Assembly: GCA_963720565.1 (NCBI GenBank)
Contig: CAVRFW010000002.1
Span: forward strand, 1-64,000
Source of the DNA: Candidatus Bathyarchaeota archaeon
GTDB lineage: Archaea; Thermoproteota; Bathyarchaeia; Bathyarchaeales; Bathycorpusculaceae
Reading direction: 5' to 3'
DNA: 64,000 nt
Positions within the stretch are counted from its first letter, which is position 1; every line of letters starts with the position of its first letter. Of this stretch, positions 1 to 64,000 are shown piece by piece. Made by a program: the position numbers and the translations under genes. The notes beneath the pieces are model-generated. The model saw only the letters and a list, made by a program, of their open reading frames with translations. It was not told where the DNA came from and did no database searches.

Positions 1-117
1 GAAATGTTTTCGGAAATGGAAAAACAATTGGAAAAGGGGTTTTTGATAGCTTCCGAAGAAATTAAGAACGCGTTCAACAAAGCAAAAGAAGAAATCAGAC
101 GAGCAGCTAACCGATAA
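1..117 (+). CDS. 3' end of zinc-ribbon protein, duplicate of 10384..10632
   Basis: Translates EMFSEMEKQLEKGFLIASEEIKNAFNKAKEEIRRAANR*, identical to the C-terminus of 10384..10632; truncated by the window edge. Confidence 0.85.
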   Translation, partial: EMFSEMEKQLEKGFLIASEEIKNAFNKAKEEIRRAANR

Positions 118-200
118 TCCGCCATCTGTCCCTAAGTTGGCTCGCGCTAGAGTTGTTGATAGATTTCTGAAGTAATTTCCAAAGAGATGGCAGAAAAAAT

Positions 201-371
201 CTATGTTACCGTTTTGCGCGCAAAAGGACAGTCGTTGCTGCATATCTCCATTTCGCAATTTTCGACAAATACTAAAGAAGGAAGATTATGCTTTGTTCTG
301 TGCCCATTACATTTATCTAGGACTTCACGTTCGATTTCTTGCAGAAATTTAACGTAGTATCTGGCCGCCAT
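201..371 (-). CDS. 56-aa Cys-rich small protein (not in ORF track), paralog of 63159..63332
   Basis: MAARYYVKFLQEIEREVLDKCNGHRTKHNLPSLVFVENCEMEICSNDCPFARKTVT; GGTGA SD upstream; paralog in window. Confidence 0.75.
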   Translation of the reverse strand: MAARYYVKFLQEIEREVLDKCNGHRTKHNLPSLVFVENCEMEICSNDCPFARKTVT

Positions 372-766
372 TGAAGCTCACCTTTTCCGCCTGAATCATC
401 GTATCGTAAGTATTACGAATACCATATAACCCAGATTCCGAAAAAACCAACAAATCACCAATCGATATATTACAAAACAGAACATCGATCGAATTATGCT
501 ATTTGTGTAACATTGAAAAACCACAAGAAGATACCCACTTAGAAATCTCCATCCGAAGCGAAATTCCGCAAGCTCTCCACCTTTCAAACCCTTAATATCC
601 GCATAGCCACCATTCAGAAACAATTAAGTGACAATGACCAAGCAAGTTGTAAGCTCTTTTGGGGGGTAAGTCAACACCGATTCACCGTTCAGATTCAACA
701 CAACCTCGAAAATGCGGAACATTTTAAATCCAGGCGAAGCGAACGGGTGAGAATTGCAAAGAGAAA

Positions 767-1330
767 TCATATTGGTCCTTTATACTCTTTAGTAGCTGGG
801 CAACCCGCGCATTCCACATGTTGGTAGGATAGGCAGATTCCGCACTCTTTTCCGCAAGGCGCTTTTGCACACTTTTCAAGTTGTATTTTTAGGCTAAATG
901 ATTCGCCAATTAAGGGTAGAACCCGTTGATAGGATGTTATCTTTATACCTAAAAATGATTCCAGACAGTCTATGGTGGACAGAAGTGTTTCGGCGTCTTC
1001 TGCATATATCAATGCTGAATAGGTGAGCTTTCCTACTGATTGAATTAATTGAAGGATTCGAGGACAAAGTTTGAGCTTGTCAATGAGTTGCTGCGATTCT
1101 TCGGCTTCGTCAGTTTCAAAGTGTACTGTTGCGAGTTTGAGTCCAAGTTTTGTTAAATTGAGTTTAGCTCCGAAATCGATTATTTGATTTTCGGAGAGGT
1201 GTTTTATTCTTGCGATAGCTGTTGGCCTTGAGGTCCCAGCTTCCTTGGCAATTTGGGTTGTGGATTTTCTACAATCTTCGCTTAGGGACTTCATTATTTT
1301 TAGGTCGATGTCATCTATTGTTTTTGACAT
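767..1330 (-). CDS. Lrp/AsnC family regulator with C-terminal Cys cluster
   Basis: IDDIDLKIMKSLSEDCRKS HTH start; RAM-like middle; tail PCGKECGIC..ECAGCP. Confidence 0.85.
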   Translation of the reverse strand: MSKTIDDIDLKIMKSLSEDCRKSTTQIAKEAGTSRPTAIARIKHLSENQIIDFGAKLNLTKLGLKLATVHFETDEAEESQQLIDKLKLCPRILQLIQSVGKLTYSALIYAEDAETLLSTIDCLESFLGIKITSYQRVLPLIGESFSLKIQLEKCAKAPCGKECGICLSYQHVECAGCPATKEYKGPI

Positions 1331-1349
1331 TGGTTTTCATCACACCCAG

Positions 1350-1427
1350 TTTACAAATTGTAAAGCTTTTCCTAAAACTCTATATAAAAGGTAAAGTTTA
1401 TAAGCTTTGTCTTTTACAATATGTAAA
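1350..1427. promoter_or_regulatory. Divergent promoter with two TTTACA-N3-TGTAAA palindromes
   Basis: Palindromes at 1350-1364 and 1413-1427 flank TATA-like tatataaa (1381) and tttataa (1397). Confidence 0.7.
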
Positions 1428-1465
1428 TCAGAAAACAATGACGGAAAACCGGAGGTGAATGAAGA

Positions 1466-1882
1466 ATGGCAGGTATATGTGACACAGCAGTAGCAGCAGG
1501 CAACTTCAAAACTCTCGTAGCTGCAACCAAAGCAGCAGGCTTAGTCGAAACCCTAAACACCAAAGGACCCTTCACAGTATTCGCACCCACTGATGACGCA
1601 TTCGCAAAACTTCCCAAAGGCACAGTCGACAGTCTACTGAAAGACATACCAAAGCTAACAGCAATCCTAACATACCACGTCGTGGAGGGAAAAGTCCCAG
1701 CAAGCGATGTTGTACAACACCCAAAACTAACAACACTACAAGGACAAGACCTGAAAATCGACGCTGCAAAATGGCACCTACACAAATCAGTCAAGGTCAA
1801 CGACGCAAACATCCTCAAAGCAGACGTCCAAGCAGATAACGGAGTAATCCACGTAATCGACAAAGTTCTGTTGCCCAAGTAA
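1466..1882 (+). CDS. Single-domain fasciclin (FAS1) protein
   Basis: [43 protein letters not shown]; no signal peptide. Confidence 0.95.
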
Positions 1883-2025
1883 GTCATTAAGCAACAACTA
1901 ACCCAATCCTTTTTTTAGTTAAACTAAACAAGCCAGAAAGAATGGAAGCCCACGCTCAAACGAGAGCTTACAATGGAAAAACGTTAGTACAACCTATCTA
2001 AAAGCTAACTGCAGGGAATGGAAAA

Positions 2026-2187
2026 ATGGCCAAATGTCCAAAGTGCGGAAAAGAAGTAGCACCTAAGAAAACGTGGAAAATGGCGGGCAGACCTGATAAA
2101 GCAGGAAAAAGGACAGAGCTCACCATAGGTTTATGCGAATGCTGCGGCAAAACCTTCAGAACCACAGTCAGCAAGAAGAAAATCTAA
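2026..2187 (+). CDS. Cren7-like small chromatin protein, 53 aa (not in ORF track)
   Basis: MAKCPKCGKEVAPKKTWKMAGRPDKAGKRTELTIGLCECCGKTFRTTVSKKKI; P.K.W...IGL....GK.FR pattern of Cren7; followed by a T-rich tract. Confidence 0.7.
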   Translation: MAKCPKCGKEVAPKKTWKMAGRPDKAGKRTELTIGLCECCGKTFRTTVSKKKI

Positions 2188-2279
2188 TTTTCCAGTAAAA
2201 TACAACAATTCTCTCCCTTTTTTGGCTGGATTTGGCTGGACTCGAAAACTATGAGTAATGCAGTTCCAGGAAACGAAAA

Positions 2280-3119
2280 GTGAAGCGGGCATGCCGAAAA
2301 ACGAATAAACAAAAAAGTCACGCATCCACCATTACAGGAAAGGTCATCGTAAGCAAGAATGGACCTTATCTTGTTTCTGGCGCACTGCCTTTAGCCAAAG
2401 CTGAAATAGTCAACGATAGAGCCGGCGACGCTAAAGAATGGAATATCGGAAAAGAAATTCCAGTTAAGGAATCATACGCCCTTTGCCGCTGTGGCAGATC
2501 CAAGAACAAGCCTGTCTGCGATGGAACACACGTCAAAACAGGCTTTCAAGGTACGGAAACAGCAAGCCGAGAACCATACATGAAACAGGCAGAGATTGAA
2601 AATGGCCCAGAAATACGATTATCTGACGTGCAGAGCCTATGCGCTGGCTCCCGCTTCTGTCATCGGGAAGGCGGGATATGGCATCTCCTTGGAAAATCCA
2701 AAGACCCAAAAATCAAAAAAATAATCATAGAGGAAGCATGCAACTGCGCCTCAGGCCGCCTACTTGCAGTAGACAAAGAGAACGGAAAGCCAATAGAACC
2801 TGATTTGAAAAAGGCAGTTCACCTTGTTGAGGATCCAAAGAAAGGGCTGAGTGGGCCTATAAGATTGACCGGCGGGGTGAAACTGGAATCACAAGACGGG
2901 GAACCATATGAGACGAGGAACCGGGTTACTCTTTGCCGCTGCGGTGAATCGAGAAACAAGCCTTTCTGCGATGCCTCCCATGTCTCAATCAGGTTCAAAG
3001 CAAAATACAAAACACCTAATAATCGACTATTTCAGAAACAAAACAGGAGGCGCACTCGTCTTCATGGACCAACAAACCCAGAGAAAACACTTAATGTGAA
3101 TACTCTATTCCATCCGTGA
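2280..3119 (+). CDS. CDGSH iron-sulfur protein (two CDGSH domains plus divergent ferredoxin-like middle domain)
   Basis: LCRCGRSKNKPVCDGTH and LCRCGESRNKPFCDASH; middle CAGSRFC..CASGRL. Confidence 0.9.
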   Translation: MKRACRKTNKQKSHASTITGKVIVSKNGPYLVSGALPLAKAEIVNDRAGDAKEWNIGKEIPVKESYALCRCGRSKNKPVCDGTHVKTGFQGTETASREPYMKQAEIENGPEIRLSDVQSLCAGSRFCHREGGIWHLLGKSKDPKIKKIIIEEACNCASGRLLAVDKENGKPIEPDLKKAVHLVEDPKKGLSGPIRLTGGVKLESQDGEPYETRNRVTLCRCGESRNKPFCDASHVSIRFKAKYKTPNNRLFQKQNRRRTRLHGPTNPEKTLNVNTLFHP

Positions 3120-3315
3120 GCTAGAGCAATTTGCCTCTTTGCGCTTCAAATCAAAACCCAGCCTGCCAGAACCCACGGGCCACTTCACCTTTCACTCAAA
3201 GCTCCTGTTGCTCTGGCAAATTCACGAACAAACCTTATTTAATTCGCGAATCAAGCGTCTTCATCTGCAGCCATTTTAACGGTATTGTCTAAGCGCGAGC
3301 TTTCTTTAAATATCC

Positions 3316-3552
3316 TTGAAATTAGATTATGATCTCAGACAGGGAATGATGATAAAGATGGTGGGCGAATTTAAGAAACAAATCGAACAGGTTTTGACAG
3401 ATAGAAAACTGTTAGATGACATTATGGGCATAGTAGATGCTTCTGGAAATGAATTCCCATGCTTGTCTTGTCCTTCCAAAGACAATTGCGCTACCTTCAA
3501 ATGGTTCATAAAATGGTTCGGAACGCAAGGAGCAGACATTGACCCCGCCTGA
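3316..3552 (+). CDS. Small Cys-containing hypothetical protein
   Basis: FPCLSCPSKDNC motif; true start probably downstream (3346-3358). Confidence 0.55.
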   Translation: MKLDYDLRQGMMIKMVGEFKKQIEQVLTDRKLLDDIMGIVDASGNEFPCLSCPSKDNCATFKWFIKWFGTQGADIDPA

Positions 3553-3704
3553 GCCCCTGGTTTCGACTAATCTGAATTGACTGAACGGTGGTGCAACTAC
3601 CAGCCATGTTGGCGTCGCCGTTTTTCTACAATACTAGTATTTAGATTGAGACTGAGGTTTAGTGGCACTCGCTCCGTGAACGCTTTTTTCCTTTTTGCCT
3701 TCTT

Positions 3705-4143
3705 TCAGGATCTGATCTTGTATTTGGCTCGTATGTGAGCCTGCAACAAGTAAACCATAACAAGGACGCTGTAGGTTATTTCGCCGAGACCAGCAAACTT
3801 CGGAATCCCGGGAACGCTTGGCAAATCCAGCAAGGTCAAAGAATCTGCAACCACAACAAACACCAACACCGCGAACGTGCCAACCCAACCCCAACGTTTC
3901 TGCAGCCAAAGCGGCACCGCGAACAGCAGCGTCAAGAAACCGAAAATAATCGTGTAGATGCTGTATATGTCACCTAGCAGAGGACAAGCCGACAACGCCC
4001 ACAAACAGAGTTGTCCGAGACGCAACCAGAAGCCAAAATCCGAACAAAACATGAACAAAACCAATAAGAACCTGAGCAGCTGTCAAAGCAACTATGCCTA
4101 AGGCTCTACCCTTATACTCAAGAGGAGAAACTGCTTTGTTCAT
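3705..4143 (-). CDS. Multi-pass membrane protein split by a frameshift near 3975
   Basis: MNKAVSPLEYKGRALGIVAL.. (ORF 3970..4254) continues as GDIYSIYTIIFG.. (ORF 3705..4064). Confidence 0.65.
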
Positions 4144-4312
4144 ATACGCATTTCCATTACCCGTTTTAACGATATTCTCTAAAATGTCTTTCCTCAAAGA
4201 AAACGATAACCACAGACGGAAAAACAACGCAACCGCAAGCAGAACTAAAGTCATGGTGTTGTTTTTAGCCCACTAAAAAGGGGGAAAGTGAAGGTTGCTT
4301 CTTCACAGGTGT

Positions 4313-6919
4313 TTAGCGTTTTCTAAGCAATAGAGCTAGCGCGACACCGACTACGGCGATTGCAGCGACGATTATGCCTATTCCAGGCAGCAAGTATTGG
4401 TCAGCCAAGGATGCAGGTGCTTGTGTTGGTTCAGGTGTGGCCGTGGAAACTGCTTCGTCTACTTGTATGGCGGTCTCTGAGAACGAGCCGTAGTAGGATC
4501 CGGATCCTGCAAAGCTAGCTACAATAGTGTATTTTCCTGGAACTTCTGGTGCGAAAGCTAGACTGTAGAAGCCTGTCGAGTCGCTGGTTGTTCTGCCCAC
4601 TTCGTAATAGTTGTTGTTAGGATCAAGCACTTCAACGACAACTTCAACGCCGGCAGCGTTTGTTGGACGAGAGAACTGCTTGTACACGTACAGCATCCAG
4701 TCGCTCATGCTATCGTCAGAAACAGCGGGGACTCCGTTTGGAAAACGAGTTGTCAAAGCCTCATCCTTCGTGCCTGGAGATACGTCAGTCACCATGCCTT
4801 TTACAAGCACGCTGCTACCGTGCACTGAGACTTCTGGTGAAGCGGCAACTGTCGTTGCGCTGGGTCCTTTGCCAACGGCATACATGCGCTGGTCGTAAGT
4901 GTCCATTGTGGCTATTATGCTGTCTGCGATAATCGCTAGTCCTCCCCAGGCAGTCTGACGGAACAAACCGTTAGCTCTCCATATGAGCTCTCCTGTTTCT
5001 GCGTCAAGGCAAAGGAACGGTGCACCGCGTGGTAGCGGCTGATTGGCAGAGTGCTCGCTAGAGCCTAAATAGAGTTTTCCGTCGGTGACAAGAATTATTC
5101 CTAGCCACCAATTACTGGAAAACATGCTTTCGGTGTAGGGGTCTCTTGCTGTATAGTTCCACAGTAAGTTGCCTGTTTGTGCATCGTAGCAGTACAGTAT
5201 TCCGGCAACTCCGCAAGCGTAGAGTTTATCGTAGGCGACCACGTGGGATGGAAGATTTGTTCCCTCGTATATGTCCAAGTAGTACTGCGATGGAGTTGGA
5301 CCCCACATCAGGTTTCCTGTTTCGAGGCTGACGCCGTAGTGTTGTCTAAGCTCTTTTGACCATAGAATGCCAACTTTGGATTCTGCGCTCCAAGTGGCCC
5401 AGCTTATGCTTTCGTTGCGTGCAATCCAATTAGATGGTGGCGTCCATTGTTTATTGAACAACACCTGTCCTTCTTGTCCTTTCTTCAAGCTTAAGCCCCA
5501 GACCGAGACGGTACTTGGCACGGATCCGCCCATGAAACCACCCTGAAGGTTCGAACCGATCACTCTGTCGCCGAAGAAGGCTGTTTGAACGCTTCCAGCC
5601 AAACCTTGTGGTAACGTCTTATTCCAACTGTATGCATTCTTAGCCGCTGTAGTGTTCGCTCCCGCATCAAAAGTCATTCCATTAACCACGTTTCCCCAGC
5701 TGCCACCGCCCACGTAGTATCCCGTAGCGGATTCTTCGATAAATTGCGTCATGTTCCACAGAGCCATCCAGCCTGCAAATTGATTGACTTCTAGTACATA
5801 GAGTCCCCCGCTTGAATCACGCAAAGTGGTGCCTGCTGGTATATTCAGAACGGAGAAAGCCTGGTTTCCAGTGTAGGCGTTAAATGCAGTCCATGTTGAC
5901 GGCGCAAAAGTACCGCTGAAGAAGTCATAGCCTCCGGTGGCCACGTATAAGTAAGCGAAAGTGCCCATATAATTGAACCCTTGGTAATACAACAGCTGAC
6001 CGAACGAAATCGTCTGATTGTTCATGAAAGTTCTAGTCCACAGTTCTTCACCGGTATGCAGGTCTACGCAATGATATTCCACTGGCTCAGGAAGAGCGGC
6101 ATTCGTCATCATGCCAGCTGCATGAACCGCGTAGTAAAGCCTTCCCGCAATAACTAGCCGGCTACTCCATATACCCTCATATGCGTCTCCAGTCCCGAAT
6201 CCAACAGCTCCTTGGTTTATTGAATCAGCAAGCCCCACGTCTCCTCCGGCAAGTCCTCCTATCGTCAACACCTTTGTCCACAGTATATGAGCGGTCTCCG
6301 GTCCGTCGTTGTTAGGAGCGAACCTGTTGTCAGGATCATACAGCCAACTTCCCGAGATCGTGTACCATTCTCTAGATTGTGCATCTATGGGGCGAGTCCA
6401 GTATTCAGTTGGTAGTGGCACGCCAGGATAGATCGGTGTTGACTCCTCCTGTACTACAAGCGTTAGTTGTTCGCTGTCACTGGCCGAATAAAACGTGCGA
6501 ATATCAGATGGTGGACCAAATAGACTAGCTCCAGAAAAGTTGTACCACTGTGCAGGGAAATGCGTCTGCAAAACATAGTTGCCAGCCACGTTAGGCACAT
6601 ATATTGTGCCTGATCCACCTGTTGAGTCGGTGTTGAACGGCCCTAATGTCTGAGTGGTACCGTCGGGTTTTGTGACTGTTACTGTTATGCCCTTGAAGTT
6701 TTCAGTTGCGTTTTGAGTTGACGCCGTGATTCCGAAGTGAAGCAACACTGATTGTCCAACACCTACGGGGTTAGGTCTAGCGCCGATGAAGGCGTAGGAC
6801 GTCATTGTATTGATTTGTGGTCCAAATTGTGCGTTGGCATTAGGCAAAGCAACAAGCGAAATAGCCATTGTTAGCATTAGAAGAAGAGCAATCGCTGTAG
6901 CAATCTTGTTTCTAGTCAA
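4313..6919 (-). CDS. Secreted, membrane-anchored PQQ-like beta-propeller protein
   Basis: Signal peptide; repeats CVDLHTGEELW, CYDAQTGNLLW, CLDAETGELIW; Ig-like C-domain; TM plus LLLRKR. Confidence 0.9.
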   Translation of the reverse strand: MTRNKIATAIALLLMLTMAISLVALPNANAQFGPQINTMTSYAFIGARPNPVGVGQSVLLHFGITASTQNATENFKGITVTVTKPDGTTQTLGPFNTDSTGGSGTIYVPNVAGNYVLQTHFPAQWYNFSGASLFGPPSDIRTFYSASDSEQLTLVVQEESTPIYPGVPLPTEYWTRPIDAQSREWYTISGSWLYDPDNRFAPNNDGPETAHILWTKVLTIGGLAGGDVGLADSINQGAVGFGTGDAYEGIWSSRLVIAGRLYYAVHAAGMMTNAALPEPVEYHCVDLHTGEELWTRTFMNNQTISFGQLLYYQGFNYMGTFAYLYVATGGYDFFSGTFAPSTWTAFNAYTGNQAFSVLNIPAGTTLRDSSGGLYVLEVNQFAGWMALWNMTQFIEESATGYYVGGGSWGNVVNGMTFDAGANTTAAKNAYSWNKTLPQGLAGSVQTAFFGDRVIGSNLQGGFMGGSVPSTVSVWGLSLKKGQEGQVLFNKQWTPPSNWIARNESISWATWSAESKVGILWSKELRQHYGVSLETGNLMWGPTPSQYYLDIYEGTNLPSHVVAYDKLYACGVAGILYCYDAQTGNLLWNYTARDPYTESMFSSNWWLGIILVTDGKLYLGSSEHSANQPLPRGAPFLCLDAETGELIWRANGLFRQTAWGGLAIIADSIIATMDTYDQRMYAVGKGPSATTVAASPEVSVHGSSVLVKGMVTDVSPGTKDEALTTRFPNGVPAVSDDSMSDWMLYVYKQFSRPTNAAGVEVVVEVLDPNNNYYEVGRTTSDSTGFYSLAFAPEVPGKYTIVASFAGSGSYYGSFSETAIQVDEAVSTATPEPTQAPASLADQYLLPGIGIIVAAIAVVGVALALLLRKR

Positions 6920-7087
6920 TTTTCATTCTCCTTTCATTATAAGCCTCTTTGAAGGCCAGTGTCCTTCTCAGACCAACTTGTATTTAACACTTTAAAAAAC
7001 GACAAACAACACAAAAAACCATGCATAGGCACCAAAAAAAGAAGCGCGCTAAAAAAAATGCGCGCGCTAAATGATGTCGTTAAGGAT

Positions 7088-7318
7088 TTACTTGTGTTTG
7101 TCTAGGAAGGGAACTGCCATGGCTACGGCGCCTACGATGATTTTGAGAACTGCATGCCAATCTGGTTCAGAGCCCATGGTGGAAACCCCTGGCAAACCTG
7201 CAATGCCCATCACCAAAACTATTGCACCGACAATAATCAGAGTCCATTTTGTGTAATGTAAGCTTTCACCTCCAGCAATTGCGTAAATTGGTTTTTTGTC
7301 TTTTTGGGTATTTAACAT
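7088..7318 (-). CDS. Small two-TM membrane protein
   Basis: Two hydrophobic helices; internal GGAGGTGA SD suggests the real start is near 7261. Confidence 0.6.
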   Translation of the reverse strand: MLNTQKDKKPIYAIAGGESLHYTKWTLIIVGAIVLVMGIAGLPGVSTMGSEPDWHAVLKIIVGAVAMAVPFLDKHK

Positions 7319-7450
7319 TTGCCAAGCAGTTTTTAAACCACATTAATTACCCAATTCTCTCAAGATTCGGCAGCGCGCGCGTCTCAGCACACCGGCTTGG
7401 AAGACTAATATTGTCGTGTTTCCAGTAATCTGTGTTGGAGAGGATTATTT

Positions 7451-8374
7451 ATGCCCAATTCTGTTATGGGGGAAGTTTTCATCACCAAAACAAATGACCG
7501 AAATGCCGGCATCCGAACCCTTCTAAGTCGCTTTGAACTTGGCAGCTTCTCGGGAAAACGTGTTGCCCTTAAAGCGAATTTCAACAGCGCAGATCCGTTT
7601 CCAGCATCGACTCATATTGAAACTTTGAGCACGTTGATTAAGATTTTGAAAGAAGCAAACGCGAACGAGATTATACTGGCGGAACGCAGCGGTATGGGCG
7701 ACACGAGAAGAGTCTTAGAGAAAATGGGGGTCTTCGAATTGTCGAAAAAGCTGGGATTCAAGGTCATGGTATTGGATGAAAGCGAGGAAGAAGACTGGGT
7801 TAAACTTGGAGGCAAGGGCACACATTGGAAACGCGGGTTTTATATTGCCAGAGTGTTTCTTGAGGCAGACAAAGTGGTTCAAACTTGCTGTCTGAAGACT
7901 CACCGGTTCGGCGGGCACTTTACGCTCTCACTGAAGAATTCGGTGGGCTTGGTCGCAAACGAAATTCCAAACGATGCGCACAGCTATATGAATGAACTGC
8001 ACACCTCTCCTTTTCAAGGACAAATGATAGCTGAGATTAACAGTTTCTACCACACTGATCTGGTCCTCATGGATGGGATACGCGCCTTCGTTGACGGCGG
8101 TCCCGATAAGGGCGCCGAGGTGGAGCCGGACCTTCTATTCGCAAGCAAAGACCGAGTGGCATTAGACGCCGTAGGCATTGCCGTTCTCAGAAGCTACGGC
8201 AAAAGCGACCCGACGGTTATGAAAGGAAGAATTTTCGAGCTTGACCAGATTCAAAGAGCTGCTATGCTTGAAATGGGTGTGAAATCAGCATCGGAGATAA
8301 AGTTGACTCCCTTGGACGAGGGAAGCTTTCCCGTTGTGGAGAAACTGGAGCATATTCTCCAGAAAGAAGGATGA
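7451..8374 (+). CDS. DUF362 family protein
   Basis: KRVALKANFNS..TH, CCLKTH..TLSLKNSVG, DRVALDA. Confidence 0.85.
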   Translation: MPNSVMGEVFITKTNDRNAGIRTLLSRFELGSFSGKRVALKANFNSADPFPASTHIETLSTLIKILKEANANEIILAERSGMGDTRRVLEKMGVFELSKKLGFKVMVLDESEEEDWVKLGGKGTHWKRGFYIARVFLEADKVVQTCCLKTHRFGGHFTLSLKNSVGLVANEIPNDAHSYMNELHTSPFQGQMIAEINSFYHTDLVLMDGIRAFVDGGPDKGAEVEPDLLFASKDRVALDAVGIAVLRSYGKSDPTVMKGRIFELDQIQRAAMLEMGVKSASEIKLTPLDEGSFPVVEKLEHILQKEG

Positions 8375-8561
8375 GCTTTTGAGGAACTAATTACGGCCTT
8401 GTGCCCGGTTTGCGACTTCACGACAACGGATTAGAAGAAAAGGAGGAGTATGCTTCTCCTTCAGGAACACGCACTGCTAAACTATCATTTAGCAGAGCAA
8501 CAGCACAGAGCACAAATCTTTTTATCCAGTTTGGGAGACAGCCGATTGTGTTATTGACGAG

Positions 8562-9072
8562 ATGGAATCGAAGATGAAAAGATGGGTCTGGACAGGTTTG
8601 GTGTTGGTGATTCTCGTGTCGATTTCGGCTTTATGGCTATTCAGAGGCCATATTGCGCAGTCTCCAGAAACCGAATTCAGAATAGTCTCCCTCGAAAACA
8701 ATGCCCTGATTATCTCTGACGCTGACATTCTGTCTTACAATTGGACAAGCCAAGAAATCGCCATAACTGACGAAGCATCGGATAGACTTGGTAGGAATGG
8801 GAGATAGTTTGTACAGCTTCGCCTCCGGCTTCGTGATTAGGATTAACGGAGAAGAGGTTTATCGCGGAGTGTTCCGAGCTGCCTATATGTCAGCGATTCC
8901 TGAATCTCCGAGAATTTCCATCCTTTTTCCATCCATGCTTTTCCCGTCTGAGACTGAAAACCGCAATGCGATACGGATGTTTTATCCATGGTTTGATCCG
9001 CCAAGCGACCAACCTGAAGAAAACGCGAGACTCTTTGATTACTTTGAGGACGTTAACAAACTGTCCTACTAA
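8562..9072 (+). CDS. N-terminally anchored hypothetical protein, frameshift near 8790
   Basis: ORFs 8562..8807 and 8788..9072 overlap and join into one protein. Confidence 0.6.
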
Positions 9073-9144
9073 CTAAATCGCAGTGCGCTAGTATAATCTT
9101 CATCTGGTTTGGGGAAAAGTTAAAGCCAAATAAGGAGTAACAAA

Positions 9145-9699
9145 GTGAATGGGGGAATGAAGTTGCTTGAAGGCAAGAATGTGAATCTGAGAATTATGGA
9201 GAAAGAAGACTTGCCCCTATTTGCCGAGTGGGTCAACAAACCTGAGGTCTTTGGCGAGTACAATCCTCTCCACCAGATGTCCAGAGCACAGGCAGAGAAA
9301 ATCCTCGAGAACCCTCATGAAGAAACACCCTTCCTAATACTGAAAAAAGACGGAAGCAAAATCGGTTTTGTGAGCTATTTCTACGTTCTACATGTGGCGG
9401 GCAAACAATTGGAAATAGGTTACAGTTTGCTGCCAGACGAGCGCGGGAAAGGTTACGGCACCGAAGCAATAGAAATTATGGTAGACTACTTGTTTCTCTC
9501 CAGAGACATACAGCGTATTCAAGTCCAAACTGACCCCAGAAACATAGCCTCCCAGAAACTATTAGCGAAGGCAGGATTTAGCAAGGAAGGAACACTCCGC
9601 AAGAACTTCTTCATGAGAGGAGAATGGAGAGATGTCTATATTTACAGTATTCTGAGAGAGGAGTGGAAAGAACCAAGAATACTAGCTAAAACAAACTAA
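9145..9699 (+). CDS. GNAT acetyltransferase, RimJ/RimL type
   Basis: EIGYSLLPDERGKGYGTEA, NIASQKLLAKAGFSKEG. Confidence 0.9.
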   Translation: MNGGMKLLEGKNVNLRIMEKEDLPLFAEWVNKPEVFGEYNPLHQMSRAQAEKILENPHEETPFLILKKDGSKIGFVSYFYVLHVAGKQLEIGYSLLPDERGKGYGTEAIEIMVDYLFLSRDIQRIQVQTDPRNIASQKLLAKAGFSKEGTLRKNFFMRGEWRDVYIYSILREEWKEPRILAKTN

Positions 9700-9748
9700 C
9701 GACAATTGTCGAATGCCTTAAATCTTAGTCCAACCAACCCAAAACTGC

Positions 9749-10300
9749 CTACATAACAGACTTTGACATCATGACTTCGTCTATGAATCTGCCCTGTCGA
9801 AGATGCTTCTTTGAAATTATGCCTGACTGAGCAAAACCAACTTTCTCATAAACGTGAATTGCCCACTTGTTGGTGGCGAAAGCGTTCACAGTCATTGTCT
9901 TCAACCCAAAGAAAGCTGCCTGCTCCAGAAGAGTTTTCATAATCTCAGTTCCAATCCCCAAATTTCTGTAGCCGTTCCTCACGACTATTCCTATTGCCCC
10001 GACGCGATTCTCTTCGTCTGCGCCTCTAACTTGAAAATCGGACGAAGCGATAACTTTCTTATCAACTTCTGCCACGAGAAAGAAAAGCTCATCTTTCTCT
10101 AAACGTGAGAGGACTTTAAGCAGCCACCCCGCCTCTGCTTCCCTCGTGAATTTCTGAGTAATGTAGATTTCTGCTTTCTCGTCAACAAGCGAGTTGATTA
10201 ATTCCAAGAGGTCGTCCAAGTCTCTCCATCTTGGTGTTCTTAGAACTACCTTTCGTCCGTCTTTGACGTTGAATCTCTTAAGAATTTTCCCTGTTTTCAA
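9749..10300 (-). CDS. GNAT acetyltransferase
   Basis: YRNLGIGTEIM, NKWAIHVYEKVGF. Confidence 0.9.
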   Translation of the reverse strand: MKTGKILKRFNVKDGRKVVLRTPRWRDLDDLLELINSLVDEKAEIYITQKFTREAEAGWLLKVLSRLEKDELFFLVAEVDKKVIASSDFQVRGADEENRVGAIGIVVRNGYRNLGIGTEIMKTLLEQAAFFGLKTMTVNAFATNKWAIHVYEKVGFAQSGIISKKHLRQGRFIDEVMMSKSVM

Positions 10301-10383
10301 GCAAGTGCCTTACAGTATTCGCCACAAGAGACGCAGATAATTCTTTTGGGTTTGGGATTGAGCGCGACAGAATAGACGGCAGG

Positions 10384-10632
10384 TTATCGGTTAGCTGCTC
10401 GTCTGATTTCTTCTTTTGCTTTGTTGAACGCGTTCTTAATTTCTTCGGAAGCTATCAAGAACCCTTTTTCCAGCTGTTTTTCCATTTCCGAAAACATTTC
10501 TCCATAAGGCATGGAAACCTTGGCTTCTTCGCCTTTTGCCGTTTTCACCCCGCAATTGGGGCAAAAATAAGCGTTTTCAGGAAGCTCTTTACCGCATTTA
10601 GAACAGAAAACCATACTTTTCACCAACACCAC
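10384..10632 (-). CDS. Zinc-ribbon domain protein
   Basis: FCSKCGKELPENAYFCPNCG plus helical tail. Confidence 0.85.
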   Translation of the reverse strand: MVLVKSMVFCSKCGKELPENAYFCPNCGVKTAKGEEAKVSMPYGEMFSEMEKQLEKGFLIASEEIKNAFNKAKEEIRRAANR

Positions 10633-11121
10633 AAAAGAAAAAAGAGTTACTTAAAGTTATACACTATCTGCGAATTGCAGCCAGTATAGCCCACATATTT
10701 GGATTCTAGGATTATTCCAGTAAATATTTCATTCATAGCACATCCAAAAGCTCACTCTATTATTCCAAACGCGGGCTAAAACTAGAAAAAAGAAAGTGTG
10801 GGAAGACTTACTCTTCATCCTCGCAGTCGTCACAGTCGCAGTCTTCGCAATCCTCTTCTTCCATAACGAATATTCTCGTTTTCATTTTAAAAACCAACAA
10901 AGGGTAACACTTCAGACCTATAAGTTTTGCCCAAGGTTACAGCAATCTCTGAAACCCAAACTTCCTCGAGATTTTAGACGGAACTCAGGTTTAATCAGTG
11001 GCTCCTCATCAGATGCATGTGGCAAAATGTGCGCTCCATTATTTCAGGAAGCGTGTTGCTATAGCTGAGGTTTTACTAGAAAAAGAGGTTACAAAAGAAT
11101 CTTGTGTTAGACAGGAAAGGT

Positions 11122-11919
11122 CTAACCAAGTTCCATTTCTTGTATGAAGGTCCCGTGCCACGTGTGGTACCAGATCTGTCCAGTGTAGCTGTTTACGCTC
11201 AGCATCCCATAGACGTTGCCTGCTGGAGAAAGAACTTCAAGGTGGTAGTAACCGTAGAACGCTTGAGCATCATCTGCAGTTGTACCGGGATAGTACGCGT
11301 TAAGATACTGCTGTGCGTTCGCCTTGGCTTGTTCAGCCGTTACCGTTGCTGCAGTTGCTTGTGTTCCGGTGAGCCAGCCCATCATTCCATTATGCATACC
11401 GTACTTCGTGTTCCACATCATGTTAGGACCCATCTCAGGGGTAACCACTCCGCTGTATTTGTCAACCAATAGCTCGAAAGCGCCTATTCCAGTGTCTTTC
11501 TCCCTAACTAAGACATAGAAGTTCAAAGTGTATTCTTCGACTTGTGACACCGCTAGGTTTGTGTTGCCAGTTGATGCCACATGATTCCGGGCGATGGTGA
11601 CTGCAGTATTAATGTCCAGTGGATTCGCAGATGGTGGATTAGTGTAGGTTGGTGTACCGTAGCCATAACCTGTTCTCATGCCTCCGCAACTTCTTCCGCT
11701 CATCATTCCGCGACCTCCCATTATTCCACCATAGTAGACACCATAGGTTGGTGACCCATAAGATGGCGATCCAATAGGATTGTTCGGGTATGTTCCAGCA
11801 GATATCGTGTTCGGAGCGTAGTATCCTGGCCTAGCCATGTAAGCGAAGACTGTGGCTGTTGCCAATGCGACAGCTGTGACTGCTAAGATTACGATTCCAA
11901 TTATTTTCAGGGTTCTCAT
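11122..11919 (-). CDS. Secreted Gly/Met-rich protein with PepSY-like repeats
   Basis: Signal peptide; GGIMGGRGMM; FELLVDKYSG..PEMGPNMMWNTKYGM; MLSVNSYTGQIWYHTWHG. Confidence 0.75.
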   Translation of the reverse strand: MRTLKIIGIVILAVTAVALATATVFAYMARPGYYAPNTISAGTYPNNPIGSPSYGSPTYGVYYGGIMGGRGMMSGRSCGGMRTGYGYGTPTYTNPPSANPLDINTAVTIARNHVASTGNTNLAVSQVEEYTLNFYVLVREKDTGIGAFELLVDKYSGVVTPEMGPNMMWNTKYGMHNGMMGWLTGTQATAATVTAEQAKANAQQYLNAYYPGTTADDAQAFYGYYHLEVLSPAGNVYGMLSVNSYTGQIWYHTWHGTFIQEMELG

Positions 11920-11969
11920 TCAATTCACCTCTGCAAACCTAAAGGCTTCCGAGTTGTATAGAGGTTGGC

Positions 11970-12026
11970 TGAAACAAAACTGAAACAGTTCTTTGAAACA
12001 GTTTTGACCATGGAACCCAATGAAAC
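11970..12026. promoter_or_regulatory. TGAAAC direct repeats between divergent genes (candidate operator)
   Basis: TGAAAC at 11970, 11981, 11994, 12021; TGGAAC at 12011. Confidence 0.55.
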
Positions 12027-12080
12027 TAAGTCAGGCTATGGCGAGTAACCTTTAATTCACTGCCTACAGGGTAACTAGTT

Positions 12081-12722
12081 ATGGAAAGGTTGAAACTTTT
12101 CATTCTCGTTCTAACGATAGCAATAGGTGTTCTCCTCATTCTTGTTAGTGTGAGCTGGTATCTAGCGATAACATCTCAAGCCTACTATCAGTCAAGCTGG
12201 ATGGGGCAGATGTGGGAAGGGATGATAGACAGAGGTGGAATGATGGGAGGAACTGGCAGCTCAGCATATTTGTGGTTGATTCCTGTTGGATTGATCGCGG
12301 CAGTCATTCTCTCAGTTATAGGCGTTTCCTTTTATCTAGTATTCCCAGAGATCAGATCTTCCAAGCGTACATGTGCACCGCCAAAGACTGAGCAGGTTCA
12401 AACCGTTGCTGACTCCATTGATACCGGCAGCAAGGCAGTAACCGATTCAAATTCCAATCCGATTGCGTGCGAGGTACTGTTGAAGACAATGACCCCTGAA
12501 GAACAAAAAGTCCTAAACGTTCTGCGCGTACACAAGGGAACATACCTGCAGAAGTACATCGGAAAAGAAGCAGGTCTAAACAGACTTCAGACTCATCGAA
12601 TCATAGCTCGCTTTGCCCAACGGGGCATTGTAACAGCTAAACCATTTGGAAACACCAATGAAATATCGCTTTCAGACTGGATCAGCCAAATCTCCGAGGT
12701 GCAAAACTTAAACAAGCCTTAG
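12081..12722 (+). CDS. Membrane-tethered winged-HTH regulator
   Basis: Two TM helices with a GGMMGG loop; C-terminal TPEEQKVL..Q..I.KEAGLNRLQTHRIIARFAQRGIV..GNTNEI. Confidence 0.8.
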   Translation: MERLKLFILVLTIAIGVLLILVSVSWYLAITSQAYYQSSWMGQMWEGMIDRGGMMGGTGSSAYLWLIPVGLIAAVILSVIGVSFYLVFPEIRSSKRTCAPPKTEQVQTVADSIDTGSKAVTDSNSNPIACEVLLKTMTPEEQKVLNVLRVHKGTYLQKYIGKEAGLNRLQTHRIIARFAQRGIVTAKPFGNTNEISLSDWISQISEVQNLNKP

Positions 12723-12780
12723 CTAGCGTCTATTGAGAAGAGAAGCTTCATTGGGCAGAGTTTGATAGTTAATTGGTGAA

Positions 12781-12966
12781 TTAGCGCACTTTTCGGTATC
12801 GTTCTTTTTTGAACTGCAGAGTGAAACTGTGTTTTCCCTGCCTTGAGTAATCTCTGAATTTGGTTTTGCATTTGTCGCATATGTAGGCGTTAACGGTAAA
12901 CTGGCTGTATTGCCACTTCTTGTTGGGTTTGTCAATTTCATTTTGACAGTTCGGACATTTTGTCAT
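12781..12966 (-). CDS. Small basic zinc-ribbon protein
   Basis: MTKCPNC..KPNKKWQY..YICDKCKTKFR. Confidence 0.7.
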   Translation of the reverse strand: MTKCPNCQNEIDKPNKKWQYSQFTVNAYICDKCKTKFRDYSRQGKHSFTLQFKKERYRKVR

Positions 12967-13187
12967 AACATCAAGATTCGATTAGGGCTTTTCTCAATTT
13001 AAGATTTTTTGAAAATGGGAAGCGCTATTATTACTCCTATCCCGCAATGTGCGCTAGCTAATTTATGAATGCCCGGAAGAATTCACTAAGGTAACTGTGA
13101 ACCTGAGCTTTGAGAAATCGTTCTTCATAGGAGCAGCCACGGCAGGGAGCAAACGCCACTTAGTTGATGCTTTTGCGCGATTGGATT

Positions 13188-13301
13188 TTAGATGAATCCT
13201 AAGTCGTGCAAAGCATTTATTGCCAGCAAGGTTGTGGTAACGGAAATCACCAAGAAAGTTACAAAGAGAGACACATACTGTTTCTTATCCAGATTAATCA
13301 C
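13188..13301 (-). CDS. Putative single-TM peptide
   Basis: DKKQYVSLFVTFLVISVTTTLLAINALHDLGFI* after a GGAGTGA SD. Confidence 0.35.
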   Translation of the reverse strand: MINLDKKQYVSLFVTFLVISVTTTLLAINALHDLGFI

Positions 13302-13462
13302 TCCGTTTTTATGTGGGGTAGGGGCTCCATCCATTCTCCTCATGGGATATGCGTGTCGAAAGCGGTTTTAAAGGGATATTTCGATTCCGTATTATATCTT
13401 GAGACGCGTTAAACCATCAAGACACATCATTTCTGACAAAGAGAAATGGAGGCACAGATAAA

Positions 13463-13714
13463 CTAGCCCCTCTCCTTTCCTTTTCTTTCCTTGTGATTCC
13501 GAATAATCTCTTCTTCGAGCTCTTTCCTTTCAGACCCACTCCAAATTTTCCCTTTGCACATAGGGCATGCAACCGGGTAAACCTTAAGATGCTCCATCAA
13601 TTGCAGTTGACAAAAAAAGCACAAGTAAATCTTGCATTTGTAACAAAAACCGTAACCTCCACCTATGCTTCTTCCACAAGAATCACAAAGCCGAGATAAG
13701 TCTACGCTCTCCAT
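13463..13714 (-). CDS. Cys-rich zinc-finger protein
   Basis: Four CxxC pairs. Confidence 0.7.
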   Translation of the reverse strand: MESVDLSRLCDSCGRSIGGGYGFCYKCKIYLCFFCQLQLMEHLKVYPVACPMCKGKIWSGSERKELEEEIIRNHKERKGKERG

Positions 13715-13869
13715 AAAAATCTGAGCAACTGCCCGAAAATAAAAAACCGGTTACATGAAAGACCCTAATGCACTCCGGAGAGTTCTGTGAAAGTGATTGG
13801 CGTATTACTGGCTGGAATTTAAATACAGACTGCACCTAAGAGAAGATGTGCAAATAAACCTGAAAGGAG

Positions 13870-14172
13870 GTGAAAGAGTTGAGAACTGGAAAACCAGCAA
13901 TGGGAGAAATCGTAGTTTATCTTGCCAGAAACATGCGGGGCGGTCACAGGCATATTTTCACTGAAGAGCCCGATTTGAGACACCCTGAAGACGCATCGTT
14001 TAACGACGCTGTTTCTTCATTTGTAATATTGAAGGGAGTATGGAAACTGTATAGAGACGCAAACTACCTGAACGCGTATGATGACGAATTCGGACCTGGC
14101 GTGTATGATTGGGTGGAAAGCTATGGCATTAGGAACGACGAAATGTCCTCTCTTAAGTGCATAAGACCTTAG
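13870..14172 (+). CDS. Single-domain beta/gamma-crystallin protein
   Basis: Two Greek-key motifs ending FNDAVSSFVI..GVWKLYRDANY and NDEMSSLK. Confidence 0.85.
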   Translation: MKELRTGKPAMGEIVVYLARNMRGGHRHIFTEEPDLRHPEDASFNDAVSSFVILKGVWKLYRDANYLNAYDDEFGPGVYDWVESYGIRNDEMSSLKCIRP

Positions 14173-14394
14173 ATGCAACTGGTGCCTTGCTTTCTGACTA
14201 ACATCTTTGACTCTGCAATTCCCTGATTTACCGCCTCCATTTTCTTTCATCATAACCAAGTCGTCACGACAAAAGTGGTAGCGAGAGAGAGCGTGCGAAT
14301 GACCACATAGTTTTGCAGGATAAACATGTCGCAATCGGAAATAACCAGTTAATACTCAGTTGCAAACTGTTGACTAGAAAGGGAGGAGGCTACC

Positions 14395-14745
14395 ACGCTA
14401 AAAGTCAAGCCTTATCCTAGCTTGGCGCTCTTTTTCATGGGATACTTGGATTGGCTGACGACCATAATTGGAATCGCCTATTTCGGAGCTGTGGAAAGCA
14501 ACCCGTTGATGGCGCAGTTAACCGTAACAAACCTCGCGGCGTTTACGGCTGTAAAACTCACGACAGCGATATTCGTGGGCTTGTTGGCCTATCAGGGAGA
14601 GAAAATGCTTCAAAGATTAAAAGACAAAACCAGCAAATCCTTTCTGCGCGCTCGTCTTACCCTTAGAGCGGGATATGTAATTGCCACAACGGTTCTCTTA
14701 ATCACTATCCTCAACAACCTAATCGTAGTTGCCAAAGCCATATGA
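14395..14745 (+). CDS. DUF5658-like membrane protein, probable ACG start
   Basis: DWLTT.IG...GAVESNPLM; paralog at 63513..63863. Confidence 0.75.
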   Translation, partial: TLKVKPYPSLALFFMGYLDWLTTIIGIAYFGAVESNPLMAQLTVTNLAAFTAVKLTTAIFVGLLAYQGEKMLQRLKDKTSKSFLRARLTLRAGYVIATTVLLITILNNLIVVAKAI

Positions 14746-14888
14746 AATGAAAGGTTCTTCTTTTACATTTCTCCAATCATGTTGCGATCATCTCGAGCAT
14801 TTCAATGGGCTTACGCCTCATTTTGAAATTTGCCAACCAAGGCGTGTCCTTTTTATTTCAGATGTGGATATTCAAATTTGGCGGGATT

Positions 14889-15527
14889 ATGATCAATCCA
14901 GTTCTTAAAGCAATCAGAGACCGAAGAAGCAACGTCCGGTTCAATTCGACTCCGATAGAAAATGAGAAAGTAAACGCGGTTTTGGAGGCGGGCAGGTGGG
15001 CACCCTCATGGACAAATGTGCAGCCTTGGAGATTCATAGTAGTAAAGGACCAGGAAAAAAAGGAAAGAATGAGCAGCGCCGTCTCAACATTCTTCAGTTT
15101 AGCCGTAAAGGAAGCCCCCACTGTCATTGCCGTCTGCGTTAACCCGGAGAAAGACCCCTTCCACTTTATCGAAGACGGGACAACAGCAACTCAGAACATG
15201 GCTCTAGCGGCCCAAAGCATAGAATTGAGCACAAGCTGGATCGGAGTTTTCTCCCTCCATGACGAGAAGCACTCCACCGAAAGAAAACTCAAAGAAATAC
15301 TAGACATTCCCAAAGAATGGCGACTAATATCACTATTGCCCTTAGGATTCTCCGCAATGAAGGAAACAAAAACGCGAAAAGAACTCTCTGACATAGTAGA
15401 ATTTGACTGCTTCACAACCAGAGACGAATACAAGTCAGAGTTGGAAGCAATCAATAAGCCCTCAACCGAAACACAAAGAATTCTTGAGCCAGTATCTGTA
15501 CGCGATATACAACGCGGGACTGTTTAA
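14889..15527 (+). CDS. Nitroreductase family protein
   Basis: AIRDRRS, WAPSWTNVQPWRFIVV, QNMALAA. Confidence 0.9.
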   Translation: MINPVLKAIRDRRSNVRFNSTPIENEKVNAVLEAGRWAPSWTNVQPWRFIVVKDQEKKERMSSAVSTFFSLAVKEAPTVIAVCVNPEKDPFHFIEDGTTATQNMALAAQSIELSTSWIGVFSLHDEKHSTERKLKEILDIPKEWRLISLLPLGFSAMKETKTRKELSDIVEFDCFTTRDEYKSELEAINKPSTETQRILEPVSVRDIQRGTV

Positions 15528-15642
15528 GGGCAAATCCAAAAAAATCGCCCTCATTTATTACCACTAGGCTACATTCATCTACCAATTATTCACTTAATAT
15601 CATAAGATGTTCTAGCGCAATGACTCCGATGCGGGCTCTTCG

Positions 15643-15996
15643 CTAGGCTATTCTCTCCGCCTCTTTGAGTAGTCTAACAAGTTCGGATTCATTAAAATCG
15701 TCCATGTTTCTTACCTCAACATGCCTCAAGTCCCTTCTCGTACCACTTCCCTTCAAAAGATGTGACGCACATTTCGCTCCACATAAAAACAGCAAGTCAA
15801 CGTGAGACTGGGCAGGTCTTATCGACAAGAAGTCTCTATTATTCAAAACGTACGTTATTCTCCCACGCCTAACAATCTCAGTCGCATCAGGAATTGTATT
15901 TTTCACTATGCCACGAAACTTTTCAGTTATCGCTTTCTTTTCCAGTTCGAGACTGCCTAAAATTTCGTCCACAGTCTTTAATTTACTCTTTACCAT
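15643..15996 (-). CDS. DUF1801 (YdhG-like) protein
   Basis: TVDEIL..IPDATEIV..HVDLLF..LLKGSG..LRHVEV. Confidence 0.75.
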   Translation of the reverse strand: MVKSKLKTVDEILGSLELEKKAITEKFRGIVKNTIPDATEIVRRGRITYVLNNRDFLSIRPAQSHVDLLFLCGAKCASHLLKGSGTRRDLRHVEVRNMDDFNESELVRLLKEAERIA

Positions 15997-16454
15997 AAAC
16001 AGATGTTAGGTGTTTGAGGTTCATATTATTTTTGCTCGCCCGCGTTTTGTTTTTGCGCGTGTTGCATACCTGTTGTACATCTGGAATATTACGATGTGAG
16101 AACACGACTATTAAAGCAAAACAGCCATACCCAAAACAACAAGGGGAAAACCAAGGCATGTTCAGATTCAGAGCAAAAAAAGGTCAAGCAACCAAAAAAT
16201 GGCACGCAAAGGCAATGCTAATCGACCCGAAAAAAACTAAACTGACAATCATCGGCTCAGAGACAGATTACGCGTTGCTTGAGCAATTCTAAAACCTAGT
16301 GCGCTACTGCTTGGTTTCATCGGGGAGAAACGAGGAGAAAGGAGAAGGCTTCCCCTACCTCCAATAACCACATAACAGTCTAGCACGCTAAACCTGTTTT
16401 CTAAATTCATAATTCATAAAAAGCACACGCTAACCACTGTTCATACGAACTAAA

Positions 16455-16976
16455 ATGTTTGGAAAAAGCAAAAGACAGATTGAGAATGTAACGTTCGTGC
16501 AACCACGAAAAGGCGAGGCATACTTCTACACTCCGATAGCATACGCCACTACCTTGAAGACTTCCAAAGAAAAACAAGGAAAACAAGTTTTCACTGATGC
16601 TGACTTAGCACTCGCTGGCAAGCTGAAGCTTATTTTTGAACGCGAAAAAATGACTTGGTTGGAAATCAAAGAGGAAACATCAACAACGCAATCAGAAGAT
16701 GAACGCTTGTTCGCACTTTATTATTACCCCCATCGTTTAGTAGCAAGCCGGGCATCCTTTTCCGAAGAGAAGGCAACATTGCAGGACATAAAAAAAATGT
16801 TTGACTTTATTGTGACCAAAGAACAGACAAGACTTGCAGAGGTTCGAAAACCGCAATCGCCGTCAGCCTACGGGTCCCTGGCAGAAGAATCAGGTGAAGA
16901 ATCGGAAGCTACTCCCATGGTAGTCAACGCCGCAGGATACCCCGAACAGGAAATACAAGAAGAACTCCAAAGCTAA
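16455..16976 (+). CDS. Hypothetical protein
   Basis: 173-aa ORF with an acidic tail. Confidence 0.6.
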   Translation: MFGKSKRQIENVTFVQPRKGEAYFYTPIAYATTLKTSKEKQGKQVFTDADLALAGKLKLIFEREKMTWLEIKEETSTTQSEDERLFALYYYPHRLVASRASFSEEKATLQDIKKMFDFIVTKEQTRLAEVRKPQSPSAYGSLAEESGEESEATPMVVNAAGYPEQEIQEELQS

Positions 16977-17046
16977 AGCGCACGCAATTCGCCTTTCAAA
17001 AATTATGCATCTGGCTGATTAAACAAAAAAAGGGAAAAGCTGTAGC

Positions 17047-17886
17047 CTAAGCTTCTTCTGTCTCTTCCGGTTGCTCTCGTTGTTTTTGCGCTCGTTTTCT
17101 TGCGTCGCTACTATTTATCGAAGCCATGGCCGCTAACCCTCCTGCGCCAACTTTCTTCAGAGTCTCCGCCGGTAACGCAAAGATGATCGTGTTGCTCTGG
17201 TCCTTGCTAACCTGTTTGATAGTCTCCAAAATTCTCAACTGCAAAGCGTCATTTTCGGCCAAGATCGCGGCTGCTTTCTGAAGGTTTGAAGCAGCCTCCA
17301 ACTCAGCCCCAGACTTGATAACAATTGCCCTGGACTCGCGCTCCGACTCAGCCTGAACAGCAAAAGCCCGCTGCATGTTCTGCGGCAAATTAATCTCCTG
17401 CAACTCAGTTCTCGCTATATCGATCCCCCATTGCTGCGCCAACTCGTCAATTATACTCTTTATAGAAGCAGCGATCTTGTCTCGACTAGACAACAACTCG
17501 TCAAGCTTGTATTGCCCAACTATGTTTCTCATCGATGTTTGCGCATATTTCGTTACGGCTTCTTTGTAGTTCACGACATTCAAAATTACTTTCTCAGGGT
17601 TTTCCACTTTCATGAAAACAACTGCGTCCAAGCCAACTGAAATGCTGTCCTTGGTTATTGCAGACTGCCCTTTCAAGTCTAAGGTTTGCATTCGCATGTC
17701 AACTCGATAGAGCGTGTCAACAAAGGGAACTTTGAAGTTTATCCCGGTGCTGGCGATTTTAGTGATTTTTCCGAATCTGAGGACAGCGACTTTTTCCCAT
17801 TGCTTAACTATGTAGAATCCTAATGTGGTTATGTAGAAGACAACGAGTGCTGCAAAAGCAATCAGTACTATCTCTAGTGGGTCCAT
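17047..17886 (-). CDS. SPFH/band 7 (stomatin-like) protein
   Basis: N-terminal TM; VKQWEKVAVLRFG, ITKDSISVGLDAVV, QAESERESRA, ALQLRILE. Confidence 0.92.
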   Translation of the reverse strand: MDPLEIVLIAFAALVVFYITTLGFYIVKQWEKVAVLRFGKITKIASTGINFKVPFVDTLYRVDMRMQTLDLKGQSAITKDSISVGLDAVVFMKVENPEKVILNVVNYKEAVTKYAQTSMRNIVGQYKLDELLSSRDKIAASIKSIIDELAQQWGIDIARTELQEINLPQNMQRAFAVQAESERESRAIVIKSGAELEAASNLQKAAAILAENDALQLRILETIKQVSKDQSNTIIFALPAETLKKVGAGGLAAMASINSSDARKRAQKQREQPEETEEA

Positions 17887-17985
17887 TCTTTTTTTACCCT
17901 CCAATAGAGCATATTGTCGAATGCTACTATTAAATTCCAATTCATGTCAGAACTGGCGTAGTGATAGCTGACGGCAGAAAACAGT

Positions 17986-18666
17986 TTATCCGATTTTCTT
18001 TTCGACTTTCGGGATGAGCTGAAAGGCCAGTTCCCTTCCCCTTTTTGGAGCCAATAGAATAGCCTCGCTTTTTCTCAGACAGTACGTTATTTGCCGCGCA
18101 GTTCTTAATGGGATCTTGGCTAATTTAGATAGTTCTTTGTTGGTAAAAACTTGATTTAGGCTGTCGGGCAATATTTTAAGATAATCGGTCTTGCTTTGGA
18201 ATAGGATTCGACTGTTTACCTGCAATAGTCTTCTTTCTTTGATGCTAACGCCTCTTCTTCTCCAGCTTCCTTTTCCATCGTTGCACCTTACCTCTTCTTC
18301 ATCGATTAGAAGTACTTCCAGAGAAAAGTTTTCATCTCCAACAACATGTGAGATCATGACCAGCTCGCGAAACAAGTCTATTAGTCTTCCTTTCTTTGGG
18401 GATTTACGTCTACTTATGACCAGGTTTTCTTTTGTAAGGTAGATTATCCATTTCTTTTCCGTCAGAGGATAGACTAATCTGACTCTATGTTTTTTAGTGA
18501 GCGCTTCGAGTTTCCCTTTAATGGCTGAAAAATTTTTGGTTTGTACTTCGATGACTAGATTTCCTCTCAATATGTCAACGACATAGTTGTCTAGTTTAAC
18601 CTCAAATTGATCTCCTGGAAGCGAGTAGACTTTTTTTGTTTCTGAATGAAGAGCGCGCTCGTTCAT
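17986..18666 (-). CDS. Conserved protein with PD-(D/E)XK-like nuclease motif and C-terminal wHTH
   Basis: NERALH..EV....YVVDI.....IEVQT; ARQITYCLRK. Confidence 0.65.
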   Translation of the reverse strand: MNERALHSETKKVYSLPGDQFEVKLDNYVVDILRGNLVIEVQTKNFSAIKGKLEALTKKHRVRLVYPLTEKKWIIYLTKENLVISRRKSPKKGRLIDLFRELVMISHVVGDENFSLEVLLIDEEEVRCNDGKGSWRRRGVSIKERRLLQVNSRILFQSKTDYLKILPDSLNQVFTNKELSKLAKIPLRTARQITYCLRKSEAILLAPKRGRELAFQLIPKVEKKIG

Positions 18667-18730
18667 TATTCTCTAGGAAGCTAATCGTCGGCTAATAAGG
18701 TTACTTTTTAAGCGTTTTGCATTCCGTGTT

Positions 18731-19045
18731 TTACAGTCCCCAGCTTTGTATAGCCGTTTGGTGAAGCGTGTCTTTCTTGCCCTTTTCTTTTTTCTTGGCA
18801 GCACCTTTGAACCTATTAATCTTAACGGTTGACCCTTCAACCGAAACCCAATGAGTACTGTTGAGGTTTCGGTGGTAAACAAACTTGGTCACTACCCGCT
18901 GCAGCTCCTGTGCATACAACTTTTCTGATTTAACGCTCAGCTTGTCACCAACCGGCACAACATTAACTTTAAGTTTCAACTGCAGAAAACTGGACAGGCG
19001 CTCTTTTTCGCTCTGCAAATCGCCCAAGTCCACACGGAGTTCCAC
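18731..19045 (-). CDS. Ribosomal protein eL22 (L22e)-like protein
   Basis: FLQLKLKVN / KLSVKSE / VTKFVYHRNL align by eye with eL22 FLQERIKVN / KITVTSE / TKKYLKKNNL. Confidence 0.55.
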   Translation of the reverse strand: MELRVDLGDLQSEKERLSSFLQLKLKVNVVPVGDKLSVKSEKLYAQELQRVVTKFVYHRNLNSTHWVSVEGSTVKINRFKGAAKKKEKGKKDTLHQTAIQSWGL

Positions 19046-19265
19046 TCGGCTTCTCCCCCTATTGGAATAGACTGTTCTGATATTAAAAAAGTGTGTTCAG
19101 CTAAGAGGCAGTCTTGGTCAAGAAAGAGAATTGAGCGAGAAACATCTACATTTGCCCCAATGAGCGCCAAGCATAGAACATTTTGCTGATGATCTATATT
19201 TGGAAACATTAGCAATAAAAAACAAGCATTTTATTCTTTGAAAACAGATTCGGTTCTCGGTCTAC

Positions 19266-19529
19266 ATGAAAGGAAGAAGATCCAAACTGGAGCTCTACGT
19301 TGACACAATTGAGGCCCTTGCAAGCAGTGGACCAATGCCAATGGCTCGTCTAACATTGAGAACAAAGATCAACAACAATCCCCTAAAGGCCATCATGTGT
19401 GACCTACTTGACAAGAAACTTGTCGAAGAAAGAGAAGTCAAGAAGAGAATTTTCTACGCTGCAACTCCTAAAGCAAGGACAGTTCTTTCGTACTTCAACC
19501 AACTAACCCAAATCCTTCCGCTTGCCTAA
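19266..19529 (+). CDS. Archaeal winged-HTH protein
   Basis: RRSKLELYVDTIEAL..YAATPKA. Confidence 0.8.
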   Translation: MKGRRSKLELYVDTIEALASSGPMPMARLTLRTKINNNPLKAIMCDLLDKKLVEEREVKKRIFYAATPKARTVLSYFNQLTQILPLA

Positions 19530-19716
19530 ACGCGCCCTCCATGGATGCTCTAAAACCTGCAAAAAGCCAGCTTCGACCTATGCCCCAAGTAATTGCTGCG
19601 AGAGAGGAGAGGGGGGAGAAGGTCATGGGTGGTGAAAAATCGAGGAGATCAATATTTTATTTCTTGTGTTTACCCCTCTCCATCACTCTCTGACTCTACT
19701 GTGTGGTTTTGGAGAA

Positions 19717-19751
19717 AAATAACTGTTTTTGAGAACCCAAATTCACCATTT
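19717..19751 (-). repeat. 35-bp perfect inverted repeat, copy 1
   Basis: Reverse complement of 22763-22797 (aaatggtgaatttgggttctcaaaaacagttattt). Confidence 0.85.
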
Positions 19752-20247
19752 CAGTCAAGTACACTTTGCAAGTGTCTAATCGAGATTGCGAAGCAGACTA
19801 ATCACGCACTTCAGCCCAGAAAAGCACTGTGAGTAGCGGATCTCCTTGCGTGTAATCCACCACGCCTTCAATGCCTTGACCAAAGTTTTTGAATCACTAT
19901 TCTCATAAGCACCCAAGTGCTTTGTATAGTCAGGATACACTTGCATGGCGGTGGAAATCCTTGGTTACTAAGACTTTGCTCTGCGGATGTGTTTACGAAG
20001 AAAACGAGTGGATGTTGGTACGAGTAAAAGAATGCGAGAAACACCACAAACAACGAACCAAAAGAAGAGAATATCGACCAAAAGCAGAATGCAATCGAAA
20101 CGACACCCGAGGCGAATAAGGGTCAAACCTCAAACAAAACCTCACCTAACAACTAAGAAAAACTTCAGCTAAAGACTAAGAGGAAAAGAGAGATTTGCCG
20201 GGGTATATTCACTTGACGATAGGTTCAAATTCCTGCATTTTTCGTTT

Positions 20248-20993
20248 TTACTTTTTCTGCATCACGAAAAATTCATACCCAATATCGTCTGAATTTGCTT
20301 TGTAGGTTTCAATCTCTTTTTCTGAATTCTTAAGCACCTGCAAAGCAGTTTTGTTGTTGGGGTATTTCTTCTTCAATTCTGCTATCCGTTTTTCCAAGCG
20401 GAGAATAGTAATTGTCTATCCAAGCTAGTTTCGACAAGGTAAAATGAGCCAGCAAATGATAGTTTTCGCTTCGTATGAGAGCGATATTGGCCTTTACGTC
20501 TTTTACGTCAGGATAATCCTCTCAAAACTTCTTCGCCTCTGCTGGAGGATTCGACGTTAATAATACTCCCTCAGTCACTGCCAAATATCCCCCGCTCTTC
20601 AGGAGTTGATAACATTTTTTTAGGCCATTTTGAAATCCCATCTGGTAAAGGGCTCCTTCTGACCAGATAACGTCAAATGAGTTATCCTTGAAGTCCATTT
20701 CAAGCATCGATTGACTTGTTGGAAAAATCCGTTTGTCTACTCCTTGCTTGACTGCGTTTTGCATTAGGATTATCTAGAAATGGCTTAAAGTTATCCAAGG
20801 CGACAATTCTACCCTGGGTAATTCTTGCCAACTCGAGAGTCTGCATTCCCGGGCCGCATCCGATATCAAGAATGTACGGTTCAACTGGCAAATTCTTCAG
20901 ATATGAAAATGCTTTTCGAGTTGACTGGTTATCACCTGGTCCACCACGAGGCAGACCCCTATACAGCTTGTAAAAATACTCTATTCCTTCCAT
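20248..20993 (-). pseudogene. Class I SAM methyltransferase with several frameshifts
   Basis: LPRGGPG..ILDIGCGPG; FDVIWSEGA; later frames end in GYEFFVMQKK*. Confidence 0.8.
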
Positions 20994-21812
20994 GAATTCA
21001 CCTCTTTCAAAATGGAAAAACAGCACTAAATGTATATATGAATTGTCGAAACCGCTCTGAAAACTAAAAATAGAAACGGGTTCGTCGTTGAACTCAAGCG
21101 CAAATCCAGTTTAATTATGTTCGGAAAAAGGCCCAGGAAAAGCTACGAATTTCTTCGACAGAAGAGTAAAGCTGGAGAGGAGAGAGAAGTGACTTAGACC
21201 TAGTGCGATTTCGCTATCCATTCATCCCAGCATTTATCAGAACAGAACTGATACTGGTTAGGCGTTAATAGACTACCACATTGTCTGCACTTTTTTTCCG
21301 CCATTAGAGCTTCACCTCTCTTTGTTTTTTTCATTGCTTGAATGCCAGACTTGACTAATTAGGCATTCGCTGACCCTCGTCATAAGTCATAAAAAGTTGT
21401 CTCGTGCACTTCATTGAAAGGTGATATTTTTGTCAGTAACACGACAACTTGTGTGTCCCTTATGTTAAAACACAGATTTTGAGAAGCAAGAAGGATAGAT
21501 GGACAGTAAGTCGGGTGTTAGCTCCCACAAAATCATTTGGATGATGTGCAAGAAATGCCGTTTCATCATGAGTTTCTCGAAGGGACGCACAATATTCAAT
21601 TTCGACCAAGGCTCAGAATGTCTCCCCAGCTCGACATGGCACCGGTTACTACGATGAGCCCACACCTAAATGATGCAATCGCGTCTCGCTATCCGCAACC
21701 TTAGTAATAGAACAAGCGCGAATACTTGGGAGCAGGAAAGCCCCACTACAAACATATTCTGCCCCTCCAGGAAGACGGGGTTTTAATACTTCAGATAACA
21801 CCCTTGAGAGCC

Positions 21813-22676
21813 ATGATTGGAATCGCACTTGCAATGTTCTCCGCAACAGTGTCAGCTGTCGCCATCATTTTAGTTGGAAAAAACTCAAAAGAAACAAACA
21901 CGGTTGCAGTCAGCCTGATAATCTCCCTCACCGGCCTAATCGTTATTCTACCATTTGCAGCTGTACTCACTGACTTCTCAACACTCAACATAGAAGGCAT
22001 ACTACTATTCGCAGGAGGAGGATTATTGATGCCTGGATTGGTCAGGCTCTTCTACTACAGCGGCCTAAAGAAGCTCGGACCATCTGTCAACTCATCAGTG
22101 TTCTCCGTGTACCCAATTTACAGCGCCTTTTTCGCCGTTCTCTTTCTGAATGAACTCCTGACAGCTCCAAACTGGATCGGAGTAGCCACTATCGCCTCGG
22201 GAGTAATTCTCATAGAAATTAGTTGCCGAAACAACTCTTGCGTGAACAGCAGCTTCAAAGACTGGATTTTCCCAATATTAGGAGGGCTAACATACGGTTC
22301 ATCTGCCATCATTATGAAGACAGCCTTGAACATCTCCAACGCCCCAATTCTGGGAGTGGCAATCGCCAACTGCTTCGCATTAATACCGTACTTCGTGATT
22401 TTTGCTGCCCGGAAAACATCGCGAAGCAACCTTTCACTGCGAAAAGACCTAAGGCTCTTCTGGATAGCCGGAGTCGGGCAAGCAATATCCTGGATCCTAT
22501 CGTTTTACGCCTTGAGCATAGAAGCAGTTTCAATTGTTATGCCCTTGCTCTCTCTTGAACCATTATTCGTTATCCTGTTTTCTTTTCTGGTCTTAAAGCA
22601 ACAAGAGAATCTGTCGCTCAAGCTGGCGACAAGCATAGCAATCACGGTAATAGGAGTCATTCTCATCATTACCTGA
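21813..22676 (+). CDS. EamA/DMT transporter
   Basis: About 10 TM helices in two repeats; LFLNELLT..WIG, EPLFVILFS. Confidence 0.88.
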   Translation: MIGIALAMFSATVSAVAIILVGKNSKETNTVAVSLIISLTGLIVILPFAAVLTDFSTLNIEGILLFAGGGLLMPGLVRLFYYSGLKKLGPSVNSSVFSVYPIYSAFFAVLFLNELLTAPNWIGVATIASGVILIEISCRNNSCVNSSFKDWIFPILGGLTYGSSAIIMKTALNISNAPILGVAIANCFALIPYFVIFAARKTSRSNLSLRKDLRLFWIAGVGQAISWILSFYALSIEAVSIVMPLLSLEPLFVILFSFLVLKQQENLSLKLATSIAITVIGVILIIT

Positions 22677-22762
22677 CCACAACCCAATGTATCACAGCCT
22701 ATGCCCTCCTCTTCAAACGCCAGACCGCCCGTGTTAAAACTGTTGCGAAGCGCAATTTACTA

Positions 22763-22797
22763 AAATGGTGAATTTGGGTTCTCAAAAACAGTTATTT
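22763..22797 (+). repeat. 35-bp perfect inverted repeat, copy 2
   Basis: Identical to the reverse complement of 19717-19751. Confidence 0.85.
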
Positions 22798-22836
22798 CTT
22801 AACACAATCTTAGTCATATCTTGGAGAAGGAAAGGA

Positions 22837-22956
22837 TTGAAGGTAAACAAAAAAAGATTAACGCCCGTGCCTATTAGGCTGCTGTTCGCGCCGTTTTTGA
22901 TCATTGCCGGGCTTGTAGGTTGGTTTCTGTATTGCCTTGGGTTACCTAAGCGATAA
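22837..22956 (+). CDS. Small single-TM peptide
   Basis: MKVNKKRLTPVPIRLLFAPFLIIAGLVGWFLYCLGLPKR after a purine-rich SD. Confidence 0.5.
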   Translation: MKVNKKRLTPVPIRLLFAPFLIIAGLVGWFLYCLGLPKR

Positions 22957-23021
22957 TCCATTAATGTTGGTTTTATGCTACTGTTAAACTCTGAACAGGC
23001 TTAAAAAAGCACACTGAGCCG

Positions 23022-23991
23022 CTATCTAGTAGCGTAGAGGGCTTTCTCAGCCCACCTCGGGTCCTTCAGAAAAGCTCGACCTACCGCCACCAAATCAACT
23101 AACCCGTCGCGCACAAGCTTGCCAGCCTGTTCAGCCTGTGTTATTCGCCCTACGCCTATGACGGGAACCTTGACTGCCTGCTTGATCTGACTTGCCTGCG
23201 GGACAAAATAGCCTTTCACGCGCCGAAGCTGCTTGGGGTCAGACCCGCACATACCGCCAGACACATCAATCACGTCAACTCCCGCCTGCTCAAGCTTTAC
23301 CGCGAACGCTAGCAGACTCTTCTATGCTTATTCCGTCCGGATCTAAGTCATCTGCGCCCAACCTGTAAAGCAAAAGCCTACCGTCCAGTGCTTCACGGAC
23401 TCTCTCAACAACCACCAGAGGAAAACGAATTCTATTCTCCAATGAGCCGCCGAACTCGTCTTGCCGCTTGTTAAAGAGCGGCGAGAAGAACTGGTTAAGC
23501 AAGTAACCATGCGCCCCGTGAAGCTCAACCCCGTCGAAACCCGCCTTCACCGCTCGTCCAGCAGCCAAAGCAAACTCTTCAGCCACGGACTCCAACTCCG
23601 CCACCTGCAACGCGCGGCTCTTGTCACGTGCCGAAGGCCCAACTGGCTCACAGTTGATGATTGTTTTGTTCGCGATGCATCCAGCATGAGCAATCTGCAA
23701 AACAGCAGGAGCGCCAACCCCATGAATCGAACTCGCAAGCCTGCATAAACCAGGGATTAGAGCATCATCATAAATCCCCAGTTGCTTCGCACCCAACTTC
23801 CCAACCATAGAAACATATGCGTGCTCAACAATCGGCAAACCCAATGAGCCACAGCGCACAACGTAAAAGTTAACAAGCCTACTTGTCACAGCACCCTCAA
23901 GGGTTGCCCGACCACTCTGCATCGGGGGTAAAGCAATGCGATTCCTAAAAGTAACACCCCTCACACGCAAAGGATCACTAAGCCCTGGCAA
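23022..23991 (-). CDS. NADH:flavin oxidoreductase (old yellow enzyme), frameshift near 23300
   Basis: RNRIALPPM, AGFDGVELHGAHGYLLNQFFSP, DLVAVGRAFLKDP. Confidence 0.9.
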
Positions 23992-24144
23992 ACCCCAAAC
24001 ACCAATCCGATAAAAGACAAGAGTGAAGCTATAAGAACATAACACTCCCAGTGGATGCTCGCTCACTTGGGCAAAACTTGTTTCCGGTTTTGAGGATAGA
24101 TTGTTGCTATACTTCAGGAACCATAGAGGAACTTCGCGATTAGA

Positions 24145-24306
24145 CTAGTGCGCCGTCGCGTTTCCAAATAATGTTTTGCTCAGTAAACAGCTAGGACAAA
24201 CTGGATCACTTATGCTCGCACCTTCTGAAGCTATCATGCGGTATCGCTCAACGTCTTTTCTTGCTAGCTTGCAACCGCAGAGACGACACTTCTTTCTCTT
24301 AGTCAT
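24145..24306 (-). CDS. 53-aa zinc-finger microprotein (not in ORF track)
   Basis: MTKRKKCRLCGCKL..PVCPSCL; degraded copy at about 36603-36659. Confidence 0.6.
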   Translation of the reverse strand: MTKRKKCRLCGCKLARKDVERYRMIASEGASISDPVCPSCLLSKTLFGNATAH

Positions 24307-24316
24307 TTTTCTATCT

Positions 24317-24418
24317 CAGCGCGCTATTGGGCAGGAAGGTTAGGGATAGCAGGATAATTCCTTGCTACCCAACCTAACAGCTATGAAGATGCCGGAACAA
24401 CCGACAATAGCGCTGTGT
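24317..24418 (-). ncRNA. Candidate structured leader RNA
   Basis: 9-bp closing stem 24321-29/24405-13 encloses hairpins 24337-75 and 24391-24405. Confidence 0.35.
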
Positions 24419-24460
24419 AAATTAACGTGTGGCTTTTTCGGCTTAAGAAGTTTAGGAATT

Positions 24461-25141
24461 TCAAGTAAAGATTTCTGGCGCGACATGGCTACTTTCGCGC
24501 GCTTCCCGAAGCGCTGTCAAACTATCTGATAAAGCACAGGGTAAACCACGAGTCCAACTGCAACTGGAATTAGCGACCCCGCAAGAGTTTGCATGAACGT
24601 GTGCTTCTTCAACCTTATTCTTAGACCAACTCACCAACACAATGAGCAGGGACAAAGGCAAAACAATGACGCCGAACACAAAAATAAGTGCAAAAACGGG
24701 ACCTGCCACGCCAGCAGAATGAACACTCACCTTCCAGAACCTGTTAACAAGCAAAAGAATTACCGTTACAAACGTGTAACACAAAGCAAGCAGAAACAGT
24801 ATTTTGGTGTTTGTAGCAAAGAAAACTGCCGCCGCAATAGAATAAAGGGCTATCGCTATCAGAAAAAACGGCGTTCTCGACTCTTTCTTTGAAACGTACA
24901 AATCAACAACTTTCTTTCTGTAAAAAAAGAGCACTGGCAAAAAGGGACAGAAAGCAAGCAGAGAAAAACAGAGCAGAATGCTCAAAGGAGGATAAAGCAA
25001 ACCTAGGCCAATAGGCGACCACAGAGAAAAACAAACAGCCGCTACTATGGCAATGGTCGGGGGAGAAACGAATTTTGAAACAAAATCCGCAAAATCATGA
25101 CCAATATCTGCTTGCGAACTCTTTTCACCGTTAAACGACAT
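24461..25141 (-). CDS. PAP2-like membrane protein, C-terminus probably frameshifted
   Basis: Six TM helices; WKVSVHSAG motif. Confidence 0.7.
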   Translation of the reverse strand: MSFNGEKSSQADIGHDFADFVSKFVSPPTIAIVAAVCFSLWSPIGLGLLYPPLSILLCFSLLAFCPFLPVLFFYRKKVVDLYVSKKESRTPFFLIAIALYSIAAAVFFATNTKILFLLALCYTFVTVILLLVNRFWKVSVHSAGVAGPVFALIFVFGVIVLPLSLLIVLVSWSKNKVEEAHVHANSCGVANSSCSWTRGLPCALSDSLTALREARESSHVAPEIFT

Positions 25142-25356
25142 TGACAGCTCAACAATAATATGGAGTTAATAAGGATACGCCTTTTTCACAACAGAAACTT
25201 CAAGTCAATGACAAAAGCAAAGATAGGGGGTTTATTTTTTCTTCTGCCTTCAGCACATTAGAGCGCGCGGCAAGTTGGAAGAACCAATCTCCAATTTTAG
25301 TAATGGTTTATAACTTGGCAAAGTACCAGCTGATAAACAAAAGGGGATTTAAAGGG

Positions 25357-26334
25357 GTGTTAGAGCCACTAGGAATAGCAGGGAACATAGCCGTTCTTAT
25401 CGCCTCATTGGTCCTTCTAATGAAGGCCAGCAACCTGACAATCACAAATTCAGTTAACTTGGCAAGTGTAACCGGCTTGGGAAAGACAAAAATCGGTTTC
25501 CTACTTGTCGCCTTTTCAACCTCTCTTCCAGAGCTTTTCGTTGCCGTATTTGCCATTTGGAACCCACAGGCAATTGGCATTTCGGTTGGCAACGTTCTAG
25601 GGTCAAACGTGGCAAACATATGCCTAATACTAGGAATAGGCTTCATCATAATGGCGATGAAATATCCTGAGAGTGCAGGATTCTTCACCAAGATGGCCAG
25701 CGATGAAGTGGGGAGCCTGAATTTTGGATTACTTGTTTCATCACTGGTTCCTTTGATTTTGCTTTTTATGGGCTATGCAAGCCAAATAGTAGGAGTCTTT
25801 CTTGTAGCCCTCTTTGTTTACAATACATACGAGCTTGCTAAGAAAAAAGGAACTGTAGAAGAAATATCTGATGAAGCAGAAAAACATGAACTTGGAAAAT
25901 ATGCTGCAAAATCTGTCTTTGGGATTATTGGAGTTGTAGCCTGTGCCTATGTTATTGTGGAGTCAGCGTCTTTTTTGGCGTTAAGTGCAGGAATTCCCTC
26001 AGTAATTATTGGAGGCACTATAGTAGCTTTTGGAACCAGCGTTCCAGAACTTGCAACAAGCATATCTTCTGTGAGAAAAGGGTTTTTGGACCTTGCTCTT
26101 GGAAACGTCATAGGAAGTTGTTTCCTAAACATAACTTTGATTTTGGGCTTGACTTTCCTGATATCTCCTGTTAACGTGAACATTTCGGCTTTCTCTGCCT
26201 TAGTTTTCTTTTCATTACTGTCCACCATTATGTTAACCTACATAGTGCAGAATGCGAAAGTACGTAGGCGTGAAGGAATAATCCTGCTCGTTGTTTACTT
26301 AATATTTCTGGCAACAAGCTTCGGTAGTGGCTGA
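25357..26334 (+). CDS. Na+/Ca2+ antiporter (CaCA, YrbG type)
   Basis: AFSTSLPEL, GNVLGSN, AFGTSVPEL, GNVIGS. Confidence 0.92.
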   Translation: MLEPLGIAGNIAVLIASLVLLMKASNLTITNSVNLASVTGLGKTKIGFLLVAFSTSLPELFVAVFAIWNPQAIGISVGNVLGSNVANICLILGIGFIIMAMKYPESAGFFTKMASDEVGSLNFGLLVSSLVPLILLFMGYASQIVGVFLVALFVYNTYELAKKKGTVEEISDEAEKHELGKYAAKSVFGIIGVVACAYVIVESASFLALSAGIPSVIIGGTIVAFGTSVPELATSISSVRKGFLDLALGNVIGSCFLNITLILGLTFLISPVNVNISAFSALVFFSLLSTIMLTYIVQNAKVRRREGIILLVVYLIFLATSFGSG

Positions 26335-26473
26335 ATTCTACAAAAAGCTCATTTCTGAACCTTTTCTAATTACAGTCTCCATTTCTCATTTTTCACTCCA
26401 AACAGTCCAAGAAGCCCGCTACGTCAAGTTCAAAACTTAAGTTTTTATCACAGTACCCCCATTTAATTCCGCC

Positions 26474-26848
26474 ATGCAAGACTCAACGCATAAGATTTTG
26501 GTGGTTCTAACCACACTAACAATTATTGGCGAAATTGCCTCAATTGCGCTGTGGATCGTAAACCCGCCTTTAGGAGCCAATCCTAATGCTCGCTTCACCT
26601 TGGCTGTTGACTACACAATAGCAGTCGCCAATGCTGCTGTTTTTGTGGTTCTAAACCTTATTGCGTTAGTCTGGGTCATTCGAAGAAACAAAATGGGCTC
26701 CATTTTCCTCATTGTAGTTTCGATCATCAATAGGATAGTCTCACATCCAATTTTCATAGGAGGCGCCCACTTAGTTTTCATATCATGGACTGTGCTGCTG
26801 ATAATCCTCGCCTACCTTGACCACAGAAACCTATCAAAACAGCTTTAA
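26474..26848 (+). CDS. Four-TM hypothetical protein
   Basis: Hydrophobic 124-aa ORF. Confidence 0.65.
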   Translation: MQDSTHKILVVLTTLTIIGEIASIALWIVNPPLGANPNARFTLAVDYTIAVANAAVFVVLNLIALVWVIRRNKMGSIFLIVVSIINRIVSHPIFIGGAHLVFISWTVLLIILAYLDHRNLSKQL

Positions 26849-27207
26849 CATTTTCGTTTCAACATTCCGAGACTTGGTGCGCTCTGCTCTAAGTTTAGGT
26901 TTCAACTGCACGCGCTCAATTCAAGACCAAAGACATGGGTTCTTCCTCTTTTGGGTGTTGTGCGGTAGGAATCTTGACCAGCTGCTTGCTAACATGAAAG
27001 AATCTGAAAAGCCAATGAAAAAGTGAAAAGAGACGGCGTGCAACTTCGATCTCAAAAATCAATGCTTGGTGTAAATTGTCGGTCGATTTTTTAGCGATGT
27101 AGAACTTCGGATATGTTTTTCTATATTTGTGTTCAGCAAAGGCTTATAGCAAACGCAAAAAATATCATTCTTGCTTCTTCTAAAGGAGAGAAGGGAGAGA
27201 AGTTAGA

Positions 27208-29291
27208 TTGAACGAGAAACATTTGGAGGGCTCTTGCGCAAAGAAGATGGCTGTACTTACAATACTTGCCATTCTGATTCTGTTCGCCACCGCTCTTTCC
27301 ACACAAGTACCAGAAGTCAAAGCAGCTGTCGGCGACAACCACAGAATCGACGCAGGGTACTATAGAGCATTAATAAGTAATCGCCATGACCAGTCCTCGG
27401 ATGGGGAGTGGCATTTCAAAATCACAAGTCCAGCAGGAACATATTACGAAACAGACGAAATACAAGTTGGCAACGATGCATATGCCGACTTCGATTTAAG
27501 TGTTGATTGGCTTGTTGGAGCCGACACCACCTTTGAATGCTCGGCTTGGGAAATGGACACTGATGGGCTGGATTACGAATCTTCCATAACCGTGTCCATT
27601 GCGCTTCCGGGAACTAACCTGAACGACTGGGTCACCGATTCAACCCGCAAGGGAGACGTAACGCATTACTACAGATATCGGATGGAAAATCGCCTTCCCG
27701 TTTTGGATTCTCTCACAGGACCCTCAAACGGCTACTACGACGTGGATCACGTGTTTTCTGCCTCAGCCTCTGACGCCGACGGCGACTCGGTCACTTACGA
27801 ATGGAAAGTAGATGGCACAACTCAACCATCAACAAGCTCAACACTCACTTACCGATTTACAGACGAAGCATCCGGCGACCACACAATCTCCGTGAGAGCA
27901 AAGGACGCTCTGGAGAATTTAGCTCTTGGAAAGAAGCTTCCTTTGATCTTCGCACGCGCCCGCTCGTTGCAACTCCAACCTTTAGTCCTGCGCTGGCACA
28001 TATTCTTCTCCTCAACATGTAGTGCTCAGCTGCGCTACCTCCGACGCAACAATAAGATACACAACAGACGGCACCAACCCTACAGCATCATCGACCCCGT
28101 ACGCTAATCCCGTCCAAGTAAGCTCCACAACCACCATCAAAGCCAAAGCATTCAAAACCGACATGACAGACAGCGAAACGGCCTCAGCAGAATACACCAT
28201 CAAGCCCAAGATTGCAACGCCCACATTCGATCCTGACGCTGGCACGTATTCTTTACCTCAGAGCGTGACCCTCAGCTGCACAACCAGCGACGCAACAATA
28301 AGATACACAACAGACGGCACTACACCAACAACCTCATCAACAGTGTACTCCAGTCCCATACCGGTTAGTTCAACGATTACGATTAAGGCCAAAGCTTCAA
28401 AGACGGAATGACAGACAGCGACGTAGCCTCTGCAACGTACACCATCAAGCTCAAAATCGCAACACCAACAATTAATCCTCCCGCCGGAACCTACGCCTTG
28501 CCCCAGAGCGTGACCCTCAGCTGCACAACCAGCGACGCAACAATAAGATACACAACAGACGGCACTAACCCTACAACCTCGTCAACAGCGTACTCCAATC
28601 CCATACTGGTGCGCTCCACAACCACGATCAAAGCCAAAGCATTCAAAACCGACATGACAGACAGCGACGTAGCCTCTGCAACATACACCATCCAGTCCAA
28701 AATTGTAGCCCCAACATTCTATCCATCTGGTGGCACATACTCCTCAACACAGAGTGTCACCATAAGCTGCACAACCAGCGACGCAACAATAAGATACACA
28801 ACAGACGGCACTACACCAACAACCTCATCAACCGTGTACGTCCAGTCCCATACCGGTTAGCTCCACGATTACGATTAAGGCCAAAGCATTCAAAGACGGA
28901 CATGACAGACAGCGACGTAGCCTCTGCAACATACACCATCAACATAGTAGGCCCAACGCCGACGCCTACTCCAACGGTTGCACCTACTCCCACTCCGACA
29001 CCAACACCGACTCCAACAGGTGAACCAACTCCCACGCCAACTCCCACAACTGAACCCACTCCAACTCCCACGCCATCGCCTACAGGCAGCCCGACGCCCA
29101 CTCCTTCTCCAACACCAACAACCAACCCCACTCCAACGCCGACTCCAACACCCACACCAACTCCAACGCAAACCCCGTCACCCCAACCAGAGACAGAAAC
29201 ATACTACTTTCCTCCCCAAGGCTTCTACGCTATTGCCATCATCGGAGTAGCAATCATTACAGCCATAACCATCATAATCCTAAAGAGATAA
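27208..29291 (+). CDS. Surface protein: N-domain, PKD/Ig domain, four chitobiase-C/Fn3-associated repeats, PT linker, TM anchor; several frameshifts
   Basis: Signal peptide; [13 protein letters not shown]; four [12 protein letters not shown] repeats across successive ORFs; (PT)n; IIILKR. Confidence 0.8.
27967..28940 (+). repeat. Four tandem coding repeats of about 246 nt
   Basis: Core cgacgcaacaataagatacacaacagacggcac recurs near 28040, 28286, 28531, 28777 (spacing 246/245/246). Confidence 0.9.
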
Positions 29292-29325
29292 AAGAAATAA
29301 ATAGAGAGATAGGAGAAAAAGTGAA

Positions 29326-30659
29326 ATGAAGAAAGAAATCTTGAACAATCCCTATGGAAAGAAGACAGCTGCGCTCACAATTCTTACGATGCTGATTGTA
29401 GCTGCTACACTTCTAGGTACTCAAACCCCAGAAGCTAAAGCAACCGTTGGCAGCAACCACAAAATCGAAGCAGAATATTATAGAGCATTAATACACGACG
29501 CCCACGACCCAGACGACCCTGGCGAGTGGTTTTTCAAGATTACCGACGCAGAAGAAGTACCTTACATGACAAACGTGGAGATTTCGGTTTCGAGTGGCAA
29601 CTATGCCGACTTCAATTTGCACTGTGAGTGGACCATTACAACAAGCACCCATTTTAAATGCTGGGCCGGAGAAGATGACGGACCCGGCTACGATTACGAG
29701 TCTTCCATAACGGTGCAAGTAGCGTTTCCAGGGTCAACCTTCAACCAATGGATCACCGGTTCAGCCCAACAAGGAGACGTAACACATTATTACAGATACC
29801 AGATAATCGATCAACTTCCTGTTTTGAGTAATCCTTCGGGACCCTCAAGCGGATACTACAACGTTGTCTACTCTTTCACCACCTCGGCCACCGACGCCGA
29901 CGGCGATTCGATTACCTACGAGTGGAAAGTAAACGACGTAACCCAAACATCGACAACCTCAGCACTCACCATGCAGTTTGGAGAAGAAGATGCGCCCGGC
30001 GAATACACGATCTCGGTCAGAGCAAAAGACGGCGTGGGACAATATAGCGAATGGAAAAACGCGACCTTTAATCTTAGAGCACGCGCTGCCACCCCAACCT
30101 TCAATCCCACTGCCGGCACATACACCGAAATCCAAAATGTAACGCTCAGCTGCGAAACCATTGCGGCAAACATTAGATACACGACAGACGGAAGCACGCC
30201 CACAGCTTCATCCACCTTGTACTCGGGTCCAATCACGGTAAGCCATACAACCACGATAAAAGCCACAGCCTACAAAGACGAAATGACCGAGAGCTACTCG
30301 GCCTCAGCCACCTACACAATCAATTTACCCGGTCCAACTCCAACCCCGACACCCACACCCCACCAACACCTACCCGACCAACCCCAACACCCACACCCGC
30401 ACCAACCGATTCTCCTACCCCAACACCCACACCAACAACACCAACCCCAACAGCTGAACCCACTCCCACGCCATCACCTTCTCCAACACCAACAACAAGC
30501 CCAACTCCAACGCCAACCCAAACACCAACCCCAACGCCTGAACCAACAGAAACAGCAACAAACAAAATTACCCCGGAAGCTTTCATCTCCTTTGGCATCA
30601 TCGGAATAGCAGCCATAGTTGCCATTGCCCTTATAATGCTTAAAAGACGGAAGAAATAG
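29326..30659 (+). CDS. Tandem paralog of 27208..29291 with one repeat; frameshift in the PT linker
   Basis: Shared [34 protein letters not shown] ending LKRRKK* in the shifted frame. Confidence 0.8.
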
Positions 30660-30859
30660 CACAGACGCATACCACTTATTGTCTCTTTTTGAGGTTACCG
30701 CAAATTCCTGATTCGATTCCTCCGCACGGAAACAACTTCAAAACTTGCCAAGACGAGCGGAAGAAGAAGGAAAAACGTGCGCATTTAATCTCCTTAGGAT
30801 TAAACATGCCTGCTGACTGCAGATGTTCCAGGTTTTTTTGCCAGTTTCTTCTTTGTTTG

Positions 30860-30990
30860 TTTGATTGTAGTTGCACGAATTCAGTTTTAACTTGTTTTAG
30901 CGAGATTATCGAGCTAGTGTTTTCAATGCCTTTTTCTTTTGAAATGACATTCTTCAAGAACTGGTAGTATTCATCTTGATCCGTCACCGC
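30860..30990 (-). pseudogene. Remnant of an Lrp/AsnC ligand-binding domain
   Basis: VTDQDEYYQFLKNVISKEKGIENTSSIISLKQVK with no HTH. Confidence 0.5.
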
Positions 30991-31123
30991 GCGCGTCGGG
31001 AATAACCCACCTTGCTGAAAAGTTTGAGGCAATATTTGAAAAAAATACGTCAGCTTCGCCTAAAAAACCATCTATGAAAAATTTATATACTAAGAGCAAA
31101 ACCATTTGAATTGAGGCATAAAT

Positions 31124-31459
31124 ATGTCATTTCAGATGTTCTCGCAAGATGGTTTAGACACTATTTTTTGGGGTTTCGTTCTGCTGCTGGTAGGATCGTT
31201 GATGTCGGTACTGGCTATTGTACACATAGCTTTCGCCATTGTAGGGGCAATCATAGCACTCATTGGATGGCTCATAAGCGTCATGGGTGTGTCAGCTCTA
31301 AGAAGAGATTATCGAGCTAGAGTCCAAAGGAGAGAAGCTTCGCCTCCGCCTCCACCGCCCTCTGGAACAACGCCGACTTGCCCAACTTGCGGAGGAGCTT
31401 TGACCTTCGTCCAACAGTATCAAAGATGGTATTGCCCAGTTGACCAGAAGTATGTTTAA
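31124..31459 (+). CDS. Two-TM protein with poly-Pro and C-terminal QYQRWY zinc ribbon
   Basis: SPPPPPPSGT..CPTCGGALTFVQQYQRWYCPVDQKYV. Confidence 0.8.
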   Translation: MSFQMFSQDGLDTIFWGFVLLLVGSLMSVLAIVHIAFAIVGAIIALIGWLISVMGVSALRRDYRARVQRREASPPPPPPSGTTPTCPTCGGALTFVQQYQRWYCPVDQKYV

Positions 31460-31596
31460 AGCCTGAACCCCAAAAACTTTTTTCTACATTGCTAGCTGGG
31501 TGAACCATGTGGTGCTAACCTGGGTCTATTGTAGGCTTTGCATATCTCCGCTTACTCTTTTCGAAAAGCTTAAACGCACTTCTTCCTGAACAGTGA

Positions 31597-32493
31597 TTGT
31601 GGATAAATTTGACACATCAAAATTATCCTATTCCGCCTCCGCCTCCTCCATCAGGAACAATGGCAAAGAAAGGGTTTCATGGCCCTGAAACACGCCTGCT
31701 CGTAGGTATCAGAAAGAACCTGACCATTCTAGAACAAGGCGCAAAAGGCATCCCCCTTGCCGTTCTAAAGAAGGGCGCAGTCATCGGCCTAATTCTAGGC
31801 GCGACACTGAGTTTGGCTCTATCATTTGTTCTACAACTAGCAACGGGCATGCCCGCCGCGAGCTGGGCTCTTTTAGCCCTAATCGCGCCAATCACCGAGG
31901 AAATATTTAAAGCTCTAAGCATACTAATCGTAGCGGTTTTCATCTGGAAGACAATTCCAAGCCGCCGCCACGGAGCCTTGTTGGGAGCCTCAATTGGGAT
32001 AGGCTTCTCCATCGCCGAAAACATAATCTACACCATTTCATACGCGTCAATCAGCGGACAAGTAGTGAACAACCAAGTTATTTCCACTGGGCTTGTTGCT
32101 GAACTCATCGCATCACGTTGGATCAGCGTCCCGTTCATGCACGTTTTATGGTCAGCATTCGTCGGCATCGGCATTTTTGTTATGTTCTCTCAAAGAAAGA
32201 ACAACCGAGGTACCCCTTCATGGCTGCCATTTCTGTTCTTCCTGCTGGGTTTGTGCAACCATATTGTCTGGAACACCGTAGCCCTCGCGCTAAGCGGTCT
32301 GGGTGCCTTCGTCATCGTCATCATTGATGTGCTAGCGATTTTCCTGCCCTTCGCAATAATACTCAGAGATCTCCTTGGAGGGCACTTCAACTTCCAAGAT
32401 TTCTTGAGCCCGGTGCAAGAACCAGTTAGTTATACACGCCCAGCAACTTTCCCACCGCCTCCTCCACCGCCACCGGCACCAGTACAATCTTAG
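31597..32493 (+). CDS. prsW: PrsW-family intramembrane protease with poly-Pro at both ends
   Basis: APITEEIFK, GIGFSIAEN, PFMHVLWS, NHIVWN. Confidence 0.88.
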   Translation: MWINLTHQNYPIPPPPPPSGTMAKKGFHGPETRLLVGIRKNLTILEQGAKGIPLAVLKKGAVIGLILGATLSLALSFVLQLATGMPAASWALLALIAPITEEIFKALSILIVAVFIWKTIPSRRHGALLGASIGIGFSIAENIIYTISYASISGQVVNNQVISTGLVAELIASRWISVPFMHVLWSAFVGIGIFVMFSQRKNNRGTPSWLPFLFFLLGLCNHIVWNTVALALSGLGAFVIVIIDVLAIFLPFAIILRDLLGGHFNFQDFLSPVQEPVSYTRPATFPPPPPPPPAPVQS

Positions 32494-32499
32494 CTCGCG

Positions 32500-33486
32500 G
32501 TGACCGCTCTGAAACTGACAATCACCCAATACTCCACAACAACTCTGAGTACATGCACTTTTAGCTCTTTTGACGATGTCTTGTGGTCACATAACAAGGA
32601 TTCCGTCCTCTGGATCGACGTTTCAGAATATGACAGAGTCGCGGAACTCTCTCCTCTAGAGAAAAACCTGACCCTTCATCCCTTAGCACTTGAAGATTGC
32701 GTAAACATCCGACAAAGACCCAAGATAGAAGAATACGAGCAAACTCTCTTCCTCATAAGCAGAATGGTAATAGAAAGAGATGGGATGTACGCTGAAGGTC
32801 CTCAACTAGGCATATTTCTAGGAGAAAATTTCCTTGTCACAATACACAAAGAGCCCATGCCTCTCTTGGACAGCATTATGGAAAACCTCAAGAAAGGAAA
32901 ACAACCTAACATTAAGAGTTCAGCATCATTTCTCCTTCACGCCATCCTAGACGAAATAGTCGACAGCCTCGAAGACCACGTCAGAGAAGCGGAGGAAACA
33001 GAAACCATATTGGGTCACGATGTTCTGAAAGAGCCCCCCTCCAGGAACGTGCTCAAACTTATTCACATGAACAGAACCAACCTGCTCCTTGTACGGCGAC
33101 TATTAAGACCACAAAGCGACGTGGTATGCCACCTCGCAACCAAAAACTGTCAATTAGTCGGGAAAGAAACAGAGGTTTTCATAAGAGACATATACGATCA
33201 CACTTTGAGGACGCTAGACAGAATCGACAATCTGCTCGAAATCAACATGGGCTCCTTAAACATTTACAGTTCTTCATTTAGCAACAAAATAAACGAGACC
33301 ATGAGGTTCTTAGCAGTTATTTCCACGATTGGTGTGCCTCTAACGGTGCTTGTCGGTTGGTACGGAATGAATTTCACGGTGATGCCTGAAGTCTACTGGC
33401 CGTATGGTTACTTTATGGTGATTCTTCTAGCTGTTACTATAGTTGCTGCAACGTTCTTCTTTTTTAGAAGAAAAGGATGGCTGTAG
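32500..33486 (+). CDS. corA: CorA Mg2+/Co2+ transporter
   Basis: LHPLALED..QRPKIE, RDIYDH, YGMNF..MPE. Confidence 0.95.
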   Translation: MTALKLTITQYSTTTLSTCTFSSFDDVLWSHNKDSVLWIDVSEYDRVAELSPLEKNLTLHPLALEDCVNIRQRPKIEEYEQTLFLISRMVIERDGMYAEGPQLGIFLGENFLVTIHKEPMPLLDSIMENLKKGKQPNIKSSASFLLHAILDEIVDSLEDHVREAEETETILGHDVLKEPPSRNVLKLIHMNRTNLLLVRRLLRPQSDVVCHLATKNCQLVGKETEVFIRDIYDHTLRTLDRIDNLLEINMGSLNIYSSSFSNKINETMRFLAVISTIGVPLTVLVGWYGMNFTVMPEVYWPYGYFMVILLAVTIVAATFFFFRRKGWL

Positions 33487-33608
33487 TCAAAACAAGCAAT
33501 TGTCGCTTGAAAGGGCGCGTTAATAGACCCTGTTTTTGACAGAGTTACGAAAAGAGAAAATGGGGTCAAACAAAAATCGAGGAGATAGCTATCTCTTCAT
33601 TGCCCACA

Positions 33609-33971
33609 TCAAACGTATTTGCCGTCTTTGTAGCAGTACCAACGCTGATATTGGGGAATCCAAGTTAAAGGTTCTCCGCAAGTAGGGCAAATCTGCTGTT
33701 GAGACGGCTGACTCCCGGATGGTTGACCTGCCACGGAGGGAGCAGGGCCGCTTGAAGGCTTTAACAGCACGAAGTCACCGGCAGCCTGGATGTCGTCCCA
33801 TGGGAGTTCAGTGTTTTCCCCTTTCTTTGTCTCCACAATCAGTTTCATACCCACCTTTCCTACAACAAAAGCGATATCCAGAACCTTTCCAACAATGTTC
33901 CCTTCGCCGTCGATAACCTGCATATCAATTAGACGGTCCTTGGTCATTGCTTTCTTTTCGGATTTAGACAA
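33609..33971 (-). CDS. PRC-barrel protein with C-terminal QYQRWY zinc ribbon
   Basis: LIDMQVIDGEGNIVGKVLDI..LPWDDIQAAGDFVLLK plus CPTCGEPLTWIPQYQRWYCYKDGKYV. Confidence 0.85.
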   Translation of the reverse strand: MSKSEKKAMTKDRLIDMQVIDGEGNIVGKVLDIAFVVGKVGMKLIVETKKGENTELPWDDIQAAGDFVLLKPSSGPAPSVAGQPSGSQPSQQQICPTCGEPLTWIPQYQRWYCYKDGKYV

Positions 33972-34080
33972 TACTACGTTCCTCCACTTAATTCGATAGC
34001 AAGCATTTGTCTTATAAATTTTAAGTCGCGCTCTCTCGAGACCACACCAGAATATGCCTTGCCTTCAAAAACCTAAACGT

Positions 34081-35364
34081 CTAGGAAAGGGATGATTCAG
34101 GGTTGCTCACCCTTTCCAGAAGGTCATCACGCAGCTCCAAAAGATTCTCAAACTGGTCCTCCGTTATCTGATCCTGAACCAACATCTTAAAGACTGAAAC
34201 CGAGACAACCTGCAATTCATCAGTGAATTTCGCTCGATCTCCGTGATTAAGTTCATACAGAGTCACCATACTCTTGTACAAACGATGATACATCTTGGTT
34301 CGCTTCCATACTGTTCTGCCTCGAATTCCAGTTAAACTCAACACAATTACTGTGCCGATCGCTGCCCAACCCGTGGGTGTTAAGGCCCAATTGCTCGTTG
34401 CCTCAAGAAAAGCCTGCCCGATAGATTTTGATGGCGAACCGCTGATGACCACGTATGATTCCGGATAAACGTCTCCTGTTTCAATCACAAAGGTTGCCAC
34501 GTTCGCTATAGAACTATATTTACTGTATGGAGCGGCTTCTTTGACTTCTGTATTAGCCGGCATATTTACATCAATTATTTGTCGGACATCAAAGGTGTAA
34601 CCCTGATAGTAAGACGAGACATCAATTCTAAAAGTGAAATTGTTAGCTTGCTGCGAAAGCAGATAAGCGGGAGCTTCAAAACGCAGCTCGTAGTTTGTTC
34701 CTGTTGAACTCCAATCTTCAGAGAACTCCCAGCGTTCCAAACTGCCAATAGAGATAGGCGTCAGTTCAAACCCAGTCAACCAAGCTTCAAGTTTCTTATC
34801 GCTTACAACGTATTCCGGAATTTGTGTAATATGGAACCAGATCCACAACTCAGCCTCTGAAGTAGTTTGATCGAAGCTGGTCTCGAGCTTGGTTCTCGCC
34901 GGAGTCACGCCATACCACTCGGTGTCAATTTCCCATGACATCTCAAGCCACAGACTTGGGTCGTCGCGAAGAGCCCTATCGAATTCACCAAAAGAACCGA
35001 AATCAGCGTCATACAAATCGTTCACATACGGCTGCACAATCGCCCAATCAATCTTCTCATAAGTAGAGACAAAAATGTCGTTCTCCGAAACCAGACTCTG
35101 ACGCATCGAAGCCATGACCCATGAACCATCCGCAATCCAATCCGGAGGAGCAGCAATTGACCCCTCTTCAAACCACCTCACCGAATCAAGAGAAGGGTAA
35201 ATTGCATCGTGCACATACCACACAGGCGCCTCTTCACAATATCCAATTTCGACTAAAAAGACAACTCCAAGCAGTAGTACGATGAAGGCTGAAACTTGAA
35301 TACGGAAAACCAGTTCCTTAGCTCCCAACCCAATCCCCCAGTACCTTCTACAATAGCAGGACAT
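34081..35364 (-). CDS. Secreted single-pass hypothetical protein
   Basis: Signal peptide, acidic ectodomain, TM, helical cytoplasmic tail. Confidence 0.7.
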   Translation of the reverse strand: MSCYCRRYWGIGLGAKELVFRIQVSAFIVLLLGVVFLVEIGYCEEAPVWYVHDAIYPSLDSVRWFEEGSIAAPPDWIADGSWVMASMRQSLVSENDIFVSTYEKIDWAIVQPYVNDLYDADFGSFGEFDRALRDDPSLWLEMSWEIDTEWYGVTPARTKLETSFDQTTSEAELWIWFHITQIPEYVVSDKKLEAWLTGFELTPISIGSLERWEFSEDWSSTGTNYELRFEAPAYLLSQQANNFTFRIDVSSYYQGYTFDVRQIIDVNMPANTEVKEAAPYSKYSSIANVATFVIETGDVYPESYVVISGSPSKSIGQAFLEATSNWALTPTGWAAIGTVIVLSLTGIRGRTVWKRTKMYHRLYKSMVTLYELNHGDRAKFTDELQVVSVSVFKMLVQDQITEDQFENLLELRDDLLERVSNPESSLS

Positions 35365-35459
35365 AAAAAACTTTCACAGACACGTTAATCCAACAAGTGC
35401 CTGCAGCAGTACCCCTAAGCGGGTGCTAGTTTAATCTTAAATCAATATCCAAAATAACC

Positions 35460-36143
35460 CTAGAACGAGGTATTTTCCGCCGTGATATGCAACCACATCT
35501 TCTTTCCAGCAACACCAAACGAGACAAGCCATGTTACAAGCAGAGTGCCAGACAGAATGATGTTCGCAGGTGTAGCTTCCTGAGGGGTCTGGACTACATA
35601 ACACAGGACCGCTGCAAACAAATAGAAGCAAAGAAGACCCAGGACATACTGGAATAGATGCATCATATTCCTCTGCTGGTACACCTTCAACTTCAATAGA
35701 GACAGAAAGCTCGCGAGACCCTTGGATAAATCAGGAAGATCATCCAACACAAGGGTTAGTCCTCCAAGAATGAAGAAGCGACAGACACTTACGGCAGGGT
35801 CAGTTGTTGTTATTGTGAAGAGACGCAGGAGCGGAACTGACGTGAACACGATCGCAAAGACAGCAGCCAGCGCCAAGACAAAGAGACCGTAGATATAGTG
35901 ATGGAACCACAACCTCCCAATCTTAACTTGACCTATGGTCGCGGATGGAAAAATGTTAACAATCGAAGCTATGATCAGCACCCAAAAGAATGCCCCGTCA
36001 ACCAAGAAGGGAAGATAGAGTGTCCACCCGTACACGTGGTAGCCAGTTAACAGCCCGACTGCATACGTGATGCTCAGAAGTGAATTGAAAATCAATGCCA
36101 GACTAAGAAGTTTTCTTCCAAATCTCACTGCGCGACTATCCAA
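35460..36143 (-). CDS. Multi-pass membrane protein
   Basis: WFHHYIYG and LVLDDLPD in a TM context. Confidence 0.7.
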   Translation of the reverse strand: MDSRAVRFGRKLLSLALIFNSLLSITYAVGLLTGYHVYGWTLYLPFLVDGAFFWVLIIASIVNIFPSATIGQVKIGRLWFHHYIYGLFVLALAAVFAIVFTSVPLLRLFTITTTDPAVSVCRFFILGGLTLVLDDLPDLSKGLASFLSLLKLKVYQQRNMMHLFQYVLGLLCFYLFAAVLCYVVQTPQEATPANIILSGTLLVTWLVSFGVAGKKMWLHITAENTSF

Positions 36144-36414
36144 GTTATGTCCTCGTCCAGGTATTCAGTGTGGGTGGAAAGAAGCAACGCGTTTCCAGAT
36201 TAGTAAACATTTAGCTGCCCACATCACTTCTTTTCCTTTAGGGAAGCGCTATCACAACAGCGCATTTTTCTGGGGTATGGCAATCGCGCGTGTAAGCAGT
36301 CATCGAATTTGCTCTCAATATGCGCTAGCTAAAGTGAGTACCTGAATTTCCAACAGGGGAAACTGAGAAATATTACTGTTGACATAGTTACTGTTTTGGG
36401 ATGGTGAGGATTTA

Positions 36415-36606
36415 GTGGAGTATGTTATGGTGGAGTATGTTAAAGGAGCCCCTCCTGACAGATGGCATTGGTGTAAGAACTGCACGCAATACCCCCGCTA
36501 CATTGACCAAAGACGCTCTAAGCGACCAGATCATGACCTTTGCGACGAGTGCCAATTAAGAGAAAAAAAGCAAGAATGTAACTTACATGCCGAGACAAAG
36601 AAATGA
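36415..36606 (+). CDS. Small WHWCxNC protein
   Basis: DRWHWCKNCTQYP..LCDEC; GGTGAGG SD; paralog at 60373..60612. Confidence 0.75.
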   Translation: MEYVMVEYVKGAPPDRWHWCKNCTQYPRYIDQRRSKRPDHDLCDECQLREKKQECNLHAETKK

Positions 36607-37002
36607 CCAAAAAGAAACTCCGTCTCTGTGGCTGCAAAATAGCGGGTGCTCACAAATAATTGCGGAACTGAAACGGATATCTCATCGGGCAACATTTAGT
36701 TCCCTTTTCATGAAAAGCTAAAATCTCTAGTGTGCCCTTCTTCTTGTCTTCCAGATGCGTAAGCATGACCTTCCGTGTTTGGCCTTTCTGTCAGGTTTCA
36801 CCCGTGATTTCGCCTCCTGATTTCATGCGAAAAAGTAAGCATAAGAATATTGAGAATTTCCAATAAACCTTTGAATGTTATTAGTGCCAATCTTGCGAGG
36901 CTATCTACGTCCCTACTTGGCTCCACAGAATGTGAGGCTTTAGCCCTCAGAGATTGTAGAAGTGGTTTAGCACCCGCGAAAAAAGCGCATTTCAGAATTG
37001 GC

Positions 37003-37125
37003 TTACTTACGCCTCAGAAACTCAAAAGCTAGAGTATCTTCTAGAACTTTCTTGCAACGCTCTAATCTAGCAATTTCTGCAGTGACCTTCTCCAACTCTT
37101 CCTTAACACTCACTTCATTTTTCAT
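37003..37125 (-). CDS. Putative 40-aa coiled-coil peptide
   Basis: MKNEVSVKEELEKVTAEIARLERCKKVLEDTLAFEFLRRK. Confidence 0.35.
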   Translation of the reverse strand: MKNEVSVKEELEKVTAEIARLERCKKVLEDTLAFEFLRRK

Positions 37126-37400
37126 GGTTATTCCACTATATTTTCGCGTTCTTAAGGTTTTTCGAGAACCGAACTTCACTCAGAAGTTAACTTTTCTTTT
37201 CAGTAGAGCACGCGCTAGGGACGAATCCAACAGCCAAACACCAGAAAACCAAAACTAAACAAGGACCTAAATTTTCCATCAGTCCTTAGCTCAAAGGCAC
37301 AGTACTTGCTGCGTTATGTTTACGCCAGACAGACCTCAACGAAGCGTTTCATCGCAGATTTAATAATCCCCCCGAGCTATTATCTTCCAGTGAACAGAGA

Positions 37401-37874
37401 ATGATTTTCCAGAATATTCTAGTCCCCCTGGATGGTTCAGAGCATTCAGCTCGTGCCCTGGAAACTGCGATCCAAATCGCAAAGCAACTCAACAGCAAAC
37501 TCACCCTCCTCACAGTATACCACGTCACCGTCATACCCGCCACGAGCCCTGAATTAACGATGCACACGACCGCTACAGTTCCCGACGCGACATCCGCCGG
37601 GCTTGCCCAAATGGCGATTCAATCTGCCCACAACTTCGGCAAGAAAACCCTATCGGAAGCCGAAGCCAAAGTGAAATCTGAAAACATCCCGGTAGAAACC
37701 GAACTTGCAGGGGGAGACGCGGTCGGGGAAATAGTGAGAAAATCCAAAGAAGGGAACTTCGACCTAATCGTGATGGGCGCAAGAGGACTTGGTACAATAA
37801 AGAAAATCTTCATTGGAAGCGTTAGCGAAGGCGTACTTAAAAATACGCCATGCCCAGTGCTAATTGTAAAATAA
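37401..37874 (+). CDS. uspA: Universal stress protein
   Basis: ILVPLDGSEHS, DLIVMGARG..GSVSEGVLKNTPCPVLIVK. Confidence 0.93.
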   Translation: MIFQNILVPLDGSEHSARALETAIQIAKQLNSKLTLLTVYHVTVIPATSPELTMHTTATVPDATSAGLAQMAIQSAHNFGKKTLSEAEAKVKSENIPVETELAGGDAVGEIVRKSKEGNFDLIVMGARGLGTIKKIFIGSVSEGVLKNTPCPVLIVK

Positions 37875-38299
37875 GACGCCAAGCAAGCTACTCGTAAAGC
37901 GCTTTACGCCACGGAACTGGCAAATGCAACTCGCTGAAAACCTAGGCAGTCTCTGCAGAGAGGCAACTTAAATGAAGCGCTAACCGATAATAAAGCAGGT
38001 GCTGAGTAGTGATTAGGCTAAAACGTCTATGGCATAAACTTACTCGCTCCGAAAAAAGAAAAGGGTCAAAATCAAAAACGACCGGTTCAAGCGCCTACAA
38101 TACGCTTCCCTACTACTATCCAACCGAACAAATAAACAATCTGGGCAAATTGCAGAAAAAGAAGAAACGCCGTCATCTGGCACACTAAGCACGCGCAGAA
38201 GCGGACATAACTCATTGCATAACATAAAAAGCCTTGACCACTGAAATCCTAAAGCTAGCCAGCCAAATAGGCTAAGCAGAAGAAGACGCGTAACTCGTT

Positions 38300-38590
38300 C
38301 TATTCCTTGAGTTTGACGCCGCAGCTCTCACAGAACCTCATACCAGGCACAGTTACGCCACATTTTGGACATTGAACTCGCGGCGGCGGATACAATGCAC
38401 GCCCGCAATGCCCACAAAACTTGAAAGTCTCATCGTTCTTGCCCCCGCAACTCAAGCAAACTATCACCGTCTTGATGACTCTACCAGACGAATTCATCGC
38501 CAGAAACATGTACGGAGCAAGAACAAGCCCTAAACCTAAACCCAGACCAGCCGAAACAGCATTCCCAACACCCACAGCTGCATCGTGCAC
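38300..38590 (-). CDS. Double zinc ribbon protein
   Basis: Four CxxCG motifs after a hydrophobic N-terminus. Confidence 0.75.
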   Translation of the reverse strand: MHDAAVGVGNAVSAGLGLGLGLVLAPYMFLAMNSSGRVIKTVIVCLSCGGKNDETFKFCGHCGRALYPPPRVQCPKCGVTVPGMRFCESCGVKLKE

Positions 38591-38699
38591 ACAGACCGCC
38601 TCCCTACAACTTCATTTACAACAACACAACCAATTTCAAACTAATAATCATTGTTGCAAGGAGGCCACCTAAGCTGAGACACCCCTTAACCGCGCTTTT

Positions 38700-39875
38700 T
38701 CAAGGCTTCCTTTCTTCAGCGCGCGCGTGAGGGCTATTTAGCTTGTGACCAAATGCTTTGCATAGCACCAGCATGCTCATGGCTGTTGCTTTTTTGGTTA
38801 GTTCTTTCACACTTTGTTCATTGCTCACATAACCATTTCTAAAATGGTCATAGACAGAATCATACTCGTTATATGCATTAAGGGCGATCCAAGTCACTAA
38901 CGTCTCGATTTTCCAGTTTATCCGGGGCACTCTGTTCCAATCAGCACTACCCAACCATTGATGAGGCGTATCATCCGCACTCCACCATTGCGAAAACAAC
39001 GATTTGGCATCGTCCAGAAATCGTTGGTCATTCTTCCAAACCAATAGTCTGTCTTCCAATTCCTTTTCATATTCGCCATGCCAGTTTCCACATAACCCAG
39101 CAGCATGATGCGGAATACTTGCATCTTGAACAGCATGCATTACCGGACCCAAATACTTAGGTGTCAGTTCTGATAGAAATCTATTGAAATAGAATCGAGC
39201 CATGTTGTCTACAGGCATGAAAACGCTATAAGGAATACCCATCCCCTCTTTTCCAACTGAATTAGCTAAAGGGAATCTAGCCTTTGCTTCTTCTTCAATG
39301 CTACCGTAAATGCCTTTGTCACCAAAAAAAGAGTATCGCGTTACAGACGGAGAACAGTCCTGGTACCAATCTTGACCTGGAGCATGAACGTATTCATCAT
39401 TGAACCACCAGTTTATACCCTGGTCCACTTTGACGGACACACCAAATTCGCGAGCTATCCTTGATAGAAGTTGAACCCTGGAATCCGGTGCGGCATCACC
39501 TGCTTCTTGATACTCGTCTCTTGAAGCCGATCCAAATCTGTAGCTATAACCATCAAAGTCGTCAAACAATCCAGGTCCTTTCTTTATGTCAATGTAATGG
39601 TTGAAAGAGGTGAAGAAATAGTCTTCTTCGAGCACGCGCGCTCTTTTGTGAGGTTTATCATCAACAGTCCACGCTTCATCTTCGTGGGGGTTATCACGAC
39701 CTCCCGAGCCAAAGCTGCCTCCAACATCAACAAACTCCAGGTCCATGTAATAATCGGTGGCCTCTGACTCGTTCGCTATTTCTCTTTTCTGGTGATGGTC
39801 GAGAAAAAAGACTTTCATCTCGTCCAACAGGTCGAAAGCAACTTCAGTGAGCGCCCGGTGGCTGGGTGGTTTCAA
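38700..39875 (-). CDS. Zinc-dependent phospholipase C / P1 nuclease superfamily protein
   Basis: MKPPSH, NHYID, MHAVQDASIPHHA, HGEYE. Confidence 0.75.
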   Translation of the reverse strand: MKPPSHRALTEVAFDLLDEMKVFFLDHHQKREIANESEATDYYMDLEFVDVGGSFGSGGRDNPHEDEAWTVDDKPHKRARVLEEDYFFTSFNHYIDIKKGPGLFDDFDGYSYRFGSASRDEYQEAGDAAPDSRVQLLSRIAREFGVSVKVDQGINWWFNDEYVHAPGQDWYQDCSPSVTRYSFFGDKGIYGSIEEEAKARFPLANSVGKEGMGIPYSVFMPVDNMARFYFNRFLSELTPKYLGPVMHAVQDASIPHHAAGLCGNWHGEYEKELEDRLLVWKNDQRFLDDAKSLFSQWWSADDTPHQWLGSADWNRVPRINWKIETLVTWIALNAYNEYDSVYDHFRNGYVSNEQSVKELTKKATAMSMLVLCKAFGHKLNSPHARAEERKP

Positions 39876-40045
39876 ACACTATTCCTCCCATGTTCAGCTA
39901 CGATACGTGCACGTGCATCAGCCATTAGAATCACCTCTATTCACATGTAGCAAATTAGTTTAAATATTAAATAGCCAAAGCATTTGCCTGCGTTTTACGG
40001 CAATGACCTGCTCAAAGAAGATGCGCGCTAGATGCTTTACTGTGC

Positions 40046-41329
40046 CTATCCACTTAACATTTTGACTTGGGAAACTTGTCCAGTATCTGCCCACAATCCC
40101 ACGCCTAAACGGGTTACTCCGCCAGGATATGCGTGGTCGAGATACAGAGTCACGAACCAATACGGAACCAATACCAATGGTTCATCCCTAGGTGTTGGAT
40201 GGAATACGGCTAAAATAGGTTCGTTTAAAACTGTAAAGTCAGATACTTCTGTCCCGTTGACTGTCCAACTGTAGCTTTTCAAGTATTCTCTCGCAATTTC
40301 GATGGCTTCTTCTCTAGATATATCGACCTTTGTACTACCAGCTTGGAATAGGAACCAGCCGTCAACAAGTTGTTCTAAAACGCCGTCCTCGTAAACCAAG
40401 CTCAAGCTTTTTACTGAAAAATCCACATCGTTTTCGGTGTACATCCAAAGTATTTCTCCGTCGCCTTCTGCTAGCGAAACGTTTAGTTTTATGTTGCCTA
40501 CGGTCAGTTCGAAGTTTTGTGTTACGTTAACTGAAGCAAGCGTACTGCTCATATCTTCTAAATATTCGGGGCTTCCTGAGTAGAATATCAATCTCTGAAG
40601 CAACCCCTTCGCAGAATCCACAACATTGTATGGTTGAGGTTCAGCGTATATTGGCACTCCTTCAAGCAATATGATTTGGTACATCGATAATCTGCCGCTT
40701 CTCAATCTGAAAACCACATCAATCTTGCTCTCGCTAGTCGTGAGTGAATACCGGAGAATTTGCTCAACTATCCCGCCTAAATTTGCACGTTGCTCCACCG
40801 TGTTGCTTAGCAGAGTTGCTTGGTACTTCTCAACGTCGATTTGAACGACGTCACGGAGAAAAGAAATTGCATTGTTTGCCCCTGCACTCCAAGATAATAA
40901 CTGGTCATACTTCAACTCTAGTTCGTTGTGCTCGGCAGACAGTTGATTTAGAAAGTTAAATTGTAGATAAGAGAAACTCGCCAGAATCAATATAGCAGCA
41001 GTTAGCAAACCCAGGATAGATTTCCAACGCATAGGCGAGAGAAAACGGTGTTTTTCTTTAATAGCAGGAGCTTCCTCAACGGTCCTCATTGTGTTCACAG
41101 ATGCTTCGCCGAAATTGGACAACTTGTACGCTCCGTCCTCGGCCTTAACCAATAACTCTCCGAGGCTTTCAAGATAATATGTCAAATGCGAGCTGCTGAC
41201 TCCCAGTTCTTCGAGCATACCTGAAAACGTCATAGGTTTCTGATATAGCATGCGAAGGATTTTGCGACGCGTGGGATGTTTTAAGGAAGCAAACATCGTT
41301 GAGTAGATTTCTTCCTCTGACTCACTCAA
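40046..41329 (-). CDS. ArsR-type HTH, TM helix and large extracellular domain
   Basis: FASLKHPTRRKILRML..SSHLTYYLESL; TM; PYWFVTLYLD..WADTG. Confidence 0.85.
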   Translation of the reverse strand: MSESEEEIYSTMFASLKHPTRRKILRMLYQKPMTFSGMLEELGVSSSHLTYYLESLGELLVKAEDGAYKLSNFGEASVNTMRTVEEAPAIKEKHRFLSPMRWKSILGLLTAAILILASFSYLQFNFLNQLSAEHNELELKYDQLLSWSAGANNAISFLRDVVQIDVEKYQATLLSNTVEQRANLGGIVEQILRYSLTTSESKIDVVFRLRSGRLSMYQIILLEGVPIYAEPQPYNVVDSAKGLLQRLIFYSGSPEYLEDMSSTLASVNVTQNFELTVGNIKLNVSLAEGDGEILWMYTENDVDFSVKSLSLVYEDGVLEQLVDGWFLFQAGSTKVDISREEAIEIAREYLKSYSWTVNGTEVSDFTVLNEPILAVFHPTPRDEPLVLVPYWFVTLYLDHAYPGGVTRLGVGLWADTGQVSQVKMLSG

Positions 41330-41656
41330 TACTCAACCACCGAATATTGATACTAAACGTTGTGTTCTGAGATTTCTGTTTTGTGTATTTCAAATTATTG
41401 TTTTTTGGGGGAAGACCAAGACTGACAGTATTTTTCAACAACCACCTAAATAATGGGGCTTCAGCCCCTTAAGAATTTGAGATGACACCGAAGACTCAAG
41501 ATTTATTTGGTTCTACCCGTGTTTTGATATACGAAATAAATTAAGGGGTTCCCTTGTCGATAGACTGTATCTCAAAGGGATCGCCTGCAACCAATACGCG
41601 GGTTTGGATGAAGTCTTAATCCCAAACCCAAAACTTAAATTTTAAGCAATAGACAA

Positions 41657-41917
41657 ATGCGTGCGAACCAAGGGAAATGTGGTTCAGATGGTGAGCTCAT
41701 GAGAAACGATGAATGTATAATAAAATTTCTTAATAAAGATGGAAGAGTGCTGCAGTCTTTTCAAAGAGACAAAGATGGATGGTTTCAAATTAGTTCTAAG
41801 GGCATAGTCAGACGTTGCACAGCTGAACAAACACTATCACATCTGTTGCCTCCTCTTGCTGGTGTCAGCAGAGCAATTGTAAAGGTGGAAAGGATATCCC
41901 CTGAAAAGTCGAGTTGA
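41657..41917 (+). CDS. Hypothetical protein
   Basis: GGTGA SD before the Met at 41699; TAEQTLSHLLP. Confidence 0.55.
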   Translation: MRANQGKCGSDGELMRNDECIIKFLNKDGRVLQSFQRDKDGWFQISSKGIVRRCTAEQTLSHLLPPLAGVSRAIVKVERISPEKSS

Positions 41918-41925
41918 AGACCAAC

Positions 41926-43578
41926 TCAAACTGTAACTTTGTTGCTGTTGAGCCAAAACCAAAAGCGCAAACTGGTTAAGGTCGCCTTAAGCCTATTTCG
42001 TTTCCTAAAGAGAACAAACAACCCCAAACCAACTGAAGTTGCGGCAACTAATGACGCGAAAAAATATGTTGTTGGGAAAGGCTGCTTAGTTGTTTCCTCG
42101 TCGCCAGGAACCCTCGGAATTGCAACAGATTTTAGAAGCGGGTAACGATCCGTGTTATTCGTACCCACTATGTAAGGTGTGTCTCCTATTCCATCGCCAT
42201 TCGAGTCAGTACCAGTGTAGTCGTTCCAGTAGTTGCCTTGTTTGCCGTCATCCCAAACACTTATTGAAATCGTCAGAGGTATCGACCAAGGCGCAAAACC
42301 AACGTCACTCCATTGTTTAGTGTTGTTTACAAAGTTGTTGTGGTGAATAATGTTGGTTCCACAGTATTCAGTGTATACACCTCTTTCGCTGTTGGCTATG
42401 TTGTTCTCCAATATCTTGTTCTCAGCAGAGTCAGCTAAGTAAACGCCCGTAACAGTGTTTGCGGTTATGTCGTTTCCCCAGATATTATTGTTAAGAGAGC
42501 TCCAGCGTAATTGAATGCCGTTTTCATTTCTGGTTATGGTGTTTCCGCTTATCGTGTTGTTAGAGGATGCGTCAAGATTGATGCCGAATAAGCATTCTGA
42601 GAGCTTGTTATTCGTGATCGTTGAGTTTGTGGACGAGCCTAAGAATACGCCTTCGAGGTTTCCGCCGAGATCAAGGTTATTTACCGTTATGCCCGTGCAT
42701 CTTATGATGGCAACGTAGCAGACACCATCTGGAACAGTCTTGTCGTGTTCATTAACCCAGTATATAATTGGTTTCTCGTTCACTGTGTTAGATGTGTCAA
42801 CGTCAACATTGACCGCCTCGACATTGAAGGCGCGAAAGCCATAGGTATTATTGATCATCATGTTGTTTTTCGCTATGCTATCCGAACCTACTCCCAAACC
42901 CAGACCAAAAGTATTTGAAATTATTCTGTTTCCCACAATGCTGGTGTTTACGAAATTTTTAATCTGCATACCAACGCTGCTGTTTACAACTTCATTTTCC
43001 AAAATAGCGTTATCAGAGCCTGGACGGACACTGTAGATCTCCATTCCAACTCCACAATTCTGGATGAGGTTTTCTGCAATCTTGTTACGTGAAGAATTTC
43101 CGGTCATTTCAATGCTGATGAAGTTGTCATTGAACTTATTCCTAATTATGTTGCAGTCTGCAGAGCTAACGAGAAGAATTCCACATCTACCTAGGAAGCC
43201 TGTGATAACCAGATTTACTATTGTCACGTTTTTTCTGTTGCGGATATCGACTCCTACCCCGTTGTCGCTTTCTGCTAGCAAAATATTGCCTGCCCCATCA
43301 ATTATTATGTTGTCTCTTTCTACAATAATTGAGCCAGTAATGCTTCCATTGAACAAGTAAGTGTCTATGTCACGTTGAATCTTGTCCGTTCCCTCTATGC
43401 TTCCGTCAGTCTTGATAGTAATGGTGACATGATTTTGAGGGGCGGCTGTCGATTCGATAAACTGGGGTCCAGCCGCTGCCAATGGTAGAAACGCCAATAT
43501 GATTATCAGTGCAAAAGCCACCTTGTTCATATCAGGACCAACAATGTAAGGGTTAGACGTGTATTTAGCTCTCTCCAA
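41926..43578 (-). CDS. Secreted right-handed beta-helix (NosD-like) protein with TM anchor
   Basis: N..I..N repeats; GNYWNDYTGTDSNGDGIGDTPY..DRYPL. Confidence 0.88.
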   Translation of the reverse strand: MERAKYTSNPYIVGPDMNKVAFALIIILAFLPLAAAGPQFIESTAAPQNHVTITIKTDGSIEGTDKIQRDIDTYLFNGSITGSIIVERDNIIIDGAGNILLAESDNGVGVDIRNRKNVTIVNLVITGFLGRCGILLVSSADCNIIRNKFNDNFISIEMTGNSSRNKIAENLIQNCGVGMEIYSVRPGSDNAILENEVVNSSVGMQIKNFVNTSIVGNRIISNTFGLGLGVGSDSIAKNNMMINNTYGFRAFNVEAVNVDVDTSNTVNEKPIIYWVNEHDKTVPDGVCYVAIIRCTGITVNNLDLGGNLEGVFLGSSTNSTITNNKLSECLFGINLDASSNNTISGNTITRNENGIQLRWSSLNNNIWGNDITANTVTGVYLADSAENKILENNIANSERGVYTEYCGTNIIHHNNFVNNTKQWSDVGFAPWSIPLTISISVWDDGKQGNYWNDYTGTDSNGDGIGDTPYIVGTNNTDRYPLLKSVAIPRVPGDEETTKQPFPTTYFFASLVAATSVGLGLFVLFRKRNRLKATLTSLRFWFWLNSNKVTV

Positions 43579-43879
43579 AGAACAATGTAGTGCAAAACAT
43601 TGAACAATGCTTTTGTGTGTTTTCAGCGTAGAAGCCTATTCAAGGAAAAACAGGGGATTGTTTTGAATTCTCAATCAAGTAGAGGTGTCACGCTACCCTA
43701 ATACTATAAAGAAAACAAGAGATAGGCGATATTACGTCGCTGTCTCGAAAAAAGCAGCAAACAATGCAGGCGGCGAAGCATTGCTAGTCACTCTCAAGGC
43801 ACGACGAAAAAGAACCATTTCGCAGCTAATCACAAGATTCTTATCGAATGTAAACGAAGTTAGAATTGAGGATGCAAAA

Positions 43880-44237
43880 ATGAAAATAGGCTCTATCGTT
43901 GTTAAATGCAGAGACTTCAACAAAATGATGGCGTTCTGGCAAGAGGCACTTCACTACGTTCCCACACAGCCTGCAAAGAATGGCTGGGTCATTCTGCGGG
44001 ATCCTGAAGGAAGAAGCCCAAACATTTCTTTGGATTTGGCAGCTGATAAGGAGCGTTTGGCAACTAGGCAAGAATCCGCGCTTGCATCTCGACCTCTACG
44101 CTGAAAACCAAGAAGACGAGGTGAATAGACTGCTCAAAATAGGAGCAAACCGCCACCCCCAGACTTATGACCCTGAAGACGACTTCATCGTGTTAGAGGA
44201 TCCTGACGGCAACCTCTTCTGCGTGGTTCAGATATAG
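43880..44237 (+). CDS. VOC/glyoxalase protein, frameshift near 44060
   Basis: MKIGSIVVKCRD..FWQEAL continues as RLHLDL..LEDPDGNLFCVV. Confidence 0.85.
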
Positions 44238-44297
44238 CTCGCGCACGGATAAAACCTGGTTCTGATTTGAACCAACAACACAAAGCCTGAAATGACT

Positions 44298-44654
44298 TCA
44301 GAACAACTCAAGAACCTTTTTCGGGATCACGTAGTTCTTGCTGCAGTGTCTGCATTTTGCCTCATTGCTTTTTGAAGAAAACGGCTGCAAGTCTCCACAA
44401 TGAGGACATGCCATATTGACTGAGACAACTCTTCCCATGTTCAAGTCTCTGATTTCTTTAGCTTTGTCCCACATTTCAAGCTCCTCATACTTCAGAGCTG
44501 CTTCCTCATACACACCAGCTTTCTCCAATTCCTTGATTTCTGCAAGAATACCCGGAACCTCTTCCTCCTTGGAAACAAATTTTCTACTCCCACAATAGGG
44601 ACATTTCTGCGGGTCTTTCTGCAATATTTCTTCTCGGCAATCCGCGCACTTCAT
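44298..44654 (-). CDS. Zinc-ribbon protein
   Basis: Two pairs of CxxC around a helical segment. Confidence 0.75.
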   Translation of the reverse strand: MKCADCREEILQKDPQKCPYCGSRKFVSKEEEVPGILAEIKELEKAGVYEEAALKYEELEMWDKAKEIRDLNMGRVVSVNMACPHCGDLQPFSSKSNEAKCRHCSKNYVIPKKVLELF

Positions 44655-45029
44655 ACTTCAAAGGTCTCTCCTAAGCCAACAAATACTTCGAGAGTTAATG
44701 CGGTCTGCATACTATCAAAATAGGCGCAATAGTATTAAAACTCTAACGTAAGATGAGATTCCCCTCGGCATTCATCATCGACACAATAGGTGCAAAAACA
44801 AAACAGGATTAGCATGCCAGAGTGCAAGCGCAAAAGAGACGTTTTAACAAACCTTCAGCTTAAAGCAACTCATTTATCTTTACTCCACCTTCATGGAGTG
44901 TAATATTCTCAACTCCTAACATCTTGCTTGCCCCTTCCATTCAAGCGTCCCAGGCACACAAAGACTGTTATAGTTATAAAACAAATACCAAGTACCAGTA
45001 TTGCCGTAGATTTGGAAGGAGAGAAAACA

Positions 45030-45620
45030 ATGATTGCTGTAACTGAATCAGAAAATGGTTCCAAGGGTTGGAAGAAGTTCCTCATGAAGCACTGGAAAAT
45101 GGCTGCTGTATTTGTAGTAGTGGCTGTTTTGGCAGCTGTCAGCGCTGTTCTTGTACTCTTGTGGTTCATAGGGAATGCTCAATCAACTGGAATGGTACCT
45201 GCGAAATTGGGTCTATGGACAATGGGAAATATGGTGACTTTTCTGTTGCATTTGATTTTCTGGGAAGTTCTAATCATCGGAATCCCAGTAATCATTGCAG
45301 CAGTAGCAGGGTGGTTATGGTGGAAAAGGCTACCTGAAGAAGAAAAGAAAGAACATCATTTCTCAGGCAAACGCTCGCGCTCGACAAGCGGAGGGGGAGG
45401 CGCAATATCGCTGTTGGTTTGGATTGCGTTCTTAATCAAGGTTTATACTGATGGAAACTGGAATGTTGCTGTTGCCACTTGGACACTTGACTATCTTGTG
45501 TCTTCTTTTCTTTCGGTGCTAATGTGGATCATAATCATCTTCGGAATTCCTGGAATTGTCATAGGACTCATCTGGTGGATAGCCAATAAGAAGGGAAAAA
45601 AGCTCGACAGTTTTTCTTGA
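45030..45620 (+). CDS. Four-TM membrane protein
   Basis: Trp-rich TM helices; SD upstream of ATG 45030. Confidence 0.7.
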   Translation: MIAVTESENGSKGWKKFLMKHWKMAAVFVVVAVLAAVSAVLVLLWFIGNAQSTGMVPAKLGLWTMGNMVTFLLHLIFWEVLIIGIPVIIAAVAGWLWWKRLPEEEKKEHHFSGKRSRSTSGGGGAISLLVWIAFLIKVYTDGNWNVAVATWTLDYLVSSFLSVLMWIIIIFGIPGIVIGLIWWIANKKGKKLDSFS

Positions 45621-46341
45621 GAACACATCTAAAAACACCTTTCTTTTTTTTCCGCCGCGCAGTGCCGAGTTTAGGAACAATCACCCTCAAAGATAATTGT
45701 AACTTGCCCCAAAACAAATCAGAGATCCTGCAAAGATGCACGATAAACTTGCAAGAGGACAAAAACATGTTCGGAGGAACTCTACAGTCCAGACAAACCA
45801 GAAAGGGGTAACAGACTCTGAAGAGAAATAGCTAATCACTATGCCGCAGGCGTTGCCCAATCGTACTCGCGAATTCTGAGGGCTACCTAAAGAAGCGTAC
45901 TAGGGCACGTTACTATCCATTGTTCTGAGTATCTTTCTCTGCTGTTCCATTCGTCTAAGTTTGGGACTAAGTCTTACCCGGCAAACTGTCCCATGCGTAT
46001 TCTGGTAATATCTTTTTCCTTTTGCCTTCAATTTTGTTTTTTTCGCCAATCTTTAGCACCTGCCCAGCATTGCACATGCTGTTTTGAGAGTATACAAATC
46101 GGAGTATTTTAGTGTGCCTCATGAAAGCGCCTATTCGTTCAGAACCCGATTAAAAAATTGTATCTTGGTCTTTTTCAATCTTCTTCACAGTCGCCAATTT
46201 CCATGTAGAATAAGATATTCAAGCACTAATCTGAAAGAAACAAACTGCACCATAATCATTCAGGGCAGCTAAAGAACAAACAAACGCGCAGGTTAGTGGC
46301 GAGTCTTTGGAATGACGTACCCCGAACGATGGGAGAGGCTG

Positions 46342-46587
46342 CTATTCGCTGCTTGCTATTTCTGCATCGGCACTGACTGAGTCCACGTAGGTTATTTTGA
46401 CTTTCACGTGGTCTCCCAATTTAACATCGCCGACAAGCACCGGGAATCCTTTGACTCGGGCTATGCCTTCCCCGTTCGGGCTCATTTGGATTACTTCTAC
46501 TTCGTATTCGTTACCTATTGTGACTGGGCAATCTCTTTTGCCACGTTTGTTCTTGGCGTTTCTAGGGGTTCTTTTCTTTGGACTAAT
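46342..46587 (-). CDS. Single TRAM-domain RNA-binding protein (not in ORF track), probable ATT start
   Basis: PVTIGNEYEVEVIQMSPNGEGIARVKGFPVLVGDVKLGDHVKVKITYV. Confidence 0.85.
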   Translation of the reverse strand: MSPKKRTPRNAKNKRGKRDCPVTIGNEYEVEVIQMSPNGEGIARVKGFPVLVGDVKLGDHVKVKITYVDSVSADAEIASSE

Positions 46588-46791
46588 TGAAGATACTCTC
46601 CACAGATTGTTACGTTAATGGGTTGTTAGCGCCTCGAGCATCTTAAGCATTATGCATAAAATATTGTTAGGAGTACGATTAAATCAAATTTTCCGTGTCC
46701 CAAACCAATTCAGAGATCCTAATGCTCGACTTTCAAAAACAATAGTCAGACTAGTGCTTTGCCACCGAACAGTAATTATCAATCGAAAGAC

Positions 46792-47022
46792 TCAGCGAGC
46801 GTGTTCTTTGGGTTTGACTACGAAAGACAATATCAGCAATGCAATTGTCGCCAACAGGAATAATGCTCCAAATATCGAAAGAGGTGTTCTGAAGATTGGT
46901 TCTCCATGTAGAACCCGGTTTGAAGGAAGAGCGAGAGCATAGGATGCTAAAAAGATGGCGTAAAACACCGCGCCTATCCCTTGAGCTAAAAACACGAACA
47001 AGGCTAACCTGTTTTTCTTCAA
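46792..47022 (-). CDS. Small two-TM protein
   Basis: Two hydrophobic helices; GAGGG SD. Confidence 0.6.
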   Translation of the reverse strand: MKKNRLALFVFLAQGIGAVFYAIFLASYALALPSNRVLHGEPIFRTPLSIFGALFLLATIALLILSFVVKPKEHAR

Positions 47023-47177
47023 CCGTATCGCCCTCTCTGTTACTAGTCTTCAACTACTTCAATATTACAGCATAGTCTCTTTATAAGATTGCTTGCTAGA
47101 AACAAAAAACTCGACAACCGCAACCATAATATACTCAGTTCATCCAAACCCTAAATTGTAAGCTGCGGTGAAAGAAT

Positions 47178-48119
47178 TTGGCTGACAAAAATAGAAACTG
47201 GCCGCTCAGAGTCGGTCTTCTCCTAGTTTCCATAGCGTTGTTTTCGTACATGCTCTATGAAACCGCCAACGGCATAATCAACAGAGGACCTCTCGAGATT
47301 TTTTTCATACTCATAACCGACGTGCCAGGAGGCATAGGTATGAGTTTCAGAGCAGCGGCAGGATTCATCGCGGTAGTCACAGTTCTATTTTACATGTTCA
47401 GAAAGGATCTCTCCAAACCCGAGGCATTGATGGCAGTAAGGTTCGCATTGCTTTTTGAAGCGGGTTACTGGTTTCTGAGCTTTTTCATGTCTGGCTTTTG
47501 GGGACTCGCAGCATCCGCGAACCCAGCTCTAGGTTACGGCGATTTGTTTATGATGACGATTACAACCACTCTGCCTTGCTTTCTACAATCCATAGTGCTA
47601 GTTGGCGCTTTGATCAAGTTATTTTTTGAGTTAAACCCGAACAAACCTACGAAAAACGCCATAAAATGGGGATTGATTACAGGCACTCTTTACGTTTTCG
47701 TCTTCTGGTTGAACAACACTGGCCTCTGGGCAGCCGCTTTAGCCGAAAAGGGCTTGGACTACATTCTTCTTTATCCGTCAAACATGTTCATCTTCCTCTT
47801 CTCCACTGTCGGCCTGTTACTGATAGCAGTGTATTCAGCGTACTTCACTAAGAAATCCATAGGAACCGAAACCCTCAAAGAGCTTAACCTCCACACCGTG
47901 GGCGTAATCGTAACGCTTGTCGGACTTTATTTCGGCTTGAACTATGTCATGTGGATTTTCCTAGACAGCGTCGGAGGATGGGGCACATGGTACGCCTGGA
48001 TTCTTGGCCACAACTTGGATCTATGGGCTATGTCTCTGCCGCTCGTTGGGCTGCCACTGTTGTTCTACGGCAACTCTCCAGAAATCCAAGGTGCAACGCC
48101 GGAAATTGAGAAAGAATAG
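47178..48119 (+). CDS. Multi-pass membrane protein
   Basis: About 8 TM helices. Confidence 0.75.
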   Translation: MADKNRNWPLRVGLLLVSIALFSYMLYETANGIINRGPLEIFFILITDVPGGIGMSFRAAAGFIAVVTVLFYMFRKDLSKPEALMAVRFALLFEAGYWFLSFFMSGFWGLAASANPALGYGDLFMMTITTTLPCFLQSIVLVGALIKLFFELNPNKPTKNAIKWGLITGTLYVFVFWLNNTGLWAAALAEKGLDYILLYPSNMFIFLFSTVGLLLIAVYSAYFTKKSIGTETLKELNLHTVGVIVTLVGLYFGLNYVMWIFLDSVGGWGTWYAWILGHNLDLWAMSLPLVGLPLLFYGNSPEIQGATPEIEKE

Positions 48120-48205
48120 AAATACGTTAACTCGCGCTCTGCAAATAACTCTAGAGAAAACGAATGTCAACGCGTCTTAGTTCTTTTTTCCTCTTTTGTG
48201 CTTCC

Positions 48206-48868
48206 TTACTTTTTCTTAATCCGCGTCTTCGGTTTCGCCGCAGATCGCCCACTTTTTCTCTGAGAACGGTTTCCAATTACCCCTGATTCTTCCAGCTTCT
48301 TCTTGACCAGTGCCTTCTCCACTGTCCTCACGCCAAGGTTGTGCTTAGCCGCTGTTTTTCTGAGAGCTAACACCAACTTCAAGTAGTTCGTGGTTGAAAA
48401 AAGGTTAGATGCCTCATTCCCCAATAAAGCCCGCCACGCGTACACGTCAAAAACTCCATATTGTTTCGGGTCAAAAAACGCAAGAATCACACTCGCCAAA
48501 ACGGGGCTAACGCCCTCCAACATCATGAGGCAATTCATCCTGAACGCGCTATCATCAACGGGCAAATTGAAAGCCTGACTCGAAGCCAACCTCACCGAAG
48601 CCTCATCATTCCTAGCCACCAACTCCAGAACCCGAATCTTCTTCGCCTCATCATCGTTGAACTTCCACTCAACCACGTCAGCCAAATCAGCTTTCGACAT
48701 AACCTTCAATCGCCGAAACCTTGCGCCCAACTCCCTTTCCACCTGAACAAGCCACCCCTGGTCTTTGTCATATTTCTGGCTCCACTTCAGAAAATCCCGC
48801 TTATCCACCCCTTTAACACCGCTACACTTGTCGCCGTCCGCATATTTATGATTACATCTTTGCCTCAA
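48206..48868 (-). CDS. HhH-GPD/DNA glycosylase-like protein
   Basis: VVEWK; LEGVSPVLASVILAFFDP..VFDVYAWRAL. Confidence 0.6.
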   Translation of the reverse strand: MRQRCNHKYADGDKCSGVKGVDKRDFLKWSQKYDKDQGWLVQVERELGARFRRLKVMSKADLADVVEWKFNDDEAKKIRVLELVARNDEASVRLASSQAFNLPVDDSAFRMNCLMMLEGVSPVLASVILAFFDPKQYGVFDVYAWRALLGNEASNLFSTTNYLKLVLALRKTAAKHNLGVRTVEKALVKKKLEESGVIGNRSQRKSGRSAAKPKTRIKKK

Positions 48869-49168
48869 ACTTGTTGAGAAAAAAGACGAAAACGGAGTTG
48901 CAAGCTTTAAGCGCCCGGCTCCACTAAAACAAACATTAGCCGGGTTTATGGAAAAGTCAGTGCATACCTCCTTTTTTGTTCGGGTTTTTCAAGAAGCGCT
49001 CTGGTTTCAGGTGACTATTCTGGGATGTTTATCCAAGCTTACGGTTTGGACATAACACCTATATCCAGAGACTAATGTTAATTACATGATTCTTTATGAT
49101 TGTTCGAAAACAAGTTACTAAAGGCAATTCTAGAGCGGTTAAAGCCTGGAGAGAACGCGCTAAACACT

Positions 49169-49297
49169 GGCTCTTAACCGTTGATCCCACCTGAAATTTA
49201 TGATCCTGTTAGCAGTTATTTCTTTGTGTACGTTTGGAGATCAGAAGTTAAGGGCAAGAGAGCAACCTGTCCCTAAGGACACGTCGCTCCCCGCAAA
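49169..49297 (-). ncRNA. Candidate structured small RNA
   Basis: Hairpin 49258-49291 plus long-range stems 49173-88/49237-52; TATA-like site at about 49320. Confidence 0.4.
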
Positions 49298-49399
49298 AAT
49301 CACTCTTGCTTTTGGGTAACTTAAATTTTGTTCATTTCTGTACAAGATTAAAAATCCAGATTAGAGAAATCTGAACGAGCAGAAGCTGGCTAAGAACAG

Positions 49400-49561
49400 T
49401 CAGATACTTGAGATTTTGGTAATGATTTCTCGGTATCTCTCATCACTAAAATCTTTTGAACAGACCACCAGCACGAGCCTGCTTTCAGTGCCCTTACACT
49501 GATAAATCGTGAAATATTTTCCATCCTTAATTTCTTCTCCACACAATCCGCACTTCCTCAT
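49400..49561 (-). CDS. 53-aa zinc-finger-like microprotein (not in ORF track)
   Basis: MRKCGLCGEEIKDGKYF..VVCSKD; GAGGGAG SD. Confidence 0.55.
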   Translation of the reverse strand: MRKCGLCGEEIKDGKYFTIYQCKGTESRLVLVVCSKDFSDERYREIITKISSI

Positions 49562-49777
49562 TCTTTCTCCCTCAACATATAATTGGCCTATTTGGATTTA
49601 ACTTACGCGCACTACCGAGTCGCCAAAGCGAAGCACAGAAACAAGGAGCGCGCTAGTCTTTGTCTCCCTTATTTTCTTAAACATTCGGCGAGAAGCGCTC
49701 TTAGAAAGTAGAAAAAATGCAAAGGTGAGACAAATAAAGAGAGACTACATCAAGGTTTTCATAGAGCTTGGTAGTGG

Positions 49778-50115
49778 TTATTTGAATTTTCCTTCGAATA
49801 TGCTTTTGAACATGTAGAGGATAGGGGGGATGTTTATGAAACGGACGGTGTTTAGCCAAATTTGATAGTAGATAAGAATCCTACGCTCGTGCTCAGAGTG
49901 TAGCATAGTGTGAATGTCGCGAGGGCAACTCCCCACTTCTTCATTGATAACAAACCCCCAATCGATGACACCCACAACATAAGTTCTATCCAGTTGTTCG
50001 GATCCATGTATTCTTCTGGCAACATCATTAGCATGATAAGAATGTTGATTGCCATCCAAACAACTATCAAGTAAACTTCAGGTAGAACGACTAGATTTGT
50101 TCTCAGGCATTTCAA
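49778..50115 (-). CDS. Membrane protein with frameshift near 49880
   Basis: ORF 49852..50115 continues as ILIYYQIWLNTVRF.. of 49778..50059. Confidence 0.6.
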
Positions 50116-50226
50116 ATCAAATCTAGTCTATTTTACACGTTTAATGAACGATTTGATGACTGAGAATCTTGAGAAACAACACGTGTTTCCTCACTCAATT
50201 GACCCCGCTCTTCACGAATTGCCAAA

Positions 50227-50985
50227 CTAAATGGTTAGGTTTTGTTGTTTTCTAGCGACAACCATAACCTCGATCTCGTCGAGGTCAATCGGTTGACGTT
50301 GCCAGTTTCCAGCTGTGCCACCCCAGATGTGCACAACTTTGAAGCCAGCTTGATTGAAAAGCAGAGTGAGTTCCGTCGGAACATACCCGCGCTCCCTAAC
50401 CTCAACCTCTTTTCTGCCAGAAGGAGTATCCCATTCCATAACAAAGTTTTCAACCATCGTCAACGGATCAAATTTTCCACGTTTGACTTCTTCCTGAGAG
50501 TATTTGCGGATTTTCTCGAATCCATTCGGGGTTGTCAGAATCATTTTGGCTCGTATCTTGAGCGCTGCATTGATGTTGCGAAGAATGGCAAGGTCATGCT
50601 CAATCGGATGATCAGCTGACCCCAGAAGCCCAAAGGCTCCTTCACAGAGGCACAAGGCCGCGTCAAATCTCGTTTTTGACCTAAACACAGATGCATCGGC
50701 GCGTATCCAACTGACTTTAACGCGGGCTTTTCTTGCTGCCTTCCTCGCTTCAGCAAGCATTCCAGAAGAAATATCGACGCCTGTTACTTTGAAACCTTTT
50801 TTTGCGAGTTCAATAGAGTGCCGACCAGTGCCACACCCGACGTCCAAAATGCTGCTGTTCAGCTTGGGTTTTAGTTCTTCAAGTATGAATGCTACTTCTT
50901 CAACGGTGCTTCTCGTGAAGGGTTCATTCATGTATTTTCGAGCGTGCCCATCGAAGAACAGTTCCCATTCGCTTCTCTTTTTCAT
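50227..50985 (-). CDS. Class I SAM methyltransferase
   Basis: ILDVGCGTGRHSIELA, FDAALCLC. Confidence 0.9.
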   Translation of the reverse strand: MKKRSEWELFFDGHARKYMNEPFTRSTVEEVAFILEELKPKLNSSILDVGCGTGRHSIELAKKGFKVTGVDISSGMLAEARKAARKARVKVSWIRADASVFRSKTRFDAALCLCEGAFGLLGSADHPIEHDLAILRNINAALKIRAKMILTTPNGFEKIRKYSQEEVKRGKFDPLTMVENFVMEWDTPSGRKEVEVRERGYVPTELTLLFNQAGFKVVHIWGGTAGNWQRQPIDLDEIEVMVVARKQQNLTI

Positions 50986-51081
50986 GCTTAATTCTTGAAT
51001 GGCAGCGAAGCTTATGAACATAGCTCCATTTAGAATAAAAATTCAGCCCTTCTCAACGCGCTCTGTTTTCGATTCAAAACT

Positions 51082-51273
51082 CTATTTCTTATTGGAGTTT
51101 TTGAAGACTTCGCATTCTATGCACTGTTTTGTTGTGCAAATGTCTTCTGAGAAGGGACAGAATTGGAACAGCCTCGGAAGATAAGCGTTCAATGCCTCGT
51201 TCTCCACTGACTTAAAATTTAGTTTGGCTTTGCTCAGAAGTGCGCGAATTTCCGTTGTAGTTTTAAGGGTCAT
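51082..51273 (-). CDS. Small Cys-cluster protein
   Basis: CPFSEDICTTKQCIEC. Confidence 0.55.
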   Translation of the reverse strand: MTLKTTTEIRALLSKAKLNFKSVENEALNAYLPRLFQFCPFSEDICTTKQCIECEVFKNSNKK

Positions 51274-51336
51274 TTTGCTTCAACTTTCAGTCTTTTTCAG
51301 TTACTCTTTTTGTTGGAAAGTTTTGTAGTGATCCGT

Positions 51337-52035
51337 TTAGTTGATGTCTTTTAGTATTCGCTTAAGTATGGCGAAGCCGTGTCTTGCTTTGAGCTTCTTT
51401 TCACCTAATCTTGCCCTGTATTCTATCAGAATTTCCTGGGTAGTGTAACCTTTTTTCTGAACAAAATTGTTAAGTTCAACTTCGATGTCAAACCCTTTGG
51501 ATTCTATGCGCCATTCTCGCAGAATGTCAGTTCGTATGACACGAAGTCCCGTCAAGGGGTCTTCAAGTGCAACTCCGTTTAAGGTTTTATGTGCAAATGC
51601 TAGCAACTTGTTTCCCAAGTGGAATATACGATAGAGCGCTTTCTTGTCAACGTTTCCGTTGAATCTGTTGCCGCAGACCATGCCGACTTTTGGGTTCTCA
51701 TCTAAGATCTTTATCATGCCCGGAACATACTTGGCAGGGTAAGTGTAATCTGCATCTGTGAGAACCATATAGCTGACGTTTGGATCCAAGTTTTCCAGGG
51801 CTTTTGCGAGGGCGTCGCCTTTGCCTGTGCCATTCTGGGTTAGGATGGTTGCACCCATATTTTTCGCCAGCTGCACGGTTTTGTCCGTGCTCTTTCCGTC
51901 AACAACAAGCGTCGGTATATCGCCTAGGATGTCTTTCATTTCGGCTATGGTTAGACCGATGCCCTGTTCTTCATTCAAAGCTGCTATAACAAGCTGACTT
52001 GAAGAGATGGATTCTTGGGTTCTTACTATCTGCAT
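51337..52035 (-). CDS. GT2 glycosyltransferase (Dol-P-Man synthase-like)
   Basis: AALNEE, VVDGKSTDKT, GKGDA, DADYTYP, FDIEVE. Confidence 0.9.
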   Translation of the reverse strand: MQIVRTQESISSSQLVIAALNEEQGIGLTIAEMKDILGDIPTLVVDGKSTDKTVQLAKNMGATILTQNGTGKGDALAKALENLDPNVSYMVLTDADYTYPAKYVPGMIKILDENPKVGMVCGNRFNGNVDKKALYRIFHLGNKLLAFAHKTLNGVALEDPLTGLRVIRTDILREWRIESKGFDIEVELNNFVQKKGYTTQEILIEYRARLGEKKLKARHGFAILKRILKDIN

Positions 52036-52293
52036 TTATCATCAACGAATAGCAAGATTTACGATATAGTATATGAATCAAGTTTTCAAATCAACAGTAT
52101 GCTTCAATAAGGAACATGTCAAAAATCGATTAGGCTTGGAAATACAAGCTTTTCTCCCTTCAAAACACAGAAAAAAGAAATAGAAAGGACCGCCCCTGAA
52201 TAATCGCCAAATCACTCTGCCCCGTTGCTACTGCTGTGTTCATAAATATTATAAGGAGCATTTCTCAAGCAGAGTAAAGAAGGTGATATTGAA

Positions 52294-53283
52294 ATATTTG
52301 AACAGTTGGGAGCAGTTGCCAACGCACTCATCTTACTTATTTCTATCCTTCTCTTGGTAATAGGCAGCGAGATAACGATAAGGAATTCAGTCAAAGTCTC
52401 GGATATAACAGGTTTTGGAAAAACAACCGTTGGTTTTATCCTAGTAGGTTTCTCCACCTCTCTGCCTGAACTCAGTGTCGCCATCTTCGCAGTTGCAAAT
52501 CCTGAAAACGTCGGAGTCTCAATAGGAAACGTATTAGGCTCCAACATAGTAAATATCGCCTTGATTCTGGGCATATGCATTATCATAATGGTTGTAGGAC
52601 ACACTGACTTCTCAGGTTACATCATAAACTTGGCCAAGGAGGAAATGGGAAACCTCCAATTCGGACTTTTCATCGCATCAATCATACCAGTCGCTTTGCT
52701 CTACATCGGATATGCAAGCCGATTCATTGGCGTAATCTTGGTCACCATCTTCGTTGTTTACATGATTCAATTGGCAAGAGCCAACAAAACATTGGCACCA
52801 AATCCCTCCTCTTCTGATAGAAGCAAACTCCGAAACTACGCACTATTCGCACTGGTTGGCGCCACATTAGTAATTGCAACTGCATTCTTCATTGTTGAAT
52901 CAGCCACTACCCTCGCTGTCAACGTCGGAATACCACCAGTCGTAATAGGCGCCACGATAATTGCTTTCGGAACAAGCATACCTGAATTAGCCACAAGCAT
53001 CAGTTCCGCCCGCAAAGGCTTTTTTGATTTGGCGCTTGGCAACATTGTCGGCAGCGGTTTCATCAACATCACGCTAATCCTTGGTGTAGCCTTGATTGCC
53101 TCTCCGCTAAACGTCAATATTGCTGCGTTCTCGAATTTGGCTCTATCGTCGCTTATTGTAAATCTGTTTCTATGGTATTTCTTGGGCAGCGGAAAAATAA
53201 GTTGGAGAGAAGGCGCATTATTCTTGGCTCTTTATGCCGCGTTTCTGGCAATAAGCTTCGGAGGCTACAATACTCAAGGGTAG
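52294..53283 (+). CDS. Na+/Ca2+ antiporter (CaCA), paralog of 25357..26334; probable ATA start
   Basis: STSLPEL, GNVLGSN, GTSIPEL. Confidence 0.9.
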   Translation: MFEQLGAVANALILLISILLLVIGSEITIRNSVKVSDITGFGKTTVGFILVGFSTSLPELSVAIFAVANPENVGVSIGNVLGSNIVNIALILGICIIIMVVGHTDFSGYIINLAKEEMGNLQFGLFIASIIPVALLYIGYASRFIGVILVTIFVVYMIQLARANKTLAPNPSSSDRSKLRNYALFALVGATLVIATAFFIVESATTLAVNVGIPPVVIGATIIAFGTSIPELATSISSARKGFFDLALGNIVGSGFINITLILGVALIASPLNVNIAAFSNLALSSLIVNLFLWYFLGSGKISWREGALFLALYAAFLAISFGGYNTQG

Positions 53284-53367
53284 CATCCCGCGCCTGTCCA
53301 ACATTTCAAAATATGACAAAAAGCCATAGTCCATGGAAAAACCCCCTTTTTAGCAACTAACCTATAT

Positions 53368-54156
53368 ATGCAGCATCTCACTAGCACAAAGACTGTTGGG
53401 ATTCTTCTAGAAACAGTCAAACCTAGTCTGACAGGAATACTTTTTCAAGAAAGTTCTAGCAACCAAAAAATGGAAAGGAAATATTTGAACCAAAAAAAAC
53501 CAACAATAATCGAGAATCTCGCTTTCCTCTCAGTAAAGCACAGAGTATACCTCGGAGAACTCTACAAGGCATTAGTTTCAGCCAGAATAACCAGCGAATC
53601 CTCCTGCGCAAACTTAACAGTCCAATATCGTGGCAGTGTTGACAAAGAAGCTATCTTCCTGATAACAGAATACGGTAAGATCGTTGTACAGTTTCGAGCA
53701 CCTGAAGAATTCCTCCAGAGGAAAAACATATGCTTTGAGTCTTGGATGAACACAGATACCGTACGCAAACAATTGTCCAGACAAGATTGTGGGTCGCACC
53801 TTTGTATCATGGTTCAGGACCTGCGGCACGGTATGAAAAGAGTTAACGTAGAGGCCGAAGTGCTGGAACGCCCTGAAGCATCGTCGGTTCGAACACGTCA
53901 CGGGAACAGCGCTACAGTAACCAACGTCTGGATAGCGGACGAAACGGGAAAAGTCAAACTCTGCCTCTGGAATGAGCAAGCAACCTCCTTCGCCGAAGGT
54001 GACACAATACAGATTAAAAATGCCTCAGTATCAACGTTTAGAGGCGAGAGGCAACTGCGCCTAGGGAGAACCGGATCAATTAACGTACTGCAGGATCGGG
54101 CACATGCTCGTGCACCGAGTCAACAATCTGAACTCACTGCCAAGAACACAGTCTAA
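53368..54156 (+). CDS. OB-fold SSB/RPA protein with N-terminal extension
   Basis: DLRHGMKRVNVEAEV..IADETGKVKLCLWN..GDTIQIKNA..FRGERQL. Confidence 0.85.
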   Translation: MQHLTSTKTVGILLETVKPSLTGILFQESSSNQKMERKYLNQKKPTIIENLAFLSVKHRVYLGELYKALVSARITSESSCANLTVQYRGSVDKEAIFLITEYGKIVVQFRAPEEFLQRKNICFESWMNTDTVRKQLSRQDCGSHLCIMVQDLRHGMKRVNVEAEVLERPEASSVRTRHGNSATVTNVWIADETGKVKLCLWNEQATSFAEGDTIQIKNASVSTFRGERQLRLGRTGSINVLQDRAHARAPSQQSELTAKNTV

Positions 54157-54626
54157 AGCAAGCTGCCTTTCTTCAATTCTTGATAGAGCAGACTAGCGCG
54201 CCTAATACTGCAACATATCCACCCGTGTTCATGGAAACATCATCTAGGCTACGGAGACTAAATAGTCGAATTTAAAAGGAGTACGCGACATACATAGTCG
54301 TCGCTTTCTAGACAAGCAAGAAAACCAAAAAAATTAATCGGAAGTTGAGGGACTCTGAAAATTGGCTCAATGTTCATGCGGCAAAAACGCTAACGTGTTC
54401 GAACGCGGCAAAACAGAATGCATCGACTGCTACCTACAACGAAAAAGAAAACTGTAAACGCGTATAGCCTTCAAAATAGGTCGCCTGGTTGACATTCGAG
54501 ATAAGGCAAAGTTGAATATGTACAATACTCAACTCTAATCTAACGCGTTAAAATCTCCTTCTTTGTTCAAATTCACGCAATAGACTTAATAACGATGACG
54601 ACATTTGAGGCGGAAGTGTTTCAACC

Positions 54627-54968
54627 ATGACAAAAAAAGTTCAAGGCAAAAACAGACTAATCGTGAAAACTACCAGAGCAAAGTCTCTTACAACTGTACC
54701 CTTCGAAAGCGGCTTTCAATTCTACACAGCCGTTGGAAGCTACACTGGAGTAACCGCTACTAATCTCAACGAGTTCGCCGCGATGCTACAAACTATTCCA
54801 GTAGAATCGATAACTTTCCATTTTCAACGGAAAGACTTCCAACAATGGATAAAAGACACCTTTAATGAAACAAGGCTTGCCGAGCAAATGAACAACATAA
54901 TGCAGGGATTATCCGCTGAGGACTTGAGAAAAGAAATCCTCAGCATTGTCAAGACACGTGCAGTTTAG
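54627..54968 (+). CDS. DUF5752-like protein
   Basis: FQFYT..ATNLNEF..SITFHFQRKDFQQWI. Confidence 0.75.
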   Translation: MTKKVQGKNRLIVKTTRAKSLTTVPFESGFQFYTAVGSYTGVTATNLNEFAAMLQTIPVESITFHFQRKDFQQWIKDTFNETRLAEQMNNIMQGLSAEDLRKEILSIVKTRAV

Positions 54969-55022
54969 TTGAGAAGAAACCCTTTTTAAGTTAATAGGGT
55001 TGTAGCGCTTCTCTTGCAGCGT

Positions 55023-55079
55023 GGGATTTGATTGACCCCTTTTTCTAGGTGGAGAAGTCCCTTGCAAATCCCTTTTTTT
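55023..55079 (+). terminator. Hairpin plus T7 tract between convergent genes
   Basis: gggatttg (55023-30) pairs with caaatccc (55065-72), followed by ttttttt. Confidence 0.45.
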
Positions 55080-55156
55080 GTGCAGTGCGCACTTGTCCAA
55101 AAAGCTCGACCTTGCTTCATTCTTCAGGATGTCTGCAGTCTGCTGAACAAGAAAAA

Positions 55157-57191
55157 CTACCGCAACTGTTCTTCCATAGCTGGACATAGGACGAAAGCGG
55201 AGCGAGCGGGCAGATAGAGACTAAGCATATTTCGCCTTCGTGCCTCAGTATCGTTCACGAGAGTGAAGTGGACTTGCTCGGGTATCAGCCGACCGTGCCC
55301 CCCATACTTTGGGGCGTCACAGTCCAGAATCATCCAGTATTTTCCAGGAGGAGCCTCAAACCGATAATCAGTGAAGGATTTGTGAGGATTAAAGTTAAAG
55401 GCGAAAATCAAATCAGCCCTCTTGAAGATAATGACTTTGTCAACGAAGTTTTCATGCAGAAGCTGCGGGACTGACGATTCAAGGAGCCGCTTTGTCTTAG
55501 CCATTGCGATCATGTCACGGTCAAACATGGATAGCAGATGATACTTCAGGTTGGGGTCATCTGCAAGATGCCATTGTCGACGTGCATGCTTGAAAGACCA
55601 GTTATTTCCTTCTCGGGGGAAATCTATCCAGTCCGGGTGACCGAACTCGTTGCCCATGAAATTCAGGTAACCATTGCTAGCCGTGGCCAGAGTTATCAAA
55701 CGGATCATCTTGTGCAACGCCATTCCCCGCGACACCCTTGGGTTGTCGTCACCAATCTGCATGTGATGGTACATGTCTTCGCCAATCAGTCGAAAGATAA
55801 GTGTCTGATCTCCCACTAACGCTTGGTCGTGAGATTCAGCGTAACTAATAGTTTTCTCGTCTTTCCTAGAGTTTGTGAGTTCAAACCAAAGATCACCAGT
55901 GGGCCATGTCTCATCTTCATAATCCTTCGTTAAACGAATCCAGTAGTCAGGCACCCCCATTGCAAAGCGATAGTCAAAACCGAACCCGCCCTCATTCTGA
56001 GGAACCGCTAAACCCGGCATCCCGCTGACATCTTCGGCTATGGTAACGGCGTCTGGCTGAACACTGTGAATCACCCGGTTTGCCAGAGCCAAATAGGCCA
56101 ATGCATCTTCATCCACGCCGCCGTCAAAGTAATCCCTGTATGAAGTGAACACTCGACTGAGACCATGTTCGAGATAAAGCATACTAGTGACGCCGTCGAA
56201 CCGAAAACCATCAAATCGGAATTCATCTAGCCAATATCGACAGTTCGAAAGCAAAAAATGCAGAACCTCTGGCTTGTAATAATCGAAGCAGCGTGAATCC
56301 CAGGCCTTGTGTTTTCCACGCAGGACCTTCATGAAAATACTGATACAATGTCCCGTCGAAGCAACTTAATCCCTCAACCTCGTTGGACACGGAGTGAGAA
56401 TGGACCAAATCCATAAAAACGGCAAGTCCATGGCTGTGAGCTGTATCAATTAAGAGTTTCAAATCCTCCGGCGTTCCGTACCGCGATGAAGGAGCGAAAA
56501 AGTTTGACACCTGATACCCAAATGAACCGTAGTAGGGATGTTCCTGAATGGCCATCAACTGCAACACGTTGTAACCTGCATCAACAATGCGCGGAAGCAC
56601 CCCGAAAGTAAATTCACGAAAGGAACCAATCTTCTCTTCCTCCTGCGCCATACCAACGTGTGCTTCATAGATTAACGGGACTTCTTCAGGTCTTTTGAAA
56701 CGAGTTTTCCAACGATAAGCCTTCGGAGGCAGCCACACTTGGGCATTGAAAATCAAAGTTTTCGGATCTTGCACAACCCGTCGAGCATAAGCAGGAATGC
56801 GATCCCCCTCACCCCCCGACCAGCAAACACGAAGCCGATACAAGTCACCATGAGCCATTTTATCTGCAGCCAAGCGAATTTCCCAGACACCAGACCCGTT
56901 GATCTTTTCCAGCTCAAATTCTCTGCTAACCTGCCATTTGCTCATGTCCCCTATCAGATAAATCGCAGTAGCGTTTGGCGCCCATTCACGAAAAACCCAT
57001 TCGCCGCGTTGGAAATGCAGACCAAAATATTCATGGCCAGACGCAAAATCTGCCAGAGTCATTCGCGACTGAGTGAGCCGCAGCTCTGTTTGTTCAATAC
57101 GCTCCAACCGATGTCGAATCTGACTCGAAAAAGGAGTTAAATACGAATCACTTTTCAGAAGGCGAGTCAATCGGCTCTCAAGGTCGCTCAT
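55157..57191 (-). CDS. glgB: 1,4-alpha-glucan branching enzyme, GH13_8 type; frameshift near 56320
   Basis: FREWAPNA, IYEAHVG, FRFDGVTSMLY, IAEDVSGMP, YAESHDQALVGD, GYLNFMGNEFGHP. Confidence 0.93.
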
Positions 57192-57378
57192 CTACAATCC
57201 TTGTTTTGTTTTAATTTCCAAACAACTTAACCTTTTCTTTAAACTCAGGAAAAACCGAAATGCCCTGCTAGCTATAGAGCTCATGCTTGTTCCAAAAATG
57301 GCTTAAAATGGTTTAAAATCCGTCCAGGCGCGCTCACAAATAATTTGCTCGCGTTGTCGTTTCACTCGACAAAGCGCC

Positions 57379-58695
57379 TCATTTTTCTCCGAGCATTCGT
57401 ATCGCGTTTGAAGCTGACAGGGCGGAGGTTTCCATGCTTGAGACCGACGGCTCTATGGCGTTGACATATATTAGCCGTTCATCCATGCGGGTCGGAGGCA
57501 ACTTGGTTACGGGTTTGAATATTGGGTAAGCGGCTTTCCAGCAGTGCTCTATAACAGGGACTTCTCCATTCTTGAAGATGCCGCCAAATATGTTGTGATC
57601 GAGGGGTTTTGGCGAGGAAACCGTTACCAGTGACTCTCCATCGCTTGATTTTTGGATGTTGTAGTGAGTTATTGGATCTGCGTCTTTCGTAGTCAATACA
57701 ATAGATGGAAGCTCTGCAGCGTTTTTCAGACCAAAGTAGTCCGGGTCAAGAACGCCACGCATAACCCGCCTGTAAACGGCTCGATAAGGCTGAGGCTCCC
57801 AACCGTCCATGGACAAGCCATCAAACTTTATGTCCGCAAGATCTAGAGGTGTTGCGATAATCACGCTTTCGAAAACCGTCATGCCTTCCTCAGTATACAC
57901 CTTGTAATTTCCTTTGGGCGTCTTTTCTATCACTTCAACTTTTCGCCCCAGCTTAATCGCTGCATCAGATGCCTCTGCAAGATGAACTGGCAGAGTGTTG
58001 TTGCCATCAGCCAAACTGTATATTTCGCCGGAGTAGACTCCAATTAAGGACGAAATCCCTGCGAATCCTCCTAATTCCGCGTTCTGTGAATATATGATCC
58101 TTGTGATGGGGGCTACAATTTCATCGATGAATGCTTGGCTTACACCTCTCTCAATTAAGACTTCAGAAAAGGACTTTTTGTGCCATTCGTCCAGGCCTGC
58201 GGACTTAAGAAGTTCACTTATATCAGCAGGGTTCTCAAGTTCTTCTCGGTATAGTCTATCAACTTGTCTTTTTACTTTCCTTAGAAGAAGGAAAACTTTC
58301 CCCAAACTGAGTCTGTACTTTGCCACAAGCTTGAGGCTAGTGGCAAATTCCTGCTTGTTTGACCTAAAAACGAATTCTGAACCGTTCCACACTCCGAAAT
58401 CCCTGCGCTCTTCGATGGCGGTGATCTTGAGCCTCTCAGCTTTCACAATGTCTAAAAGTGTCCTGTTGAAGCCATTGAAGAAGGCTGCTCCCAACTCAAG
58501 AGCTACCCCGGAGGATTTATGTGTCAGGATCCTGCCGCCTATTCTGTCCTGAGAATCATAGATAGTCACCTTTACGCCTGGAAGACGTTTGCGTGCAAAA
58601 TATGCAGCACAACAACCTCCAATACCCGCACCAACGACCGCCAAATTCTCCATCTGCATTCGAACATGTATGAGCACAGAATCAGATAAACCCAA
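57379..58695 (-). CDS. Prenylcysteine oxidase/lyase-like FAD enzyme
   Basis: AVVGAGIGG..AAYF, GVWNGSEFVF, VIIATPL, W.AAYP, LIYVNAIEPSVSSMETSALSASNA. Confidence 0.8.
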   Translation of the reverse strand: MGLSDSVLIHVRMQMENLAVVGAGIGGCCAAYFARKRLPGVKVTIYDSQDRIGGRILTHKSSGVALELGAAFFNGFNRTLLDIVKAERLKITAIEERRDFGVWNGSEFVFRSNKQEFATSLKLVAKYRLSLGKVFLLLRKVKRQVDRLYREELENPADISELLKSAGLDEWHKKSFSEVLIERGVSQAFIDEIVAPITRIIYSQNAELGGFAGISSLIGVYSGEIYSLADGNNTLPVHLAEASDAAIKLGRKVEVIEKTPKGNYKVYTEEGMTVFESVIIATPLDLADIKFDGLSMDGWEPQPYRAVYRRVMRGVLDPDYFGLKNAAELPSIVLTTKDADPITHYNIQKSSDGESLVTVSSPKPLDHNIFGGIFKNGEVPVIEHCWKAAYPIFKPVTKLPPTRMDERLIYVNAIEPSVSSMETSALSASNAIRMLGEK

Positions 58696-58777
58696 GCGGC
58701 GTCTACCTAAACTAGATGAATTGGAAAAAAGAAGCTCAATCTGAAAGCGAAGAATGAGGCTAAGGCACTGACGTGTC

Positions 58778-59263
58778 CTACTTTGTTTCCGTTAGTAGAC
58801 TTTCGAAAATGCGATGATGTTCCTCTTCATCGGACAAGATCCGCACAAAAAGTTTCTCTGTTATGTAGTCGTCTTCTTTCTTTGCTGTGGCTATTATTTG
58901 TTTGTAAAGATTAATTGCGAACTCTTCTTCCGCCTTATCTATCTGCAGTATATCCGCAACAGTTTTCCCAAGAACGAGAGGAGACACTTTGGTGGGCGGT
59001 TCTCCTCCCAGGTTAGAAACTCTCTCTGCAATCGCTTCCGCATGCCGCATCTCGGTAATGGCTATCTTCTTCAGGGATTTCCCTGGAAGAAAAATGGACC
59101 TGTGACTGGCCACAAAGCCTGCGGCTTTCAAAATAGATGAGTCTCCCCCAATGTGGAGCGTGTGCTGCATCATGTACTGCATTGAAACCTTCATTTCTCT
59201 GCCTGTCGCGTCGATGAGCAAAGTCAACAACTCTCCCGAGATTTGCGTATTTTTTTTTGCCAT
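58778..59263 (-). CDS. Ferritin-like (bacterioferritin-related) protein
   Basis: RE..VSMQYM, TEMRHAE, EE..I.LY, DEEEH. Confidence 0.85.
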   Translation of the reverse strand: MAKKNTQISGELLTLLIDATGREMKVSMQYMMQHTLHIGGDSSILKAAGFVASHRSIFLPGKSLKKIAITEMRHAEAIAERVSNLGGEPPTKVSPLVLGKTVADILQIDKAEEEFAINLYKQIIATAKKEDDYITEKLFVRILSDEEEHHRIFESLLTETK

Positions 59264-59432
59264 AAGAATCCCATTTGCTTATTTACTGCTAATTCAGTCG
59301 AGCATTTTATTTAAAGTTACGTGACAACCGCGCTACTAGAACGTCATCATAAATTGCGATATCGGAGTTTGAGCAGGTAAGAATTAGGTGAGAGCGCCAG
59401 CGTCACCAAAACCTTCATTTCTCACCCGAATC

Positions 59433-60233
59433 TTACTTGACGATAGCCTGAAGGGTTCTGGCGGTGTTTACCCAGATTTCGACTGTCTCAGAAGGAGGAG
59501 TCCGCCTAACCAGGCGTCTCTCGCTGTTAACTTTTCTCAAAGTCTGAGAAAGATAGCGAGGATTTCTCGTTGAAAGATCAGAGACCGAGTTAACTCCTGC
59601 CGACTCTAGAAGTGTGGCGTATTTTCTTCCTACACCTCTCACTCTAAGCAAATCTCCACGATACACCCACCTAAGCAGCGTCGTGTAGGGCACACCAACC
59701 CGATCAGCTAATTCTTGTCGCCTACGCTCCGTAGCACAGACTCTGAGCAAGTCATTGACCGAGTGTATTCCTGAAATTCTTAGCAAAGCACCATACGTCG
59801 GCCCAATACCGTCCACTATTTCAACGTCTTGTTCCAACCGGAGCTGACTTCCTGTCGTCACAACACTTGGCGGGTTCTTCATCGCTGCGGGAACCACCGT
59901 TAGTGCTGGAGGTATCGTCTCTGTGCGCGGATCAACAGGTTTCGCCTCAGGTGGAGGAGTTGATAAATTAGGAGACTTAGGCATAGGCGGAAGCGGTTCG
60001 CGATCTCCTGAGTAACGAACCACGCCGAAAACAGACGCGGCAATGATAGCCCATAACAGTCCGTTCAAGACACTGGTTACAAGAGAGGCGACAGAAAACC
60101 CAAAAATAAGACCCATCACCTGGGGGAAACCAAAATACCTTAGAAGCAATTGGGCAGGAGGAAAACCAGGCAGCACTAAAGTAATCCCCACAAGAATCAA
60201 GAACGAAGCCACAAACACTGCTGCAGTTTTCAT
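59433..60233 (-). CDS. DUF4332 (HhH) protein with N-terminal TM helices
   Basis: VDGIGPTYGALL, DLLRVRGVGRKYATLLESAGV, VRRTPP. Confidence 0.85.
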   Translation of the reverse strand: MKTAAVFVASFLILVGITLVLPGFPPAQLLLRYFGFPQVMGLIFGFSVASLVTSVLNGLLWAIIAASVFGVVRYSGDREPLPPMPKSPNLSTPPPEAKPVDPRTETIPPALTVVPAAMKNPPSVVTTGSQLRLEQDVEIVDGIGPTYGALLRISGIHSVNDLLRVCATERRRQELADRVGVPYTTLLRWVYRGDLLRVRGVGRKYATLLESAGVNSVSDLSTRNPRYLSQTLRKVNSERRLVRRTPPSETVEIWVNTARTLQAIVK

Positions 60234-60372
60234 GCCTAGCAGATAGGCACCTCATCTTTCTTTACATTTATGAAGTTGAAGTCTTAATCAAGAATAACCC
60301 TCGCAGCTAACGAAAACCGCTGTAACCTCCATTGAGAACCGTGCGATCCAGTCTTTCTCAACCTGCAACATG

Positions 60373-60612
60373 CTACACGCTATAGCTAAATTCCGGAATC
60401 TGCCTTCGTAGCTTAGGACCAGGTATTGTTCCTTCAAGCTTTTCACATTGACAGGTTTCGTTTTCTTCCTTCGTCTTACATTGCTCACAGAGCCCGGAAA
60501 GTGGTTTCGTGGAGATTTTCTGGTAGATGTATAGAGGGTATTGTGTGCAGTTCTCGCACCAGTGCCACTTGTCATAGTCGCTTCCCCTAACGTAGTCCAC
60601 CAATTTGTTCAC
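60373..60612 (-). CDS. Small WHWCxNC protein, paralog of 36415..36606
   Basis: DKWHWCENCTQYP..LCEQC; GAGGTGA SD. Confidence 0.75.
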   Translation of the reverse strand: MNKLVDYVRGSDYDKWHWCENCTQYPLYIYQKISTKPLSGLCEQCKTKEENETCQCEKLEGTIPGPKLRRQIPEFSYSV

Positions 60613-60978
60613 CTCTCTCTAATGTTAAAGTGCGCGCGCGTCGGCACGCAAAGGTCGTTGAAGCCAGGATCGTGCAGGAGACAAGGGGGATTTTGAGCAC
60701 GCGCGCACCAGTTTGGTATCTGCAATATTGAGTGTTAATAAATATTGTTGCTAACCAGTCCAACAGAAAAACAACTATCCCTCCAGAGCACACACACACG
60801 AGAACAATCGATCTCCTATAAGCATACGTCAAAAAGACGCTAAGAGAACAAGAGGACAGATTCTGGCGGTCGCCAGGATGCAAAATTCGCGAAACGTCGT
60901 TTCTGCGCTAATACATTTTAATGTGGGTAACGACAAAAAGGATGTATCCCAGCGCCTGCTGCCAAGGTTGGCTCCACA

Positions 60979-61632
60979 TTGGAATTTGAAAAAGAGTATT
61001 TCGACTACAAAAGGTACATGACCAGAGAGAAAGTAATCAAAAGTCACGTCTTAAAAGTGTTGGACTGGGCATCCAGAGTGATCGACATAAACCTCCTCAA
61101 AGGAACAAACCGAACTGCCCTAGATGTAGGCTGCGCATGCGGGTATTCCTCCCAAGTGCTGTCACAGTTGGGATATCGAACCGTTGCAATTGACTTGTCA
61201 AAATGGGGGGTCCAGCAAGCGCAAAAAAATAAAAACGGAGACTTCGTGGTATGCGACGCCCAGGCAAACCTTCCCTTCAAAGAAGGAAGCTTCGACTTGG
61301 TAACCTGCTTTGACGTTCTAGAGCATCTTGAGTCTCCTGAGAGCGCACTAATGCAAATGCTCAGAATATGCGCCGGAGCCCTGGTCTGCACCACTCCTAA
61401 CGGAACCGTTGAGAAATACGTGAAAAGAATAATCGGAGACTATGACGAAACACACATTAATAGCCGTTCGGCTCCCCACTGGAAAAGAAGCATTGTAAAC
61501 ATAGCGCATCCAAAAATAGTCAGAGTAGACACGTTTTTAGACTTCTCTGGGAAAATGGGGCAAAGATTCTTCCATAAGTCGTTTGAGCTGCCTAAACTCG
61601 GGTCAACAGTCCGAGTCGCAATTGCGAAATAA
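60979..61632 (+). CDS. Class I SAM methyltransferase
   Basis: ALDVGCACG, FDLVTCFDVLEHL, TTPN. Confidence 0.88.
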   Translation: MEFEKEYFDYKRYMTREKVIKSHVLKVLDWASRVIDINLLKGTNRTALDVGCACGYSSQVLSQLGYRTVAIDLSKWGVQQAQKNKNGDFVVCDAQANLPFKEGSFDLVTCFDVLEHLESPESALMQMLRICAGALVCTTPNGTVEKYVKRIIGDYDETHINSRSAPHWKRSIVNIAHPKIVRVDTFLDFSGKMGQRFFHKSFELPKLGSTVRVAIAK

Positions 61633-61994
61633 GCGCTTACACAATTGAGCTTATTTCCGCTGTCAAGAACCTACGTTTTCCTCGAATCAGAGGAGCAACC
61701 GCAATCAGGAATAATCACGACACTATTGTTGTTGGAAGCGCCAGTCTTGCTTCTTCTTCTTTCACGTTAATGAAAGGTTTTTTTACAACGATAAGTCATG
61801 CAATTGGCACTTTATGCTTTAACAGTCTTTTCAATGCTCTAAACGCTTTTCTTTCGGCACCTTCCTGGTGTGCGTTAATGCTTGAATTACAGGAAGCTAG
61901 TAATAGTCGAGCATCAATCACAAACCCTTAGCTTCCAGTCATTGGTTAGGTAAAAAGCCGAAGCGGAGTTGTTTTAGGATACAAACTAAATAGA

Positions 61995-62330
61995 ACCAGT
62001 CCACAATCATTCACGAATACATCTCCAAGTTACCCAAAGATGTTAGAGATATTCTAGAAGAACTGAGATGGGTGATCAAGAAAACAGCACCCAAAGCTGA
62101 AGAGACGATAAGATACGGGATACCTACATTTTCGCTCAACGGCAACCTGGTACGCGCGCTGGTACATTTCGCAGCTTTCTAAAACCACATTGGCTTCTAC
62201 CCAACGCCCTCAGCGATCGCAGCTTTCAAAAAGGAATTGTCCCCTTCAAACAATCAAAATGCACAGTCCAGTTTCCATTAGACAAACCGATTCTACTTGA
62301 ATTAGTGAGGAAATTGTGGAATTTGGGATG
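61995..62330 (+). pseudogene. DUF1801/YdhG-like pseudogene
   Basis: EYISKLP..APKAEETIRYGIPTF..HFAAF*NHIGFYPTP..TVQFPLDKPI with an internal stop, indels and a 12-nt insertion. Confidence 0.8.
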
Positions 62331-63158
62331 CAGCACAATACATCAAATTAGAAATAGTTGGCAAAATTGTCATATTCTGAGTGTGACCAAAATAAGGCAA
62401 TTCAACAGGTCAAGTTAACACAATTTCTCCATAACACGTTTTCAGCAATTCTTGGATGCGAGCACGCAACCTGTTTATTAACCAAACTCTCTGAAGAATC
62501 CTCTAAGAGGATTTCAAAAACTCAAAAAACACGCCCAAGTATTAACACTAATTCAGCAACTTTCACCTTTGTTGAAAACCAGCTGACTAAGAAAATATCA
62601 AACAAGTTTAAGTCTCCACAGTCAAGGTAATAGTCGGGAAAGATGAACCATGAAGCGTTTACAAGTCGTTAAGGTTGATTTGCTCGACGGAGACACTCAC
62701 TTCGTTCTTCTGGATTCCAAGTATTCCAAAAAAAATGAAAACGCAGAAGACTACGACGAAACGGAAGTAAAGAAAGAGTCAAAGAGGGACGCCTCAAAAC
62801 CGCTGACGCTGTTTCGAGCTGACTAAGACCAAACCTTCCTGTTTCATCCTCACAGCTGTTTAAAAAAATGAGATTTGCGGAAGAAATATCCTGCCTCACG
62901 CGAATACCTTGACATTTACGTACCTCACCGCTAGAACCAGAAATAACATGAAAGCACTCGCCAAGCCACGCTAAATTAAAAGTTGCTTGCGTCTACATAA
63001 AGTCTTTCAGACGTGTTGTTTTCCCCGCCTCGGTCTCTGTTAAATCAGTAACCCTAAACCAACCGCACGAGGTACAATTCACTAGCCTGCTCTTGGCATT
63101 AATCCCCAATTCCCTGAAGCACAGAGGGCATCTCAAATTTTGTTTATCTCCTTGGAAA

Positions 63159-63332
63159 CTAGCTACTTGTGTCGAGCGTCAAGAGAGGACAATCCTTGCT
63201 ACATTTCTCCATTTCACAGTCTTCACTAAACATTAGCGAAGGAAGACCATACCCCCTTCTATGACTATTGCATTCATCCAACACTAAACGTTCCATTTCT
63301 TGAAGAACCACAACATAATTTCTAACAGCCAT
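63159..63332 (-). CDS. 57-aa Cys-rich protein, paralog of 201..371
   Basis: LQEMERLVLDECNSHRRGYGLPSL..CEMEKCSKDCP. Confidence 0.75.
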   Translation of the reverse strand: MAVRNYVVVLQEMERLVLDECNSHRRGYGLPSLMFSEDCEMEKCSKDCPLLTLDTSS

Positions 63333-63512
63333 CAACGCTAACCTTCCAAAGGATACCACGGGTTACAAGCTAAAACTAATTCATTGCAAGCTGAATATTA
63401 CCGGTTATTTCCAAACACGATATGTTAATTCAGCCAAAATCGAAATGTTCAGAATAGTCCCTCGATGGGCAAAGAACACTTAAAAACGAAGCTTAACCAG
63501 TTGTACAAAACA

Positions 63513-63863
63513 TTAGAGAGAATGGGAAACCACGAGTATATTGTTCAGAATAGTCATCAAAAGAACCATTGCAGCAATCGTATATCCCACTCTGAGCGTA
63601 GTGCGAACAAAAGAAGAAGATTCACTATTTTTGTCCTTCAATCCTTGGAGCATCCTTTCCCCGAAATAGTACAGTAAACCCACAAACACCGTGGTCGCAA
63701 GTTTCACCGCAGTAAAAGCTACCAAGTTTGTCCTGGTTAGCTCCGCGAAAAACGGGTTGACCTCAACAGCCCCGAAATAGGCAATTCCGACTATGGTCGT
63801 CAGCCAATCCAAGTATCCCATAAAAAAAAGCGCCAAGCTAGGATACATCCTGACTCTTAACGT
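63513..63863 (-). CDS. DUF5658-like membrane protein, paralog of 14395..14745
   Basis: YPSLALFFMGYLDWLTT shared exactly with the paralog. Confidence 0.75.
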   Translation of the reverse strand, partial: TLRVRMYPSLALFFMGYLDWLTTIVGIAYFGAVEVNPFFAELTRTNLVAFTAVKLATTVFVGLLYYFGERMLQGLKDKNSESSSFVRTTLRVGYTIAAMVLLMTILNNILVVSHSL

Positions 63864-64000
63864 GCTCGCCTCATCTCTCCCTCCTCGATGAACCCAATAA
63901 TAGAAAGGGCTTTGGTGTTTATGACATATGTAGAATTCTCTTATAGAAAACAAGAGCAAAAGATCTACTCAAACTCAGAGACTTGCCGGTTAGCGCGTGA

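Follow-up and report, generated by a model that had tools for sequence, protein, structure and literature searches.

A leaderless prenylcysteine-oxidase-family flavoprotein in Bathyarchaeia and its recurrent link with a UbiA-type membrane prenyltransferase

Results

The gene and its reading frame

The window, i.e., the whole stretch of 64,000 nucleotides that was analysed, contains a flavoprotein gene on its reverse strand. The following features were assigned to the gene and to its immediate surroundings:

57379..58695, reverse strand: longest ORF of the prenylcysteine-oxidase-family gene, 438 aa, with a TTG start
57379..58659, reverse strand: coding sequence of the prenylcysteine-oxidase-family FAD flavoprotein, 426 aa plus stop, assigned from the PF07156 match, homologue alignment and dN/dS
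58653, reverse strand: alternative ATG start of the same coding sequence, giving 424 aa; as likely as ATG 58659
58660..58695, reverse strand: 12-codon N-terminal extension of the longest ORF (TTG start), probably untranslated
58778..59263, reverse strand: ferritin/bacterioferritin-like gene, directly upstream across a 118-bp gap (Pfam Ferritin, 65 bits; NCBIfam bfr below its cut-off)

Among the matches listed, the homologues were about 425 aa long and most aligned from M13 or M15 of the 438-aa query, with 96-97% query coverage. The true start is therefore probably ATG 58659 or 58653. The sequence-only reading had quoted three peptides as resembling PCYOX1/farnesylcysteine lyase, and all of them fall within the ORF: GVWNGSEFVF (58366-58395), FIDEIVAPITRIIYSQN (58081-58131) and ERLIYVNAIEPSVSSMETSALSASNA (57403-57480).

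The reading frame is intact, and dN/dS was 0.21-0.33 when the gene was compared with three relatives (93-94% identical). The contig around the gene measures 64 kb or more, and the G+C content of the gene is unremarkable. Two short contigs from one RNA-library run (X19) match the gene, one at 58197-58456 with 7 differences and one at 57319-57546 with 20; since such libraries can contain DNA, this was not taken as a sign of transcription.

Family membership and predicted fold

It had been proposed from the sequence that the similarity extends beyond the generic FAD motif, with the Prenylcys_lyase profile named as a check and matches to generic amine oxidases or protoporphyrinogen oxidase alone named as a refutation. 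When the profiles were searched, Pfam PF07156 (Prenylcys_lyase) matched residues 112-434 with an E-value of 8.8e-46 and 157 bits, well above the cut-off of 27, and the match spanned profile positions 3-349 of 363. A six-frame profile search of the gene's own genome gave 157.7 bits for the same family. Moreover, PDB entry 9fxq_A, an ancestral PCYOX1, could be aligned over residues 10-432 (E 3.4e-38), a region that includes the counterparts of two of the three quoted peptides. The Pfam Amino_oxidase model also matched (74 bits). The protoporphyrinogen oxidase model of NCBIfam, TIGR00562, covered residues 15-88 only and stayed below its cut-off (60 bits against 97.85), and the other NCBIfam matches were N-terminal only and far under their cut-offs. 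The similarity is thus not confined to generic oxidases.

A first structure model, built from 24 close homologues (pLDDT 69.7), was dropped in favour of an AlphaFold2 model built from a 138-sequence alignment (pLDDT 96.4, pTM 0.94). Its best PDB match by Foldseek was 9fxq (TMq 0.89, TMt 0.82, E 2.4e-36, 28% identity), and the two-domain fold of PCYOX1, a Rossmann FAD domain and a substrate domain, was recovered in the predicted model. The next matches were nicotine, putrescine and monoamine oxidases at TM ~0.65-0.73. With NicA2, 6-hydroxynicotine oxidase, putrescine oxidase and protoporphyrinogen oxidase the protein has in common the Rossmann FAD domain and the architecture, at the same range of TM; its identity to flavin amine oxidases is 13-17%, and the sequence matches cover the N-terminal FAD region only (13-88 for 3lov; 15-88 for TIGR00562).

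The search recovered 272 relatives at E ≤ 0.001. Fused or longer forms of the family were not found at this threshold, which is weak evidence; the nine longest representatives carried PF07156 and FAD domains only, except for P0185 with additional MIF4G, MA3 and VWA domains, and no fusion with UbiA was seen.

Conserved motifs and active-site residues

The alignment of 138 family sequences, together with that of 9fxq, located the following elements:

58615..58632, reverse strand: GxGxxG dinucleotide-binding motif (G10-G15) of the FAD Rossmann fold; G12 invariant, G10 and G15 kept in at least 90% of the 138 sequences
58531..58539, reverse strand: GGR motif (G41-G42-R43); G42 invariant, G41 and R43 kept in at least 90%
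58090..58092, reverse strand: Tyr190, counterpart of PCYOX1 Tyr221 in the 9fxq alignment
58051..58053, reverse strand: Ser203, counterpart of the PCYOX1 tunnel residue Val234 in the 9fxq alignment
57526..57528, reverse strand: Tyr378, counterpart of PCYOX1 Tyr433; within the window's branch, 32 of 38 rows have Tyr here
57406..57453, reverse strand: C-terminal conserved block E403...S407..E410...N418 (IEPSVSSMETSALSASN), all four residues kept in at least 90% of the 138 sequences

The window protein keeps 26 of the 27 residues that are conserved family-wide, the exception being D264, which is replaced by E. The PCYOX1 residues were mapped by hand on the alignment; when the numbering is shifted by 20, Y, Y and V fall on the three residues named in the available part of the structural study of PCYOX1 (Barone et al. 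2024, PMC11530802). According to that part of the paper, the PCYOX fold accommodates the lipid in a long tunnel and the cysteine head in a pocket; Tyr221 is tied to cysteine-head binding and the Y221A mutant lost all measurable activity, while Tyr433 is predicted to contact the cysteine moiety beside the flavin.

The position of Tyr190 is occupied by Tyr in 36 of the 38 rows of the window's branch and in at least 90% of the 138 family sequences. The Tyr433 position is His in PCYOX1-like. At the position of Ser203, the residue tends to be small or polar in the window's branch, with Ser in 20, Ala in 7 and Val in 6 of 38 rows, while the other branches have mostly Val or Ile. By sequence, fold and the key tyrosine, the window protein is a true homologue of prenylcysteine oxidase/farnesylcysteine lyase; as residues placed by alignment, the tyrosines are no proof of cysteine binding.

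A leaderless prokaryotic branch

The Rossmann strand begins at most ~7 residues from the start of the protein, and there is no leader. In all 23 rows examined from the window's branch, 6-15 residues stand ahead of GxGxxG and leaders are absent (0/23), so that the lack of a signal peptide noted from the sequence holds for the branch as well as for the window protein. Leaders of at least 16 aa were seen in the other branches, in 10/11, 3/3, 29/32 and 25/29 rows. The window protein is an FAD flavoprotein of the prenylcysteine-oxidase family, leaderless and hence cytoplasmic or membrane-peripheral, and its gene is intact and maintained by selection.

The window's branch formed a 24-row clade in FastTree (support 96) and a clade of 22 rows in IQ-TREE under LG+G4 (SH-aLRT 86), split from all other rows in both cases; these trees have a weak backbone, an undefined root position and rows without taxon labels, and the IQ-TREE analysis was a quick LG+G4 run, more prone to long-branch artefacts than a PMSF mixture model. 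The identity of the window protein to representatives of the leader-bearing branches is 25-32%. One of these branches, represented by P0189, looks eukaryotic: an Atlas look-up of P0189, taken as a lead only, gave Streptophyta clusters carrying PF07156. The plant farnesylcysteine lyase (FCLY), which by its name we take to belong to the same Pfam family, falls with the leader-bearing, longer representatives and away from the window's branch, again at the level of a lead. The sequence-only reading had called the protein eukaryote-like and suggested a phylogeny. That description is overstated: the protein belongs with leaderless proteins of ~425 aa, in a branch outside the leader-bearing ones, and neither tree placed it inside them. 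The window protein is a member of a separate prokaryotic branch of the family.

Compared with mammalian PCYOX1 and PCYOX1-like (9fxq; PMC11530802, available in part), the archaeal protein shares the Pfam family, the two-domain fold and the FAD motifs, and has counterparts of Tyr221 and Tyr433. It differs in lacking both an N-terminal leader and a C-terminal retention signal, in its length (426 aa against 482 for the crystallised chain) and in the Ser that replaces the tunnel residue Val234. Its host also differs, having no detected protein prenyltransferase or terminal oxidase, and its relatives have a recurrent UbiA neighbour. From the shared family, fold and residues we infer the same chemistry as for PCYOX1, namely a flavin-dependent oxidation of the carbon beside a thioether sulfur in a long isoprenoid.

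Host, distribution and neighbourhood

All ten related genome loci belong to Bathyarchaeota or Bathyarchaeia, which bears out the archaeal host suggested earlier. The gene was found in 39 of 401 sampled genomes of its order, 7 of 301 of its class and 4 of 301 of its phylum; it is a patchy accessory gene. Orthologues occur in many Bathyarchaeia genomes, including two single-contig ones (G162 and G538). The genome of the window itself consists of 13 contigs and is 88.8% complete, with an estimated contamination of 1.83%. Runs labelled freshwater sediment and wetland contain 0.2-0.31 of the sampled words of the window, and the host is taken to be an archaeon of wetland or sediment.

Synteny gave little, as the 10 related genome loci had none of 10 window neighbours in common with the window. 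Only the closest metagenome relatives share the ferritin-like and branching-enzyme genes beside the oxidase gene. The ferritin-like gene was considered as a peroxide link and set aside, being confined to the window and to two loci that are 93-95% identical (L045 and L046). The neighbouring branching-enzyme gene has a frameshift. In two related genomes, cysK and a cysE-like gene come after the oxidase gene; this was not retained as a functional link, since it occurs in two kin genomes only. No transporter or peptidase recurred beside the oxidase gene in the related loci.

Searches of the same 88.8%-complete genome at E ≤ 0.01 gave no match for the beta (PF00432) or the alpha (PF01239) subunit family of protein prenyltransferases, in agreement with the earlier doubt on CaaX prenylation in this lineage. 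As both families are absent from the matches, nothing in the genome points to CaaX-type prenylation. A match to the ICMT family (29.1 bits, cut-off 24) is not diagnostic, because the same family matches 6 of 14 control prokaryotes. Of the terminal oxidases, neither COX1 nor cytochrome bd was found in this genome, a result that does not agree well with an oxidase strictly dependent on O2.

Association with a UbiA-type prenyltransferase

A ChlG/BchG-like UbiA membrane prenyltransferase is the sole recurrent functional link of the oxidase gene. In 18 of 58 assessable loci (deduplicated at 97%), a UbiA gene lies directly upstream at a distance of 13-510 bp, co-directional in 8 and divergent in 10; the remaining 40 have no adjacent UbiA. 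One scan for related loci used the FAD-motif pattern only, so that ~50 of its 80 loci are true relatives. The adjacent UbiA proteins are of two types, 25% identical to each other. Both Asp-rich motifs of UbiA are intact, its best NCBIfam matches are the ChlG/BchG models, far below their cut-offs, and among solved structures AfUbiA (4tq3) and chlorophyll a synthase come closest to it.

When the genomes sampled from the order were counted by hand, a UbiA orthologue was present in 29 of 39 oxidase-bearing genomes and in 50 of 362 oxidase-free ones. The same direction was seen within genus g4 (8/10 with the oxidase, 19/79 without), genus g7 (8/10 and 6/13) and family f5 (8/12 and 10/48). In the window's own genome a full-length orthologue, 70% identical, is located on another contig than the oxidase gene (G000:C3:56820-57713); being outside the window, it could not figure in the sequence-only reading.

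The link may be loose. Ten of the 39 oxidase-bearing genomes show no UbiA orthologue, and the 50 genomes that have UbiA and no oxidase indicate that UbiA does not require the oxidase. Close kin within family f1 account for most of the loci with an adjacent UbiA, so that the counts overstate their independence, and there was no adjacent UbiA at two matches outside the order (G734 and G818).

Discussion

We tentatively favour a PCYOX1-like enzyme that acts on an endogenous isoprenoid-thioether conjugate and is linked with UbiA, rather than on the remains of CaaX proteins. Acting on a long-chain thioether of the isoprenoid-cysteine type, the oxidase would abstract a hydride from the carbon beside the sulfur, and the oxidised thioether would collapse to an isoprenoid aldehyde and a free thiol. 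The cell itself would make the substrate, an isoprenoid conjugate connected with one particular ChlG/BchG-like UbiA membrane prenyltransferase; in the window's own genome the two genes would have become separated. The electron acceptor may be other than O2, since searches of the genome gave no terminal oxidase.

A further step, which we regard as a long shot, would make UbiA and the oxidase a make-and-break pair for S-isoprenylated cysteine in proteins, peptides or a small thiol across TACK and Asgard archaea. This would be a CaaX-independent S-prenylation whose turnover enzyme shares ancestry with eukaryotic PCYOX. To our knowledge, C- and O-prenylation are known for the UbiA family and S-prenylation is not. 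A bathyarchaeal ChlG/BchG-like enzyme was reported to be a functional bacteriochlorophyll a synthase (Meng et al. 2009, as cited in the available part of PMC3930316).

It is possible, if unlikely, that the substrate is not a thioether and that the enzyme oxidises, desaturates or reduces some other isoprenoid or amine, e.g., the side chain of a UbiA product, as CrtI- or RetSat-like members of the superfamily do. The superfamily is chemically versatile, with nicotine, putrescine and monoamine oxidases next in structural similarity; the tunnel residue is unlike that of the other branches; and the products of ChlG/BchG-type UbiA enzymes, to which the present UbiA is nearest by models (far below cut-offs) and by structures (AfUbiA 4tq3, chlorophyll a synthase), are esters and not thioethers. 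Yet the counterpart of Tyr221, the residue tied to cysteine-head binding in the available part of PMC11530802, is kept throughout most of the branch (36/38 rows) and the family (at least 90%), and 9fxq is by far the top match in both structure and sequence. Distinctly unlikely, in our view, is a classical prenylcysteine oxidase that serves scavenging, by which free farnesyl- or geranylgeranyl-cysteine, set free in the digestion of imported peptides from plant, fungal or protist detritus, would be converted to cysteine and an isoprenoid aldehyde. The family, the fold and the conserved tyrosines would suit it, as would the freshwater-sediment and wetland runs with 0.2-0.31 of the window's sampled words, and extracellular protein degradation is suggested as a specialism of these archaea in the part of PMC3930316 available. 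However, the cysteine link offered by cysK and the cysE-like gene comes from two kin genomes only, the loci have no recurrent transporter or peptidase, and the neighbour that does recur is a prenyltransferase, a sign rather of isoprenoid chemistry within the cell; moreover, the gene is present in only 39 of 401 genomes of an order with similar habitats throughout.

Recycling of lipid anchors is improbable. Here the oxidase would act on S-(archaeol/diphytanylglyceryl)-cysteine from degraded lipobox lipoproteins and break its thioether bond, and thioether-linked archaeol has indeed been shown on lipoprotein cysteines of Haloferax volcanii (PMC12462473, seen in part), a lipid for which the long tunnel and cysteine-head pocket of the PCYOX fold (PMC11530802, likewise in part) would be apt. 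According to the same portion of PMC12462473, TACK and Asgard archaea, groups that include hosts of the oxidase, have comparatively few lipobox lipoproteins; in addition, the carbon beside the sulfur would be non-allylic, and a patchy distribution is ill-suited to a housekeeping step. Finally, the gene could be an artefact, either a contaminating eukaryotic or bacterial fragment or a decaying pseudogene, and for this one could cite the 13-contig assembly with its 1.83% estimated contamination and the frameshift in the adjoining branching-enzyme gene. With the gene embedded in a contig of 64 kb or more at unremarkable G+C, with orthologues in many Bathyarchaeia genomes (single-contig G162 and G538 included), an intact frame and dN/dS below 0.35, we find this scarcely credible.

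The endogenous isoprenoid thioether is open to a ready test, since the enzyme is of a soluble type, requires FAD only, has substrates that are on sale and can be read out by H2O2. A result on the oxidase activity would also give a first clue to the function of the ChlG/BchG-like UbiA enzymes in Bathyarchaeia. The window itself adds modestly to this, as the oxidase gene stands alone there.

As far as we know, prenylcysteine oxidases are known solely from eukaryotes, where they remove the lipidated cysteine that prenylated proteins leave behind, and a full-text literature search for an archaeal branch of the family found no paper. The present protein represents a conserved leaderless archaeal branch, in genomes without detected protein prenyltransferase, whose relatives lie repeatedly beside a membrane prenyltransferase. 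Such a branch suggests either an isoprenoid-thioether metabolite or modification so far unrecognised in archaea, or a new class of substrate for the PCYOX fold.

Family and fold of the oxidase

The open reading frame claimed by the sequence-only reading, for an FAD protein of the prenylcysteine oxidase family (the oxidase), was present in the window, and the three peptides quoted in that reading were all found inside it. The gene and its immediate neighbours are as follows.

57379..58695, minus strand: oxidase, 438 aa from a TTG
58778-59263, minus strand: ferritin/bacterioferritin-like gene, immediately upstream of the oxidase on the same strand
55157-57191, minus strand: GH13 branching-enzyme gene, frameshifted, downstream of the oxidase

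When the protein was compared with Pfam, residues 112-434 (numbered in the 438-aa form) matched the predicted Prenylcys_lyase domain (PF07156) at E 8.8e-46, with 157 bits where the gathering score is 27. The further Pfam matches were to the generic FAD domains Amino_oxidase and NAD_binding_8. NCBIfam holds no model for the prenylcysteine oxidase family; its best match, protoporphyrinogen oxidase, was rejected, being below cut-off and covering residues 15-88 alone. Among PDB sequences, the sole full-length match was 9fxq_A, "Ancestral Prenylcysteine Oxidase 1" (E 3.4e-38, residues 10-432), and the remaining matches covered the N-terminal FAD domain at E 7e-9 or weaker. An AlphaFold2 model built from 24 close homologues was poor (pLDDT 69.7), whereas a model drawing on 138 diverse members of the family scored pLDDT 96.4 and pTM 0.94. 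When the latter was submitted to Foldseek, 9fxq came top (TMq 0.89, 28% identity, E 2.4e-36), and nicotine, putrescine and monoamine oxidases followed at a clear distance (TM ~0.65-0.73). Homology to prenylcysteine oxidase is already recorded in automatic annotations. Full-text searches of openly accessible journals found no publication about an archaeal or other prokaryotic member of the family.

The oxidase homologues are of ~425 aa, most of those among the matches listed spanning 96-97% of the 438-aa form, and in a 24-sequence alignment their first residue corresponds to residue 3 of the oxidase counted from the ATG at 58659. Because of this length and this point of beginning, the real start is probably the ATG at 58659 or that at 58653, which puts it 118-124 bp downstream of the ferritin-like gene's stop codon. 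The dN/dS of the oxidase was 0.21-0.33 against three metagenome relatives that are 93-94% identical, and the G+C around the gene was unremarkable. Judged from its sequence, the oxidase is a real gene under maintenance.

Active-site residues

Residues are numbered here from 58659 (426 aa). In a structural study of PCYOX1 with three mutants (PMC11530802), the Y221A replacement abolished activity; Tyr433, predicted to touch the cysteine moiety, proved dispensable and is replaced by His in PCYOX1-like; and a Val-to-Trp change in the tunnel, at a residue named Val234 and, once, V434W, was inactivating. When the 9fxq alignment was read with the chain numbers shifted by 20 from those of the paper, Y, Y and V stood exactly at the paper's three positions. 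On this reading Tyr221, Tyr433 and Val234 align with Tyr190, Tyr378 and Ser203 of the oxidase. Tyr190 is conserved at 90% or more family-wide (138-sequence alignment) and is Tyr in 36 of the 38 rows of the window's branch; the Tyr378 position is Tyr in 32 of these. At the Val234 position the same 38 rows have Ser (20), Ala (7) or Val (6), and the position is Val or Ile elsewhere. Of 27 residues conserved at 90% or more across the family, 26 are present in the oxidase, the exception being D264, replaced by E. The family, fold and essential tyrosine of the oxidase are established.

Place in the family tree

An exhaustive representative search gave 2322 matches at E <= 0.001, with 149 at E <= 1e-30. 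A FastTree of 136 rows combined the window protein with 5 close homologues and with 130 representatives from a list of 150; the other 20 on that list, set aside, were fragments and multi-stretch matches. The window protein fell within a 24-row clade with support 96. In a quick IQ-TREE run (LG+G4) on 71 rows picked by hand across clades, the same rows lay on one side of a branch (SH-aLRT 86, not starred). The family tree is unrooted, with a weak backbone and rows without taxon labels.

An N-terminal leader was found in none of the 23 rows of the window's branch. Leaders of at least 16 aa, mostly with a hydrophobic stretch, occurred in four other groups (10/11, 3/3, 29/32 and 25/29 rows), and most of the 36 rows in a fifth group lack one. 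Two Atlas look-ups, taken as leads only, placed one leader-bearing representative with plant and arthropod PF07156 clusters, and the window protein with PF07156 clusters recorded chiefly from bacteria. The description "eukaryote-like" was not borne out by the phylogeny, the window protein lying in the leaderless branch with 25-32% identity to the leader-bearing rows (138-sequence alignment). We conclude only that the protein, as judged from alignment and trees, is a member of a distinct leaderless branch and not of the leader-bearing ones.

Distribution

The window's assembly totals 2.09 Mb over 13 contigs, with 88.8% completeness. Related loci in species-representative genomes were, in 10 cases out of 10, in MAGs titled Bathyarchaeota or Bathyarchaeia, at 55-74% identity. 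In samples of 301 genomes each, PF07156 was detected in 4 genomes of the phylum and in 7 of the class (2 of the 7 outside the window's order); in the order sample it was present in 39 of 401 (22/238 high-quality genomes, 7/117 genera), and in none of 14 control genomes. From the frequencies in the phylum, class and order samples, the oxidase is therefore a patchy accessory gene, concentrated in few genera. A collection of 5.8 billion proteins held 272 relatives at E <= 0.001; all of the 120 listed had PF07156, and to 30 of these 120 (hand count) the automatic annotation of one source already gives the name "prenylcysteine oxidase / farnesylcysteine lyase".

In some relatives the oxidase gene is in two pieces through a frameshift or stop (loci L003 / L134 of genome G633, L010, L021, L040 and L087), which suggests either occasional decay of an accessory gene or assembly errors.

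Gene neighbourhood

Not one of the oxidase's 10 neighbours in the window appears again at the 10 related genome loci. The ferritin-like neighbour is common only to the window and the 93-95% identical metagenome loci L045 and L046, and the branching-enzyme neighbour is likewise limited to 93-95% identical metagenome loci; a connection of the former with the handling of peroxide or iron is speculative. Beyond the branching enzyme lie genes for DUF5752, an OB-fold protein, a Na/Ca exchanger, GT2, a DUF4332 protein and a methyltransferase. The GH13 glycogen-branching enzyme (CBM48, alpha-amylase catalytic and C-terminal domains) occupies two overlapping frames with a break at ~56325, on account of a single additional T; in the 95%-identical metagenome locus L046, which lacks it, the frame is open. 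The frameshift may be either real or an assembly error.

Among the relatives, one neighbour is recurrent and functionally suggestive, a membrane prenyltransferase of the UbiA family. The relatives' loci (87, or 76 groups after 97% deduplication) included 58 groups with at least 1 kb upstream or this neighbour visible. In 18 of the 58, a UbiA gene of ~299 aa lies 13-510 bp upstream of the oxidase, the two genes pointing the same way in 8 groups and diverging in 10. In L076/L077, one of the 18, the UbiA is of another type, sharing only 25% identity with the common one. Both Asp-rich motifs are retained in the common type, whose best NCBIfam matches were ChlG/BchG models, far below their cut-offs; its nearest solved relatives were 4tq3, a UbiA homologue from Archaeoglobus (E 4e-11), and chlorophyll a synthase (E 2e-8). 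Meng et al. reportedly described in 2009 a functional BchG from an uncultivated crenarchaeote. The pair is divergent in G633, a genome of the window's genus. In the own genome a full-length orthologue, 70% identical and one of 7 UbiA-family matches, lies on another contig (G000:C3:56820-57713; locus L043 1501-2400), flanked by genes for a xylose-isomerase-like TIM-barrel protein, a VTT-domain membrane protein and a PUA-domain protein.

A UbiA orthologue (E <= 1e-30) was present in 79 of the 401 order-sample genomes, namely 29 of 39 oxidase-positive against 50 of 362 oxidase-negative ones, when the two tables were compared by hand; since the genomes are kin, these are raw counts. The corresponding figures were 8/10 against 19/79 in genus g4, 8/10 against 6/13 in genus g7, and 8/12 against 10/48 in family f5. 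Coordinates place the two genes side by side in 7 of the 29 genomes having both, and no adjacent UbiA was seen at the two oxidase matches outside the order.

Other arrangements were also observed. In two genomes of genus g19 (L135, G162:C1, 2410-5724; and L021) the oxidase is followed, after a 23-bp gap and on the same strand, by cysK (TIGR01139, 460 bits, above cut-off) and a cysE-like serine O-acetyltransferase gene, a hint, from two kin genomes only, of a connection with cysteine metabolism. The oxidase directly follows trpB-trpA in L004, L010, L014, L032 and L041, the whole trp operon preceding it in L004 and L010; this is probably plain synteny of one sublineage. A 725-aa peroxidase-family (catalase-peroxidase-like) gene lies ~1.7 kb downstream on the same strand in L133 (G818:C7, 6991-9168), a single case at one of the two matches outside the order.

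Possible substrate

By analogy with the solved homologue, the flavin would oxidise the carbon beside the sulfur of an isoprenoid-cysteine-type thioether, and the oxidised thioether would then break down to an aldehyde and a thiol. Neither haem-copper oxidase subunit I nor cytochrome bd was found in the own genome (88.8% complete). The search for protein prenyltransferase subunits proposed in the sequence-only reading was carried out on the same genome, and neither PF00432 nor PF01239 was matched at E <= 0.01; an ICMT-family match was weak and not diagnostic.

The oxidase may scavenge exogenous prenylcysteine, or its substrate may be a non-thioether. It may also recycle thioether-linked archaeol anchors, but this is weakened by the relatively few lipobox lipoproteins of TACK and Asgard genomes, as reported in PMC12462473. 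Because no CaaX machinery was found, the window's branch has no leader and the link to a membrane prenyltransferase is repeated, the most economical reading, inferred only from context, is that the oxidase would act on an endogenous isoprenoid conjugate.
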